Assembly: GCA_964530635.1 (NCBI GenBank)
Contig: CAZGYI010000001.1
Span: 1 to 35,201 of the forward strand
DNA length: 35,201 nucleotides
Origin: an uncultured Gammaproteobacteria bacterium
GTDB lineage: Bacteria > Patescibacteriota > Patescibacteriia > Veblenbacterales > UBA10138
Reading direction: 5' to 3'
This document shows positions 1-35,201 of this stretch, piece by piece; positions within the stretch are counted from its first letter, which is position 1; each line of letters starts with the position of its first letter. The position numbers and the translations under genes were made by a program. Under the pieces are notes generated by a model. That model had not been told where the DNA came from and searched no databases. It saw nothing but the letters and a program-made list of their open reading frames with translations.

Positions 1-1543
1 CAATATTAGCAGCTTCATTAATAGTATTAGCTAATCTCCAAAAAATATTATAAGTAGTAGTACTGCCCACGCGGGGCGGCAACGGCCCTGAACCTATTTT
101 AATCAACTGATCTGTGTAATATCTACCTTCGGCCTGAATTGATAATTGTGTGTTGATTTTTGTAATTATAGTATTGGATTCAGTAGCCACCGGCTGTAAT
201 TTATCCCCTACTAGCTGTTCGGCGCGAGCTTTGACACTAGTATTAAAACTATAAGGCGCCATATTATTAGGGGCTATACTAACCACTTTCATGCGAAAAT
301 TAATACTACCCTTAGACCCAGGCATTATATTAGCTAAACTAGGTATTTGCTCTTTAGTCCAAACAACCAAACCTTCTTCTGGTTTAAACGCGGCTGAGGT
401 ATCGGTTTGCCAAGATGTCCAATCCAACAACTGCGAATCTAACTTAGCTTCTAATACTAAATTAACCAAAACTATTTCTCCTTCGTTAGCATAGCGCAGT
501 TCAAAATCTATTTGTTCCCCCCAATCAGCATAGCTTTTTAGTGCCACCTGATTGGCAGTTAATGATAAGGTTAAATGTGATTCAATCAAAGTTATTGAAA
601 TTTTCTTTTCTTCTTGAATAGTAAAAGTATTATCCTCATTAATAACGCCAATAGCTATTAAAAAATTCTGAATACCAGCATTGGCTGAAGTAGTAAATCT
701 TCCCTTAAATTCCAATTCGCCAAAACTTTTAGCTGGTAAATCCTCTAATTTCCATAGATTTGTTTCCCCAATCACTGAATCTAATCTAGGTAAATCTAGT
801 TCAAAACCATTGGGATTGGTTAATTTTAATGCCAAATTAGGAAGCATCGCTGTAGAAGTATTATTATACTTAACTTTTAAAACCAAATCTTGGTCAAAGG
901 GTAATTGTGCTGGAGCCACTAAATCTACCGTCACCACTGAGGCTATTAATTCCGTGGAAAAAAATACTGTTTTGGCGAACTGCGCCCTAAAATTCTCTGG
1001 CTCATAAGTAAAAACTGCTGCTAATTTCTTAATCTCGCCAACTTCGCCAACTAACTGACCAGTTATAATTAGTTCGCCGCTACCCTTAGCCTTCACCTGC
1101 CCCAACATAAATCTAGTTTTAGCTTCATCGTCGGCTGAAAGATTAGTTTCAGTTACAGTGAAACCTTCGGGATAGCGAAAATTAACTTCTAATAAACTCA
1201 AACCAACTCCCTGATCATTATTCCAAGATAAGGTATAATTAATGATTTGCCCTGAAGGAGCATTAACAGGTCCTGCTAATTTTACCTTAACCGCTTCTTC
1301 GCCAAATTTTGTATTTTGATCACTAAAAAACACAAACCAAATTCCACCTACAATAACTAACACTAATAAAGTGGTAGTCAGCCACAACCAACCGCGTTGA
1401 CGCGAGGCCTTCTTCCTTAAAATACGAAAATCCTCAGGCGGATCTTGACGATACATCTGTGCTAATTCACGTTCTGCTGCTTCAGTAGCCGATAGTGAAT
1501 TTTTAGGTTTTGATAAAGTATCTAAAACAGGACGACGAGCCAT
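1..1543 (-). CDS. Membrane-anchored surface protein with repeated beta-sandwich-like modules (DUF11/CARDB-like guess); C-terminus runs off the window
   Basis: Absent from the ORF track, presumably because it is open at the window edge. Hand translation from ATG 1543-1541 gives MARRPVLDTLSKPKNS...RQRGWLWLTTTLLVLVIVGGIWFVFF (one TM helix). It then continues without a stop to position 1. The ATG lies 4 nt after the recO stop, so it is probably co-transcribed. Confidence 0.6.
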   Translation of the reverse strand, partial: MARRPVLDTLSKPKNSLSATEAAERELAQMYRQDPPEDFRILRKKASRQRGWLWLTTTLLVLVIVGGIWFVFFSDQNTKFGEEAVKVKLAGPVNAPSGQIINYTLSWNNDQGVGLSLLEVNFRYPEGFTVTETNLSADDEAKTRFMLGQVKAKGSGELIITGQLVGEVGEIKKLAAVFTYEPENFRAQFAKTVFFSTELIASVVTVDLVAPAQLPFDQDLVLKVKYNNTSTAMLPNLALKLTNPNGFELDLPRLDSVIGETNLWKLEDLPAKSFGELEFKGRFTTSANAGIQNFLIAIGVINEDNTFTIQEEKKISITLIESHLTLSLTANQVALKSYADWGEQIDFELRYANEGEIVLVNLVLEAKLDSQLLDWTSWQTDTSAAFKPEEGLVVWTKEQIPSLANIMPGSKGSINFRMKVVSIAPNNMAPYSFNTSVKARAEQLVGDKLQPVATESNTIITKINTQLSIQAEGRYYTDQLIKIGSGPLPPRVGSTTTYNIFWRLANTINEAANI

Positions 1544-1547
1544 ATAA

Positions 1548-2294
1548 CTATAGAATACTACGTAATAATTTTAATGTATAGAGCTGGCGACCCGCTTGAC
1601 CCTGCACATAATCAATTAAAAATCCTAAAAGTTCAACCGGCAATTGACGCTGGTAAGGCGGATCAGCGCGGGTAGCCATAGTATGTAAGTAACTTAAAGC
1701 GTAGTCAGTTAACAAAAATAAACCCTTATCAGCAACGCATTTTTGATGATAAAAACTGTGTTCCTTAAAACTAAATACTACCGGTGCTGCTAACTCGCCC
1801 TGGCATTTTTGGCAACGAGTAACCTGAATAGCTAAACCGGTTATTTTTAATATCTTATAAATGAATCTGCCTAAAAAAATTCTGGCCCGTTCCCTCCAAA
1901 CTAGTTCTTCTTTAGGTAAATCTTTTAACTGGCTTAAATAATATTTTAAAGATTTTAATAATTCTGGTTCGGGAGCGCCTAAAGATGTCAGCACATCGGT
2001 AATTTCTAAAAATGAAGTTCCTAAAATAGCCGTATTTAGATGATAGGGCGTTTTTAAAAATATTTTTTTTAGTTCAGCGCCAGCTAACTTATCATATTTT
2101 TTACCCGGCGCTATCTGCACTTGAACCTCACCAAAAATTACCAAATGCGGTGCTAATTTGGATAAAATTTTGCGCGAACTAGTAGCCACTGCTTCCACCT
2201 TACCCCGCCGTTCAGTAAAAATCGTATATAACCGATCATTTTGTTTATAACTTTTAGCACGCAAAACTATGCCAGTAGTAGTATAAGTAGACAT
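1548..2294 (-). CDS. recO: DNA repair protein RecO
   Basis: 248 aa. The N-terminal OB-like region (TGIVLRAKSYKQNDRLYTIFTERRGKVEAV) and a C-terminal Cys cluster (CQKCQ...HQKC) are typical of RecO. It starts 3 nt after the ileS stop. Confidence 0.8.
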   Translation of the reverse strand: MSTYTTTGIVLRAKSYKQNDRLYTIFTERRGKVEAVATSSRKILSKLAPHLVIFGEVQVQIAPGKKYDKLAGAELKKIFLKTPYHLNTAILGTSFLEITDVLTSLGAPEPELLKSLKYYLSQLKDLPKEELVWRERARIFLGRFIYKILKITGLAIQVTRCQKCQGELAAPVVFSFKEHSFYHQKCVADKGLFLLTDYALSYLHTMATRADPPYQRQLPVELLGFLIDYVQGQAGRQLYTLKLLRSIL

Positions 2295-2297
2295 AAT

Positions 2298-5147
2298 TTA
2301 AACAAAACCAACTGTTACTTTTATACCTCTCAACTCAATAACACTATCCTGATTAGTCTCAGTAAATTCTATCTTACTGGCTAAAATATTCTTTATAACT
2401 AAATCTTTATTACTTTCCAATGTCACGCGTATTGAATCTGGTGAATTTATCTTTAAGATGACCTTATCTTTAACTGTTAATCCTTTATCTTTTCTTAAAG
2501 CATTCACTTGACGGATAAATTCGCGCACCAGACCCATCTCTTTAAGCTCTTCATTAATCATAGTATCAAGTTTGAAAGCGCTCCCTTTAACTACTTCTAA
2601 AACATTAATCTCCTCGGCAATAATACTTTGAAGATTTTCACTAAAATCAACTGCGGTAGTTAATTTTCTTAAAGGCTGTCTGACTTTAATACCCGCCTTG
2701 GCTCTTTCAGCTAAAGCTTGTTCAACCACCTCGCGTCCCTTAGCCATCTCGTTTAATATTTGATCGTCAATTATATCTTTTTTAGGCCAATCTTCTAAAT
2801 GCACTGATTCTTTACCACCGCGGACTCGCTGATATAATTCCTCAGCTATAAAAGGAGTAAAAGGTGCCAACAAAACCGACAAATTCTCCAACACAAACCC
2901 TAAAGTGGTAAGCGCTAAATTTTTATCATCGCTCCCTCCCTTAAATCGCTCACGACTACGCCTTAAATACCAAGTTGATAATTGAGTTACGAATTCAGTA
3001 ATTTTTCTGCTTGCTTCGGTAATTTCATATCTGTCTAAATGTTCAGTAACCTCATTAATTAATTTTTGCAATAAAGCTAAAATCCAACGGTCTAAAATAT
3101 TCGCTGATTTGGGCACTGTATTCGGCGCCGGAGAATTTTCTTGATACAACTCATAAAAAGTTAAAACATTAATTAAAATTAAAAAAGTACGTTTAATTAC
3201 TTCGTCCACTCCCATGGAATCAAAATTCTTTGGCTCACCCGGCTGATTGGCAGTATAAAAATGCCAACGCAGAGCATCAGCTCCATATTTTTGAAAAATT
3301 TCCCAAGGATCAACCACATTACCCTTGGATTTGGACATTTTCTGACCTAATTTGTCATTAATATGCCCCAAACAAATTACATTTTTATAAGGTGGATTAT
3401 CTTTAATCGCCCCTGATTTTTTAAGCAGAGTCGCCACTGCTACTAGTGTATAAAACCAACCTCGAGTTTGATCAATAGCTTCAGCAATAAAATCAGCTGG
3501 ATAACTTTGGGCTAGGAACGAGGAACTAGTGGCGAGATGAGGATACCCCCATTGAGCAAAAGGCATACTGCCTGAATCAAACCAACAATCAGCCACCTCT
3601 GGTACCCGTTTCATTTCACCCTTACCACATTTACAAAGCCAGGATATTTCGTCAACAAACGGTCTATGCGGATCAAAATTTTGATTTTTGATTTTTGATT
3701 TTTGATTTTCGTCTTCTACTAAATCCGCTAGTTCCTTTAAACTCCCTACACAGATTTGGTAGCCACACTGACTACATAACCAAATAGGTAACGGCGTTCC
3801 CCAATAGCGCTCACGTGAAATGGCCCAATCTTTAGCCCCTTCCAACCATTCACCAAACCGACCATACTTGATATGTTCTGGATACCAATTTATTTTCTCA
3901 TTAGCCGCTTTCATTTCTGCTCTTAAATCTGACATCTTAATAAACCAAGATGGTTTAGCATAGTAAAGCAGCGGCGTAGAACATCGCCAGCAAAAAGGAT
4001 AATCATGAGTATACATTTCTTCTTTAAACAACAAACCGCGCTGTTTTAAATCTTCAACTATTTCTGCTTCCACTTGTTTATCTTTGACAAATTTGCCAGC
4101 CCATTTGATTACCTCTTTAATAAAATAACCATTCTCTTGAACTGTATGATATTTAGGTAAACCGACTTTGGCACCCAAATTAAAATCATCCTCGCCATAC
4201 ATTACTGCTGTATGAACCACTCCTGTACCGTCTTCAGTGGTAACAAAATCTGCTTGATACACCTGGTACGATTTTTCGTTTTGTAAAGATTTAATATCAA
4301 AAAGTGGCTCATATTTTAATCCAACCAATTTTTTGCCAGGCATTTTTTCGACTATTTCATATTTTTTATCATTAAGCACATCTTTTATTCTGGCGCGAGC
4401 TAAAATTAAAAACTCGGAACCTACTTTCACTTTTTCGTACACGACATCACTACTGACAGCTAATGCCACATTACCTGGTAAAGTCCATGGTGTAGTTGTC
4501 CAAGATAAAATATAAGTATTGGGTTCTTCTACTAATTTAAATTTTAAATAAACAGATGGTTCAGTAACGCTTTTATACCCTAAGGCCACCTCGTGCGAAG
4601 AAAGTGCTGTGCCGCATCTGGGGCAATGCGGCAAAACTTTATAATCTTTATATAATAACCCAACCTCGTGAACTTTTTTCAAAATCCACCATAAACTTTC
4701 AATATAATAGTTTTCATAAGTCACATACGGATGCTCCAAATCCAGCCAAAAGCCCATACGCTCGGTTAATTTTTCCCAGTCAGCTTTATATTTCCAAACA
4801 TCTTCGCGGCAACGAGCATTAAATTTGGTTACGCCATATTTTTCAATATCTAGCTTACCGCGGAATTTAAGCTCTTTTTCCACTTGCAATTCTACTGGCA
4901 AACCTTGTGTATCCCAACCGGCCTTACGCGCTACCCGGTAACCCTGCATAGTTTTATAGCGTGGAATTAAATCTTTAAAAGCACGCGCCAACACATGATG
5001 AAGCCCAGGTTTGCCATTGGCAGTTGGCGGACCTTCAAAAAAAACAAAGCTTCCTTGAGGAGCTTTTTTCTCTAATGATTTTTGAAAAATATTATGCTTT
5101 TTCCAAAAATCCAAAATTCTTTCTTCAAGCTCGGAAAATTTAATCAT
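2298..5147 (-). CDS. ileS: Isoleucyl-tRNA synthetase (Thermus-like, probably type 2)
   Basis: Class I motifs PPTANGKPGLHHVLARAFKD and KMSKSKGN. CPRCGTALSSHEVALGYK and WFDSGSMP are characteristic of IleRS. The track start 5174 is a TTG inside a leader hairpin. I prefer ATG 5147 (MIKFSELEE) by alignment with the argS and rplT leaders. ATG 5156 is an alternative. Confidence 0.93.
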   Translation of the reverse strand: MIKFSELEERILDFWKKHNIFQKSLEKKAPQGSFVFFEGPPTANGKPGLHHVLARAFKDLIPRYKTMQGYRVARKAGWDTQGLPVELQVEKELKFRGKLDIEKYGVTKFNARCREDVWKYKADWEKLTERMGFWLDLEHPYVTYENYYIESLWWILKKVHEVGLLYKDYKVLPHCPRCGTALSSHEVALGYKSVTEPSVYLKFKLVEEPNTYILSWTTTPWTLPGNVALAVSSDVVYEKVKVGSEFLILARARIKDVLNDKKYEIVEKMPGKKLVGLKYEPLFDIKSLQNEKSYQVYQADFVTTEDGTGVVHTAVMYGEDDFNLGAKVGLPKYHTVQENGYFIKEVIKWAGKFVKDKQVEAEIVEDLKQRGLLFKEEMYTHDYPFCWRCSTPLLYYAKPSWFIKMSDLRAEMKAANEKINWYPEHIKYGRFGEWLEGAKDWAISRERYWGTPLPIWLCSQCGYQICVGSLKELADLVEDENQKSKIKNQNFDPHRPFVDEISWLCKCGKGEMKRVPEVADCWFDSGSMPFAQWGYPHLATSSSFLAQSYPADFIAEAIDQTRGWFYTLVAVATLLKKSGAIKDNPPYKNVICLGHINDKLGQKMSKSKGNVVDPWEIFQKYGADALRWHFYTANQPGEPKNFDSMGVDEVIKRTFLILINVLTFYELYQENSPAPNTVPKSANILDRWILALLQKLINEVTEHLDRYEITEASRKITEFVTQLSTWYLRRSRERFKGGSDDKNLALTTLGFVLENLSVLLAPFTPFIAEELYQRVRGGKESVHLEDWPKKDIIDDQILNEMAKGREVVEQALAERAKAGIKVRQPLRKLTTAVDFSENLQSIIAEEINVLEVVKGSAFKLDTMINEELKEMGLVREFIRQVNALRKDKGLTVKDKVILKINSPDSIRVTLESNKDLVIKNILASKIEFTETNQDSVIELRGIKVTVGFV

Positions 5148-5292
5148 ACCCCGCATATCAACCTTGCTCGCCAAAATTTAAGCGAGAGAAGTGTATTAAT
5201 GATAAATGCGTTAATCTAAGATTGAGCATAATTGATGTAGGGATTAGTATTTTGTCAATAAGTTTAAAAGCGAAGTTATATGACGGAACATA
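5148..5292 (-). promoter_or_regulatory. ileS promoter plus ~75-nt leader module, paralogous to the argS module
   Basis: Read on the minus strand: TTGACA (5258-5253), a 17-nt spacer, then the conserved TCAATTATGCTCAAT. The leader ends in hairpin CTCGC/GCGAG (5167-5171 with 5182-5186), then the box AAGGTTGATATGCGGGGT and the ATG. It is nearly identical to 7098-7208 plus 7355-7393, except in the 17-nt spacer. Confidence 0.6.
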
Positions 5293-5387
5293 ATGTTTTT
5301 ATTATAATAAAAAATTTACAAAAAAACAAGGCAAATACTTTAATAAAACATATTAACTATAAATAACCAACCCTCAACTTAATTTAG

Positions 5388-7097
5388 TTACATTTTTTCC
5401 ACCGTCTCTATCCCCAAGATACTCAAACCTCGCTTTAAAATCTCTGCTGAATATTTAACTAATTCTAAACGCCAAGAACGCAATGGTTCTGCTGCTTTTA
5501 ATACCGGCACCTCATGATAATAAGAATTAACGGAATTTGCTAAATCGTAAAGATAATTAGCTACTAGGTGTGGAGAATTTTCTTGAGCAATACGGATTAG
5601 AGCATCAGGGTATTGCACTAATTTTCTTAATAATTCTAAATCGCTGTCTTCCAAATATCTAGAATTAAATTTAAACTTTTTTATTTTTCCAGCTTTGGCT
5701 AAAATGCTTTTAAGGCGAACATAAGTATATTGCAAATACGGTCCACTATTACCAGTAAAAGATAACATTTTTTGCCAATTGAAAATTATATCAGTCAAAC
5801 GATTCTGCGAAAGATCATTGTATTTAATAGCACCCATACCTACCGCTTCAGCTACCCTAGCTTTGACAGCTGATGATAACTGGGGGTTCTTTTTTTGTAC
5901 TATTCGCCAAGCCAAATCTACTGCTTTATTAAACAACTCTTCCAATCTAATGATTTTTCCTTCACGAGTGGCCATTTTTTTACCGTCTGCACCGAACACA
6001 AAACCAAATTTTATGTGCTGCGCTTTGGTTTTACCCAAATAACCAGCCAAGCTGGCTGTAGCAAATAATTGGTCAAAATATAAAGACTGCTCACTGCCCA
6101 CCACATAAAGCATCAACCAAGGTTTGTATCTATTAACGCGCGTTCTTAAAGCGGCTAAATCGCGGGTAGCATAAAGTGAAGCACCATCGGATTTTTGCAC
6201 CAGCATTGCCGGCAACTTTTCATCATCAAACATTACTACCGCCGAACCATCTGAATTCTTAGTAACTATTTTTTGTTTAATCAAATCTTTAAGTACAGCC
6301 ATTAATGTCCGTTGATACATACTTTCACTTTCCCAGTGATTAAATTTTATTCCTAAACGTTGATATAACTGATTAAATTCCCTTAGGGAAAAGGTTTTAA
6401 ACATCTGCCAAATCGCCCGTAACTTAGGATTGCCATCTTCTAATTTTTTAAAAGCAAGCTGGGCTTCTTTTTCTAATTCAGGATACTTGATTGCTTGCTT
6501 ATGAAAATAAACATAAACTCTCAACATTTCAGTAATCGGATTCTTTTTTAAATTAACCTTACTGCCCCATTTTTGATAAGCCACCAAAAGTTTTCCGAAT
6601 TGTGTACCCCAATCACCTAAATAATTTAAACTGATTACTTTGGCGCCCAGAGCGCGATAAATATTAACCAAAGCCTGACCAATAATAGTAGAACGCAAGT
6701 GTCCGATATGCATAGGTTTGGCAATATTGGGCGAGGAATATTCAATCACAATTTTCTTGCCACGATACAATGGAAAAATTGCCGTTTCAACCTGTTTAAT
6801 TAATTCCTCATATAAAGCTTCTGATGATAAGAAAAAATTAACAAAACCAGGACCAGCTGGCTCAACTTTGGCAAAATGCTGACGAATAAATTTATTTTGT
6901 ACTAATTCCCCTACTAAAGTATCAGCTATCTGGCTGGTAGGCACCCCCCAACGCGCTGCTACTTTAAGCGCTACATTAGTGGTAAAATCTCCCTGCCACA
7001 ATTCCTTGGGACAGGCAATTTCTACATCTTCAACTGGTATTTGCCAATGAGCTTTTGCCACCTTACCAATTTCCTGTTGTAATCTTTTGATTAACAT
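5388..7097 (-). CDS. argS: Arginyl-tRNA synthetase
   Basis: SSPNIAKPMHIGHLRSTIIG (HIGH motif). The Arg-tRNA synthetase N-domain and C-terminal DALR-like anticodon-binding region follow the usual layout. The track start 7124 is a TTG in the leader hairpin. ATG 7097 (MLIKRLQQE) follows the conserved GTTGATAT box. Confidence 0.93.
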   Translation of the reverse strand: MLIKRLQQEIGKVAKAHWQIPVEDVEIACPKELWQGDFTTNVALKVAARWGVPTSQIADTLVGELVQNKFIRQHFAKVEPAGPGFVNFFLSSEALYEELIKQVETAIFPLYRGKKIVIEYSSPNIAKPMHIGHLRSTIIGQALVNIYRALGAKVISLNYLGDWGTQFGKLLVAYQKWGSKVNLKKNPITEMLRVYVYFHKQAIKYPELEKEAQLAFKKLEDGNPKLRAIWQMFKTFSLREFNQLYQRLGIKFNHWESESMYQRTLMAVLKDLIKQKIVTKNSDGSAVVMFDDEKLPAMLVQKSDGASLYATRDLAALRTRVNRYKPWLMLYVVGSEQSLYFDQLFATASLAGYLGKTKAQHIKFGFVFGADGKKMATREGKIIRLEELFNKAVDLAWRIVQKKNPQLSSAVKARVAEAVGMGAIKYNDLSQNRLTDIIFNWQKMLSFTGNSGPYLQYTYVRLKSILAKAGKIKKFKFNSRYLEDSDLELLRKLVQYPDALIRIAQENSPHLVANYLYDLANSVNSYYHEVPVLKAAEPLRSWRLELVKYSAEILKRGLSILGIETVEKM

Positions 7098-7393
7098 AAT
7101 CCGTATATCAACTTCGCTCGCCAAAATTTAAGCGAGAGAAGTGTATTAATGATAAATGCGTTAATCTAAAATTGAGCATAATTGAAGTTAAGAGAATAAT
7201 TTTGTCAAGCCGCGTCTGGCCGCTCGGTGGCTACCCATATGCCAAGCATATGGGTATGCCCGCCACCTCGCTGTCGTTTTGCGATCCAGACGCGGGAATA
7301 TCTATTTGCGCTCTGAGTCCCCAATGCCAAGCATTGGGGCGTGTCGCGAAGGCGGTCAATAAGTTTAAAAGCGAAGTTATATTACGGGAATAA
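7098..7393 (-). promoter_or_regulatory. argS promoter-leader module, second copy of the ileS module, interrupted by a 146-bp insertion
   Basis: 7098-7208 and 7355-7393 align base for base with 5148-5292. TTGACA is the reverse complement of 7203-7208. The hairpin is CTCGC/GCGAG, followed by the box GAAGTTGATATACGGATT and the ATG. Confidence 0.6.
7209..7354. mobile_element. MITE-like GC-rich structured insertion flanked by direct GTCAA copies
   Basis: Absent from the otherwise co-linear ileS module. GTCAA occurs at 7204-7208 and again at 7355-7359. Internal structure: a 10-bp stem (7210-7219 with 7286-7295), a 6-bp stem (7226-7231 with 7262-7267), and two paralogous 9-bp hairpins with a CAA triloop (7234-7254 and 7319-7339). 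Confidence 0.5.
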
Positions 7394-7439
7394 CAATTTT
7401 ATTATAGCAGAAATCTTAGTTTATTACTTCATAACAAGA

Positions 7440-7620
7440 ATAAATTAATAAATCTGCCCCTATCACGCAAGACCCGCTGCGCAACGCGAGTTGACAAACG
7501 TGGGCACGAGCGTGTTCTGGTCACTTTTGCATAGCGGGCGCCAACGAGCCAACGAGCACTACTCGGGCCTTGCGCGCCTGAATGGTAATCTTTTTATTAC
7601 TTCTTCTAAAGAAGTAATAA
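7440..7620. repeat. GC-rich structured repeat, family X copy 1, plus a 12-bp AT hairpin; ncRNA or non-autonomous element
   Basis: Roughly 75 percent identical by eye to 29899-30005, e.g. GCTGCG..AGTTG.C.AACG.GGGC.CGAGCGTGTT...TGCATAGCG.GCGCCA..GAGCCA. Closing helix is CGCAAGaCCC (about 7466-7475) with GGGcCTTGCG (about 7565-7574). Perfect hairpin 7594-7605 with 7609-7620. Confidence 0.5.
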
Positions 7621-7639
7621 AAATATCTAAAAATTAAAA

Positions 7640-7698
7640 ATAAACTCAAAAATCCCGATGTCCGCCCTTAGCCTGTCGGCAAAGGCAAACAATCGGGG
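7640..7698 (-). terminator. Probable rho-independent terminator after rplT, with a large structured loop
   Basis: Minus strand stem CCCGAT/ATCGGG (7692-7697 with 7654-7659), followed by ATTTTTGAGTTTATTTTT. Confidence 0.5.
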
Positions 7699-7725
7699 CC
7701 TGATCAACAATAAAAAATTTACCAA

Positions 7726-8079
7726 CTATGACTTGGACTTTACCAGTTCTACTACTTTAGCAAAAACAACTGGATGCTCTTGGGCTAATTGAGATAAAAT
7801 CTTGCGATTTAAATTAACTTTGGCTTTTTTTAACAAATTAATAAATTGACTATAAGTTAAACCATGTTCCCTAACCGCGGCATTTAATCTAACAGTCCAT
7901 AACTTGCGAAATTCCCGCTTGCGGTTGCGGCGATCGCGATAAGCATAAACGCCAGCTTTGCGGGCGGCCACTTTAGCCAACTTAATTTTACTTTTACGGC
8001 CCCAACGATACCCCCTGGTACGCTTTAAAATATTTCTTACTCTTTTAGCGTGCATTAGCCCTCGTTTGACTCTTGACAT
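7726..8079 (-). CDS. rplT: 50S ribosomal protein L20
   Basis: MSRVKRGLMHAKRVRNILKRTRGYRWGRKS... is a canonical L20 N-terminus. 117 aa, ATG start. Confidence 0.95.
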   Translation of the reverse strand: MSRVKRGLMHAKRVRNILKRTRGYRWGRKSKIKLAKVAARKAGVYAYRDRRNRKREFRKLWTVRLNAAVREHGLTYSQFINLLKKAKVNLNRKILSQLAQEHPVVFAKVVELVKSKS

Positions 8080-8129
8080 ACCCAGTATATCAACTTTGCT
8101 CGCAAAAAAATTAGCGAGCTTGGGTTGAT
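8080..8129 (-). promoter_or_regulatory. rplT leader hairpin plus GTTGATAT box, third copy of the ileS/argS motif
   Basis: Minus strand reads ATCAAC-cca-AGCTCGC-taattttttt-GCGAGC-aaa-GTTGAT-ATACTGGGT-ATG. Helices are 8089-8094 with 8124-8129, and 8098-8103 with 8114-8119. Confidence 0.5.
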
Positions 8130-8267
8130 GAATTAATAATTAGTAATTGGATGATATTTAATCTCATGACGATTAATGAACTTATTTTTGCGCCAGTAGT
8201 GAGCTGAAGCAGAGTTGTATTACTGGGATAAATTAATAAACCTAAATTCTAATTTCTAAATCCTAAA

Positions 8268-8465
8268 TTAACTTCCAGGAATTAATTTTCTTAAAGCCTT
8301 TACATTAACATCGGCAATAATTGAATCGCGCCGTTTACCCATAGTCACCTTGCCTGATTCTCGCGCATTAAAATGATCCTGACCAGCAGTACGTTTTAAA
8401 AATTTACCGCGAGCAGAAATCTTAAATCTTTTAACTGTAGCTTGATGAGTTCTCTTCTTGGGCAT
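8268..8465 (-). CDS. rpmI: 50S ribosomal protein L35
   Basis: MPKKRTHQATVKRFKISARGKFLKRTAGQDH is a canonical L35 sequence. 65 aa. Confidence 0.93.
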   Translation of the reverse strand: MPKKRTHQATVKRFKISARGKFLKRTAGQDHFNARESGKVTMGKRRDSIIADVNVKALRKLIPGS

Positions 8466-8508
8466 AGTAATAATTAAAAAATCAAAATGTAAAATTATTT
8501 AATTGTTT

Positions 8509-8567
8509 TGTCTTCCTGAACTCGTTTTAGAATCTTTATTAGATGCTGAAATAAATCCAGGGTGACT
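8509..8567. repeat. Short repeat, family W, empty copy
   Basis: 8510-8548 matches the reverse complement of 10570-10608 at about 32 of 39 positions. Ends are TGTCTTCC ... GGGTGACT. Contains an AATCT..AGAT hairpin. Confidence 0.45.
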
Positions 8568-8634
8568 AGTTTTCTAGCTTCCAGATTCTAGCTTTCTAGT
8601 TTCTAAATCCTAACGGTTTATTTATCTTACTACT

Positions 8635-9207
8635 TTAAATATTTTTTTCAAGTCCCCCCGTTTCCCCTCCTGGCACTAATGCTTTACTAGCGCCTATTTT
8701 GCGGGCAATCTGCATAGACAAACGCCCGCCCTGTCGCGAAAAAGGTATTTGTACTACTACATCATTCCCTAGTGAATTTATAAAATTATCAAATACCTGT
8801 CTAGCCAAATCCACCCGCGCTTTTTCTCTGCCTCTAAGTATCATTTCTACTTTTATTTGATTACCTTCAGTTAAAAATTTTTCAGCCTGTATTTTTCTTA
8901 TTTCTAAATCATGCTTACCAATATTTAAAGACAACCTTAAACCTTTAATCTCTATTTTTTTAATCTTAGCCTTTTGCTGACGCTCCAATTTTTGTTGCTT
9001 ATACTGAAATTGACCAAAATCCATGATTTTACAAATAGAAGGGCGAGCGGTAGGATTCACCTCTACCAAATCCAAGCCAATCTCACGGGCCATTTGTAAG
9101 GCAGTATAAGTCGGCACTACCCCCCTAGGTTTACCACCCTCATCAATTAGCTGAACCTCGGGTAGGCGGATGAATTGATTTATACGATAACGAAATTTAT
9201 TACTCAA
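8635..9207 (-). CDS. infC: Translation initiation factor IF-3
   Basis: INQFIRLPEVQLIDEGGKPRGVV and a C-terminal domain with LRLSLNIGKHDLEIK. The track start is TTG, and a non-ATG start is usual for infC. Gene order infC-rpmI-rplT. Confidence 0.9.
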   Translation of the reverse strand: MSNKFRYRINQFIRLPEVQLIDEGGKPRGVVPTYTALQMAREIGLDLVEVNPTARPSICKIMDFGQFQYKQQKLERQQKAKIKKIEIKGLRLSLNIGKHDLEIRKIQAEKFLTEGNQIKVEMILRGREKARVDLARQVFDNFINSLGNDVVVQIPFSRQGGRLSMQIARKIGASKALVPGGETGGLEKNI

Positions 9208-9253
9208 GTTCTTTGATTAAATGGTTAGTAATATAGATTATGTTCACAAATTA

Positions 9254-9337
9254 TCACTCGATTTTCCTATACTGGCCAATTTCCTTACAAAGGTATTTTG
9301 CTTTTTGATAAACTTCCAGATTTTCAAAATCAAACAT
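9254..9337 (-). pseudogene. Truncated remnant (27 aa) of a four-helix-bundle protein gene of the 23S rRNA intervening-sequence type
   Basis: Hand translation from ATG 9337 gives MFDFENLEVYQKAKYLCKEIGQYRKIE then a stop. FxxLxVYQKA is the usual N-terminus of this roughly 120-aa family. Recognition is from memory only. Confidence 0.35.
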
Positions 9338-9522
9338 ATTTTATTTGTAATTAGTTTGTGTAATTGGTAGTTGGGGCAAAAATTTCTAGCGACTGTGTGA
9401 GTGTGTGTAATTGGTAATTTGGGCACAAATTATCGCTTAACTTGATTGTCAAAATAAATATTCTTGCTAATTACCAACTACTAATTACTAACTACTCCAA
9501 ATTATTGCAAAGCGATAATTTG

Positions 9523-9904
9523 TGGTGGAGATGGCGGGAATTGCACCCGCGTCTAAGATGATGCCCCTTACTTGTCTACAGACATAGTCTGATTAATTTT
9601 GGCAGAAGTCAAATCAGACAAAAGCCCCTACCAAGTTGTCCTAGTATACTTTGGTTAACTGTTAGGACGCCAGCTAACCTGGCTCGATAAATGACGCTCT
9701 ATAAGACTATCGAGATCATCCTGCAGAACGGCTTCTGCTTAAAATTAAGCAAAAGCTGGTGCTAGAGTAAAGCCTGCAAAAGCATTCTTTACCCGAGCGA
9801 CAAATGATTTGGCATTTGTACAAGGTATCGCTTTTTTAACGAAGAGGCGAACACTTCGGTCTGCTGAATAAAGTTAATCAGCTTATCAATTGTTAAACAT
9901 CCCC
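9523..9904 (-). ncRNA. ssrA: tmRNA (SsrA), one-piece
   Basis: 5' end GGGGATG pairs with the 3' end CATCTCC, including the G3:U pair. T-arm GCGGG-TGCAATT-CCCGC followed by ACCA. The tag frame ends ...FAGFTLAPAFA-TAA, with the stop at 9747-9745. It lies next to smpB. Confidence 0.9.
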
Positions 9905-9994
9905 CAACCACGAGTAAGAGATTTGAGTAAGTGTAAGAGTTATATATAAAAACTATATCTCTAGCTCTTACTCTTCCTCGTCCTTGGGGACTAT

Positions 9995-10441
9995 CTAATA
10001 TTTTAAAGAGCGTCTAATGTCTCGTTCAATTTCCCGTTTTTTAATAACCAAGCGTTTATCTTGCTTTTTTTTACCCACAGCTACAGCTATTTGAACTTTT
10101 ACCAAGCGGTGTGAAGTATACACCGAAACAGGCACAATTGTCAAGCCTCGAACAGAGCTTTTACCCAGCAAATAGCCTAACTCTTTTTTAGTCAATAATA
10201 ATTTTCTATCGCGCTTGGGATTGTAATTTATTTGCGCGTTTTTAGCTGGCGGATATGGCGCAATCTGACAACCCACCAGCCACAACTCGCCTCTTTTAGG
10301 CATTACATAACTGCCTTGCAAATTAATCCGACCCCCTTTGACAGATTTTACTTCTGGGCCAGTTAATACAATACCTGCTTCAAATTTCTCCTGAATTTTG
10401 AAGTTAAATAGGACTTTTTTATTTTCCGCAATTGTCTTCAT
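9995..10441 (-). CDS. smpB: SsrA-binding protein SmpB
   Basis: KKVLFNFKIQEKFEAGIVLTGPEVKSVKGGRINLQGSY and a basic C-terminal tail. 148 aa. Confidence 0.93.
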   Translation of the reverse strand: MKTIAENKKVLFNFKIQEKFEAGIVLTGPEVKSVKGGRINLQGSYVMPKRGELWLVGCQIAPYPPAKNAQINYNPKRDRKLLLTKKELGYLLGKSSVRGLTIVPVSVYTSHRLVKVQIAVAVGKKKQDKRLVIKKREIERDIRRSLKY

Positions 10442-10451
10442 ACTATTTTAT

Positions 10452-10609
10452 TGTCATTCCAAATTCCTGCCCGCCGTCCGCTTTCATCAATCTAAGTGCA
10501 AAATCGGTTCTAGCACATTGACAAGGGACGGAAGAAAATTCGAGCTTAGACTTTGGCAGGCGGATAGTTCGGAATCTATTATAGATTCTAAAACAAGTTC
10601 AGAATGACA
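10452..10609. repeat. Composite repeat: a family W element (inverted relative to 8509-8567) carrying a family Y module at 10466-10563
   Basis: 8-bp terminal inverted repeat TGTCATTC (10452-10459) with GAATGACA (10602-10609). The Y termini CCTGCCCGCCGTCCGC and CTTAGACTTTGGCAGGCGG are near-identical to those at 30006-30104. Confidence 0.5.
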
Positions 10610-10648
10610 TCAATAATAAACTCCTACTTATATATTGTAACTTGAGAT

Positions 10649-10691
10649 AAAAAAAAGAGCCATTGTCCAATCAATGTCTTGGAAAATGGCT
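10649..10691 (-). terminator. Rho-independent terminator of the 10730-11311 gene
   Basis: Minus strand AGCCATT...AATGGCT (10685-10691 with 10658-10664), then C and a T8 run. Confidence 0.6.
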
Positions 10692-10729
10692 AGATATAAA
10701 TTTTATGGTTTATCCATCTCCGCCTTCAG

Positions 10730-11311
10730 TTACTCGCCTTCATCAGTTACTGCAAAAATCACGATGACTAAAATAATAATATTAATTAAAATATTAAAAG
10801 TCGGAACAAGCCATTTAGGAATACTTGGTTCTCCTAATATAAGAGATATTGGCCAAATAATAAAACCGATCACACATATTTTTACTAAAAAAGACATCAA
10901 TAAAGTAATACTTACTTGAAATGCCCAGATTAATAACAAAATAGGCAGCGCTATTAAAACAAGTATAATCTTCATTACTCTCTCCCTTTTAGACACTTTT
11001 TCTAATATCCCATTTGCTTGTCGTCTGAATTTTGGTCTTAAATCTGCACTGATAAAGAATCCTACAATTATAGCTAAGATAGATACCCAAGCTCCCGTAT
11101 TACTATAAGAGAAAATACTCTCATAAAATATCGCTGGCGCGCTAAAAAATAAAATACCTAGAAGCCCAACCAAAGTATAATCACTTCCTATTGGCAATAA
11201 AAATGATGCTATCTGTTTACTTAACCAACACAAAAAAATATTCCCACCAGCAAAGATCAATAACATTCCAATGGAATAGAAATCAATAGATGATACCAGA
11301 CGTTTAAACAT
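10730..11311 (-). CDS. Hypothetical multi-pass membrane protein
   Basis: 193 aa with about 5-6 hydrophobic segments. Has its own promoter and terminator. No family recognised. Confidence 0.6.
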   Translation of the reverse strand: MFKRLVSSIDFYSIGMLLIFAGGNIFLCWLSKQIASFLLPIGSDYTLVGLLGILFFSAPAIFYESIFSYSNTGAWVSILAIIVGFFISADLRPKFRRQANGILEKVSKRERVMKIILVLIALPILLLIWAFQVSITLLMSFLVKICVIGFIIWPISLILGEPSIPKWLVPTFNILINIIILVIVIFAVTDEGE

Positions 11312-11349
11312 TGTGATTTCCTTTTTTAATGAACAATTTGCGCTCTAAC

Positions 11350-11377
11350 TTTATATAAAAAACCCGAGAGTTGTCAA
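11350..11377 (-). promoter_or_regulatory. Sigma70-like promoter for the 10730-11311 gene
   Basis: Minus strand TTGACA (11377-11372), a 16-nt spacer, then TATAAA (11355-11350). Confidence 0.5.
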
Positions 11378-11383
11378 CCTATT

Positions 11384-11426
11384 AATAAAAAAGAGCCATC
11401 TTCACGAAATTGTCGCAAAGACGGCT
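11384..11426 (-). terminator. Rho-independent terminator of the 11446-11826 gene
   Basis: Minus strand AGCCGTCTT...AAGATGGCT (one G:U pair), then CTTTTTTATT. Sequence-related to the 10649-10691 terminator. Confidence 0.6.
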
Positions 11427-11445
11427 TTTTAAATTTGACTTTACT

Positions 11446-11826
11446 TTATATTTCACCCCCTTTTTCTTCTCGCTCCCAACGATCAACAAATCTCCTGACT
11501 CGTTGGGAAAAATTATAGGTATCATCACTAAAAGCTATAACACCTAAACCCACCCGCCTAGCGTTGCCAGACACAATTGCCATTAAGCTGGACCCGACAA
11601 TAATACCGCGTAAATAGATACCACGCAGCCGAGGTATCAACCAAGTGAGAGTAACGATGATACAAATAACATCGAATGGGGTGGGAAGATTAATAAGACG
11701 AGCAGCTCCTACAAGTAAGGCGACCGGTGAAATTAGAGCGATCAAAAAAAATACAAAACGAACAATTTTATGTGACATTATACATGTCCCTTTCTTTATT
11801 TTGTTAAACATTATTTTTATTTTCAA
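11446..11826 (-). CDS. Hypothetical small membrane protein
   Basis: 126 aa with 3 hydrophobic segments. The start is uncertain; ATG 11778 (MSHKIV...) is an alternative. Confidence 0.5.
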   Translation of the reverse strand: MKIKIMFNKIKKGTCIMSHKIVRFVFFLIALISPVALLVGAARLINLPTPFDVICIIVTLTWLIPRLRGIYLRGIIVGSSLMAIVSGNARRVGLGVIAFSDDTYNFSQRVRRFVDRWEREEKGGEI

Positions 11827-12013
11827 TTTTAAAAGTACAACTTTTCATACTACACCAAAACCCCAATCTTGTCAAGCCCAAAGGGTTCCCTGATGGCAAG
11901 CATCGGGCTTGCTGATCTGTTTTACTGGAACAGAACTTTATCTCGCCCGCCGAAACGCTTGGTTAACTTGACTCTACCCCCCTACCACAGTTCGCTATTC
12001 TTCCTACAAACCC

Positions 12014-12041
12014 TTGACAAGTTCTGCGGGTATGCTATACT
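12014..12041 (+). promoter_or_regulatory. Sigma70-like promoter ahead of a roughly 165-nt structured 5' UTR
   Basis: TTGACA (12014-12019), a 16-nt spacer, then TATACT (12036-12041). Downstream hairpins are GGGCT/AGCCC, the palindrome CCAAGCTCGAGCTTGG (12122-12137) and TGCCATTT/AAATGGCA. GGAGG lies 5 nt before ATG 12216. Confidence 0.55.
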
Positions 12042-12215
12042 GATTTGTTTTAGTAGTTTTTACTGTTTTTTGACAAATAAAAAATGGGCTAAATAAGCCC
12101 GAGGCTCATCCTCTAGAGAACCAAGCTCGAGCTTGGCACTTTACCCTCTCCATGGTGAGTCTATAAATTAAAACACTGCCATTTAGGGTAAAATGGCAAA
12201 TTCCATGGAGGAATC

Positions 12216-13163
12216 ATGGAAACTACACTCATTCTCGTCATTCTCGGAATCGTCGTAATCGCGGCGATTATCATTTTTGTACTGAATCGTTCTTGCAACG
12301 AACGTGTGCAAGAACCAGTTCGGGGAAACACCCGAACCTGCGTGGTACCTGGCGGCTATCAGGTACGCTTCACTCTTCCCCGGGCTGTCCCACTGCAAGG
12401 GAACGCAACATTTATACCCGGGATCCGACACCATGTCCCACCTTGGGTGTGGGTAGTAATCGGGGCCTTAGTTCTAATTATCGCGGCTATACTTTTTTTC
12501 GGCCGTGACCGCAGCGGCAACACAGCTATAACACCAACTCCTGCGGTCGAGCAAATCGCTCCTACATCAGCCGCTGCTGGCACCACTGCTCCAACAACTG
12601 TGGTTACTTTAACACAACATCAAATTGATTCAATTATGGCCATACAGCCAATGAACCTATGGAATTTAATTGATCAATTAGATGGTCAAAAAAAGGCATG
12701 GGATGCACAAGTAAGCACAGTGCAAGGAGTAACTAGCAAGTTATACCAAAAAGCAATGGCTTTAACTGGTGGATTGTCCCAAAACATCTGGGGACAAATC
12801 TCCCAGATGTCCCAAATGTCTACGCAACAACAGTACACGCCGTCTCTTGTCACAACTACGACCACTCCTGAAATCCTCAACACGATCTCTACAGATGTAA
12901 AAGAGATTAAAAAGGACTTAAAGGAGCATCGAGCTGGGGCACGAGCATCACACGCGCAAGCAGTTAATCAAAGAAATCAAATCCAAGATCAGTTAGATGG
13001 ATTGGATTCCCAGATTACTCTAGCTCGCGGCGAAGTAGCTGCGGCCAAAGAAGAGCTTAAAAATGCTCTTAAATCAGGAAGTCAATCGCAAATTGACAAC
13101 CTGATGGAGAATCTTCGCCTTCGCATAGAAGGCCTAGAACGGCTTCAAAAAATTACCAAGTAA
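12216..13163 (+). CDS. Hypothetical two-TM protein with a Q-rich region and a C-terminal coiled coil; compositionally atypical
   Basis: 315 aa with a strong GGAGG Shine-Dalgarno. TM helices are LILVILGIVVIAAIIIFVL and VWVVIGALVLIIAAILFFG. The 5' third is much more G+C-rich than its neighbours, which generates several spurious overlapping ORFs. Confidence 0.7.
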   Translation: METTLILVILGIVVIAAIIIFVLNRSCNERVQEPVRGNTRTCVVPGGYQVRFTLPRAVPLQGNATFIPGIRHHVPPWVWVVIGALVLIIAAILFFGRDRSGNTAITPTPAVEQIAPTSAAAGTTAPTTVVTLTQHQIDSIMAIQPMNLWNLIDQLDGQKKAWDAQVSTVQGVTSKLYQKAMALTGGLSQNIWGQISQMSQMSTQQQYTPSLVTTTTTPEILNTISTDVKEIKKDLKEHRAGARASHAQAVNQRNQIQDQLDGLDSQITLARGEVAAAKEELKNALKSGSQSQIDNLMENLRLRIEGLERLQKITK

Positions 13164-13192
13164 CCTCTACCTACATTTTGCGGTTACATATG

Positions 13193-13229
13193 AAGGAGTT
13201 ACTAATAACGTAACTCCTTTTTTATTTTT
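13193..13229 (+). terminator. Rho-independent terminator between convergent genes
   Basis: AAGGAGTTAC (13193-13202), a 7-nt loop, GTAACTCCTT (13210-13219), then TTTTATTTTT. Confidence 0.7.
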
Positions 13230-16200
13230 GCCCTAATTGAGCTTTGGCTTCTTTAATTAAATCCTCTGCCTGAAATTGCTTTTCTAATAACTCTGCTCTT
13301 TCTATAAGCGCCTGGCCGCTAGCCTTACTTACCGCTAACCCATCCAAATTCTCACCAATGCTGCCAGACAAGGTGCCTTGAGATAATTTGCCAGCCAAAG
13401 TTTGATTTAATTCCTGATACAATTTATCAATCATCACTTGTTGTTCACCGCCGTAGCTGCCTTTAAAATCTGCTAGCGACGCTTTAGCATCTAGTGATAA
13501 TACTCTTTCTACTAAACTATGATCGCGGGCAGCTGGAATTATTTCAAATCTATTTTTTAATAATCTTACATAATCAGCCAGTTCAGTTTGTGCTTTTTGA
13601 GCTACTTCATAAGTTTGATTTACAGCAACATCGTCAAATTTACTTTTACTAATAAATTCTACTGCCAAATTTTTATTAGTAGCTGGCGATAATAATTTGG
13701 TTTTTAATTCTAAACCATCAGTAACGCGATTATACTTTACCATCTTGGCTACATAATTATAATCAACTTCTTGCCAACCAGTTTTATATAAAACAATACC
13801 CTGATCATGCATTTTTTCTATTTGCTCACAAGTAATCTGCTCTAAGTGACCTTTAATATACTCGCCCAAATTATGATCGCGCATAAATTCCGGAGCTTGC
13901 TGACCTAGTTTATCAACTGCTTGTCTGATGATGGCTAGGGACGACTCGTTAAAAGCACCATTGTTAAATTCAGCTCCCAAACCGCGACTAAAAATTATTT
14001 TATCACCAGTATCCCAACTTTTACCCACCTCACCCACTATCTGATCCAAGACTTTGGCTTCCTGCCCTATTTGCTGATACATCGCCTGCGCTTGCTCTAA
14101 TAATTGGGTACTAGATTTACCTGGCTCCAAAGACACCTGGTCTAATACTTGTTTATCATCAATATCATACAAGAAATAAGTATCAACCTGACCATCACCA
14201 TTAATATCCACCGCTCGCATACTAATATCTGATAAATCGGCGTCGGCTGACAATTCACTGGGCAGCGCTTCGCGCCAAGCAACTACTTTATCTGACCACT
14301 GGGGAAATTCTGCCTGATGCCAATTAGTACCAACCTCTGCGGGTACCGAGGATTCTATTGAGGACCCGGCTGAAGTTTTTTCCACATGCTCATAAATATC
14401 ATTTTGACCAATACCCTTACCAAACTCATAATGCCATTTGCCATCACCACCTTTGGTTAATTCAATTTGTTTACCAATAGCTGACGCTTTTAAGCGTAAA
14501 TCATAAATCTCGCCGGCTTTAGTTGCGCCTACCACGGTGCTATCGCCAATTTTGGTATTAAACGCTGCTTCGTGCGCTAATTTGTTAGCAAAAGATTGTA
14601 CTTCGGCTTTGTTGCCAAGATCACCGGTAAAACCAAATTTTTCAGGATTATCCAAAATTTGCTGAATACCTTTAGTTTCAATTCCCTCGCCCGCTTTAAC
14701 AGTATAAAGATCAGGATTAATGTTTTCCAAAGAAACAGCAGGTGCTTTAACTTCCGCAGTAGTTGCTGCCTGGCTTAATTTTTCTGCTTCTTGAGCAGCT
14801 TGAATTTTATCTATACGAATTATACCCGTTATAGCCGTAACTCCGGCAGTAACAGTACCAGCACTTATTGACCAGATTACCCGTTTCAAAGCATTCTTAC
14901 GCTGTTTATCTAATTGAATTTCCTGGGCTTTATTAAATTCCTGCTGCTTTTCAAAAACTTTATTTAAATATGCTTCAGCGGCTTGCTCAGGAGTTAATTC
15001 CCTATCCTGCGTAACCGCCCGTGCTTCAGTTTTAATATTCTCATGATATTTCTGTTCCAATAACTCAATGGTTTTACCTGTTAATTCTTGGGTTGACTGT
15101 TTAACATCTTTCTTTAACTTCATTTTTTTTGCCAAGACACCAAACATTTCTGACATTCTACCATAACTGATAGCTTGCTTTGCTTCAGTTACTCCTTTGC
15201 TTTCGCCAATATTTCTAATACGGGCTAATTCTGTTACCACTTCTTGTGGTGATAATTGGTTAACTTGCTCCTTAAGGTAATTAGTTATTTCTTGTTCACC
15301 AGTTTTGGTTTTCCTTGCTTCTTTGGCTATAGCTCCCACTTTGCCTTTTTCTTGCTTACTAGCCATTATTGCCTCTGTAGTCATTCCGGCGCCAGCGCCC
15401 GAAAGAGCTGTTCTAGCAGACACCAAACCTGTTGATACTCCTCCTAAACCAGTATAAGCAGTAATCACTGAACCTGCGGTTAAGGCGGCACCAACAGCTA
15501 TGCGTAATTTGGGATTTAACTTATTATATTTTTCTTTAAATTTTTGCCAATTACCTTTATCTTTACCTAATATTAACTCATTCACTTTTTGCAATTCCTG
15601 TTGCTGGGCATTATTAACTAAATCAATTATCGCCTGTTGCCTTTCCTGCTCATTTTTACCTTGAAAATCCGCTATTTCTTTAAGTACTGCAATATCTATT
15701 TTAACTTGACGCCTTATTATCTCATTTTTTGCTTGCTCATATTTTTCACCCAATTGCCTTAACTGGTCATCTGGTAAGATCTTTTTCCTAGAAAAAATGG
15801 CCCGCTTGCTAGCTTTGGCGCCAAAATAATCCTGGCGGCTTTTTTCTAAATCTTGTTCCAGTATAAATAAAGTCTCGGAATCTGCTGGGGGAATTGATCC
15901 TGGTTCAGGGGAAACTGGAGGATTTTCTGGCTCTATACTCTTCTTCTCTTCTTGGGACTTATAAATGATTTCATCAAATAATAATCCACTTATGCTTCCC
16001 TCAATATTTACGTACAATTTTCCATCAGTCCCCCAGCCAGCTATTCCAGTAATGACTACTGGATTGTCACCTGTTTGTTTATTACGCCAAACAGCTGGAC
16101 CTAATTTGACTTTAGCTTCTTCAATTTTCCTTTTTTCTAAAGTTTCTTCTATTAATGATTCGCCCTGGACTAGAGCTTCTTCTTTTCCTACTTTGTCTTT

Positions 16201-16506
16201 TAATATCTGTAAAATTTCAACTGGATCCTCGTTTTCTATTTGTTCATCAGTAAAACCATAAGCCTTTAAAATATCGCGTGAACGTTTAATAATAACCAAA
16301 GGCACGCCACCACTTTCAAAATCCTTAATTATCTGTTCGGCCTGGTTCTGTATCTCGATAGTAATAATTGGTATAGCTTCAAGTTCAGGTTCGGGCGCAG
16401 ACACTTCTGGAACCAAAGATTGATTCAGGGCGTCTCGCAATTCTGATTGGTCAGGGGTTGGCTCGCCCCCTCTTATGGGTTCTGTTGACGGATAGATTTC
16501 AGTCAT
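13222..16506 (-). CDS. Giant hypothetical membrane protein (1094 aa), coiled-coil rich
   Basis: Uninterrupted ORF. Gly/Ala-zipper hydrophobic hairpin IAVGAALTAGSVITAYTGLGGVSTGLVSARTALSGAGAGM (about 15361-15510). Second TM helix VIWSISAGTVTAGVTAITGII (about 14813-14885). Ca-binding-like loop VDINGDGQVD (about 14156-14215). No family recognised. Confidence 0.75.
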   Translation of the reverse strand: MTEIYPSTEPIRGGEPTPDQSELRDALNQSLVPEVSAPEPELEAIPIITIEIQNQAEQIIKDFESGGVPLVIIKRSRDILKAYGFTDEQIENEDPVEILQILKDKVGKEEALVQGESLIEETLEKRKIEEAKVKLGPAVWRNKQTGDNPVVITGIAGWGTDGKLYVNIEGSISGLLFDEIIYKSQEEKKSIEPENPPVSPEPGSIPPADSETLFILEQDLEKSRQDYFGAKASKRAIFSRKKILPDDQLRQLGEKYEQAKNEIIRRQVKIDIAVLKEIADFQGKNEQERQQAIIDLVNNAQQQELQKVNELILGKDKGNWQKFKEKYNKLNPKLRIAVGAALTAGSVITAYTGLGGVSTGLVSARTALSGAGAGMTTEAIMASKQEKGKVGAIAKEARKTKTGEQEITNYLKEQVNQLSPQEVVTELARIRNIGESKGVTEAKQAISYGRMSEMFGVLAKKMKLKKDVKQSTQELTGKTIELLEQKYHENIKTEARAVTQDRELTPEQAAEAYLNKVFEKQQEFNKAQEIQLDKQRKNALKRVIWSISAGTVTAGVTAITGIIRIDKIQAAQEAEKLSQAATTAEVKAPAVSLENINPDLYTVKAGEGIETKGIQQILDNPEKFGFTGDLGNKAEVQSFANKLAHEAAFNTKIGDSTVVGATKAGEIYDLRLKASAIGKQIELTKGGDGKWHYEFGKGIGQNDIYEHVEKTSAGSSIESSVPAEVGTNWHQAEFPQWSDKVVAWREALPSELSADADLSDISMRAVDINGDGQVDTYFLYDIDDKQVLDQVSLEPGKSSTQLLEQAQAMYQQIGQEAKVLDQIVGEVGKSWDTGDKIIFSRGLGAEFNNGAFNESSLAIIRQAVDKLGQQAPEFMRDHNLGEYIKGHLEQITCEQIEKMHDQGIVLYKTGWQEVDYNYVAKMVKYNRVTDGLELKTKLLSPATNKNLAVEFISKSKFDDVAVNQTYEVAQKAQTELADYVRLLKNRFEIIPAARDHSLVERVLSLDAKASLADFKGSYGGEQQVMIDKLYQELNQTLAGKLSQGTLSGSIGENLDGLAVSKASGQALIERAELLEKQFQAEDLIKEAKAQLGQK

Positions 16507-16511
16507 AATAA

Positions 16512-16817
16512 TTAAAATTTAAGTTCAGATAGTAAATCAGTTGTTTCTTGTTTATATTTTTCTACTTCTTCAGATACTAAAGTTGTTAAATTGGGAAAAT
16601 TCTTATTAATAAAATCACTAATTGCCTGGTCATTGCCCGCTTCAAGTAAGGGTGTTAATTGTTTATGTTGTTCTGGGGTTAATTCTCTCCATAAACGATT
16701 CATCACCCGTTCATTAATAATATCTGTCATCCGCTGTAAAACCTCTTGTTGTTTGGCCGGTGGCAAATTATCTAATTTTAAAGTTTGTAAAATATTTTCC
16801 TTAATAGCTTTGATCAT
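16512..16817 (-). CDS. Small helical protein of a type common in CPR genomes (possibly DUF5663-like, from memory)
   Basis: 101 aa, sequence ...LKLDNLPPAKQQEVLQRMTDIINERVMNRLWRELTPEQHKQL.... Lies 5 nt upstream of the 1094-aa gene. Confidence 0.6.
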   Translation of the reverse strand: MIKAIKENILQTLKLDNLPPAKQQEVLQRMTDIINERVMNRLWRELTPEQHKQLTPLLEAGNDQAISDFINKNFPNLTTLVSEEVEKYKQETTDLLSELKF

Positions 16818-16842
16818 AAATATAAAATTAATTAGTTAATTA

Positions 16843-19026
16843 TTATTTATTAATTTTTTCTGCGTGAAGATCTTTTCTGTACAATTCCAGCGTAGCATCA
16901 ACTTGTTTTTTAAGCCACTGGGCTCTTGCCTCTGCTGACAACCATCCTAAATAGTCAGCATATTTTGATTCGGTGCTTTTTTGCTGCCAAACTTGCTCTA
17001 CCTTACTACGAAGCGCCGTTACTTTCTTTTCTATCTCTTCATCCCGCTCTGGCACTTCCGGTGCTGGTAGATTAATTGGAGTTGATTCAGTGGGTGATAG
17101 TTTGTCAGTTAGTGAAGTGGGGATTTCGGCTATTTCTAACTGTTTAAAAATCTCTTCCTTATTTAAAGAAGTTAACTTATCTCCCCGGGGTTTAAAATAC
17201 ATATTATAAGCCCAAGAACCACCAGGTATATTTAGCTTAGCTTTCTGCTCTTTGCTAATTTCGCCAAAAGGTCTAAATAAAAAACTATTTTTTTCTAAAT
17301 CTATATTTAAATAAGCGCCAGCCGCACCATAAGCCGCGACTGACGAAGCGCCCCCGGGAAAATTATCTTTAGACGAGTTCATAACATTAACAAAAACCTT
17401 ACCCCAAACTGGCGATTCCACTATTCTACCCTCGGTTTTAAGCTCCTCTGTTGACTTTTTTAACATTATTTTAGCTTGTTCAATAATCTTGGCTTGTTCT
17501 TTTTGATAATCAATAATATTTTTACCACGATCGTCTTTTTTAATAAAATAATGTTCTAAATCTTTTCGCTCCAATTCTCTGTCAAATAAATTATTAAGTT
17601 TTTTATCCCAAGTTTTTCCCTTGACATTGACCCAATTATTACGAAGGTAAGCAAACAAATTGCCATAATCAAAAAAACGAACTAAACCGCGCATGGTTTT
17701 GTCGCTATTTATCAATTCTTCTTTATTGGTTAATAACTCATTATAAACCGCACGATGTGCCAATTCTGCAGCTATTCTAGGCGCTTCGTCGTCTTTTTTA
17801 TATACTCCTCCTGCCAGTAATAACTTATAAACAATCTCGGCAGCACAAGCCTTTTGCTTAGGAAAAGACAAGCCCTGATCAAAACCAACCATTCCCCCTT
17901 TGCCAATTTCTAAACCAGACCAACTAGCTTCTGCTGAACTAGTAATCTGATTTTTTGTTTTATCTTGCTTAATATATTTATAAATTTTTTCTTCCAAACC
18001 AGCCTGTCGTAACATTCCCAAAGTAATCTTAGCATCTATGTCGCCCTTGTTTTCAATATTAATTTTCTTACCCTTCTCATCAATAGCCCACTTTTTCGAC
18101 TCAATAAAATATTGCCAAACTTCTTTGGTATTATCTAATAAACGTTCATCAGCAGCATCGCGCTCTTGAGCTCTTAATTCAGCGTAGTTTTTTTCTTGAG
18201 TTAAGGTTACTTTCTCCTTCAACCAATCGCTGGCTGCCTTAAGCTCTGCGGGGTTATAAAAAGTTTCTGCTATAAACTTATCTTTTTTTTCTTCCCGAGG
18301 TTTAACAGTTACGCCTGTTTTAGAAAACTTAAAAACTACTCCTCTTTCTTTATCTCCTTTTTGGTCAATTATTTTAGTTTCTGGCTCTGAGCTTGGTTGT
18401 ATCGCTACATCTGGAAGGTGAACTATCCCCATTTTAATATCGTAAACCAAAACTCTAGTTGCTTGAGAAAGTATATCATAATCTGAACGCAAATCTTTAA
18501 CCGCCTGCTCAAACTCTTCCCTAGATGTTTCGCCGCTTTGGTATTGCTCAAGTAATGCCTGATATTCTGGAGAATTACGAATTCGTTCTAATGACTCTGC
18601 CCGCGCTTCGTCCTCCATTAAAATGGTATTCAATTTAAATTCTTTTAGTTTATCTAACTCAACTGGTACAACATTATCTGCGTCAGCTAATTCAATTCCT
18701 GATGATGGGGGTCTTTCCTCAATATACTTAATTTCTTCAATAGCATCTACACCTTGACCCCGTGCCTCCTCTTTCTTGTCTTCACAAAACTGTTTCCATA
18801 CATCAACCGGACAATCGTCTGGTTTTAAAAAAGTCTCATCAGACTTTTCTTGATGAACTTTAAACAAGTCATTTAATTGTTTATACCATTCTTCATTCCG
18901 CAAACGAAAAAACTCCCGCGCTCGCTTTTTTGCTTCCAGAGTTTCATTATAAATCTGTCGCTTCCGTTCCTGTGAAAGGGTACTACCAATACTAAAGTTT
19001 CCAATTTCTTTGTTATTTCTATTCAT
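16843..19026 (-). CDS. Large hypothetical soluble protein (727 aa)
   Basis: Uninterrupted ORF with an ATG start and no TM segment. Coiled-coil ends. Weak, unverified resemblance of GDIDAKITLGML and FPGGASSVAAYGAAGA to DHH motif I and the DHHA1 GGGH..AAG motif. Confidence 0.75.
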   Translation of the reverse strand: MNRNNKEIGNFSIGSTLSQERKRQIYNETLEAKKRAREFFRLRNEEWYKQLNDLFKVHQEKSDETFLKPDDCPVDVWKQFCEDKKEEARGQGVDAIEEIKYIEERPPSSGIELADADNVVPVELDKLKEFKLNTILMEDEARAESLERIRNSPEYQALLEQYQSGETSREEFEQAVKDLRSDYDILSQATRVLVYDIKMGIVHLPDVAIQPSSEPETKIIDQKGDKERGVVFKFSKTGVTVKPREEKKDKFIAETFYNPAELKAASDWLKEKVTLTQEKNYAELRAQERDAADERLLDNTKEVWQYFIESKKWAIDEKGKKINIENKGDIDAKITLGMLRQAGLEEKIYKYIKQDKTKNQITSSAEASWSGLEIGKGGMVGFDQGLSFPKQKACAAEIVYKLLLAGGVYKKDDEAPRIAAELAHRAVYNELLTNKEELINSDKTMRGLVRFFDYGNLFAYLRNNWVNVKGKTWDKKLNNLFDRELERKDLEHYFIKKDDRGKNIIDYQKEQAKIIEQAKIMLKKSTEELKTEGRIVESPVWGKVFVNVMNSSKDNFPGGASSVAAYGAAGAYLNIDLEKNSFLFRPFGEISKEQKAKLNIPGGSWAYNMYFKPRGDKLTSLNKEEIFKQLEIAEIPTSLTDKLSPTESTPINLPAPEVPERDEEIEKKVTALRSKVEQVWQQKSTESKYADYLGWLSAEARAQWLKKQVDATLELYRKDLHAEKINK

Positions 19027-19051
19027 AGTTTAATAAATAAATTAACAGCCT

Positions 19052-19080
19052 AATGTAACATACTAAACACTGGCTGTCAA
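19052..19080 (-). promoter_or_regulatory. Sigma70-like promoter of the 19026-13222 operon
   Basis: Minus strand TTGACA (19080-19075), a 17-nt spacer, then TACATT (19057-19052), about 25 nt before ATG 19026. Confidence 0.55.
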
Positions 19081-19095
19081 TGAATTTTATATTGC

Positions 19096-19266
19096 CTACC
19101 ACAACCGGAAATTAAAAATTTTTTTATCTTTACCTGAAAAAAATAATGACAAACCCTTAAGTACAGCGACGACCGGCGTTCTTTTTCTATTATCTTCTAA
19201 GCAACGCCACGATTTACCATAAGTATGATAGCGTCGTTTATTGGAACCAAGATTCAATTCCTGCAT
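19096..19266 (-). CDS. Possible small basic protein (56 aa), below the track cutoff
   Basis: Hand translation gives MQELNLGSNKRRYHTYGKSWRCLEDNRKRTPVVAVLKGLSLFFSGKDKKIFNFRLW. No Shine-Dalgarno seen and no family recognised. Confidence 0.25.
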   Translation of the reverse strand: MQELNLGSNKRRYHTYGKSWRCLEDNRKRTPVVAVLKGLSLFFSGKDKKIFNFRLW

Positions 19267-19420
19267 ATTTTTATTTTACTATTAGTTTTTTAGTTTTTGA
19301 TTTACTCTTTAATTATACATCAAACTTTAAAAAAAATCAAGTTAAAACAAACTAATGGATTGGCCTTGAATAAAAAAAATAACCATGTTACTATACATTC
19401 GCTTGCAATTTTTATCTTTT

Positions 19421-19682
19421 GGGCCCGTGGTGCCCCGAACAAGTCCGCTTGTGGCGGACAGTACGGGACGGGTAGCCTGGTTAACTCCGAAGAAGTTTCG
19501 CTTCGCTCAACTCTACGGGGCACTGCACGTTACCAAGTTGATGATAATTCTAAACAAAGCGGGCTCGTGGTGTAGCCCGGTTAACACGTCTCCCTGTCAC
19601 GGAGAAGATCGCCGGTTCGAATCCGGTCGAGCCCGCTTTGTTTAGAAGATCGTCCCGATTGAAATCGGGATCGGGCCCGCCA
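19421..19682 (+). ncRNA. Expanded tRNA-Asp-like cloverleaf enclosing the functional tRNA-Asp gene; candidate structured RNA or decayed paralog
   Basis: Acceptor stem GGGCCCG (19421-19427) with CGGGCCC (19672-19678), followed by an encoded GCCA. D-stem GTGC (19430-19433) with GCAC (19520-19523). Anticodon-stem TCTAA (19549-19553) with TTAGA (19643-19647). T-arm-like TCCCGA-TTGAAA-TCGGGA (19653-19670). See findings. Confidence 0.4.
19561..19635 (+). tRNA. tRNA-Asp (anticodon GUC)
   Basis: Hand-folded cloverleaf: GGGCTCG-TG-GTGT-AGCCCGGTTA-ACAC-G-TCTCC-CTGTCAC-GGAGA-AGATC-GCCGG-TTCGAAT-CCGGT-CGAGCCC-G. CCA is not encoded. Confidence 0.9.
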
Positions 19683-19795
19683 CCCTTCGCTAATCTCCTA
19701 CGTTAAAAACTTCGGAAGATCAAGAAGCTACGGGATGGTAAGCAGGTATATTTTGGCCATCTCCACCAACTGGCGGATGAAGGTGATTTTTAGGT
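19661..19795 (+). repeat. Family Z copy 1: tRNA 3'-end-like sequence plus a conserved downstream block and a weak terminator
   Basis: GAAATCGGGATCGGGCCCGCCACCCTTCGCTAA ... AGCTACGGGATGGTAAGCAGG parallels 20604-20656. It carries a roughly 32-nt extra insert. It ends CCACC..GGTGATTTTT. Confidence 0.45.
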
Positions 19796-19811
19796 AAATG
19801 GTTATATTAAG

Positions 19812-19840
19812 TTGACAAAATCTATAGGTAATAATAAAAT
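19812..19840 (+). promoter_or_regulatory. Sigma70-like promoter of the 19902 gene
   Basis: TTGACA (19812-19817), a 17-nt spacer, then TAAAAT (19835-19840). GGAG lies about 9 nt before the ATG. Confidence 0.65.
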
Positions 19841-19901
19841 ATCTTAAAACACAAAAATTAAATTATGCCCTTTAACAAAGATTAGAAAAGGAGATGTTTA
19901 T

Positions 19902-20438
19902 ATGTTATATAAATCTTTATACACTACAGCAAGGTTTGCCATATTGGCGAGTATTTTAATCTTATTAACATCTGTACCATTTGGATGTATCAACGACGAT
20001 GACGATCCTTGCGCTGGATTGGGTAATGTAGAAAATATAAGTTACAAACAAAAGGAAATACCAAAAGTAGGTAGTACTGACAGTTCACTAAAAATAAGAT
20101 ATACTTATGTACCAGATAAAATTATAAAGGCTAACGACCCCTTTTCAGGGTGCCTTCCAGACCTTCAAGGTCAAACTTATAACATCAATCCAAACAGCGC
20201 CTGGGTAACAGTATTTATTTATGTTGAAAGAGCAAGAGATTGGTATGTAAAACCACTCTATATTGAGAGGTTAACTAAAATTGAACAAGATGGAACATTC
20301 AATGTCCGCTATTTTGATAGTCAAAGTGAAATAATCAATGCCTACATAGTAAAAAATGGTTATATGCCCGACGAGCACGATTTGCCAGACATGAATGATC
20401 CACAAGTACTAGCCGGGGTAACAATAGATAGGAGATAA
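19902..20438 (+). CDS. Hypothetical secreted protein or lipoprotein
   Basis: 178 aa. Signal-like FAILASILILLTSVPFG followed by Cys (imperfect lipobox), then an acidic DDDD stretch. Has its own promoter, Shine-Dalgarno and terminator. Confidence 0.7.
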   Translation: MLYKSLYTTARFAILASILILLTSVPFGCINDDDDPCAGLGNVENISYKQKEIPKVGSTDSSLKIRYTYVPDKIIKANDPFSGCLPDLQGQTYNINPNSAWVTVFIYVERARDWYVKPLYIERLTKIEQDGTFNVRYFDSQSEIINAYIVKNGYMPDEHDLPDMNDPQVLAGVTIDRR

Positions 20439-20471
20439 CAATATCTTCTTTTACTTTAAAATATTCAAATT

Positions 20472-20504
20472 AATCGTCTCTTAAAGAGACGATTTTTTAT
20501 TTTA
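20472..20504 (+). terminator. Rho-independent terminator
   Basis: AATCGTCTCTT (20472-20482) with AAGAGACGATT (20484-20494), then a T-run. Confidence 0.7.
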
Positions 20505-20562
20505 GAACCAAAAAGCACATAGACCTCTTTTCAATTTATATAATTTCAATTATAATTCTCCC

Positions 20563-20700
20563 CTAAACCAAGTTCCAACCCCGAATAGTATCCGCTCTGG
20601 GCGGAAATCCGGTCGGGCCCACCACCCTTCGCTAAAAGCTACGGGGTGGCAAGCCAGCTAAAGTTGGAACCTTAAAACCACCTGATGAGGGTGGTTTTTT
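20563..20700 (+). ncRNA. Candidate small RNA or family Z copy 2, with its own terminator
   Basis: TATAAT boxes at 20539-20544 and 20551-20556. Outer helix GTTCCAAC (20572-20579) with GTTGGAAC (20663-20670). Inner helices CCGC/GCGG and CCACCC/GGGTGG. Contains a tRNA-Asp 3'-end-like TCCGGTCGGGCCCACCA. Terminator CCACC-tgatgag-GGTGG plus T6 (20678-20700). Confidence 0.4.
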
Positions 20701-20750
20701 AATGTGGTAAGAGGTATAATTAAAGTACTAATTAAATTAAATTTATCAAT

Positions 20751-21662
20751 ATGATAAATCAACAATTACTTGATTACATTAAACAACAATCACAATCAGG
20801 AATGAGCCAAGAAAAAATCAAAAGCACACTCTTGGCTACTGGTTGGCAGGAACCAGATATTAATGAAGGTCTTAGAGCAATAAATACAACTCCTCCATCT
20901 ATAGCTGGAACGTCAATGAAAGTTGGTTCATCAGGAAAAGCTTTAAAGATAGCTTTAATATCTTTAGGGGGTGCGGCTATGATTGGTGGAGGGATTTATG
21001 CTTACACCCAAAACTTTTTTATTAACCAAGAACCAATTGAACAAACTAACAATATTGACAATCTGGAACAAACAGCAATGCCTGTAGAAAAGAATCAAGA
21101 CATAAATATTCCAGCAAATACTAATAAAGAAGAAACTATAATAGTCGCAACTACTAAAGATTGTGGCATTGCTGACGACTATAATATAGGTGAACGTATG
21201 TATGAGAATACGCGAAGCAGTGGCAGTATAACTTCTACTGTGCAGAACTTTGATCAAGTGCCTAGCTTGGTGTGTATGGGTAACGCCTTACTTAACAATT
21301 GTCAGCAGGCAAAATTATCAAGCAAAAGTGAATTCGGTACCATACATACCGAGGAAATAATTGGTGGCAATAGCGAGACTTGCACTATAAAAGTGACTTA
21401 CGGTTCGGTTAATGATCAAGATGTAGAAGAAAAAATGTATGAAAATTCATATATTCAGTGTGATTATCCCGTTGCCAATATAAAAGGATCTGGCTGTTTA
21501 ATGTTAAGTAATGATGCGTGTAATTATTTTGGTGTAAAAGATTCACCTGCTCACGTATATATGAACACTCTAGGTAGTATGGTATTTGGGGCCATTGTTT
21601 CTCCTGATAATGCTGGATGTACAGGAAATATGATTGACCAAATAAAAAATTACGAAGAGTAG
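20751..21662 (+). CDS. Hypothetical single-pass membrane protein with a Cys-rich ectodomain
   Basis: 303 aa. Small N-terminal helical domain (LLDYIKQQSQSGMSQEKIKSTLLATGWQEPDINEGL), a TM helix (ALKIALISLGGAAMIGGGIYAY), then a domain with 9 Cys. Confidence 0.7.
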   Translation: MINQQLLDYIKQQSQSGMSQEKIKSTLLATGWQEPDINEGLRAINTTPPSIAGTSMKVGSSGKALKIALISLGGAAMIGGGIYAYTQNFFINQEPIEQTNNIDNLEQTAMPVEKNQDINIPANTNKEETIIVATTKDCGIADDYNIGERMYENTRSSGSITSTVQNFDQVPSLVCMGNALLNNCQQAKLSSKSEFGTIHTEEIIGGNSETCTIKVTYGSVNDQDVEEKMYENSYIQCDYPVANIKGSGCLMLSNDACNYFGVKDSPAHVYMNTLGSMVFGAIVSPDNAGCTGNMIDQIKNYEE

Positions 21663-21673
21663 AATTTAATACT

Positions 21674-21758
21674 AAACCAAGTTCCAACCCTAATAACATT
21701 AATAACATTCTAAAACCATATACAGGATATTGACTATTTATTAAATTAGCAGTAAGGT
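21674..21758 (+). promoter_or_regulatory. Repeated intergenic module with the promoter of the 21806 gene
   Basis: AAACCAAGTTCCAACC (21674-21689), TTCTAAAACCATATA (21708-21722), TTGACT (21730-21735), a 17-nt spacer, TAAGGT (21753-21758). The boxes recur at 20565-20580 and 22584-22623. Confidence 0.5.
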
Positions 21759-21805
21759 TGGAGTGAAAATAATTAATGTAAATTGAACATTAAAAAGGAG
21801 AAACC

Positions 21806-22489
21806 ATGGAACAGAAACCGATGCCTTATTTATGTATGGGGCTATCCCGTTTAATTGGGGGAATATTTTTTACAGTCTTCGGCTTAATTCTATTTTATTA
21901 TTTAAACGATAAATGGGAGTTGGGCATACAAAATTTAGGTGACATACAAAAACTTTGCGCAAAAAGTTACGCAGCTATGATTATATCAATAATTATCGGA
22001 TTAATTGGTTTGATAATTGGTCAGGTTATTGGTGCTGCTATCAAAATTAAAAGCGATAGTCTGGCGGAGCATATCACAATTGGGTGGCACTATTTAGCTA
22101 ATACCACCATTATCTGGTTAATGTTTAACGGCGTAAGTGTTTTTTTAATTTTAGGAGAAGAAACGAAATTCTTTTTGCAAGGAATAGGTAAAAATTATTT
22201 CCTAACCGTTTTTATCATAGCAGCCATTGGCAGTCAATTAATTGTTTGGTCTTTATATGTAGGTGGTAAAATAATCAATTCTGGAAGGGTGTCTTTTGGA
22301 GAATTTTTAACTAAAACATTACCAATAGCAATTAGTATAACAATGGGTGTATTTCAATTTAAAATGTATGAACTAAATATTCTTCCTGGTATATTATGTG
22401 GATTTATTTTACCTTTCATACTAATACCCATTTCTGCCCAAATGTGGAGAAAAGACTCCATGAGAAGGAGAGCTTACCCAATACTGTAA
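21806..22489 (+). CDS. Hypothetical multi-pass membrane protein
   Basis: 227 aa with about 6 hydrophobic helices. GGAG Shine-Dalgarno before the ATG. Confidence 0.7.
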   Translation: MEQKPMPYLCMGLSRLIGGIFFTVFGLILFYYLNDKWELGIQNLGDIQKLCAKSYAAMIISIIIGLIGLIIGQVIGAAIKIKSDSLAEHITIGWHYLANTTIIWLMFNGVSVFLILGEETKFFLQGIGKNYFLTVFIIAAIGSQLIVWSLYVGGKIINSGRVSFGEFLTKTLPIAISITMGVFQFKMYELNILPGILCGFILPFILIPISAQMWRKDSMRRRAYPIL

Positions 22490-22504
22490 TTATTAGAATA
22501 TTTA

Positions 22505-22533
22505 GGAAGCGACTATTCGTCGTTTCCTTTTTT
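22505..22533 (+). terminator. Rho-independent terminator
   Basis: GGAAGCGAC (22505-22513) with GTCGTTTCC (22519-22527, one G:U pair), then T6. Confidence 0.65.
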
Positions 22534-22583
22534 ATTCCACCCCCTTCCTAGTGTTGCTAGCTATTATCCACTAAATCCCCCGA

Positions 22584-22652
22584 AAACCAAGTTTCAATCT
22601 TAGTAAAATTCTAAAACCATATATTGACTTATAGAAATTCAACACCTAAAAT
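22584..22652 (+). promoter_or_regulatory. Repeated intergenic module with a promoter giving a leaderless or near-leaderless mRNA
   Basis: AAACCAAGTTTCAATC (22584-22599), TTCTAAAACCATATA (22609-22623), TTGACT (22624-22629), a 17-nt spacer, TAAAAT (22647-22652). Only 6 nt separate the -10 box from ATG 22659. Confidence 0.55.
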
Positions 22653-22658
22653 TAACTT

Positions 22659-23150
22659 ATGGCGCGGTTAGGTGGCGATAAAATATTTGGCAAGATTGAT
22701 CCTAGCAAAATTGGAACGGGTAAATTTTTTACTCAAGGAAAATATAGCAGCCGAAAAAACACTTTAGGATTAAAAGGGCAACTTAGCCAACTTAAACGTT
22801 TGGGTAAAAAAGATACTACAGCCAATCTTTCACAAAAAAATATTCAACAATTTTATGGTTTAATCAGTGAAAGACTTAAAGCCAAAACTAAACATTATTC
22901 AGCTTTTATTACTCGCCGAGACAAAAAGCTAATTATGGGCGCGGCGGAAAAAATGGTAAAAACCAAAGGCGCAAATTTCACTAGAGAAGATAAAAAAGAT
23001 TTAAAATCAATGGTGGACACCATGCGCCTAAAACAGCGGCCACAAATTTTACGCGCAACCGAACCTGCTGTTGCCAACGAAAGTATTATTGAACCACCTG
23101 CCGATATTGCTAAAATCTCCAGGTTTAACAGAAATTGCCACGCCCACTAA
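22659..23150 (+). CDS. Hypothetical basic protein, possibly the 5' part of a frameshifted gene
   Basis: 163 aa, Lys/Arg-rich, no family recognised. The last roughly 10 codons (SRFNRNCHAH) look non-native, while an overlapping frame continues plausibly. Confidence 0.55.
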   Translation: MARLGGDKIFGKIDPSKIGTGKFFTQGKYSSRKNTLGLKGQLSQLKRLGKKDTTANLSQKNIQQFYGLISERLKAKTKHYSAFITRRDKKLIMGAAEKMVKTKGANFTREDKKDLKSMVDTMRLKQRPQILRATEPAVANESIIEPPADIAKISRFNRNCHAH

Positions 23151-23334
23151 TTTGGCAACCTTAACTAATCGTAAAAAATCATTAGTTAGTCCTCAATTAC
23201 CCCCAGAAGCAGACGATAATGATGAAGCCCAATTAGAAGAATCGGTTGCCGAACAAAAGCAAAATTTATCTACAAAAAACACTAATAAACAAAAAGCTGA
23301 TACCCCCAAAGTTATAGACTTACCTATTGATTAA
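23071..23334 (+). CDS. Open frame that may be the C-terminal continuation of the 22659 gene
   Basis: ...KSPGLTEIATPTNLATLTNRKKSLVSPQLPPEADDNDEAQLEE.... The track start is TTG with no Shine-Dalgarno. The frame is offset +1 from the upstream ORF and overlaps it by 80 nt. Confidence 0.35.
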   Translation: MPTKVLLNHLPILLKSPGLTEIATPTNLATLTNRKKSLVSPQLPPEADDNDEAQLEESVAEQKQNLSTKNTNKQKADTPKVIDLPID

Positions 23335-23353
23335 AAAATATATTAACTAATAT

Positions 23354-24154
23354 TTAGATTGGAGGGTTTATCTTAGCCAGCTTTCTTTTAATTAAATAAA
23401 AACTGGCTATAATAATCAACAAAATAGATATCAATAATCCTGCTCTCATACCCCAAATTAATAACTGCTCATCAACTCTAATAAATTCCAAAACAAATCG
23501 GACCAAGCTGGCTAATAATAAATACAGCAAAAATACTGTACCGGACAAATACGGCTTTTTTATCATCTGCCATAAAATAATAAAAATAACCAGCAACGCC
23601 AAAAATTCATATAAAAATACCGGATGAAATTGCTCGGCTAAAATATATTCAACTGGCCTAAATTCTGGCTGAATAAATATTCCCCACGGCAGATTAGTGG
23701 GAAAACCAAAAAGCTCTTGATTAAAGTAATTACCCCAACGACCAATCGCCTGCCCCAAGGCCAAGCTCGGAGCAAAAATATCTAACAATTGCCACAGCGA
23801 ATCTTGGTGTTTTTTGGCATACCACCATAAAACCACCAAACCAGCCAACAGGGCGCCATGTATAGCTAATCCCCCTTGCCAAATTTGTAAAATTAACACT
23901 AAATTATCTTTGAATAATTCCCATTCAAACAAAAAAACATCCAGCAACCGTGCGCCTATAAAACCAAATACCACCAATCCAAAACAAAGCCATTCAAAAT
24001 TTTTAGGCTGGCGCTCTGACTTAAGCCAAAGCTTATAAGCTACTAAAAAACCAGCTAAAATTCCTAAAGCTAATAATAACCCATACCAATGGATAGTGAT
24101 AGGACCTAAATTAAAAATAACAGGCGAAGGAATAAAAGTTTGAGAAAAAAACAT
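23354..24154 (-). CDS. lgt: Prolipoprotein diacylglyceryl transferase
   Basis: IHWYGLLLALGILAGF, GARLLDV and GRWGNYFNQELFG are characteristic Lgt motifs. 266 aa, polytopic. Confidence 0.88.
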   Translation of the reverse strand: MFFSQTFIPSPVIFNLGPITIHWYGLLLALGILAGFLVAYKLWLKSERQPKNFEWLCFGLVVFGFIGARLLDVFLFEWELFKDNLVLILQIWQGGLAIHGALLAGLVVLWWYAKKHQDSLWQLLDIFAPSLALGQAIGRWGNYFNQELFGFPTNLPWGIFIQPEFRPVEYILAEQFHPVFLYEFLALLVIFIILWQMIKKPYLSGTVFLLYLLLASLVRFVLEFIRVDEQLLIWGMRAGLLISILLIIIASFYLIKRKLAKINPPI

Positions 24155-24287
24155 AGAAAAATCAGAAATCCTAATCTGTCTGCGGTAGATTAATTTTTAA
24201 ATAATACTAAATTCAAATATTAAAATTTTGAATTTATTATTTAAAATTTGTTTAGGATTTAGTAATTAGATATTAGAATTTTACCAC

Positions 24288-24893
24288 CTATCCGCCAATC
24301 ATTTTTCCCTGAATAATCTCTTTTAACTTAGTCCAATCCTTTATCTGCTCTCCATTAACAAAAAAAGTCGGGGTGGCATTTAATTTACGGCTATCGCCTT
24401 CGCGCAAATCTTCTTTCACTACCCTTTGCTTAGCTCGCGACTGCAAACAAGCAGTAAAACTATCACGGTTTAAATTCAATTCCTGAGCATAACCAATTAG
24501 CTCGTTTTCGGAAAACCTGGGCTGTTGTTCAAATAATTTATCATGATATTCCCAAAATTTTCCCTGATCATTAGCGCATTCAGAAGCTAGCGCCGCTCGA
24601 AAAGCATAAGGATGAATAGAGGATAGCGGAAAATGTTTATAATATAACACCACTTTATCACCAAAAATATCAATAATTTCTTTAACTAAGTTTTGCGCTA
24701 ATTTGCAAGAAGAACACTGAAAATCAGAAAATTCCTCAATCACAACAGCTGCCTCTTTGTTCCCTAAAAAGGGCCGTGGTGAACCAATCTCGGGATAATC
24801 TGGCTGGCCAGCACTTTGCCAAAACCATAATAACACCACAGCGGTTACTATCATTACTAAAGTAAAAACCCAAATCTTAGTGGTACGATTCAT
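24288..24893 (-). CDS. Membrane-anchored DsbA-like thiol:disulfide oxidoreductase (CSSC active site)
   Basis: TM anchor, then VVIEEFSDFQCSSCK, HFPL, GKFWEYHDKLF and the cis-Pro region ATPTFFVNG. The track start 24920 is TTG; ATG 24893 is preferred. Confidence 0.8.
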   Translation of the reverse strand: MNRTTKIWVFTLVMIVTAVVLLWFWQSAGQPDYPEIGSPRPFLGNKEAAVVIEEFSDFQCSSCKLAQNLVKEIIDIFGDKVVLYYKHFPLSSIHPYAFRAALASECANDQGKFWEYHDKLFEQQPRFSENELIGYAQELNLNRDSFTACLQSRAKQRVVKEDLREGDSRKLNATPTFFVNGEQIKDWTKLKEIIQGKMIGG

Positions 24894-24906
24894 AAACTCT
24901 TTAAAA

Positions 24907-25662
24907 TTACTTAATGCCAAGTTCCTCGGCTAATTTAGGTAAATCAGCCAAAGTAAAACCAGTACCACTGGAAGTAGTGCGTTCAAAAATTTTATCTATA
25001 AAAGCCCAATATTTTTCTGCTCCTCCTAATTTGCCAGCGCATTCTGCCGCCTCGGCTCTTTTTTGAGCATTGGCATGAAAATTAAGCGGGAAATGCCTAA
25101 ACACCCAACGGACCTGCCCTGGAAATTCAGCCATAATTTGCTGACGGGTAGGCTGAAAACGTTTGCAAAAAGGGCATTCTAAATCAGAATATTCCACTAC
25201 CGTAACTGAAGCGTTGGGATCGCCTAAGATATAATCATTATCTTTAAGAGAAATATCGACTTTACTAGCTTCTTTGGGAACTTCTCCTTTGAGCGCTTGC
25301 TCTACCACTTTTTTAAAATCCTCATATGGAACGGCCCCTTCCACTAATATTCCATTAACAAAAGTGCTAGGCGTGCCGCCTACCCCAAAATTAGTTCCCT
25401 CTTGCAAATCATTCTGTACTTTGTCAGCAAATTCTCCGCTATCTAAACATTTAGTAAAAGCTGTTGGTTTAATAGTTTGATTACCTGATTCGCCACTTAA
25501 AAAACCAAAAGAAAAATTCTGTCCTGATAACAAAACTAATCCCCAACTAATCAAACTTACTAAAGCTACGCCAGTGATTAAACCAAAAATAAACACCAGT
25601 TTAGGTGAAGCTCCGGTAAAAATACCTAATTTAGTTGGAGGCGTGGGTAATGTATTATCCAT
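24907..25662 (-). CDS. Membrane-anchored DsbA-like protein with circularly permuted segment order (CPFC active site)
   Basis: After the TM anchor comes the usual C-terminal DsbA segment (FTKCLDSGEF...GVGGTPSTFVNG). It is followed by the usual N-terminal part (VTVVEYSDLECPFCK, HFPL, KYWAFIDKIFE ...LAEELGIK-stop). Confidence 0.75.
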   Translation of the reverse strand: MDNTLPTPPTKLGIFTGASPKLVFIFGLITGVALVSLISWGLVLLSGQNFSFGFLSGESGNQTIKPTAFTKCLDSGEFADKVQNDLQEGTNFGVGGTPSTFVNGILVEGAVPYEDFKKVVEQALKGEVPKEASKVDISLKDNDYILGDPNASVTVVEYSDLECPFCKRFQPTRQQIMAEFPGQVRWVFRHFPLNFHANAQKRAEAAECAGKLGGAEKYWAFIDKIFERTTSSGTGFTLADLPKLAEELGIK

Positions 25663-25814
25663 AAATAAAAAATTAATAATTAAATAACTAGAAAAATTAT
25701 ATCACGCTACTGGGGTTGATGTCTAATTACTGTTACGGTCAATACCAAAGTTAACTTACTCAACCAGCGGGAGTTGGCTAAAAATTATTTAGCTAAACAC
25801 CCTACAACAAGGTC

Positions 25815-26546
25815 TTAGAATTCATTAAACTTTTTTCTTACCTCTTCAGGAATAATCTTTACCCAATATTCATAAGGCGGGGAACCTTCTACTATTCTAC
25901 CATTAATAAAAAAGGTAGGTGTACCGCGAACGCCTGCTGCCAAACCAGCATTAAAATCATCCTCTATCCCAACTAAATTAGAAGCGGAGATTAAGCAATT
26001 GTTAAATTTCTCTTCAGCTAAGCCTAAACTACGAGCTAAGGTTAAATATAAATTGGTATTTAAATCATCCTGATAAGTAAAAAGTAAATCATGATATTCC
26101 CAAAATTTTCCCTGCTCAAAAGCGCAATTAGCCGCTATAGCAGCCGAGACAGCTTCAGAATGAATAGAACTTACTGGAAAATCGCGGAAAATAAATCTTA
26201 TTGTATCGGGATATTGGCTTAACACTCGTTTAATTATGGGCACTGATTCGCGAGAATAAGGACATTGGAAATCGCTAAAAACCATCAGAACAACTGGCGC
26301 TGACAAAGGACCTAAACTGGGGCCATTGCTGGTAGCCAAAATATTATTAACGCTAGTGATTAAATTTGTAGTTGGAGAATTTGTGTTATTAGCCAAATTA
26401 TTATCACCTATAAACAAACTAATAAACAGGGGCAAGCCAAACCAAATTGCCACTAAACCAAGCAATATCCATAACCAAGGTCTTTGATACCACATTTTTT
26501 TAGCCCGTGGCAGGGGCGGTATTAATTGAGTTATTTCCTCGGACAT
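25815..26546 (-). CDS. Membrane-anchored DsbA-like protein with a single-Cys CPYS motif
   Basis: VVLMVFSDFQCPYSRES, DFPV, GKFWEYHDLLF and GTPTFFINGR in canonical order. Ser replaces the second active-site Cys. Confidence 0.8.
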   Translation of the reverse strand: MSEEITQLIPPLPRAKKMWYQRPWLWILLGLVAIWFGLPLFISLFIGDNNLANNTNSPTTNLITSVNNILATSNGPSLGPLSAPVVLMVFSDFQCPYSRESVPIIKRVLSQYPDTIRFIFRDFPVSSIHSEAVSAAIAANCAFEQGKFWEYHDLLFTYQDDLNTNLYLTLARSLGLAEEKFNNCLISASNLVGIEDDFNAGLAAGVRGTPTFFINGRIVEGSPPYEYWVKIIPEEVRKKFNEF

Positions 26547-26552
26547 ACTGGT

Positions 26553-27305
26553 TTAAAATGGTATTTGATAATTTATTAACATAGTTACCCAGCCTAAAAA
26601 TTTCTTCCACCAACCTAATATTAATAATACTCCCATTAAGATAATTATCCAACCGCCAATTTTAGTTAGTAAATTTATTGCTCTAATCCGCTGTTTTAGC
26701 CAAGGCAGAACACTGCTAATTAATAAACCGACTACTAAAAAAGGAATGGTTAAACCAAAAGTAAAACCAGTTAGCCACCAGACACCTTGCCAAAGATTAG
26801 TTGAAAAAACTCCAGTCCAAATTAAAATAGTTGCCAACACTGGCCCAATACAGGGCGACCACCCTAAAGCAAAGGTGGCGCCTACTAAAATTACATTAAT
26901 TGGTTGATAACGCGTTAATTGCTTGGGGAAATTAATTTTAAACGTGCGATATAAAGCTGGCAATTTAAAAATTTCTATTAAATAAATACCCAACAAAATC
27001 AAAAAACCTCCGCCAATCTTTTCCAACAATAATCTTTTGCTTCTAAAAAACTGTCCGACGGTCGTAGCAGTTAACCCTAGAATAAAAAATACTACACCAA
27101 AACCCAGAGCAAATAATAAACTATTAATAATTACCCGCCTACGAACAGCCAGGGCCTGCCGATCGCTGACTATTTCTTTAATACTTAAACCAGTAATTAA
27201 CGACAGATATACTGGCAGCATAGGCCAAACACAAGGTGATAAAAAAGCTATTGAACCGGCTAAAAAGGCAATAAAAAAATTAATTTGACTACCTTCTAAA
27301 AACAT
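26553..27305 (-). CDS. ccdA: CcdA/DsbD-family transmembrane thiol-disulfide electron transporter
   Basis: 250 aa, about 6 TM helices. Conserved Cys in LSPCVWPMLPVYLS and WSPCIGPVLATIL. Confidence 0.85.
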   Translation of the reverse strand: MFLEGSQINFFIAFLAGSIAFLSPCVWPMLPVYLSLITGLSIKEIVSDRQALAVRRRVIINSLLFALGFGVVFFILGLTATTVGQFFRSKRLLLEKIGGGFLILLGIYLIEIFKLPALYRTFKINFPKQLTRYQPINVILVGATFALGWSPCIGPVLATILIWTGVFSTNLWQGVWWLTGFTFGLTIPFLVVGLLISSVLPWLKQRIRAINLLTKIGGWIIILMGVLLILGWWKKFLGWVTMLINYQIPF

Positions 27306-27309
27306 AATT

Positions 27310-27882
27310 TTATACTTTTTGAGTTAATTTTCTCCTGGTGACTAATTGAACAATAATTAATACTAAGACAACTATAATAATCGCCAAAGTTACATTTTTT
27401 ATAATATCACTTAATAAAAGAAAGCTATGACCTAAAAATCTACCCAGCATCACAAATAATATAGACCATAATAAACCGGCAGGTATATCAACTTTTAAAA
27501 ATTCTTTAAAATTCATCCTAGCCATTCCGGCAATAACAATTGACGAATGACCAAAAGAATAAATAAATTTAGTAATAAATAATGTTTTTTTGCCGTTTTC
27601 TTCAAAGTGTTGTTGTAACGCTTGAATACGAGACTGTTTCAACCAAATTAACCTGCCAAAACGATTTAACAAAGGTCTACCCCAACGATAACCAATTCTA
27701 AACCAAATAATATCACCAATAACCACCCCCGCAAAAGTAACAATAATGGAAATAAAAACATCTAAACTACCTAAAGAAGAAAGCCAGCCAGCCGCCAGAG
27801 GAAAAATTTCGCCCTCTACTACTACTCCCAAAAATAAAACAATATATCCATAAGTAGCAATCAATTCAGTAATACCATTCAT
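27310..27882 (-). CDS. DedA-family membrane protein
   Basis: GYIVLFLGVVVEGEIFPLAAG and FGRLIW...FITKFIYSFGHSSIVIAGM, 190 aa. Confidence 0.75.
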   Translation of the reverse strand: MNGITELIATYGYIVLFLGVVVEGEIFPLAAGWLSSLGSLDVFISIIVTFAGVVIGDIIWFRIGYRWGRPLLNRFGRLIWLKQSRIQALQQHFEENGKKTLFITKFIYSFGHSSIVIAGMARMNFKEFLKVDIPAGLLWSILFVMLGRFLGHSFLLLSDIIKNVTLAIIIVVLVLIIVQLVTRRKLTQKV

Positions 27883-27891
27883 ATCAATAAA

Positions 27892-29352
27892 CTATGAATT
27901 AATATCAGGCCAAGGCCAAGAACCGCGCGCTATTTCATAAGCATAAGCTAGTTGCAATAATAATCCTTCTGACCAAGCCGGACCAATCATTTGCAAGCCC
28001 ACTGGCAAATTATCAGCTACCCCACAAGGTATTGAAACGGCTGGCAGACCAGCGATATTTACTGGCACAGTATTAATATCTGCTAAATACATTGCTAAAG
28101 GATCGCTGGCTTTTTCCCCTAAAACAAAAGCGGTAGTGGGGGTAGTGGGGCCAAGCACTACATCTACTTTGCTAAAAGCCTTTTTAAAATCATTTTTTAT
28201 AGCTTCTCGTGCTAAAATTGCTTTACGGTAATAAGCATCATAATAACCAGCTGATAAAACATAAGTACCTAAAATAATACGGCGTTTAACTTCGGCACCC
28301 AATAACTGCCCTCGTGTTTTAGTATAAAATTCAAATAAATTAGGAGAAGCTACCGCCCGACCATAACGTACGCCATCATAACGCGCTAAATTAGCGCTAA
28401 CTTCTGCTGGGGTAATAATATAATAAGTCGCTACGCCCAAAGGTACACTGGGCAGACTTACTTCTGTTATCCGATGTCCAAGATTTTGTATGATTTTGAT
28501 TGCCTGATTAACTTCTGTTTTTACTTTACTATCTAAACCTTCAGCAAAAAATTCCCGCGCTACGCCCAAATGTAATTTTTTAGGCGCTTGTTCTAATAAT
28601 TTAACATAATCTGGCACTGCTAACTTTTGGCTAGTAGCATCATTGGCATCATAGCCAGCAATAACTTGCAATACCTCAGCTGCTTCTTTTACTGTCATAG
28701 CCAACGGCCCTACTGTATCAAAAGAAGAAGCCATAGCAATCAAACCATAACGGGATACCAAACCATAAGTTGGCTTTACTCCCACCAAACCACAAAAGCT
28801 AGCTGGTTGTCTAATAGAACCAGCTGTATCGCTAGCTATCGACACTCGGCATTCACGAGCAGCCACTGCTGCTGCTGAACCTGAAGATGAACCACCAGGC
28901 ACGTGCTGTTGGTTCCAAGGATTGCAAGTCACTTGGTAGCCAGAATTTTCCCCCGAGGCGCCCATAGCAAATTCATCACAATTGGTCTTGCCTAAGATTA
29001 TAGCGTCAGCCGTTAATAATTTTTCCACCGCTGTGGCATTATAGGGTGGTAGATAATTTTGTAAAATTCGCGAAGCGGCAGTAGTTGCCACGCCCCGAGT
29101 CAGCAAAACATCTTTAATTGCTATCGGAACTCCATATAAACTTCCTAATTTTTCTTCTCTGGCAATTTTTTTATCAATGACTTTAGCTTGCTCTAAAGCT
29201 AATTCAGCTGTTACTTGTAAATAAGCTTTAATTTTAATATCTACTTTAGCAATATGTTTTAAATATGCTTGCGTGATTTCTACTGCAGACCATTCACTGT
29301 GTCTTAAACCTATTTGTAGTTGACTAATGGATAAATTTAATAAATCACTCAT
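27892..29352 (-). CDS. gatA: Glu/Asp-tRNA amidotransferase subunit A
   Basis: Amidase signature GGSSSGSAAAVAA, plus IAIKD and CDEFAMG. ATG 29352 lies 1 nt after the gatC stop. The track start 29367 is TTG. Confidence 0.92.
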   Translation of the reverse strand: MSDLLNLSISQLQIGLRHSEWSAVEITQAYLKHIAKVDIKIKAYLQVTAELALEQAKVIDKKIAREEKLGSLYGVPIAIKDVLLTRGVATTAASRILQNYLPPYNATAVEKLLTADAIILGKTNCDEFAMGASGENSGYQVTCNPWNQQHVPGGSSSGSAAAVAARECRVSIASDTAGSIRQPASFCGLVGVKPTYGLVSRYGLIAMASSFDTVGPLAMTVKEAAEVLQVIAGYDANDATSQKLAVPDYVKLLEQAPKKLHLGVAREFFAEGLDSKVKTEVNQAIKIIQNLGHRITEVSLPSVPLGVATYYIITPAEVSANLARYDGVRYGRAVASPNLFEFYTKTRGQLLGAEVKRRIILGTYVLSAGYYDAYYRKAILAREAIKNDFKKAFSKVDVVLGPTTPTTAFVLGEKASDPLAMYLADINTVPVNIAGLPAVSIPCGVADNLPVGLQMIGPAWSEGLLLQLAYAYEIARGSWPWPDINS

Positions 29353-29353
29353 A

Positions 29354-29638
29354 TTATTTCTGCCCAAAAACTGGCGGCGCTTTGATTAATTTATGCTGGT
29401 CTGTTTTATCAGCTATTAACAAGTTTTCGTCTAATGAAAATTTTCTAACCTGATCCGCTCTTAAAGCAGAATCTACTGTTTCTGATTGACTATTTACTTT
29501 ACTAGCCAGTTTATTAACTTTACCTACATAATCTAAAATATCGGCCAGTTCTTTACTTAACCGGTTTATTTCCTGATCTGTTAATTGCAATCTTGCTAGT
29601 TTAGACAAATGTTCAACTTCTGATTTTGGTAATGACAT
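29354..29638 (-). CDS. gatC: Glu/Asp-tRNA amidotransferase subunit C
   Basis: 94 aa. VEHLSKLARLQLTDQEINRLSKELADILDYV is a typical GatC sequence. Directly upstream of gatA. Confidence 0.88.
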   Translation of the reverse strand: MSLPKSEVEHLSKLARLQLTDQEINRLSKELADILDYVGKVNKLASKVNSQSETVDSALRADQVRKFSLDENLLIADKTDQHKLIKAPPVFGQK

Positions 29639-29645
29639 ATTAATA

Positions 29646-29674
29646 ATTTTAAGCCAATTTTAGAGTTTTGGCAA
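29646..29674 (-). promoter_or_regulatory. gatC promoter predicting a leaderless mRNA
   Basis: Minus strand TTGCCA (29674-29669), a 17-nt spacer, TAAAAT (29651-29646), then 7 nt to ATG 29638. No Shine-Dalgarno is possible at that spacing. Confidence 0.55.
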
Positions 29675-29816
29675 AAATACTTAAACTCCTTTTGCCCCCG
29701 CGCTTGACAAATTTTTACAATATAACGACAATTAAAGTGTCTAAATGCAGGATGCGGGTAAATATTTTCCCTTCTTAAAAAGGGATTAATTAGTGGATTA
29801 GTGAACCTGTATCCTG

Positions 29817-29861
29817 CTGAAAAACAAAAAGGCGATTGTTTAAGTATTAATAATCGCCTTT
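29817..29861 (-). terminator. Rho-independent terminator downstream of ligA and the X/Y repeat
   Basis: Minus strand AAAGGCGATT...AATCGCCTTT (10 bp; 29852-29861 with 29828-29837), then TTTTGTTTTTC. Confidence 0.7.
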
Positions 29862-29898
29862 TTCCTAAAATAAATCCTTATACGCCAAAATTATTAAT

Positions 29899-30178
29899 TT
29901 AATATTGCCACCATCGCGTAAGCCTGCTGCGGAGCGGAAGTTGGCGAACGCGGGCGCGAGCGTGTTGCGTCCTTGCTGCATAGCGAGCGCCAGTGAGCCA
30001 AACGACCTGCCCGCCGTCCGCCTTCCTCTATGAAGGTGTGGAGATAAAGTGTTTTTAGTTGACGATGAATGGAAGTAATCACCAACTTAGACTTTGGCAG
30101 GCGGGGCACCGCTCAGGCTGAAGCGCCTAGGTGGCGATTCTTTCTGCTATTTCTTTAAAAGAAATGGCAAAGAAATAA
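29899..30178. repeat. Family X copy 2 carrying a nested family Y module (30006-30104), plus an AT hairpin
   Basis: 29899-30005 aligns with 7447-7555. Y termini are CCTGCCCGCCGTCCGCC (30006-) and CTTAGACTTTGGCAGGCGG (30086-30104). Long-range segmented helix: GCCACC/GGTGGC, GCG/CGC, GCCTG/CAGGC and GCGG/CCGC, between about 29905-29933 and 30107-30137. Confidence 0.5.
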
Positions 30179-30241
30179 CTACCTCCGCCGAAAAAATAAA
30201 AAAGCAATAAGAAAAATTACCTAAAAAAGTAACAAAAACAT

Positions 30242-32242
30242 TTAACTGACTAACTTTAAAAATTCATCCTCGTTAATTATCTTCACGCCTAATTTTTTGG
30301 CTGTCTCTGCTTTACTCCCAGGATTTTCACCCACCACTACTAAATCTGTTTCTTTACTTACTGATTCACTAACTTTACCACCAACTCGCCTAATGACTTG
30401 TTTGACTTCTTCCCTGGTAAAATTTTGTAAAGTACCAGTGACTACTACTATCTGGCCAACTAATTTACCTTGCTGGCTAATTGTTGCTGTTTTTTTAATA
30501 ACTATACCTAAATCCTGTAATCGCCTAATAAATTTACGATTATGGCTATTTTGAAAAAAATCATAAATGCTTTTAGCCACTACTGGCCCAATATCTGCTA
30601 CTTCTTCCAACTCTGACAAACTGGCTTGTTGTAGGTGAGTCAAACTGCCAAAATGGGAAGCCAATTCAATAGCTGTTTCCTCACCAACATGACGAATGCC
30701 CAAAGCATTAATAAAACGAGGTAATTCAATTGTTTTAGCTTTGGTAACTGACTCTATCAAATTCTGTGCTGACTTTTCAGCAAAACGCTCCAACGGCTTC
30801 AAGTCACCAACAGTCAAAACAAAAATGTCGGCAGCGTTTTTAATTAAACCTTGAGCTAATAATTGATCTAGTATTTTAGGACCCAAACCATCTATGTCAA
30901 AGTTTTTCTTACCCACAAAATGATAAAGACGTTCGCGCGTCACTGCATAACAATTTTTATTAGTGCAATACCAAGCCACTTCTCCCGCACGCCGTTTAAC
31001 AGCCGAGCCGCAAACCGGACAGACTTTAGGCATGGCAAAAGATTTTTCCCTGCCACTGCGCAGCTTGGGCAAAACTTTAACAATATCTGGAATAATATCA
31101 CCAGCTTTTTGCACAATTACAGTATCACCAACTCTAACATCTAAACGTTTAATTTCATCTTCATTATGCAGTGTGGCACGAGATACAGTAGTGCCAGCCA
31201 ACTTAACTGGCTCTAAAACTACCACCGGCGTTAAAGCGCCAGTACGGCCAACTTGTATTATAATATCTTTTATTCTAGTGGTAGCTTGTTCAGCGGGAAA
31301 TTTAAAAGCAATCATCCAACGTTCAGTTTTACCCACACTCCCCAAACGCCTTTGTTGTTTTATATCATTTACTACCAAAACTACGCCGTCGGTTTGATAA
31401 GGCAATTTTTGCCTTTTACTTTCCCATTCTTTAATATAAGTACTTATGGCTGCCAAATTAGGTAGAGAGCGACAATAAGGATTAATTTTGAATCCCAATT
31501 GTTTTAATAAATTATGTACTTCCTCGTGAGTTGTTTGTCCCGCATCGGTTAATATTTCAAACGCATAAAAATTCATTGCTCGCTGGCTGGCGATTTTAGA
31601 ATCAAGCTGCCTAATAGAGCCAGCGGCTAAATTACGAGGATTAGCAAAAACGGATAATCCCTTAGCTTGCTGCTCTAAGTTAATACGCTCTAATTCTTTT
31701 TTATAAATCACCACCTCGCCTCTTACTTCTAAATAAGCCGGTAGCGACTGATTAATTTTTTCTAAACGCAATGGTATGCTTTCAATAGTGCGTAAATTAG
31801 AAGTTACCTCCTCGCCCGCCAAACCATTTCCTCGAGTGGCGCCTCTAACTAATAATCCTTGTTCATAAGTTAACACAATAGCCAATCCATCCATTTTCAA
31901 TTCACCAAAGTAACTGGTTATTTTCTCTTTTAATAATTTTTCATTGCGTTCTTGCCAATCTTGAATTTCTTCTAAACTAAAAGCATCTTCAATTGAAATA
32001 ACTGGCCGCGAGTGCCTGACTTTTTTAAATTTAGCCAAAGGTTCTCCACCCACCCGTTGAGTGGGAGAATCGGCCGTGATTAAATCAGGATACTGCTGCT
32101 CTAATTTAAATAATTCATGTTTTAAGGAGTCAAGAGCGCCATCTGAAATCTCCTGCTTATCTAAAACATGATAAAGATAACGATGGCGATCAATCTCCGC
32201 TCTTAACTTTTTAATACGCTCGACTGCCTGATGTTTGGTCAT
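30242..32242 (-). CDS. ligA: NAD-dependent DNA ligase
   Basis: Adenylation motif ELKMDGLA, a four-Cys zinc finger (CPVCGS...C..C), HhH repeats and a C-terminal BRCT. ATG 32242 (MTKHQAVERIKKLR) is preferred over track start 32263. Confidence 0.93.
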   Translation of the reverse strand: MTKHQAVERIKKLRAEIDRHRYLYHVLDKQEISDGALDSLKHELFKLEQQYPDLITADSPTQRVGGEPLAKFKKVRHSRPVISIEDAFSLEEIQDWQERNEKLLKEKITSYFGELKMDGLAIVLTYEQGLLVRGATRGNGLAGEEVTSNLRTIESIPLRLEKINQSLPAYLEVRGEVVIYKKELERINLEQQAKGLSVFANPRNLAAGSIRQLDSKIASQRAMNFYAFEILTDAGQTTHEEVHNLLKQLGFKINPYCRSLPNLAAISTYIKEWESKRQKLPYQTDGVVLVVNDIKQQRRLGSVGKTERWMIAFKFPAEQATTRIKDIIIQVGRTGALTPVVVLEPVKLAGTTVSRATLHNEDEIKRLDVRVGDTVIVQKAGDIIPDIVKVLPKLRSGREKSFAMPKVCPVCGSAVKRRAGEVAWYCTNKNCYAVTRERLYHFVGKKNFDIDGLGPKILDQLLAQGLIKNAADIFVLTVGDLKPLERFAEKSAQNLIESVTKAKTIELPRFINALGIRHVGEETAIELASHFGSLTHLQQASLSELEEVADIGPVVAKSIYDFFQNSHNRKFIRRLQDLGIVIKKTATISQQGKLVGQIVVVTGTLQNFTREEVKQVIRRVGGKVSESVSKETDLVVVGENPGSKAETAKKLGVKIINEDEFLKLVS

Positions 32243-32322
32243 AATTAATAAATTAAAAATCAAAGCTTAACTTTAACCTCTTTTTAATTCTAACTTCAAC
32301 ACGCTTAATTATGTTTAAACTT

Positions 32323-33168
32323 TTACTTGACAATAGCTTGTTCGGTAAATAAAACATAATCAGCAAAACCATAAATTGGTAGCTGGCTGGGTATATTAGT
32401 TTGTAGCACCTGCCTAACATTTTTCTTTTGGCTGCGGCTTTTTACATCTAAATAATGGGAGAACTTTTTATTTTGATCAGGTACAATTCTTAAATTAACG
32501 ATATGATTATTAAGCGCCTTAAATCTCACTTGATAGGTATGAGTCTTACTTAAAAAAGAACCCGCAGTAGAAAATGAGACTGGCGAACCCTGATCATTAT
32601 CCAAACAAACACCAGCCGGGTTAACAAAAATACAAGCATAAGGCAAGCCAGAATGGGGTTTTTTAACTTCAAAACCGCTGGCGGTTTTATTAATAAAAGT
32701 GATTTCTAAAAACGAATCTATCAAATCAGAAGCTTCCGACCAATAAACCTCCAAATTATCAATATTATCTACATTGGGTTCAAAATCCAACTGAAAAGTT
32801 TCATCTTTTTTTAACAAAGGAATAACCACTTGGCTGCTAGGATTAATATTAATCTCACACTGCGCGCTATATAAACAACTGATATAAGTTATTCCACCAC
32901 TACATCCTCCTCCTGGACAATTACTGGTTTGACGGACATCATATAAAGTTTGTTCCAAACCGCTTTCCGCGTCAGTATAAGCCACTAAAGCATTATCAAT
33001 ACTGGAAGCTTGCCTTAATTCACTAATCACCAATACCGCCACAGTTAAACCGCCAACAATTCCTCCGGCTAATAACAATAAAGCCAACAATAAAACATTA
33101 CCGCGACGTTTAATAGTAAAACTTAAAGCCGAGCTATTTAGTATTTTATTGTTTAATTTATCTAACAT
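32323..33168 (-). CDS. PilX-like minor pilin or pilus-associated protein
   Basis: RRGNVLLLALLLLAGGIVGGLTVAVLVISELRQA...AYTDAESGLEQ resembles the PilX N-terminal domain. The start is uncertain (33219 in the track; ATG 33168). It overlaps the upstream gene. Confidence 0.6.
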   Translation of the reverse strand: MLDKLNNKILNSSALSFTIKRRGNVLLLALLLLAGGIVGGLTVAVLVISELRQASSIDNALVAYTDAESGLEQTLYDVRQTSNCPGGGCSGGITYISCLYSAQCEININPSSQVVIPLLKKDETFQLDFEPNVDNIDNLEVYWSEASDLIDSFLEITFINKTASGFEVKKPHSGLPYACIFVNPAGVCLDNDQGSPVSFSTAGSFLSKTHTYQVRFKALNNHIVNLRIVPDQNKKFSHYLDVKSRSQKKNVRQVLQTNIPSQLPIYGFADYVLFTEQAIVK

Positions 33169-33760
33169 AAGCGCGGGAAGTAACAGTTGTTTGTAAATAA
33201 ATTGGTTTCTGGTCCTCAATTTTGATGTTAGTGCTGCTAGCCATTAAAACAATGGTTACCTGCGGCTGAATATCTGGCGTAGTCGTGGTTACATTTTCCG
33301 GAAAAGGATCTTCTAAGGGGGTAATATAAAATTTTAAAGTATCAATACTTAATTTAGGCGAAGAAACAACACTTTCCCCACCACCACCGCGTTCAATAGT
33401 AACACAAGCCACAGCAACATTTGAACCAGGGCATTGATTATGATGTCTGAATGCCACTGGAACGCCCTGACTAGTAATTAAATACAATTCGTTTACCTCA
33501 TCATCAACTGGAATTTTGTCATCAGTATAAGCATCATAATCAATTAAATCCGACCTAATTTCCCGCGCCATTACTTCCAGTAAATAGCGGGCATCAGTAT
33601 AAGCCACTTGGGTATCGCGTATTTTTTGCTGGGCTTTCTGTACATTAACAAAAATTTCCGCAATCAAAATAGAAGCCAAAGTAAAAATAAACATCACTAT
33701 TACCACTTCCATTAAAGTAAAGCCGCGACGGGAAATCAATTTTGAAAAAAAATTATTCAT
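33158..33760 (-). CDS. Type IV pilin-like or pseudopilin protein
   Basis: Prepilin motif RRG-FTLMEVVIVMFIF with Glu at +5. ATG 33760 is preferred over TTG 33775. Confidence 0.75.
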   Translation of the reverse strand: MNNFFSKLISRRGFTLMEVVIVMFIFTLASILIAEIFVNVQKAQQKIRDTQVAYTDARYLLEVMAREIRSDLIDYDAYTDDKIPVDDEVNELYLITSQGVPVAFRHHNQCPGSNVAVACVTIERGGGGESVVSSPKLSIDTLKFYITPLEDPFPENVTTTTPDIQPQVTIVLMASSTNIKIEDQKPIYLQTTVTSRAYVR

Positions 33761-33876
33761 TTTAAGTAATCTCAAAAGTTAAAAGTCAAAACGCAAAATT
33801 ACAAAGCAAAATTCAAAACTTTTAAGTTTTAAATTATGGTTTTGACTTTTGAGATTTGAATTTTGAATTAACATAA

Positions 33877-34536
33877 TTAGCGCCAATTATATAAATATTC
33901 TTCCACGCTCAACTGCCTTTTACTAACGCCGCCAAAAATACCAGACGCTTGCCAAGCAACCTGTACTTGAATCCGAATGCCAATTTTAGTATCGCTAGCG
34001 CCGCAATCAATCTCCCCCGCTTGTACCCCTGATGTTGCGCAAATTGGATCTAATAAAATCATTCTCTGAAAACCGGTCGCAGGAAAACCCGGCATGCCTT
34101 GATACCATTCGTGGGTAGTGCCGTCACGATACAATTTAAACTCCTGACTATTAACATCTCTACTAGCTACAAAATCAATTGTAAACTCAACTGGCGTATC
34201 CGGCGCTGAGCTGGGCAAGGTTAAAATTGCTCTAGCTCCTTGATTAACGGCGCTGGGCACCAAACCATCGTCCCAAAAAGTAGCGGGGGCAGAGTTTGCC
34301 GCTTTAAGCCAATTACTGTCTCTGATTCCCCGCGCCACATCTATGGCCTCCCGCGCTAAATTAGCCGCCACGATTCTCTGGCCGCTATCAGCTACCGCTG
34401 AAATATTTTTTAAAGTCAAAGCCAGCACCGCTCCTAAACCCATTAAAATCAAACCAATGGCCAACATTGCTTCCAATAAACCCTGACCCGCTGGAGTTTG
34501 GGCTAAAATCTTTCGCTGGCTATAGAAATTATTCAT
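33877..34536 (-). CDS. PilV-like minor pilin
   Basis: G-QGLLEAMLAIGLILMGLGAVLAL (Glu at +5), then ANLAREAIDVARGIRD. The ATG overlaps the upstream stop within ATGAATAA. Confidence 0.65.
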   Translation of the reverse strand: MNNFYSQRKILAQTPAGQGLLEAMLAIGLILMGLGAVLALTLKNISAVADSGQRIVAANLAREAIDVARGIRDSNWLKAANSAPATFWDDGLVPSAVNQGARAILTLPSSAPDTPVEFTIDFVASRDVNSQEFKLYRDGTTHEWYQGMPGFPATGFQRMILLDPICATSGVQAGEIDCGASDTKIGIRIQVQVAWQASGIFGGVSKRQLSVEEYLYNWR

Positions 34537-35107
34537 AATATGATTGGCCAGTTAACCTATTTAATTTTACCGTAATTTCCCTTTCAGTTCTACTATGCTT
34601 TAACTTAATTTCCACCAAATTAGTAGTATCATTAGTATTAATAATAACCACTTCGCTCAAAGGCGAAAAAACAATATTTAAAGTCGCAGCAGCAGGCACC
34701 ATGCTTTCTATAGAAACATTAGCTGGCAAAGAAACGGTTTTCAACAATAAATCATCAGTAGCGTCATAAGTATATTTAGTTGAATAGACATCGCCGCAAT
34801 CAGCAAAGGCGATAATAGAGAGTGGCGCATTGGTGATTCGCACGCCATAGCCATCAGGAGGTTCGCTAGGTTCGGGCTGCGACGAATCACATTTGACTGT
34901 TTCGCCAGAATTGGTTTTAGTTTGCATTTCCCGCAAAGTGGTTTCAATCGCTTCAGCGCCGCCAATTAATTCATCACGATATTGCCCGCTGCGAAAATTG
35001 ACAATTACCATGGCGGTAATCAGCACAAAAATCGCAACAGAAATTACCAGCTCCATCATGGTAAAACCGTTTGGCTTATGATGATTATTAATACAAAAAA
35101 TTTTCAT
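34529..35107 (-). CDS. Type IV pilin-like or pseudopilin protein
   Basis: Prepilin motif NG-FTMMELVISVAIFVLITAMVIV. 192 aa, ATG start. Confidence 0.75.
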   Translation of the reverse strand: MKIFCINNHHKPNGFTMMELVISVAIFVLITAMVIVNFRSGQYRDELIGGAEAIETTLREMQTKTNSGETVKCDSSQPEPSEPPDGYGVRITNAPLSIIAFADCGDVYSTKYTYDATDDLLLKTVSLPANVSIESMVPAAATLNIVFSPLSEVVIINTNDTTNLVEIKLKHSRTEREITVKLNRLTGQSYYE

Positions 35108-35201
35108 AAAAAATCTGAAATTCCGACATTAAACATAATTAAATGCAAAATGCAAAAATCAAAATGAAAATCTTATAAGAGTTAAAATACTAGAGCCCAG
35201 C

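Follow-up and report, generated by a model that had tools for sequence, protein, structure and literature searches.

Extra DNA at argS and the Empty Site at ileS

The 35,201-nt stretch of DNA analyzed here (the window) carries recO, ileS, argS, rplT, infC, the tmRNA gene and smpB on its minus strand. A repeat search and a three-way alignment within the window showed that the DNA upstream of ileS recurs upstream of argS, with positions 5145-5258 matching 7095-7208 at 88% and positions 5254-5286 matching 7355-7387 at 97%. Because the two matches are split at argS, argS carries exactly 146 bases (7209-7354) beyond those present at ileS. The insert is bounded by two copies of GTCAA, at 7204-7208 and 7355-7359, and its G+C content of 61% exceeds that of its flanks (33% and 22%) and of the window as a whole (37%).

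The insert is highly structured. Its 10-bp outer stem is formed by CCGCGTCTGG at 7210 and CCAGACGCGG at 7286, and GGTGGC at 7226 pairs with GCCACC at 7262. Two 9-bp hairpins are also present, one formed by CCCATATGC at 7234 and GCATATGGG at 7246 and the other by CCCCAATGC at 7319 and GCATTGGGG at 7331; the two are unlike at two stem positions, and in each case the opposite arm is altered to match. The region folds with z scores of -4.5 and -4.6 on the two strands, and 0 of 200 shuffles equalled it, while the hairpin motif is expected by chance only 0.09 times in the window. No second copy of the insert was found in the window by the repeat search or by a pattern search for the outer stem that allowed 3 mismatches, and a tblastn search of the window with the TnpA protein of the family described below returned nothing below E 0.4.

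An initial annotation of this DNA, made from the letters alone, had reported the 146 extra bp, the GTCAA on both sides, the G+C-rich and highly structured character of the insert, each of the stems named above, the compensatory differences between the two hairpins and the lack of a transposase gene, and our analysis bears out all of these. Its reading of argS and ileS as a filled and an empty site holds as well: the insert is a mobile-element insertion, and ileS has a true empty paralogous site.

A Multicopy Family with a Y1 Transposase

We scanned genomes, one per species, for CCCNNATGCCAAGCATNNGGG and recovered at least 107 stretches, about half of which are isolated chance matches in unrelated, mostly high-GC genomes. 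The core common to both 9-bp hairpins is ATGCCAAGCAT, and the hairpin of the family has the form CCCnnATGC-TTG-GCATnnGGG. The family is multicopy in many metagenome-assembled genomes (MAGs) of Patescibacteria, Elusimicrobia and Omnitrophota. The hairpin was found on at least 8 contigs of Patescibacteria JAHITV01, on at least 5 each of Uhrbacteria PFJC01 and JAUYFP01, on at least 4 each of JBBTZY01, DOPF01 and Elusimicrobia MGVS01, and on at least 3 of Saccharibacteria CAYZMA01, and it also occurs in Elusimicrobia DHVG01 and Omnitrophota JBDRCZ01. Contigs end ∼100 nt from many of the matches, as expected of repeats that break assemblies. A scan of viral contigs for the hairpin gave 0 matches.

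Among the matches listed from these genomes, the hairpin stands in one of two contexts, with no third: TTGAC-N14-16-hairpin (29 cases) or hairpin-N11-26-TTGAC (19 cases). In the 29 left-end contexts, which include positions 7359-7305 of the window, the hairpin is followed by a(a/g)tcagagc or aaggatagc; the 19 right-end contexts, which include positions 7254-7204, read hairpin-N11-26-cTTGAC. Full-length members of ∼560 bp (L067, L059 and L050) carry a 135-136-aa ORF between these ends, and this ORF matches Pfam Y1_Tnp (PF01797) with E values of 1e-30 to 1e-36. The family ORF scored 129.8 bits on the NCBIfam model transpos_IS200 (NF033573; cutoff 55) and 38.6 bits on REP_Tyr_transpos, under the cutoff of 80. 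Its best solved structure is 2xm3 (E 1e-22), labelled "transposase," which we take to be ISDra2 TnpA.

Shorter members were found as well. L045 holds a gene-less copy with two hairpins that lie 84 nt apart, versus 85 nt in the window, and six mini-elements of ∼55 bp have a single hairpin with TTGAC on both sides. Our literature search found no published description of a CPR IS200 family of this kind.

Identity of the argS Insert

In the tnpA sense, which at this locus is the coding (minus) strand of argS, the target TTGAC (GTCAA on the plus strand; 7355-7359) lies directly 5' of the left end (LE; 7305-7354, minus strand). The LE consists of a 15-nt spacer, cgccttcgcgacacg, the hairpin CCCCAATGC-TTG-GCATTGGGG at 7339-7319 and then ACTCAGAGCGC, and it aligned with the LEs of the tnpA-bearing members L067, L011 and L018. 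In the place of tnpA stands an internal GC-rich linker (7262-7304, minus strand), which folds and has no similarity to TnpA; within it lie the 5' arms of two stems, the outer 10-bp stem (CCGCGTCTGG, 7295-7286) and the one formed by GGTGGC and GCCACC. In the right end (RE; 7204-7261, minus strand), a 25-nt spacer separates the hairpin CCCATATGC-TTG-GCATATGGG (7254-7234) from the terminal C-TTGAC (7208-7204), and the base that follows is A (7203). Long-spacer REs with an enclosing stem are known also from L024 and L091.

These assignments were examined with nhmmer profiles. An LE profile built from other genomes only gave a full-length match at 7359-7308 (E 2.7e-15), and an RE profile built without the window matched 7258-7203 (E 3.3e-5), the two matches being in the correct order and on the correct strand. 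Both hairpins of the insert lie on the minus strand, and LE and RE are distinct from each other. The same profiles found no match in the corresponding loci of related genomes. Within the 35 kb there is one complete copy of the insert and one solo right-end-like remnant of the same IS200-type family (11870-11912, minus strand; RE profile E 1.6e-6), whose hairpin has 2 mismatches. The remnant ends in TTGAC followed by A, giving TTGACA-17 nt-TAGTAT upstream of the ORF at 11446-11826.

Taken together, the homology of the ends, the architecture, the target and the lack of a TnpA gene lead us to conclude that the argS insert is, with high probability, a non-autonomous, protein-less PATE-type derivative of an IS200/IS605-family element. 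The initial annotation had offered two readings, a palindrome-associated element of the IS200/IS605 type inserted 3' of TTGAC or a MITE with a 5-bp target duplication, and the homology of the ends to those of elements that encode Y1 TnpA selects the first.

We also considered whether the insert is a REP/BIME-type repeat served by a domesticated RAYT rather than a derivative of an IS200-type transposon. REP/BIME sequences are described as short GC-rich extragenic palindromes tied to a Y1 protein (PMC8266576, PMC2817692). The family resembles them in these respects, its GC-rich extragenic palindromes standing here in an AT-rich genome; RAYTs match Pfam Y1_Tnp too, and the family includes the ∼55-bp single-hairpin units, among them L085, L060 and L009. 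However, the family protein passes the IS200 model and fails the RAYT model by the scores given above, the tnpA-bearing unit is multicopy and breaks assemblies (at least 8 contigs in JAHITV01), and the hairpins that flank tnpA are differentiated into LE and RE, lie on the same strand in direct LE...RE order and are associated with a TTGAC target. We therefore regard a REP/RAYT origin as improbable.

A classical MITE, derived from an IS with terminal inverted repeats and a DDE transposase and flanked by a 5-bp GTCAA target duplication, would account for the direct 5-bp repeat around 146 bp and for the single copy of it in the ileS paralogue. The flanking pentanucleotide is the same as the terminal one, and one site taken alone fits either a target plus a terminus or a 5-bp duplication. 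Against the MITE, the ends are not inverted repeats (the first 25 nt aligned with the reverse complement of the last 25 nt with a best score of 5), the same pentanucleotide accompanies ∼50 family members in many genomes, as a target/terminus motif does and a random duplication does not, and the enzyme encoded by the full-length relatives is a Y1 TnpA rather than a DDE transposase. This origin is accordingly very unlikely. A conserved cis-regulatory RNA or DNA of argS (a riboswitch, T-box-like leader or attenuator) that was lost from ileS would fit a highly structured sequence on the coding strand between promoter and start codon, but we give it almost no credence, since the sequence is missing at argS of the related loci L001, L003 and L004, homologous ends in other phyla flank a transposase or adjoin genes of unrelated function, and Rfam recorded only the tmRNA and tRNA-Asp in the window at the gathering threshold and nothing relevant in 5100-8400 even at E <= 10.

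The copy in the window departs from the family in several details. Its RE spacer is 25 nt, versus 11-15 nt in most members, its RE hairpin is the variant CCCATATGC, and the bases 5' of its hairpins are CACG (LE) and CATA (RE), where most members have CAAG or CAAA. In IS608, each hairpin is preceded by bases that pair with the cleavage site, and the CAA(G/A) 5' of most family hairpins is complementary to the TTG of TTGAC. Because of the atypical right end and the variant 5' bases, the window copy may be decayed and immobile. Read as above, the element measures 151 nt (7354-7204); depending on the active strand, it would span either 7204-7354 or 7209-7359.

A Foldback Cassette at Start Codons

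Proteins from MAGs of Patescibacteria (CPR) share 83%, 81% and 69% identity with the ArgS of the window, and we compared the upstream regions with those of the related loci L001/L002, L003 and L004. The relatives have ...TTTCTGCTATAATAAAGTTGCTT-ATG at the start of argS and ...ACTATAATAAAAACATT-ATG at that of ileS; at both genes only 9-10 nt separate the -10 box from the start codon, and no other element intervenes. At argS of L001, L003 and L004, the promoter leads directly to (T)TATG, and a BLAST search of the relatives' loci with the insert and the cassette described below found no match. The ancestral extended -10 promoter of argS, TGCTATAAT, is retained in the window (7401-7409, minus strand): in L001 and L003 the identical string precedes the ATG by 10 nt, whereas in the window it is now ∼300 nt upstream of the argS ATG. 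The ileS gene of the window likewise keeps its promoter string TATAAT (5306-5301). Between promoter and ATG, ∼140 nt are intercalated at ileS and ∼291 nt at argS. Since the promoter adjoins the ATG in the relatives, both the argS insert and the "upstream region" that argS and ileS have in common are insertions. The co-linearity and near identity of the two upstream regions described in the initial annotation are upheld by the alignment, but neither region is paralogous regulatory DNA; each appears to be a copy of a second mobile element.

We refer to this second element as the cassette. The argS copy is ∼140 nt long and is split by the IS200-type element (7099-7389, minus strand, in the parts 7389-7360 and 7203-7099); its terminal TATG (7098-7095) contains the argS start codon. 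The ileS copy (5149-5288, minus strand) is flanked by TATG at 5292-5289 and 5148-5145 and contains the empty TTGAC at 5258-5254. A third, diverged copy precedes rplT (8081-8227, minus strand; CCCAGTAATACAAC ... GTTGATATACTGGG, then TATG), and a fourth was found before secA in L034. In consensus, the cassette starts with CCC(N)GTAATA(C/T)AAC and ends with GTTGATAT(A/G)C(N)GGG followed by TATG.

A metagenome scan with GCRARGTTGATATRCNGGGTATG gave 75 matches on 64 contigs, mostly from groundwater. The cassette body is 138 nt (mode), and tandem arrays with a 142-143-nt period occur. In the loci, TATG follows 86 of the 89 right ends, and (T/C)ATG comes before the left ends. Outside the tandem arrays, the terminal ATG is in essentially every case the start of a real gene; these include pheS, mreB, mraZ, serS, secA, ruvA, smpB, many ribosomal protein genes and others, and Pfam domains began at residues 1-20 in 10/10 downstream products tested. 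The ends of the cassette pair in a 17-bp stem that has an invariant 3x3 internal loop and four covarying pairs, of which one is AU in 23 copies, CG in 12, GC in 12 and GU in 4. Rfam searches at gathering and permissive thresholds gave no match for the cassette. In the predicted fold of the argS transcript, the terminal stem of the cassette is kept, with the PATE hairpins inside, and a scan of the coding strand found no terminator-like site.

Two readings of the cassette were rejected. The right end GTTGATATACTGGG was considered as an outward extended -10 promoter (TGATATACT), and this was dropped because the last base of the hexamer is the covarying N (T, C, G or A). The cassettes were also considered as marks of leaderless transcription starts; the histogram of TANNNT distances upstream of the left ATG had no single peak, and some cassettes lie 2-4 nt past the stop codon of the upstream gene (for example, L001 16005). 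These results indicate that the target is the start codon and not the promoter. A second, related type of terminal repeat, CCCAGTAACAA...TTGTTACTGGG (141 bp), occupies in L001 the start codon of the gene that follows recO, where the window has an empty site.

GIY-YIG-encoding Relatives of the Cassette

A 310-bp copy in L164 contains a 90-aa GIY-YIG ORF (Pfam PF01541), and 256 homologues of the protein were found. Among the 120 homologues listed of these 256, ∼50 start with MPSN(N/K/T)TS, which corresponds to ATG plus the terminal repeat, and in the annotation of 45 others the start is placed at an inner Met and the extension is missing. The ∼310-bp forms appear to be autonomous, with a GIY-YIG ORF that starts at the ATG of the host gene and with terminal repeats CCCAGTAA...TTACTGGG, which are located within the first codons and just past the stop. 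Junctions with host genes read ATG|CCCAGTAATACAAC...GIY-YIG...GTTGA|TATACTGGG|ATG-fpg, ...TAG|TTGTTACTAGG|ATG-dnaE and ...|TATG|cassette|TATG-ABC permease; the spacing from the GIY-YIG ORF to the called start of the ABC permease differs between samples. The solved structures closest to the GIY-YIG protein are the UPF0213 proteins BH0048 and EF2693, followed by SLX1 and I-TevI. GIY-YIG genes upstream of infC in L001, L131 and L152 have no terminal repeats, and therefore not every small GIY-YIG gene lies in such an element.

We interpret these sequences as a mobile family. A start-codon element would duplicate the ATG on insertion and borrow the initiation signals of the host for its own ORF; because the ATG is duplicated, the host gene is proposed to restart 9-12 nt downstream. 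The GIY-YIG protein would be a candidate for a role in mobility, and the 138-nt cassettes at ileS, argS and rplT would be non-autonomous derivatives of the ∼310-bp forms. The literature searched held nothing relevant on start-codon MITEs or GIY-YIG transposons, and the nearest precedent in it is the occurrence of GIY-YIG proteins within insertions, other than introns, in the rRNA genes of CPR bacteria (PMC11270868).

The TTGAC Target and the -35 Hexamer

Among the matches listed, TTGAC adjoins 29/29 LEs and closes 19/19 REs. The base after the RE is A in 23 of 25 distinct flanks, and the empty site at ileS reads TTGAC|AAAA. We then asked how often a -10-like hexamer (at least 4/6 matches, with A2 and T6) lies at 16-18 nt, with shuffles of the flanks as the null. 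Such a hexamer was present in 12/25 flanks, compared with 4.0 +/- 1.8 in the shuffles and a maximum of 10 in 500; L079 (TTGACA-17-TATAAT) and L085 (TTGACA-16-TATAAT) are examples. The A after the RE and the -10-like boxes together indicate that the IS200-type family tends to occupy real -35 boxes and to restore TTGACA in register. This pattern suggests TTGAC target specificity combined with the survival of promoter-neutral insertions in very compact genomes.

The initial annotation had placed the insertion precisely at the argS -35 box and stated that it regenerates TTGACA. Regeneration of the hexamer is thus supported for the family but not for argS itself. The hexamers at 16-18 nt from the argS TTGACA are TTCAAT and TCAATT, neither an acceptable -10, and a promoter scan called neither TTGACA (7209-7204; 5259-5254) as a -35 with a partner -10. 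The TTGACA lies inside the cassette, and the native promoter is upstream of it. In other cassette copies, the equivalent bases are CGGCAAA, CAACCACC or GTTCTGC and are paired with the downstream strand in a covarying stem; because this position varies and pairs, it is not a conserved promoter box. The insert at argS appears simply to have met a TTGAC.

IS200/IS605 transposition proceeds through single-stranded intermediates with recognition of subterminal structures (PMC5027513, PMC6006769). By homology with IS608 and ISDra2, a Y1 (HUH) TnpA encoded elsewhere would recognize both hairpins in their single-stranded form and cleave on the 3' side of both the flanking and the terminal TTGAC. A single-stranded circle would be released and pasted 3' of another TTGAC with no target duplication. 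Landing in TTGAC|A would keep TTGACA intact and in register with the downstream sequence because the element itself terminates in TTGAC. At argS, the TTGAC that the element hit belongs to a copy of another repeat, the cassette, and the insert therefore now lies within the ∼300 nt that separate the native argS promoter from the start codon. The ileS site either was never filled or has been emptied by precise excision. We infer the transposition chemistry, the active strand and any effect on argS expression, and all mechanistic statements rest on homology.

Relation to Known Elements

Like the IS200 group of the IS200/IS605 family (tnpA only; ISDra2 and IS608), the present family has full-length members that encode a Y1 HUH TnpA, subterminal hairpins at both ends on one strand, no inverted terminal repeats and apparent insertion 3' of a fixed pentanucleotide, here TTGAC. 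The target of ISDra2 is TTGAT and that of IS608 is TTAC. Unlike these kin, the window copy is gene-less, the terminal pentanucleotide of the family is the target itself, and the target covers five of the six bases of the sigma-70 -35 consensus; the family is hosted by Patescibacteria, Elusimicrobia and Omnitrophota. The family has no TnpB or omega-RNA because its parents are tnpA-only. The insert resembles PATEs in consisting of LE and RE with hairpins alone and in being presumably mobilized in trans, and minimal PATE-type elements have been described in G. stearothermophilus (PMC10055086). It differs from PATEs in that its linker adds a 10-bp outer stem around the RE hairpin, and the family differs in including the ∼55-bp single-hairpin forms.

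The cassette is comparable to the Correia/NEMIS foldback MITEs in being a foldback of ∼138 nt with a 17-bp terminal stem that lies beside genes, and its longer relatives resemble small GIY-YIG nucleases (UPF0213/Slx1/I-TevI-type) in encoding a ∼90-100-aa GIY-YIG protein. Unlike these known systems, it lies exactly at start codons in a fixed orientation with a 3-4-bp (T)ATG duplication, it forms tandem arrays with a 142-nt period, and the ORF of the element begins at the host ATG. The literature searched contained no report of start-codon insertion, (T)ATG duplication, fixed orientation, tandem arrays or an ORF begun at a host ATG.

The argS insert is ordinary mobile DNA, a routine IS200/IS605 miniature in hosts where the family is uncatalogued, and it is nested in a start-codon element of a kind that is widespread and apparently undescribed. 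We lean toward the broader view that these genomes harbor both undescribed start-codon mobile elements and a promoter-riding IS200 lineage, which targets TTGAC and brings a replacement TTGAC at its end. If this is true, the streamlined genomes of CPR bacteria contain two selfish elements that independently rebuild the expression signal at the landing site. Insertions of such an IS200 lineage would leave promoters intact, and this suggests that a transposon may persist in genomes nearly without spare DNA by occupying promoters rather than breaking them. As for the start-codon elements, the window and the 64 metagenome contigs place the foldback cassette and its GIY-YIG-encoding relatives precisely at the start codons of essential genes. 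If confirmed, they would rank with the smallest known mobile elements that are autonomous, would put a GIY-YIG nuclease to a new use and would supply 5' leaders to ribosomal protein and tRNA synthetase genes. For annotation, GC-rich hairpin islands in the intergenic DNA of CPR genomes call for caution, as they can be transposon ends and not RNAs.

A foldback cassette at start codons

In the window, the start codons of ileS, argS and rplT are each exactly occupied by a foldback cassette of ∼138 nt, which reads CCCNGTAATACAAC ... GTTGATATACNGGG and has (T)ATG on its flanks. All three copies are on the minus strand (ileS, 5149-5288; argS, 7099-7203 and 7360-7389; rplT, 8081-8227). The terminal stem of the cassette comprises 17 bp, 4 pairs of which covary. 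Outside the window, we found copies at positions 907-1040 of L034, a locus where the cassette precedes secA, and on 64 metagenome contigs (L112-L175), where dozens of housekeeping genes likewise carry it exactly at the start codon and some copies form tandem arrays with a period of 142 nt. The argS and ileS genes of close relatives are without the cassette, and neither Rfam nor the literature searched contained a match to it.

The gene after recO also shows a filled/empty polymorphism, with the direction reversed. Here the relative represented by L001 is filled (16005-16152), carrying at the start codon a 141-bp element, CCTAGTAACAA...TTGTTACTGGG, with ATG on either side, whereas the window is empty (1541-1550, minus strand), the intact site reading TAGTTATATG|GCT.

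GIY-YIG-encoding elements

Elements of ∼310 bp with the same terminal repeats as the foldback cassette were found at four loci (L185, 1201-1512; L188, 1201-1517; L176, 1501-1965; and L164, 640-949, minus strand), at fpg, dnaE, ABC permease and glycosyltransferase genes. They encode a UPF0213-like GIY-YIG protein of 90-100 amino acids. The open reading frame begins at the ATG of the host gene, so that its N terminus (MPSN..) is translated terminal repeat, and a duplicated ATG, 9-12 nt past the GIY-YIG stop codon, serves as the new start of the host gene. This makes the elements candidates for the role of autonomous partner to the cassette.

Reduced forms of the IS200-type family

A solo right-end-like remnant of the TTGAC-targeting IS200-type family lies at 11870-11912 (minus strand) and consists of the hairpin GCCCGATGC-TTG-CCATCAGGG, 12 nt and then C-TTGAC. 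Together with the next base it gives TTGACA-17-TAGTAT upstream of the ORF at 11446-11826. Single-hairpin derivatives of ∼55 bp, arranged as TTGAC-N16-hairpin-N12-14-TTGAC, occur in two MAGs (JAUYFP01: L085, L060, L009 and L007; PFJC01: L046 and L058) and, in their REP-like form, seem to mark the end point of PATE reduction.

Other structured repeats and neighboring loci

A second GC-rich structured island, absent from Rfam, has a conserved core, GC(C/T)ATGC..AAGGA..AACACG, with covarying stems on either side. The window has two copies (7450-7594 and 29900-30053), and the island follows rplT here as it does in both close relatives (L001, 8808-8948; L003, 2606-2752). The copy at 29900-30053 adjoins one of two repeated units (10470-10565 and 30008-30104) that start with CCTGCCCGCCGTCCGC, finish with CTTAGACTTTGGCAGGCGG, have mutually complementary ends and hold TTGAC(A/G) with GGAAG downstream of it. 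Around tRNA-Asp, the GC-rich D13 repeats (19408-19534, 19640-19750 and 20566-20671) share GGGCCC(G/A)CCACCCTTCGCTA ... CTACGGG(A/G)TGG(C/T)AAGC; they may represent fragments resembling tRNA or a further family of small repeats.

The tmRNA at 9523-9904 (minus strand) was not reported by ARAGORN, unlike with the Rfam model, which scored it at 101.7 bits. In a relative, a bAvd and reverse-transcriptase pair resembling a diversity-generating-retroelement module lies ∼3 kb upstream of argS (L004, 575-1987).

Follow-up and report, generated by a model that had tools for sequence, protein, structure and literature searches.

The window analysed here is a stretch of 35,201 nucleotides from a Patescibacteria (CPR) genome, and this sequence and all those with which it was compared come from metagenome assemblies. 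A functional tRNA-Asp(GUC) gene lies on the forward strand at 19561-19635. It was called by ARAGORN and matched Rfam RF00005 with 66.1 bits (gathering score 29, E = 2e-12), with anticodon GTC, C38 and discriminator G in place, and is thus the normal tRNA-Asp described in the initial annotation. Both programs ended the gene at 19635/6; the bases next to it on the 3' side are CTT, and no CCA is encoded. The gene is enclosed by a perfect 13-bp inverted repeat that can be read directly from the sequence. The left arm TTCTAAACAAAGC (19548-19560) is complementary without mismatch to the right arm GCTTTGTTTAGAA (19635-19647), and the resulting helix, called the clamp below, is flush with the inner acceptor stem, as had been proposed. 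The first base of the right arm is the discriminator G73 (G19635), therefore C19560 pairs with G73.

Pieces resembling a second tRNA-Asp surround the clamp on the same strand. The outer 5' piece (19421-19433, read directly) consists of the acceptor 5' strand GGGCCCG, TG and GTGC, and its GGGCCCGTGGTGCCCC was seen again upstream of functional tRNA-Asp genes at the loci L334 (2375-2391), L071 (7086-7103) and L098 (2303-2319). The position of the outer D-loop is occupied by a hairpin insertion (19434-19467), which in the predicted MFE fold is closed by CCCG...CGGG around an inner GTCCGC/GCGGAC stem; a CCC(G)...(C)GGG hairpin follows GGTGC at the equivalent position in L071, L334, L098 and L107. 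A D-loop remnant, GTAGCCTGGTTAAC (19472-19485), matches at 14 of 14 positions the D-loop that the functional tRNA-Asp genes in L071 and L334 have, and differs at one base from that of the window's own inner tRNA. The stretch from the outer D side to the clamp (19486-19547) is filler; it contains a CGAAG/CTTCG hairpin in the centroid fold as well as CGGGGCAC, and its block TACGGGGCA.TGCACGT resembles L334 2811-2830 in an alignment only about 2.4 sd over shuffles. The outer D-stem of the initial annotation does exist as a helix, an 8-bp pairing of GTGCCCCG (19430-37) with CGGGGCAC (19516-23), but the 3' partner of its GTGC lies at 19520-23 and not at 19516-19.

Downstream of the clamp follow AGATCG (19647-19652), a variable-loop remnant of the outer copy, and the hairpin TCCCGAT-TGAA-ATCGGGA (19653-19670), which recurs beside genes encoding GIY-YIG nucleases and is referred to as the element hairpin. 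The variable-loop remnant corresponds to AGAAGATCG of the pseudo-tRNAs located upstream of the GIY-YIG ORF in L334 (2453-2461) and L071 (7122-7130). The outer 3' end (19672-19688), made up of CGGGCCC, discriminator G, CCA and the native flank CCCTTC, is identical at 17 of 17 positions to L334 3079-3095, where the same sequence closes the outermost layer. All seven pairs of the outer acceptor form between 19421-27 and 19672-78, followed by G19679 and CCA at 19680-82, and the outer 3' piece lies no more than 12 nt away from the inner tRNA. The order of blocks is therefore 5' part, D-loop hairpin, filler, clamp, tRNA-Asp, clamp, AGATC, element hairpin and 3' end with GCCA, and all sequence features listed for the nested anatomy were recovered. 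Upstream of the locus, a block at 19365-19413 on the forward strand (TTGAAT-17-TACTAT, then CGCTTGCA) is identical at 44 of 49 positions to L071 6994-7042 and L334 2292-2340, while the neighbouring intergenic DNA has diverged. Judging from its position and conservation it is probably the promoter of the whole locus; it scored under the threshold of a consensus promoter scan.

Folding and chance tests were applied to this anatomy. The RNAfold prediction, at -120.2 kcal/mol (z = -5.4), contained the outer acceptor as well as the 20-bp helix and the element hairpin, and none of 200 dinucleotide shuffles was as stable. When the inner tRNA was swapped for GAAA, the fold of the outer shell was unchanged (z = -6.2), so the shell folds in the same way with and without its tRNA. 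A single match to the motif CCCGAYN{2,8}RTCGGG is present in the 35-kb window, where 0.02 would be expected. The anatomy, the fold z scores and the rarity of the hairpin motif show that a tRNA-Asp nested inside tRNA-Asp-like pieces is real and far above chance.

Several known identities were tried for the locus and did not fit. A cmscan of 19250-19900 at E up to 10, an Rfam search of the kind proposed in the initial annotation, returned nothing but noise apart from the inner gene (19561-19635), and ARAGORN found one tRNA in the whole window; the outer shell is not recognised as a tRNA (RF00005). No group I or group II intron family was matched in the same interval at this E value, and the insert consists of a tRNA with its 13-bp helix. 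An archaeal-type intron or split tRNA is not compatible with the junction helix 19548-19560/19635-19647, which runs continuously into the acceptor stem with no bulge-helix-bulge. An att duplication would leave a direct repeat of the tRNA 3' segment at the borders of an island encoding an integrase; the outer 3' piece carries a different hairpin in place of the T arm and lies 12 nt from the tRNA, and an integrase domain was absent from eight neighbouring ORFs. A tmRNA would be marked by a tag reading frame and by a tRNA-Ala-like domain that has G3:U70. The genuine tmRNA of the window is encoded at 9523-9904 on the minus strand, the outer acceptor reads GGGCCCG and its discriminator is G, and no match to one- or two-piece tmRNA was obtained at the locus.

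The syntenic relatives of the window are L071 and L334/L348, whose large upstream gene is 51% identical to that of the window. Both L071 and L334 share with it the upstream block, the 13-bp clamp with the same left arm, and the 3' flank GGGCCCGCCACCCTTC. The order in L071 is pseudo-tRNA, GIY-YIG gene, clamp, tRNA, clamp and a second hairpin-laden 3' part. Its pseudo-tRNA comprises a 5' part, a hairpin, GGAGAAGATCG, the element hairpin and a broken acceptor, and the outer 3' end has been lost. In L334, a full tRNA with clamp 2 lies inside a split tRNA with clamp 1, which in turn lies inside an outermost 3' end with GCCA; the outer acceptor has an A:C mismatch and the outer pieces are separated by a 330-nt ORF. 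A second assembly of the same organism (L348) contains one extra layer, an exact 109-nt tandem copy of a 5' part, and the L334/L348 locus thus resembles a Russian doll of two to three layers. A homolog search with the 727-aa neighbour protein gave no matches beyond the L334 organism and the record of the window itself, and no empty site in a close relative was recovered from it. Exact-protein look-ups with both ORFs flanking the locus matched no record.

This comparison of orthologous loci, also suggested in the initial annotation, does not bear out its view that the outer cloverleaf was selected as a tRNA-like RNA. This cloverleaf is not conserved as a unit: L071 and L334 order the same blocks differently. 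The supposed outer anticodon stem TCTAA/TTAGA belongs to the clamp helix, and the clamps of L071 and L334 do not stand in an anticodon-stem context. The stem changes between outer and inner copies, read earlier as compensatory, also have a simpler source. The two copies are different alleles, distinguished by acceptor pair 5:68 and one D-loop base; the outer allele of the window is the inner allele of L071 and L334, and both acceptor stems, GGGCCCG/CGGGCCC and GGGCTCG/CGAGCCC, are common among CPR tRNA-Asp genes. Since two functional alleles are the simplest source of such changes, they are no proof of selection on the outer fold.

The clamp behaves differently. In an alignment of six loci, 93% of cells pair and 10 of 20 pairs show double changes, compared with 24-51% pairing in control alignments that were slid. 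Clamps range from 8 to 25 bp, and among the CPR tRNA-Asp loci scored, clamps of at least 8 bp are confined to those with hairpin-substituted tRNA leftovers. Nearly all of the scored loci are plain, and 95 of 118 encode CCA. From these alignments, the helix around the inner tRNA looks to be under selection. The earlier idea of a processing scaffold keeps this much: a helix extending the inner acceptor covaries across lineages and may have a role in processing.

The GIY-YIG ORFs of L071 (7169-7435) and L334 (2501-2767) are stand-alone genes of 88 aa at a position homologous to the window locus. PF01541 is their sole domain (E = 3e-18), and 106 homologs were found, mostly in CPR. The proteins have 80-115 aa and comprise the catalytic domain with no second or DNA-binding domain; they score 25 bits against TIGR01453, the group I intron endonuclease family (cut-off 56), and the closest solved structures are the uncharacterised UPF0213 proteins 1ywl and 1zg2. 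Homing nucleases of the I-TevI/Seg type join a GIY-YIG catalytic domain to a DNA-binding domain. In all nine independent loci inspected in detail, a tRNA or pseudo-tRNA was located about 20-200 nt or less from the ORF. The neighbour is tRNA-Asp in L071, L334, L029, L099 and L107, and tRNA-Gln in L335-339, L340, L341, L342-344 and L345-346. Matches found by tblastn only were located next to tmRNA (L026) and tRNA-Gly (L078), and one weak match of this kind (L093) had no tRNA nearby. The ORFs start 5-35 nt past the 3' end of the tRNA or pseudo-tRNA. Four of 119 CPR tRNA-Asp loci, from different classes, encode the ORF, which is absent in the window and present at the same locus in L071 and L334; a homing cassette would likewise be expected to come and go at one conserved site among close relatives. 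No GIY-YIG ORF or remnant was detected in the window by tblastn, so the link between the window and these genes rests on homology of the non-coding blocks.

A hairpin family of the form CCCGAY...RTCGGG adjoins most of the GIY-YIG genes examined, at tRNA-Asp as well as tRNA-Gln. The element hairpin lies 10-100 nt upstream of the ORFs in L071, L334, L029 and L335-L339 and within pseudo-tRNA copies in L340 and L341, and a covarying variant was found upstream of the L026 ORF. Its stems change in a compensatory manner (TCCCGAT/ATCGGGA, TCCCGAC/GTCGGGA, TCCCGC/GCGGGA, CCCCGCC/GGCGGGG, AGCCGAT/ATCGGCT). Partial tRNA copies flank the GIY-YIG genes, and their D, anticodon or T arm is swapped for a hairpin of this family. 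Because D and anticodon arms are replaced by it at other places, including in pseudo-tRNA-Gln, the element hairpin (the T-arm-like hairpin of the initial annotation) is not a decayed T arm. Modules of this type are scattered over Saccharibacteria, Berkelbacteria, Liptonbacteria and unclassified Patescibacteria. Tandem pieces were seen in L207 (two copies of the 3' piece) and L341 (two pseudo-tRNA-Gln copies without the acceptor 3' strand), and in L098 the tRNA 3' end is repeated together with about 75 nt of flank. The hairpin and hairpin-laden anticodon inserts are conserved between distant lineages (L013/L071 and L067/L334), which could point to a function of the pseudo-tRNA pieces.

Broader pattern scans gave little. 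A single metagenome scan with the pattern AGATCGTCCCGN{3,16}CGGGAT was too unspecific: about 119 of 120 matches were chance occurrences in high-GC DNA, and only L207 was real. Viral contigs scanned with this pattern yielded chance matches only. With the hairpin TCCCGATN{3,5}ATCGGGA, 120 viral matches were obtained, one of them inside an ordinary tRNA-Ala and none near a GIY-YIG ORF; the scan thus gave no evidence of a phage-borne cassette.

We propose, with a probability of slightly over one half (about 0.55), that the window contains an ORF-less derivative of a GIY-YIG cassette that invades tRNA genes, splits the resident copy and supplies a clamped replacement tRNA. Such a cassette, of which L071 and L334 have intact examples, would consist of a stand-alone GIY-YIG ORF of about 85 aa that has no promoter of its own and rides on the tRNA promoter, and of a complete tRNA-Asp travelling with it, whose acceptor stem is lengthened by the 8-25 bp clamp. 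Insertion would split the resident tRNA-Asp, leaving its 5' part beside the promoter and displacing the 3' end downstream, together with the native flank and the CCA encoded there. The D, anticodon or T arms of the leftover halves would be converted to the conserved GC-rich hairpin CCCGAY..RTCGGG, and the inner tRNA-Asp of the window would be the incoming copy, an allele different from the resident. The nuclease may cut intact tRNA genes, and repair may copy the cassette in with the tRNA halves as homology arms. The hairpins may abolish the site at which the nuclease cuts, or they may stabilise the mRNA that follows. The clamp may keep the pseudo-halves, which compete within one transcript, from disturbing how the working tRNA folds, and may serve as a processing entry site (RNase III-like, then RNase P/Z and CCA addition). 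The anatomy, the block homology in another order, the association of GIY-YIG genes with tRNAs and the covariation of clamp and hairpin all speak for this proposal, and of the three explanations offered earlier, a relic of repeated integration comes nearest to the comparative data. The comparison also suggests that the outer shell is wreckage of a nuclease cassette rather than a new functional RNA; the outer cloverleaf itself would then be functionless. Several points stand against the cassette: the window contains no GIY-YIG ORF, no empty site was recovered from a close relative, part of the structural variation is tandem duplication, the conservation of the hairpin between distant lineages could point to a function, the tRNA that the cassette carries should be a nuclease target too, and the proteins are catalytic domains alone, with site-specific cleavage of tRNA genes putative.

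Local duplication with no mobile element, by slippage or unequal recombination at short repeats followed by decay of the copies and with GIY-YIG as an unrelated passenger, is an unlikely explanation, although it has real points in its favour. The two assemblies of one organism differ by the exact 109-nt tandem copy, tandem or repeated pieces also occur in L207, L341 and L098, and the nuclease ORF is missing from the window. Some of the structural variation is plainly tandem duplication, and a nuclease is therefore unneeded for such variation. A recent copy would not, however, be expected to differ from its source by a compensated acceptor pair, nor does duplication account for the same hairpin swapping different arms at tRNA-Asp and tRNA-Gln, mostly beside GIY-YIG genes that adjoin a tRNA gene in 9 of 9 loci, or for clamps that are perfect and covarying. 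It is also rather improbable that the outer pieces, once RNase P/Z or RNase III has released the inner tRNA, stay paired through the acceptor and the D-like helix and form a CCA-ended, anticodon-less tRNA mimic, which might for example signal processing, stabilise an mRNA or act as the cassette's decoy. The perfect 7-bp outer acceptor with G and CCA, the z scores (-5.4 and -6.2) and retention of the 3' end GGGCCCGCCACCCTTC in L334 (17/17) fit such a shell, as do stable hairpins, rather than random decay, in place of arms in many lineages, and ORFs beginning 5-35 nt past the tRNA or pseudo-tRNA. Yet the pieces on which it depends are damaged elsewhere: L071 has lost the outer 3' end and its upstream pseudo-tRNA acceptor is broken, L334 has the A:C mismatch and the 330-nt ORF between the pieces, and the L341 pseudo-copies have no acceptor 3' strand. 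Rfam at E up to 10 recognises the inner tRNA only, and the apparent covariation of outer and inner stems is accounted for by allelic origin.

tRNA genes are the usual integration sites, and debris of a tyrosine or serine integrase element that entered the 3' half of tRNA-Asp, duplicated it and was later lost was also considered. The displaced 3' end with its native flank (19672-19688) resembles an attR, and in L335 the tRNA-Gln 3' end is directly repeated on the far side of the GIY-YIG ORF. The lack of an integrase domain in eight neighbouring ORFs, the spacing of only 12 nt and the presence of the hairpin module in place of an inner T-arm repeat on the displaced piece make this very improbable. 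A 5' fragment is also present at the locus, and to our knowledge integrase events do not produce 5' fragments. Equally improbable is that a metagenomic region rich in repeats was assembled into a chimera. The data consist entirely of MAG contigs, repeat number differs between L334 and L348, and contig L349 ends about 190 nt upstream of the locus, but the clamp-tRNA-clamp unit and its flanking blocks recur in independent assemblies from different samples (L071, L334 and L348), and the repeats are shorter than typical reads.

If the proposed invasion of tRNA genes is real, it represents a new way for a selfish gene to enter an essential single-copy RNA gene: the cassette would neither splice out, as introns do, nor rebuild the 3' end, as integrative elements do, but would bring a whole spare copy. 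We tentatively suggest, at somewhat less than even odds, an undescribed selfish class in Patescibacteria, the tRNA replacement cassette, with a minimal GIY-YIG gene on the tRNA promoter, a broken resident, hairpin-converted arms and a clamped spare tRNA. In such a class, the CCCGAY..RTCGGG hairpin might be an immunity or binding site of the nuclease or a signal for mRNA processing or stability, the complete tRNA in its covarying clamp would make the cassette harmless, and repeated invasion would yield tRNA genes nested like Russian dolls. The window would represent a member lacking the ORF, and transcription and processing of its outer halves may continue. Odd tRNA-like fragments and tRNA-Asp genes with a missing CCA in CPR genomes would then be explained. 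With the covarying clamp it has to be asked by what route RNase P and RNase Z gain access to tRNA ends buried in a 20-bp helix, and a stand-alone GIY-YIG domain of 85 aa with apparent tRNA-gene specificity would be of enzymological interest. Should the cassette be the wrong reading and the shells functional, they would constitute a new class of anticodon-less tRNA mimics. As a caution for annotation, some ARAGORN tRNA calls in CPR are chimeric pseudo-genes, as is the first tRNA-Asp call in L029.

Like the initial annotation, which knew of no such bacterial arrangement, we found none described in the searchable literature on CPR tRNA introns, on nested or pseudo-tRNAs, and on GIY-YIG genes near tRNA genes. 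Parts of it have counterparts. Integrative elements with attL and attR also displace the resident 3' end and native flank downstream while maintaining a functional tRNA; the locus differs from them in having no integrase or island, a whole tRNA supplied, 5' fragments left behind and a nested arrangement instead of a direct repeat. The phage T4 protein SegB has about 220 aa and carries a DNA-binding part. SegB is reported to be a site-specific GIY-YIG endonuclease encoded in a tRNA gene cluster, and free-standing GIY-YIG genes of this kind similarly lie among tRNA genes, are patchy among relatives and are co-inherited with neighbouring tRNA sequence (PMC2330249). The CPR proteins, by comparison, have 80-115 aa and the catalytic domain alone, and their cleavage activity is putative; in addition, the target gene is split, its arms give way to the hairpin module, and the replacement that comes with it is a complete, clamped tRNA.

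The clamp recalls the RNase III helices around 16S and 23S rRNA, in which a long covarying helix flanks the mature RNA and brackets its ends, although RNase III cleavage at the clamp is putative; we know of no bacterial tRNA genes with a clamp-type helix. In archaea, the split, tri-split and intron-containing tRNAs of Nanoarchaeum and Caldivirga (cited in PMC10714607) likewise have gene parts located apart and held together by long complementary leader helices. A splicing endonuclease joins these pieces at a bulge-helix-bulge into a functional tRNA. The present locus is bacterial, its helix is bulge-free, the tRNA that works is the inner copy, which has no interruption, and the split copy appears dead. 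Insertions in CPR rRNA genes are reported to be mobile group I or II introns, some with homing endonucleases (PMC11270868; Tsurumaki et al., 2022, cited in PMC10714607). In the same phylum, structural RNA genes are invaded by endonuclease-bearing inserts, but at the present locus the interrupted tRNA copy would not be restored and a second copy would replace it.

The initial annotation had described a tRNA-Asp nested within a larger tRNA-Asp-like cloverleaf, and this anatomy of nested gene, 13-bp flanks and outer pieces was borne out. The inner tRNA-Asp(GUC) (19561-19635) was the sole canonical tRNA called by both ARAGORN and Rfam (66.1 bits). It has C38 and the discriminator G73, and CCA is not encoded. 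Its flanks, TTCTAAACAAAGC (19548-60) and GCTTTGTTTAGAA (19635-47), are flush with the tRNA and complementary at 13 of 13 positions, giving an acceptor stem of 20 bp; the helix they form is called the clamp below. The outer copy begins with the 5' piece GGGCCCG-TG-GTGC (19421-33), followed by a CCCG..CGGG hairpin (19434-67), a D-loop remnant GTAGCCTGGTTAAC (19472-85) and filler that includes CGGGGCAC (19516-23), the partner of GTGCCCCG (19430-37). The GCAC strand of the proposed D-stem exists but lies at 19520-23, the only correction required. The outer 3' side consists of AGATCG, the hairpin TCCCGAT-TGAA-ATCGGGA (19653-70), TC, CGGGCCC (19672-78), G and CCA. RNAfold predicted the outer acceptor, the long helix and the hairpin both for the locus as it stands (z = -5.4) and with a tetraloop in place of the inner tRNA (z = -6.2).

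The window has a GC content of about 36%, and apart from DUF5663 and Lgt its ORFs mostly lack a Pfam match. A full-length tmRNA at 9523-9904 (- strand; Rfam RF00023, 101.7 bits) was missed by whole-window ARAGORN, and its architecture may be unusual. All related sequences recovered were Patescibacteria (CPR) metagenome-assembled genomes, and close relatives were few; none gave an empty site. Two syntenic relatives, L071 and L334, share with the window a large upstream gene (the L334 copy is 51% identical), a 49-nt upstream block (44/49 identical) and an identical 13-bp clamp. Two window ORFs, 19902-20438 (178 aa, lipoprotein-like N-terminus) and 22659-23150 (163 aa), have no counterpart in L334, which is otherwise syntenic from the tRNA locus to lgt.

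Inside the locus, the block order of both relatives differs from that of the window. The upstream part of L071 is a contiguous pseudo-tRNA (GGGCTCGTGGTGC, hairpin, GGAGAAGATCG, TCCCGATATCAATCGGGA, broken acceptor), followed by an 88-aa GIY-YIG ORF, clamp, tRNA, clamp and a further 3' part laden with hairpins; the outer end with GCCA has been lost. L334 contains two clamps, arranged as pseudo-tRNA, GIY-YIG ORF, left arm of clamp 1, a 5' tRNA part with an insert, left arm of clamp 2, full tRNA-Asp, right arm of clamp 2, a 3' tRNA part with a canonical T arm, right arm of clamp 1 and the outermost 3' end with GCCA. Its outer 3' end CGGGCCCGCCACCCTTC is identical to that of the window (17/17). The outer 5' piece of the window aligns with the 5' part of the L334 pseudo-tRNA and also, less convincingly, with a block in the second layer. 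A second assembly of the L334 organism from a different sample (L348) carries one further, exact tandem repeat (109 nt) of a partial 5' unit of tRNA-Asp (reverse complement ~947-1177, versus 2741-2861 in L334), either true polymorphism within the population or an artefact of repeat collapse. Every sequence used comes from a metagenome assembly; an assembly error as the source of the nested arrangement is unlikely.

The clamp-tRNA-clamp regions of the window, L071, L098, the inner layer of L334, L067 and L099 were aligned. Standard pairs occupied 93% of cells in the 20-pair helix, with changes on both sides at 10 pairs, and pairing fell to 24-51% when one strand was slid by 1-3 columns. The window and L098 differ at four positions of the 13-bp extension, all four compensated. 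Every locus with a clamp of at least 8 bp also had leftover tRNA pieces. The clamp looks to be the part of the locus under selection.

Species-representative genomes were scanned with the anticodon-to-T-arm sequence of the window's tRNA-Asp, giving at least 119 loci. Among the matches listed, CCA was encoded at 95 of 118 scored CPR loci, and nearly all lacked extra pieces. Extra tRNA-Asp fragments were found among these matches in a minority (L001, L013, L029, L036, L055, L065, L067, L071, L098, L099, L106 and L107) and also at L207, of metagenome origin; the metagenome scan pattern was too unspecific. The recurrent module is a CCA-less tRNA-Asp, a 12-nt spacer and a copy of the 3' two-thirds with hairpins in the anticodon loop and T arm, ending in acceptor-3', G and CCA. 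L055 (labeled Saccharibacteria) and L065 (labeled Gammaproteobacteria) have extra copies beside a normal gene, ~190 nt upstream and ~60-170 nt downstream, respectively. These carry a ~70-80 nt insert within the T loop (TTC|insert|..ATCCGG), an insertion point different from that of the window. A second ARAGORN tRNA-Asp call in L029 (2786-2862, - strand) is a chimera, in which the first two-thirds match the real gene exactly, the hairpin module described below replaces the T arm and the 3' strand of the acceptor lacks complementarity; such calls are a trap for annotation.

A lone GIY-YIG domain (PF01541, E = 3e-18) makes up the L071 ORF. It has 106 homologs, nearly all from CPR, which range from 80 to 135 aa, with only a few outside 80-115 aa. 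At all nine independent loci inspected in detail, the ORF lay within ~20-200 nt of a tRNA or pseudo-tRNA, either tRNA-Asp (L071, L334, L029, L099, L107) or tRNA-Gln downstream of dnaX (L335-339, L340, L341, L342-344, L345-346). A tblastn-only copy adjoins tRNA-Gly in L078, and a weak tblastn match in L093 has no tRNA close by. The ORF starts 5-35 nt past the 3' end of the tRNA or pseudo-tRNA, leaving no space for its own promoter, and pseudo-copies of the local tRNA, partial or full, flank it. In L345 the order is a pseudo-tRNA-Gln with CCCCGCCTCGGCGGGG for the anticodon arm, the ORF, the real tRNA-Gln and a partial copy with the same substitution. The ORFs of L071 (7169-7435) and L334 (2501-2767) cross the left clamp arm and stop within the tRNA (C-terminus ...SKQSGPVV), so that the stop codon would be lost if RNase P cleaved the transcript. 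A meaningless window ORF (19297-19575) keeps a matching tail, SKQSGLVV.

The tRNA-Gln arrangement downstream of dnaX was seen in several Parcubacteria-type genomes (L345 1413-1940; L341 1150-1470; L340 1400-1900; L335 2318-2820; L339 1-600 and 2560-2914), and L339 has two such cassettes inside 2.6 kb. Their pseudo-tRNA-Gln copies have a GC hairpin for the anticodon arm and sometimes for the D loop or T arm. In the Falkowbacteria genome L026 (3277-4038), a tmRNA gene is followed by a TCCCGCC-GAAG-GCGGGA hairpin and a tblastn-only GIY-YIG homolog.

The T-arm-like hairpin of the window is of the TCCCGAT-N3-4-ATCGGGA type, a motif that occurs once in the window versus 0.02 expected. Hairpins of this type precede the ORF in L071, L334, L029 and L335-339 and also occur within the pseudo-tRNA copies of L340 and L341, standing for the T arm, the anticodon arm or part of the D loop depending on the locus. 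Its variants are altered jointly on both strands (TCCCGAC/GTCGGGA, TCCCGC/GCGGGA, TCCCGCC/GGCGGGA, CCCCGCC/GGCGGGG, AGCCGAT/ATCGGCT). The hairpin appears to be a module of GIY-YIG cassettes.

The inner and outer acceptors of the window differ by a compensated pair, T5:A68 versus C5:G68, and both stems are common in CPR tRNA-Asp genes among the matches listed. In L071 and L334, the inner position is occupied by the allele that is the outer one in the window (C5:G68, D-loop CCTGG). The compensated difference would be expected if the two copies descended from different working alleles, and we read the locus, with a probability of roughly 0.55, as the product of a cassette, supplied with its own tRNA-Asp, that split the resident tRNA-Asp gene. 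A tblastn search of the whole window found no GIY-YIG ORF; the nuclease ORF would have been lost or never present. In the proposed cycle, the nuclease would cut intact tRNA genes, and repair relying on homology of the tRNA halves would copy the cassette. The hairpin may serve immunity or mRNA stability, and the clamp may be a folding insulator and processing site.

Pure local duplication at tRNA-Asp would account for the clear tandem copies, but it leaves the different alleles, the common hairpin module and the nuclease association unexplained, and we consider it unlikely. That the outer shell is a functional RNA is more doubtful still: the hairpin-for-loop substitutions are strangely regular and some inserts are kept between distant lineages, but the nearest relatives do not preserve the outer acceptor and 3' end. 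The outer cloverleaf as a maintained RNA unit, one of the possibilities raised initially, was not supported, and the reordered blocks of L071 and L334 make the window's outer shell one among several permutations and not a conserved RNA gene. Debris of an integrase is likewise unlikely, and a domain search of nearby ORFs found no integrase.

To our knowledge, none of the nearest precedents unites a minimal nuclease with target halves that carry hairpin substitutions and with a full replacement tRNA held in a clamp, a combination undescribed in the literature searched in full text. Among these precedents, integrative elements restore tRNA 3' ends. T4 SegB is reported to be a GIY-YIG homing endonuclease encoded within a tRNA cluster (PMC2330249). 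Archaeal split tRNAs have leader helices (PMC10714607), and inserts in CPR rRNA genes bear endonucleases (PMC11270868).

What the first reader, a model, noticed from the sequence alone, without database searches (positions are those of the whole stretch)
30006..30104. Family Y: a ~99-nt GC-rich module found as an insertion inside two unrelated host repeats
- Y has near-identical 19-nt termini, CCTGCCCGCCGTCCGC(C/T)TT and CTTAGACTTTGGCAGGCGG, with a diverged interior.
- Copy 2 sits inside repeat X2, exactly between ...GAGCCAAACGA and GGCACCGCTCAGG.... These positions are contiguous in the Y-free paralog X1 (7440-7620).
- Copy 1 (10466-10563) sits inside a family W element, and the Y-free paralog of that element is at 8509-8567.
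- Two independent filled/empty pairs for the same module argue that Y is, or was, mobile and nests into other repeats.
- No target duplication is evident. The termini can pair (CTGCC/GGCAG, CCGCC/GGCGG).
Basis: seen in the sequence. Interest (0 to 1): 0.6.

Follow-up and report, generated by a model that had tools for sequence, protein, structure and literature searches.

The report
Mobile GC-clamped hairpin cassette family
The two ~100-base "Y" copies belong to a widespread family of small gene-less DNA inserts in ultra-small (CPR/Patescibacteria) bacteria, bounded by one conserved 10-base GC-rich clamp, that slip precisely and without target duplication into other repeats; relatives of it carry a spare tRNA gene into the tRNA gene they break, and I found no description of it and no enzyme that moves it.

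Summary

- **Boundaries and copy number.** Y is a discrete insert of 99-100 nt. The 880-kb genome holds about 22 copies in three subfamilies.
- **Filled and empty sites.** Base-precise pairs without target duplication exist for four host repeats:
  - X: 2 filled; 2 clean and 1 divergent empty copy in this genome, plus 4 empty in relatives.
  - Z/V.
  - The double-hairpin repeat W, with insertions at two different hairpin tips.
  - An AT-rich motif, TCAA|AATG.
- **Separate arrivals.** The Y copies in X2 and X4 are 93% identical, while their hosts are 64-73% identical. So Y reached the same site separately.
- **Shared architecture.** All subfamilies have a 10-bp imperfect terminal stem (one G.T, one C.A), then an internal loop, a short second stem and variable cargo.
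- **Distribution.** Exact termini occur in 79 of 401 genomes of the class. A reversed-pattern control gave 0.
- **tRNA cargo.** In many of those genomes the cargo is a tRNA nested in the D or anticodon loop of a tRNA with the same anticodon. The outer gene is often decayed, which points to insertion as DNA rather than splicing.
- **Enzyme.** None identified. There was no association with Y1/HUH transposases, and no versions carrying an ORF.
- **Limits.** RNA data could not be consulted.

The parts
30006..30105 (+). Y copy 2 (subfamily A, 100 nt): CCTGCCCGCC...GGCAGGCGGG. It lies in host repeat X2, between the ligA stop and the gatC start.
   Evidence: The boundaries are fixed by empty X copies reading CCAACGA|GCAC.
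10466..10564 (+). Y copy 1 (subfamily A, 99 nt; 3'-terminal G replaced by A). It sits exactly at the tip of hairpin 1 of double-hairpin repeat W2, 25 nt upstream of the smpB start codon.
29895..30145 (+). Host repeat X2, a GC-rich rod-like structured element interrupted by Y copy 2. An AT-rich terminator-like hairpin follows at about 30146-30185.
   Evidence: The stems covary among X paralogs and homologs from related genomes.
7441..7585 (+). X1, a Y-free paralog of X2. The empty site lies between 7555 and 7556 (..ccaacga|gcac..).
10452..10609 (+). Host repeat W2 (double-hairpin element gtcat-[hp1]-atcta..tagat-[hp2]-atgac), carrying Y copy 1 in the tip of hp1.
8510..8568 (-). W1, a diverged Y-free member of the W family.
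8472..8495 (+). An empty copy of the AT-rich motif (attaaaaaatcaa|aatgtaaaatt) that hosts subfamilies B and C on other contigs. It lies just upstream of rpmI (L35).

Best explanation
Y is a non-autonomous mobile DNA element, which I call a 'GC-clamped hairpin cassette'.

**What defines it (shown).**
- Its identity lies in its two ends, 5'-CCTGCCCGCC and GGCAGGCGGG-3'.
- On either single strand the ends pair into a 10-bp stem with one G.T wobble and one C.A mismatch.
- An A/T-rich internal loop or bulge and a 3-6 bp second stem follow.
- Whatever lies beyond the second stem is cargo. Cargo can be nothing (20-33-nt hairpins), about 80 nt of AT-rich non-coding DNA (Y and subfamilies B and C of this genome), or a whole tRNA gene.
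- The unit is inserted, and possibly excised, as DNA at a single phosphodiester bond. It leaves no target duplication.
- Each subfamily recurs at its own preferred sites. Most clear cases are unpaired positions of foldable DNA:
  - tips of the W hairpins;
  - an internal loop of the X rod;
  - the loop of the Z/V hairpin;
  - the D and anticodon loops of tRNA genes.

**What is inferred.**
- A protein supplied in trans recognises the conserved imperfect stem. I could not identify it.
- The reaction probably acts on extruded or single-stranded hairpin DNA.
- Insertion inactivates the target. For that reason, copies in single-copy tRNA genes are seen only when the cassette itself carries a working tRNA of the same anticodon. 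That tRNA probably arises by local hopping of a clamp-flanked tRNA into its own gene copy.
For: **Discrete unit.**
- About 22 copies in three subfamilies share only the ends and a little interior.
- The termini are non-random in the window.
- Across the class, 79 of 401 genomes carry exact termini. The reversed pattern gave 0.

**Precise filled and empty pairs without target duplication.**
- X, within the genome and in relatives.
- Z, and its relative V.
- Two different W hairpin tips.
- TCAA|AATG, with many empty copies.

**Movement rather than co-duplication.**
- Y in X2 and Y in X4 are 93% identical, while the hosts are 64-73% identical.
- Y in the two Z copies is 75% identical, while the hosts are 61-64% identical.
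- Relatives G004, G008, G017 and G007 differ in content at the syntenic spacer.

**Shared architecture with compensatory changes in the second stem.**
- GTC/GAC, GCT/AGC, GCC/GGC and CGCCT/AGGCG.
- Only the terminal stem is conserved in alifold.

**Insertion as DNA that kills the target.**
- 45 elements carry a tRNA.
- In 25 of them, joining the flanks restores a tRNA spanning the junction. 22 of those have the same anticodon.
- In at least 16 of the other 20 the flanks are decayed tRNA remnants, some hit again by further palindromes. Two more lie too near a contig end to judge.
- Multi-level nests exist.

**A tail-to-tail chimera** of two subfamilies lies at C24:4631-4800.
Against: - No mobilising enzyme was found.
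  - No version carrying an ORF has these termini.
  - There is no association with Y1/HUH transposases.
- No polymorphism within a population or strain could be shown. The relatives available are from different genera, and a metagenome scan for the locus found nothing.
- A blunt MFE test gave only a modest excess of insertion points in hairpin loops, 34% against 23% expected.
- The X site is an internal loop and the B/C site is a sequence motif. Structure-directed targeting is therefore not general.
- The interior of subfamily A is partly conserved across genera (G008 copy). That could mean the cargo has a function.
Confidence: 0.72

Rival explanations
1. Y is a miniature derivative of a single-strand (HUH/Y1) transposon. 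It would be either an IS200/IS605-type palindrome-associated element or a REPIN-like element moved by a RAYT. It would insert into single-stranded DNA without target duplication.
For: - It has no target duplication and a hairpin-based structure.
- It inserts at hairpin tips.
- Subfamily B always follows TCAA.
- The genome carries four Y1_Tnp genes and an IS200-type mini-element in the window.
Against: - The IS200-like genes are flanked by unrelated hairpins (CCCCRATGCTTGSCATYGGGG and similar).
- Y has one stem made from both ends, not a subterminal hairpin at each end.
- Y1_Tnp is present in 9 of 17 multi-copy genomes and in 15 of 34 genomes with no copy.
- It is absent from G109 (19 copies), G078, G143, G012 and G001.
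Confidence: 0.1
2. Y is an element acting at the RNA level. It would be an intron-like or intervening sequence whose terminal stem is recognised by a processing enzyme such as RNase III or a splicing endonuclease. Insertion in structured RNAs (X, tRNAs) would then be harmless.
For: - It sits inside structured elements and tRNA loops.
- The terminal stem brings the two junctions together.
- Many outer tRNAs still fold perfectly.
- X2 and X4 keep their covarying stems.
Against: - In at least 16 of the 45 tRNA cases the outer tRNA is a decayed remnant or has been disrupted again, and in 3 more its anticodon call is degenerate.
- Nested copies always bring a replacement tRNA of the same anticodon, which a spliced insert would not need.
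- The clamp occurs in either orientation relative to the tRNA.
- There is no Rfam match.
- Many copies lie in AT-rich spacers.
Confidence: 0.08
3. There is no dedicated machinery. Y spreads among paralogous host repeats only by homologous recombination or gene conversion, or it is a functional small-RNA or regulatory module kept by selection and duplicated with its hosts.
For: - Each host family is filled at one fixed position.
- The interior of subfamily A is partly conserved across genera.
- Inner tRNAs can be 87-89% identical to their own outer tRNA, which suggests local processes.
Against: - The high identity between Y in X2 and Y in X4 ends exactly at the element boundaries, with no co-converted flank.
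- The same subfamily sits in unrelated hosts: X, Z/V and two different W tips.
- The 10-nt clamp is letter-identical across distant lineages while the interiors are unrelated.
Confidence: 0.1

Closest known systems
REP/REPIN elements with RAYT (TnpA-REP) transposases of proteobacteria (PMC3116915)
   Same: Both are short, GC-rich, imperfect palindromes or hairpin-forming doublets of about 100 nt. Both are gene-less, dispersed in intergenic DNA, lack target duplication and are presumed to be moved in trans.
   Different: - Y has no REP-like GTAG head.
- Its two ends form a single stem around variable cargo, not two inverted REPs.
- It shows no association with Y1/HUH genes.
- It nests into other repeats and into tRNA genes.
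IS200/IS605 family and its miniature derivatives
   Same: Both lack target duplication, depend on hairpins, and insert next to a short specific sequence (for subfamily B, TCAA).
   Different: - IS200/IS605 elements have separate subterminal hairpins at the left and right ends, plus a tnpA partner.
- Y has neither, and the resident IS200 copies have unrelated ends.
Classical MITEs (Correia/NEMIS, RUP, ERIC and similar)
   Same: Both are roughly 100-nt non-autonomous repeats with inverted termini. They fold into hairpins and can sit in transcribed spacers.
   Different: - MITEs leave target-site duplications and derive from DDE-type insertion sequences.
- Y leaves no duplication, and no parent IS was found.
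Mitochondrial GC clusters and double-hairpin elements of fungi, and small dispersed repeats of cyanobacteria (recalled from my own knowledge; not tested here)
   Same: All are tiny GC-rich palindromic inserts in AT-rich genomes. They nest into other repeats and genes, and their mobilising mechanism is unknown.
   Different: They come from different organisms and have different sequences. None is known to carry a replacement tRNA into the tRNA gene it interrupts.
Insertion sequences and introns of CPR rRNA genes (PMC11270868)
   Same: Both are insertions into structured RNA genes of CPR bacteria.
   Different: - Those are group I or group II-like introns, often encoding LAGLIDADG endonucleases.
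- Y is about 100 nt, has no ribozyme match and has no ORF.
Integron attC sites
   Same: Both are imperfect inverted repeats with unpaired bases and a variable centre of 60-140 nt, recognised as folded single strands.
   Different: Y has no RYYYAAC/GTTRRRY cores and is not arranged in cassette arrays. The integrase was not looked for.

Membership tests
Classical MITE | Terminal inverted repeats | tested here: met
   CCTGCCCGCC against the reverse complement of the 3' end, CCCGCCTGCC: 8 of 10 bases match.
Classical MITE | Target-site duplication flanking each copy | tested here: not met
   All filled and empty pairs show insertion at one bond with no duplicated bases.
Classical MITE | Related autonomous IS with the same ends | tested here: not met
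   No pair of left and right termini encloses an ORF, in this genome or in 401 genomes of the class up to a 500-nt spacing. Longer spacings in other genomes could not be scanned.
IS200/IS605-derived element | Separate subterminal hairpins at the left and right ends, resembling those of a resident tnpA copy | tested here: not met
   The hairpins flanking the four Y1_Tnp genes are unrelated to the Y ends. Folds of the copies and the alifold consensus of the nine A copies show only the stem formed by the two ends.
IS200/IS605-derived element / REPIN-RAYT | Co-occurrence with a Y1 (HUH) transposase gene | tested here: not met
   Present in 9 of 17 multi-copy genomes and 15 of 34 zero-copy genomes. 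Several genomes with the most copies have none.
REP/REPIN | Two inverted REP units, each with a conserved 5' tetranucleotide head | tested here: not met
   The sequence shows one clamp stem and no internal REP units.
Group I / group II intron or other catalogued RNA | Match to a ribozyme or RNA-family covariance model | tested here: not met
   Rfam found nothing on the Y, X or Z copies, at gathering thresholds or at E<=1-5.
Spliced or processed intervening sequence | Removal from the RNA, leaving the interrupted gene functional | not testable with these tools
Indirect evidence is against it: outer tRNAs decay and a replacement tRNA is always present.
Integron attC | Core sites RYYYAAC and GTTRRRY at the ends | tested here: not met
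   The ends read CCTGCCCGCC and GGCAGGCGGG.

The most novel reading that the evidence does not exclude
The CCTGCCCGCC/GGCAGGCGGG clamp marks a previously unrecognised class of prokaryotic mobile element.

- The transposable unit would be defined only by a roughly 10-bp imperfect hairpin stem and could carry arbitrary cargo.
- It would be inserted by an unknown structure-specific enzyme at unpaired positions of folded DNA, without target duplication.
- It would repeatedly overwrite essential tRNA genes by carrying its own copy, giving 'Russian-doll' tRNA genes.
- It would thereby drive tRNA gene turnover across the Candidate Phyla Radiation.
Probability: 0.35. Interest if true: 0.85.

Novelty: new variant of a known kind. 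Interest (0 to 1): 0.68.

Why it matters
- **Genome plasticity.** CPR genomes are tiny and streamlined, yet about 20% of the sampled genomes of this class carry this one element family. This genome layers several such families inside one another. That is a large and apparently undescribed source of plasticity in these genomes.
- **An unknown mechanism.** The element has no target duplication, no identified transposase and a clamp that is identical letter for letter across distant lineages. This suggests an enzyme or mechanism that is not yet catalogued.
- **Annotation.** The variants carrying tRNAs show how a selfish insert can invade single-copy essential genes by bringing a replacement. They also confound tRNA annotation: broken outer genes and nested inner genes are easily miscalled.
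- **Possible use.** The clamp is a simple sequence tag. It could be used to find the enzyme by phylogenetic profiling, and perhaps to build a small cargo-insertion tool.

Tried and rejected
- **Rfam.** Scans of the window and of 19 loci bearing Y, X or Z found no family.
- **Folding.**
  - Single-sequence folds of the copies were not clearly better than shuffles, with z from -0.4 to -2.9.
  - Alifold of nine subfamily-A copies found no conserved interior fold. A structured-RNA reading of the cargo was dropped.
- **IS200/RAYT partnership.** The ends do not match and there is no co-occurrence.
- **Autonomous or nuclease-bearing long versions.**
  - I searched for left and right termini 121-500 nt apart in 401 genomes, and up to 6 kb apart in this genome.
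  - Only composites and multi-level tRNA nests turned up.
- **Interrupted tRNAs in this genome.** Removing clamp elements from the genome and rerunning ARAGORN gave no new tRNA. One of the two removal patterns was too strict and removed only about half of the elements, so this check is incomplete.
- **Generic hairpin-tip test.** A test on MFE folds of the joined flanks gave only a weak signal, 34% against 23%.
- **Second-stem test.** Comparing matched with mismatched partners gave p=5e-4, but tRNA acceptor stems and the conserved GCC/GGC pair confound it.
- **Collection scans.**
  - The metagenome scan for the X2 flank gave 0 hits.
  - Hits in viral contigs were mostly chance matches in GC-rich DNA.
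- **Literature.** Searches for the motif, for tRNA introns in Patescibacteria and for nested tRNAs with the same anticodon found nothing relevant.

Full report
**1. The observation**

The window is AT-rich, about 37% G+C. It comes from an 880-kb genome in 112 contigs. Its nearest named relatives by LigA are a Patescibacteria group MAG (80%), a Candidatus Veblenbacteria MAG (71%) and a Candidatus Kerfeldbacteria MAG (64%).

Both Y copies are present as described. The 16-nt and 19-nt termini occur only at these two places in the window, even with 2-3 mismatches allowed. Shuffles expect 0.00 and 0.01 matches. The interiors are only about 56% identical.

Copy 1 lies 25 nt upstream of the smpB start. 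Copy 2 lies between the ligA stop and the gatC start. All of these genes are on the minus strand.

**2. Census and true boundaries**

A profile search of the whole genome finds about 22 copies at E<1e-3. They fall into three subfamilies:

| Subfamily | 5' end ... 3' end | Copies |
|---|---|---|
| B | ..GCCGCTCGC...GTTAGCTTTGGCAGGCGGG | about 10 |
| C | ..GCCAGATGCC...GGCTTAGGCAGGCGGG | 3 |

Alignment of the five X paralogs fixes the boundaries. Empty copies read CCAACGA|GCACT. Filled copies read CCAA(A)CGA[CCTGCC...GCGGG]GCAC. No base is duplicated. Copy 1 ends at 10564 and has A in place of the final G.

**3. Filled and empty pairs**

- **X.**
  - X2 (window) and X4 (C59) are filled at the same bond.
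  - X1 (window) and X3 (C26) are empty at that bond. The divergent X5 (C85) carries no insert.
  - So are four X homologs in related genera: G016 (three copies) and G004 contig C13.
  - The syntenic X of relative G004, also downstream of ligA, carries a 21-nt mini-hairpin, CCTGCCTCGCAGCAAGGCGGG, at exactly this bond.
  - It also carries a 20-nt palindrome on the opposite side of the same internal loop.
- **Z/V.**
  - This repeat lies upstream of X on C26, C59 and C85.
  - It is filled on C59 and C85 and empty on C26 (gccgcta|tgctaa).
  - The related repeat on C17 is filled, and its G004 counterpart is empty (gacccta|tgctaaata).
- **W.**
  - This is a double-hairpin repeat.
  - Copy 1 sits at the tip of hairpin 1, and the C82 copy at the tip of hairpin 2.
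  - At least six empty W copies exist.
- **Subfamilies B and C.**
  - They sit in an AT-rich motif, AAAAATCAA|AATG(T/C)AAAAT.
  - Many empty copies of that motif exist, including window 8472-8495.

**4. Evidence for movement**

The Y copies in X2 and X4 are 93% identical, 90.6% in the interior. Their hosts are 73% identical on the left and 64% on the right, and the high identity stops at the element boundaries. The Y copies in the two Z repeats are 75% identical, against 61-64% for the hosts.

Y therefore reached the same site in already diverged paralogs. It was not duplicated along with its host. Each subfamily also has preferred sites.

A tail-to-tail chimera of B and A lies at C24:4631-4800. 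Related genera differ at the syntenic ligA-gatC spacer:
- G004 has X with mini-hairpins.
- G008 has an A-type Y in a different context and no X.
- G017 and G007 have neither.

**5. Anatomy**

The ends pair as 5'-CCTGCCCGCC over 3'-GGGCGGACGG. That is 10 bp, with T.G at position 3 and C.A at position 7. On the complementary strand the two irregularities swap places.

Next comes an A/T-rich internal loop or a 3' bulge (TTT, TTA, TA or GAT). A second stem then follows, and it changes in a compensatory way between subfamilies and genomes: GTC/GAC, GCT/AGC, GCC/GGC and CGCCT/AGGCG.

Alifold finds nothing conserved beyond the terminal stem. Rfam finds nothing.

Forms without cargo exist:
- A perfect 20-nt palindrome, CCTGCCTGCCGGCAGGCAGG, has six copies here. 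Three of them are inserted at GCG|AAG, one of which (C85) has empty counterparts in C26 and C59.
- 33-nt hairpins such as CCTGCCCGCCAGTGCCAGGCGATGGCAGGCGGG occur elsewhere.

**6. Distribution**

The exact pattern CCTGCCCGCC-N60-120-GGCAGGCGGG occurs in 79 of 401 genomes sampled from the class, or 72 of 301 genera. The reversed-pattern control gave 0 of 401.

About 43 of them have AT-rich or tRNA interiors. They come from many CPR lineages, and some MAGs are labelled Desulfobacterales or Gammaproteobacteria. Some of those labels are unreliable: a MAG of the window's own family is labelled Gammaproteobacteria.

**7. The tRNA variants**

Of 157 elements in the fetched loci, 45 have a complete tRNA as cargo.

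- In 25 of the 45, joining the flanks restores a second tRNA spanning the junction.
- 22 of those have the same anticodon, and in the other 3 the anticodon call is degenerate.
- The junctions fall at raw positions 20-24 or 30-39, meaning the D and anticodon loops.
- The inner and outer tRNAs are always on the same strand. The clamp can face either way.
- Of the remaining 20, 16 of the 18 I examined have flanks that are visibly decayed tRNA remnants, some hit again by the 20-nt palindrome. The other two lie too near a contig end to judge.
- Nests of two or three levels occur.
- Inner tRNAs from different genomes are as diverged from one another as the outer ones are (65-83%).
- In two cases the inner tRNA is 87-89% identical to its own outer tRNA, differing mainly in the acceptor stem. 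This suggests the inner copy arises locally rather than arriving as foreign cargo.

Together these results argue three things. Insertion happens at the DNA level. It inactivates the target. It is tolerated in a single-copy tRNA gene only when the cassette supplies a replacement.

In this genome no tRNA reappeared when clamp elements were removed and ARAGORN was rerun. The removal pattern caught only about half of them, so the check is incomplete.

**8. Mechanism**

Shown:
- a discrete unit;
- precise insertion without target duplication;
- site preference for each subfamily;
- frequent location at unpaired positions of foldable DNA;
- inactivation of the target.

Inferred: an enzyme supplied in trans reads the imperfect clamp, probably on hairpin or single-stranded DNA.

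The obvious candidate, a Y1/HUH transposase, is disfavoured:
- The genome has four IS200-like genes, but their flanking hairpins are unrelated to the Y ends.
- Y1_Tnp is no more frequent in multi-copy genomes (9 of 17) than in genomes with no copy (15 of 34).
- It is absent from the genome with the most copies.

No relative carrying an ORF with these termini was found up to a 500-nt spacing.

A generic MFE test of hairpin-loop targeting was only weakly positive, 34% against 23%. The X site is an internal loop.

**9. What is known**

Literature searches found no description of the motif, of tRNA introns in Patescibacteria, or of nested tRNAs with the same anticodon.

The published work on CPR rRNA insertions concerns group I or II-like introns with LAGLIDADG genes (PMC11270868). 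REPINs (PMC3116915) are the nearest described analogue, but Y fails their defining features.

Earlier notes of this scan describe similar phenomena with other elements. I used them as leads only.

**10. Limits**

- No RNA data were available.
- No strain-level polymorphism could be shown.
- The enzyme is unknown.
- Whether the partly conserved interior of subfamily A has a function is open.

Noticed in passing
window 7441-7585 and 29895-30145; also C26:703-873, C59:1405-1668, C85:2105-2275: Family X is a GC-rich, rod-like element of about 130-150 nt.
- Its stems covary between paralogs and between genera (G016, G004).
- An AT-rich terminator-like hairpin always follows it.
- It could be an unrecognised small RNA gene family or another mobile rod. 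Rfam finds nothing.
   Followed up: partly
C85:2540-2559, C4:903-922, C90:180-199, C64:485-504, C72:3100-3119, C86:2285-2304: A perfect 20-nt palindrome, CCTGCCTGCCGGCAGGCAGG, amounts to the clamp without cargo.
- It is itself inserted precisely. Three of the six copies sit at GCG|AAG. The C85 copy has empty counterparts in C26 and C59.
- The same palindrome interrupts decayed tRNA remnants in other genomes (L107, L175).
   Followed up: partly
window 10452-10609 and about 8510-8568; C24, C21, C48, C92, C108, C82: Family W is a double-hairpin repeat, gtcat-[NNNgaatt tatttcNNN]-atcta..tagat-[NNNgaaac agttcNNN]-atgac. The hairpin stems covary between copies.
   Followed up: partly
C24:4631-4800: A tail-to-tail chimera joins a B-type left part to the reverse complement of an A-type left part at AAGT/CTAAG. 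The two facing 3' clamps appear to have been deleted.
   Followed up: no
C86:2255-2430: A 5' fragment resembling tRNA-Lys(CTT) carries the 20-nt palindrome in its D loop. It lies directly upstream of the intact tRNA-Lys(CTT) gene.
   Followed up: partly
C67:3513-3875, C54:2458-2817, C54:5125-5487, C58:4902-5087; window about 7200-7360: This 880-kb genome has four IS200-like Y1 transposase genes, each with its own flanking hairpins. Similar hairpins (CCCCAATGCCAAGCATTGGGG) occur upstream of argS in the window.
   Followed up: partly
L301 (G068:C4), L305 (G106:C1), L166 (G392:C4), L299 (G163:C67): tRNA genes nested two or three levels deep. The clamp elements inside them face in alternating orientations.
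   Followed up: partly
whole genome G000: ARAGORN finds only 33 tRNA genes. None is found for Met, Phe, Tyr, Cys or Asn. The cause may be the fragmented assembly or tRNA genes interrupted by other elements.
   Followed up: no
Genome contigs record titles (L220, L225, L227 and others): Several 'MAG TPA_asm: uncultured Gammaproteobacteria' records encode a LigA 64-79% identical to this CPR genome's. One of them, L227, is the contig that the genome search places in the window's own family. These taxonomic labels therefore look unreliable.
   Followed up: no
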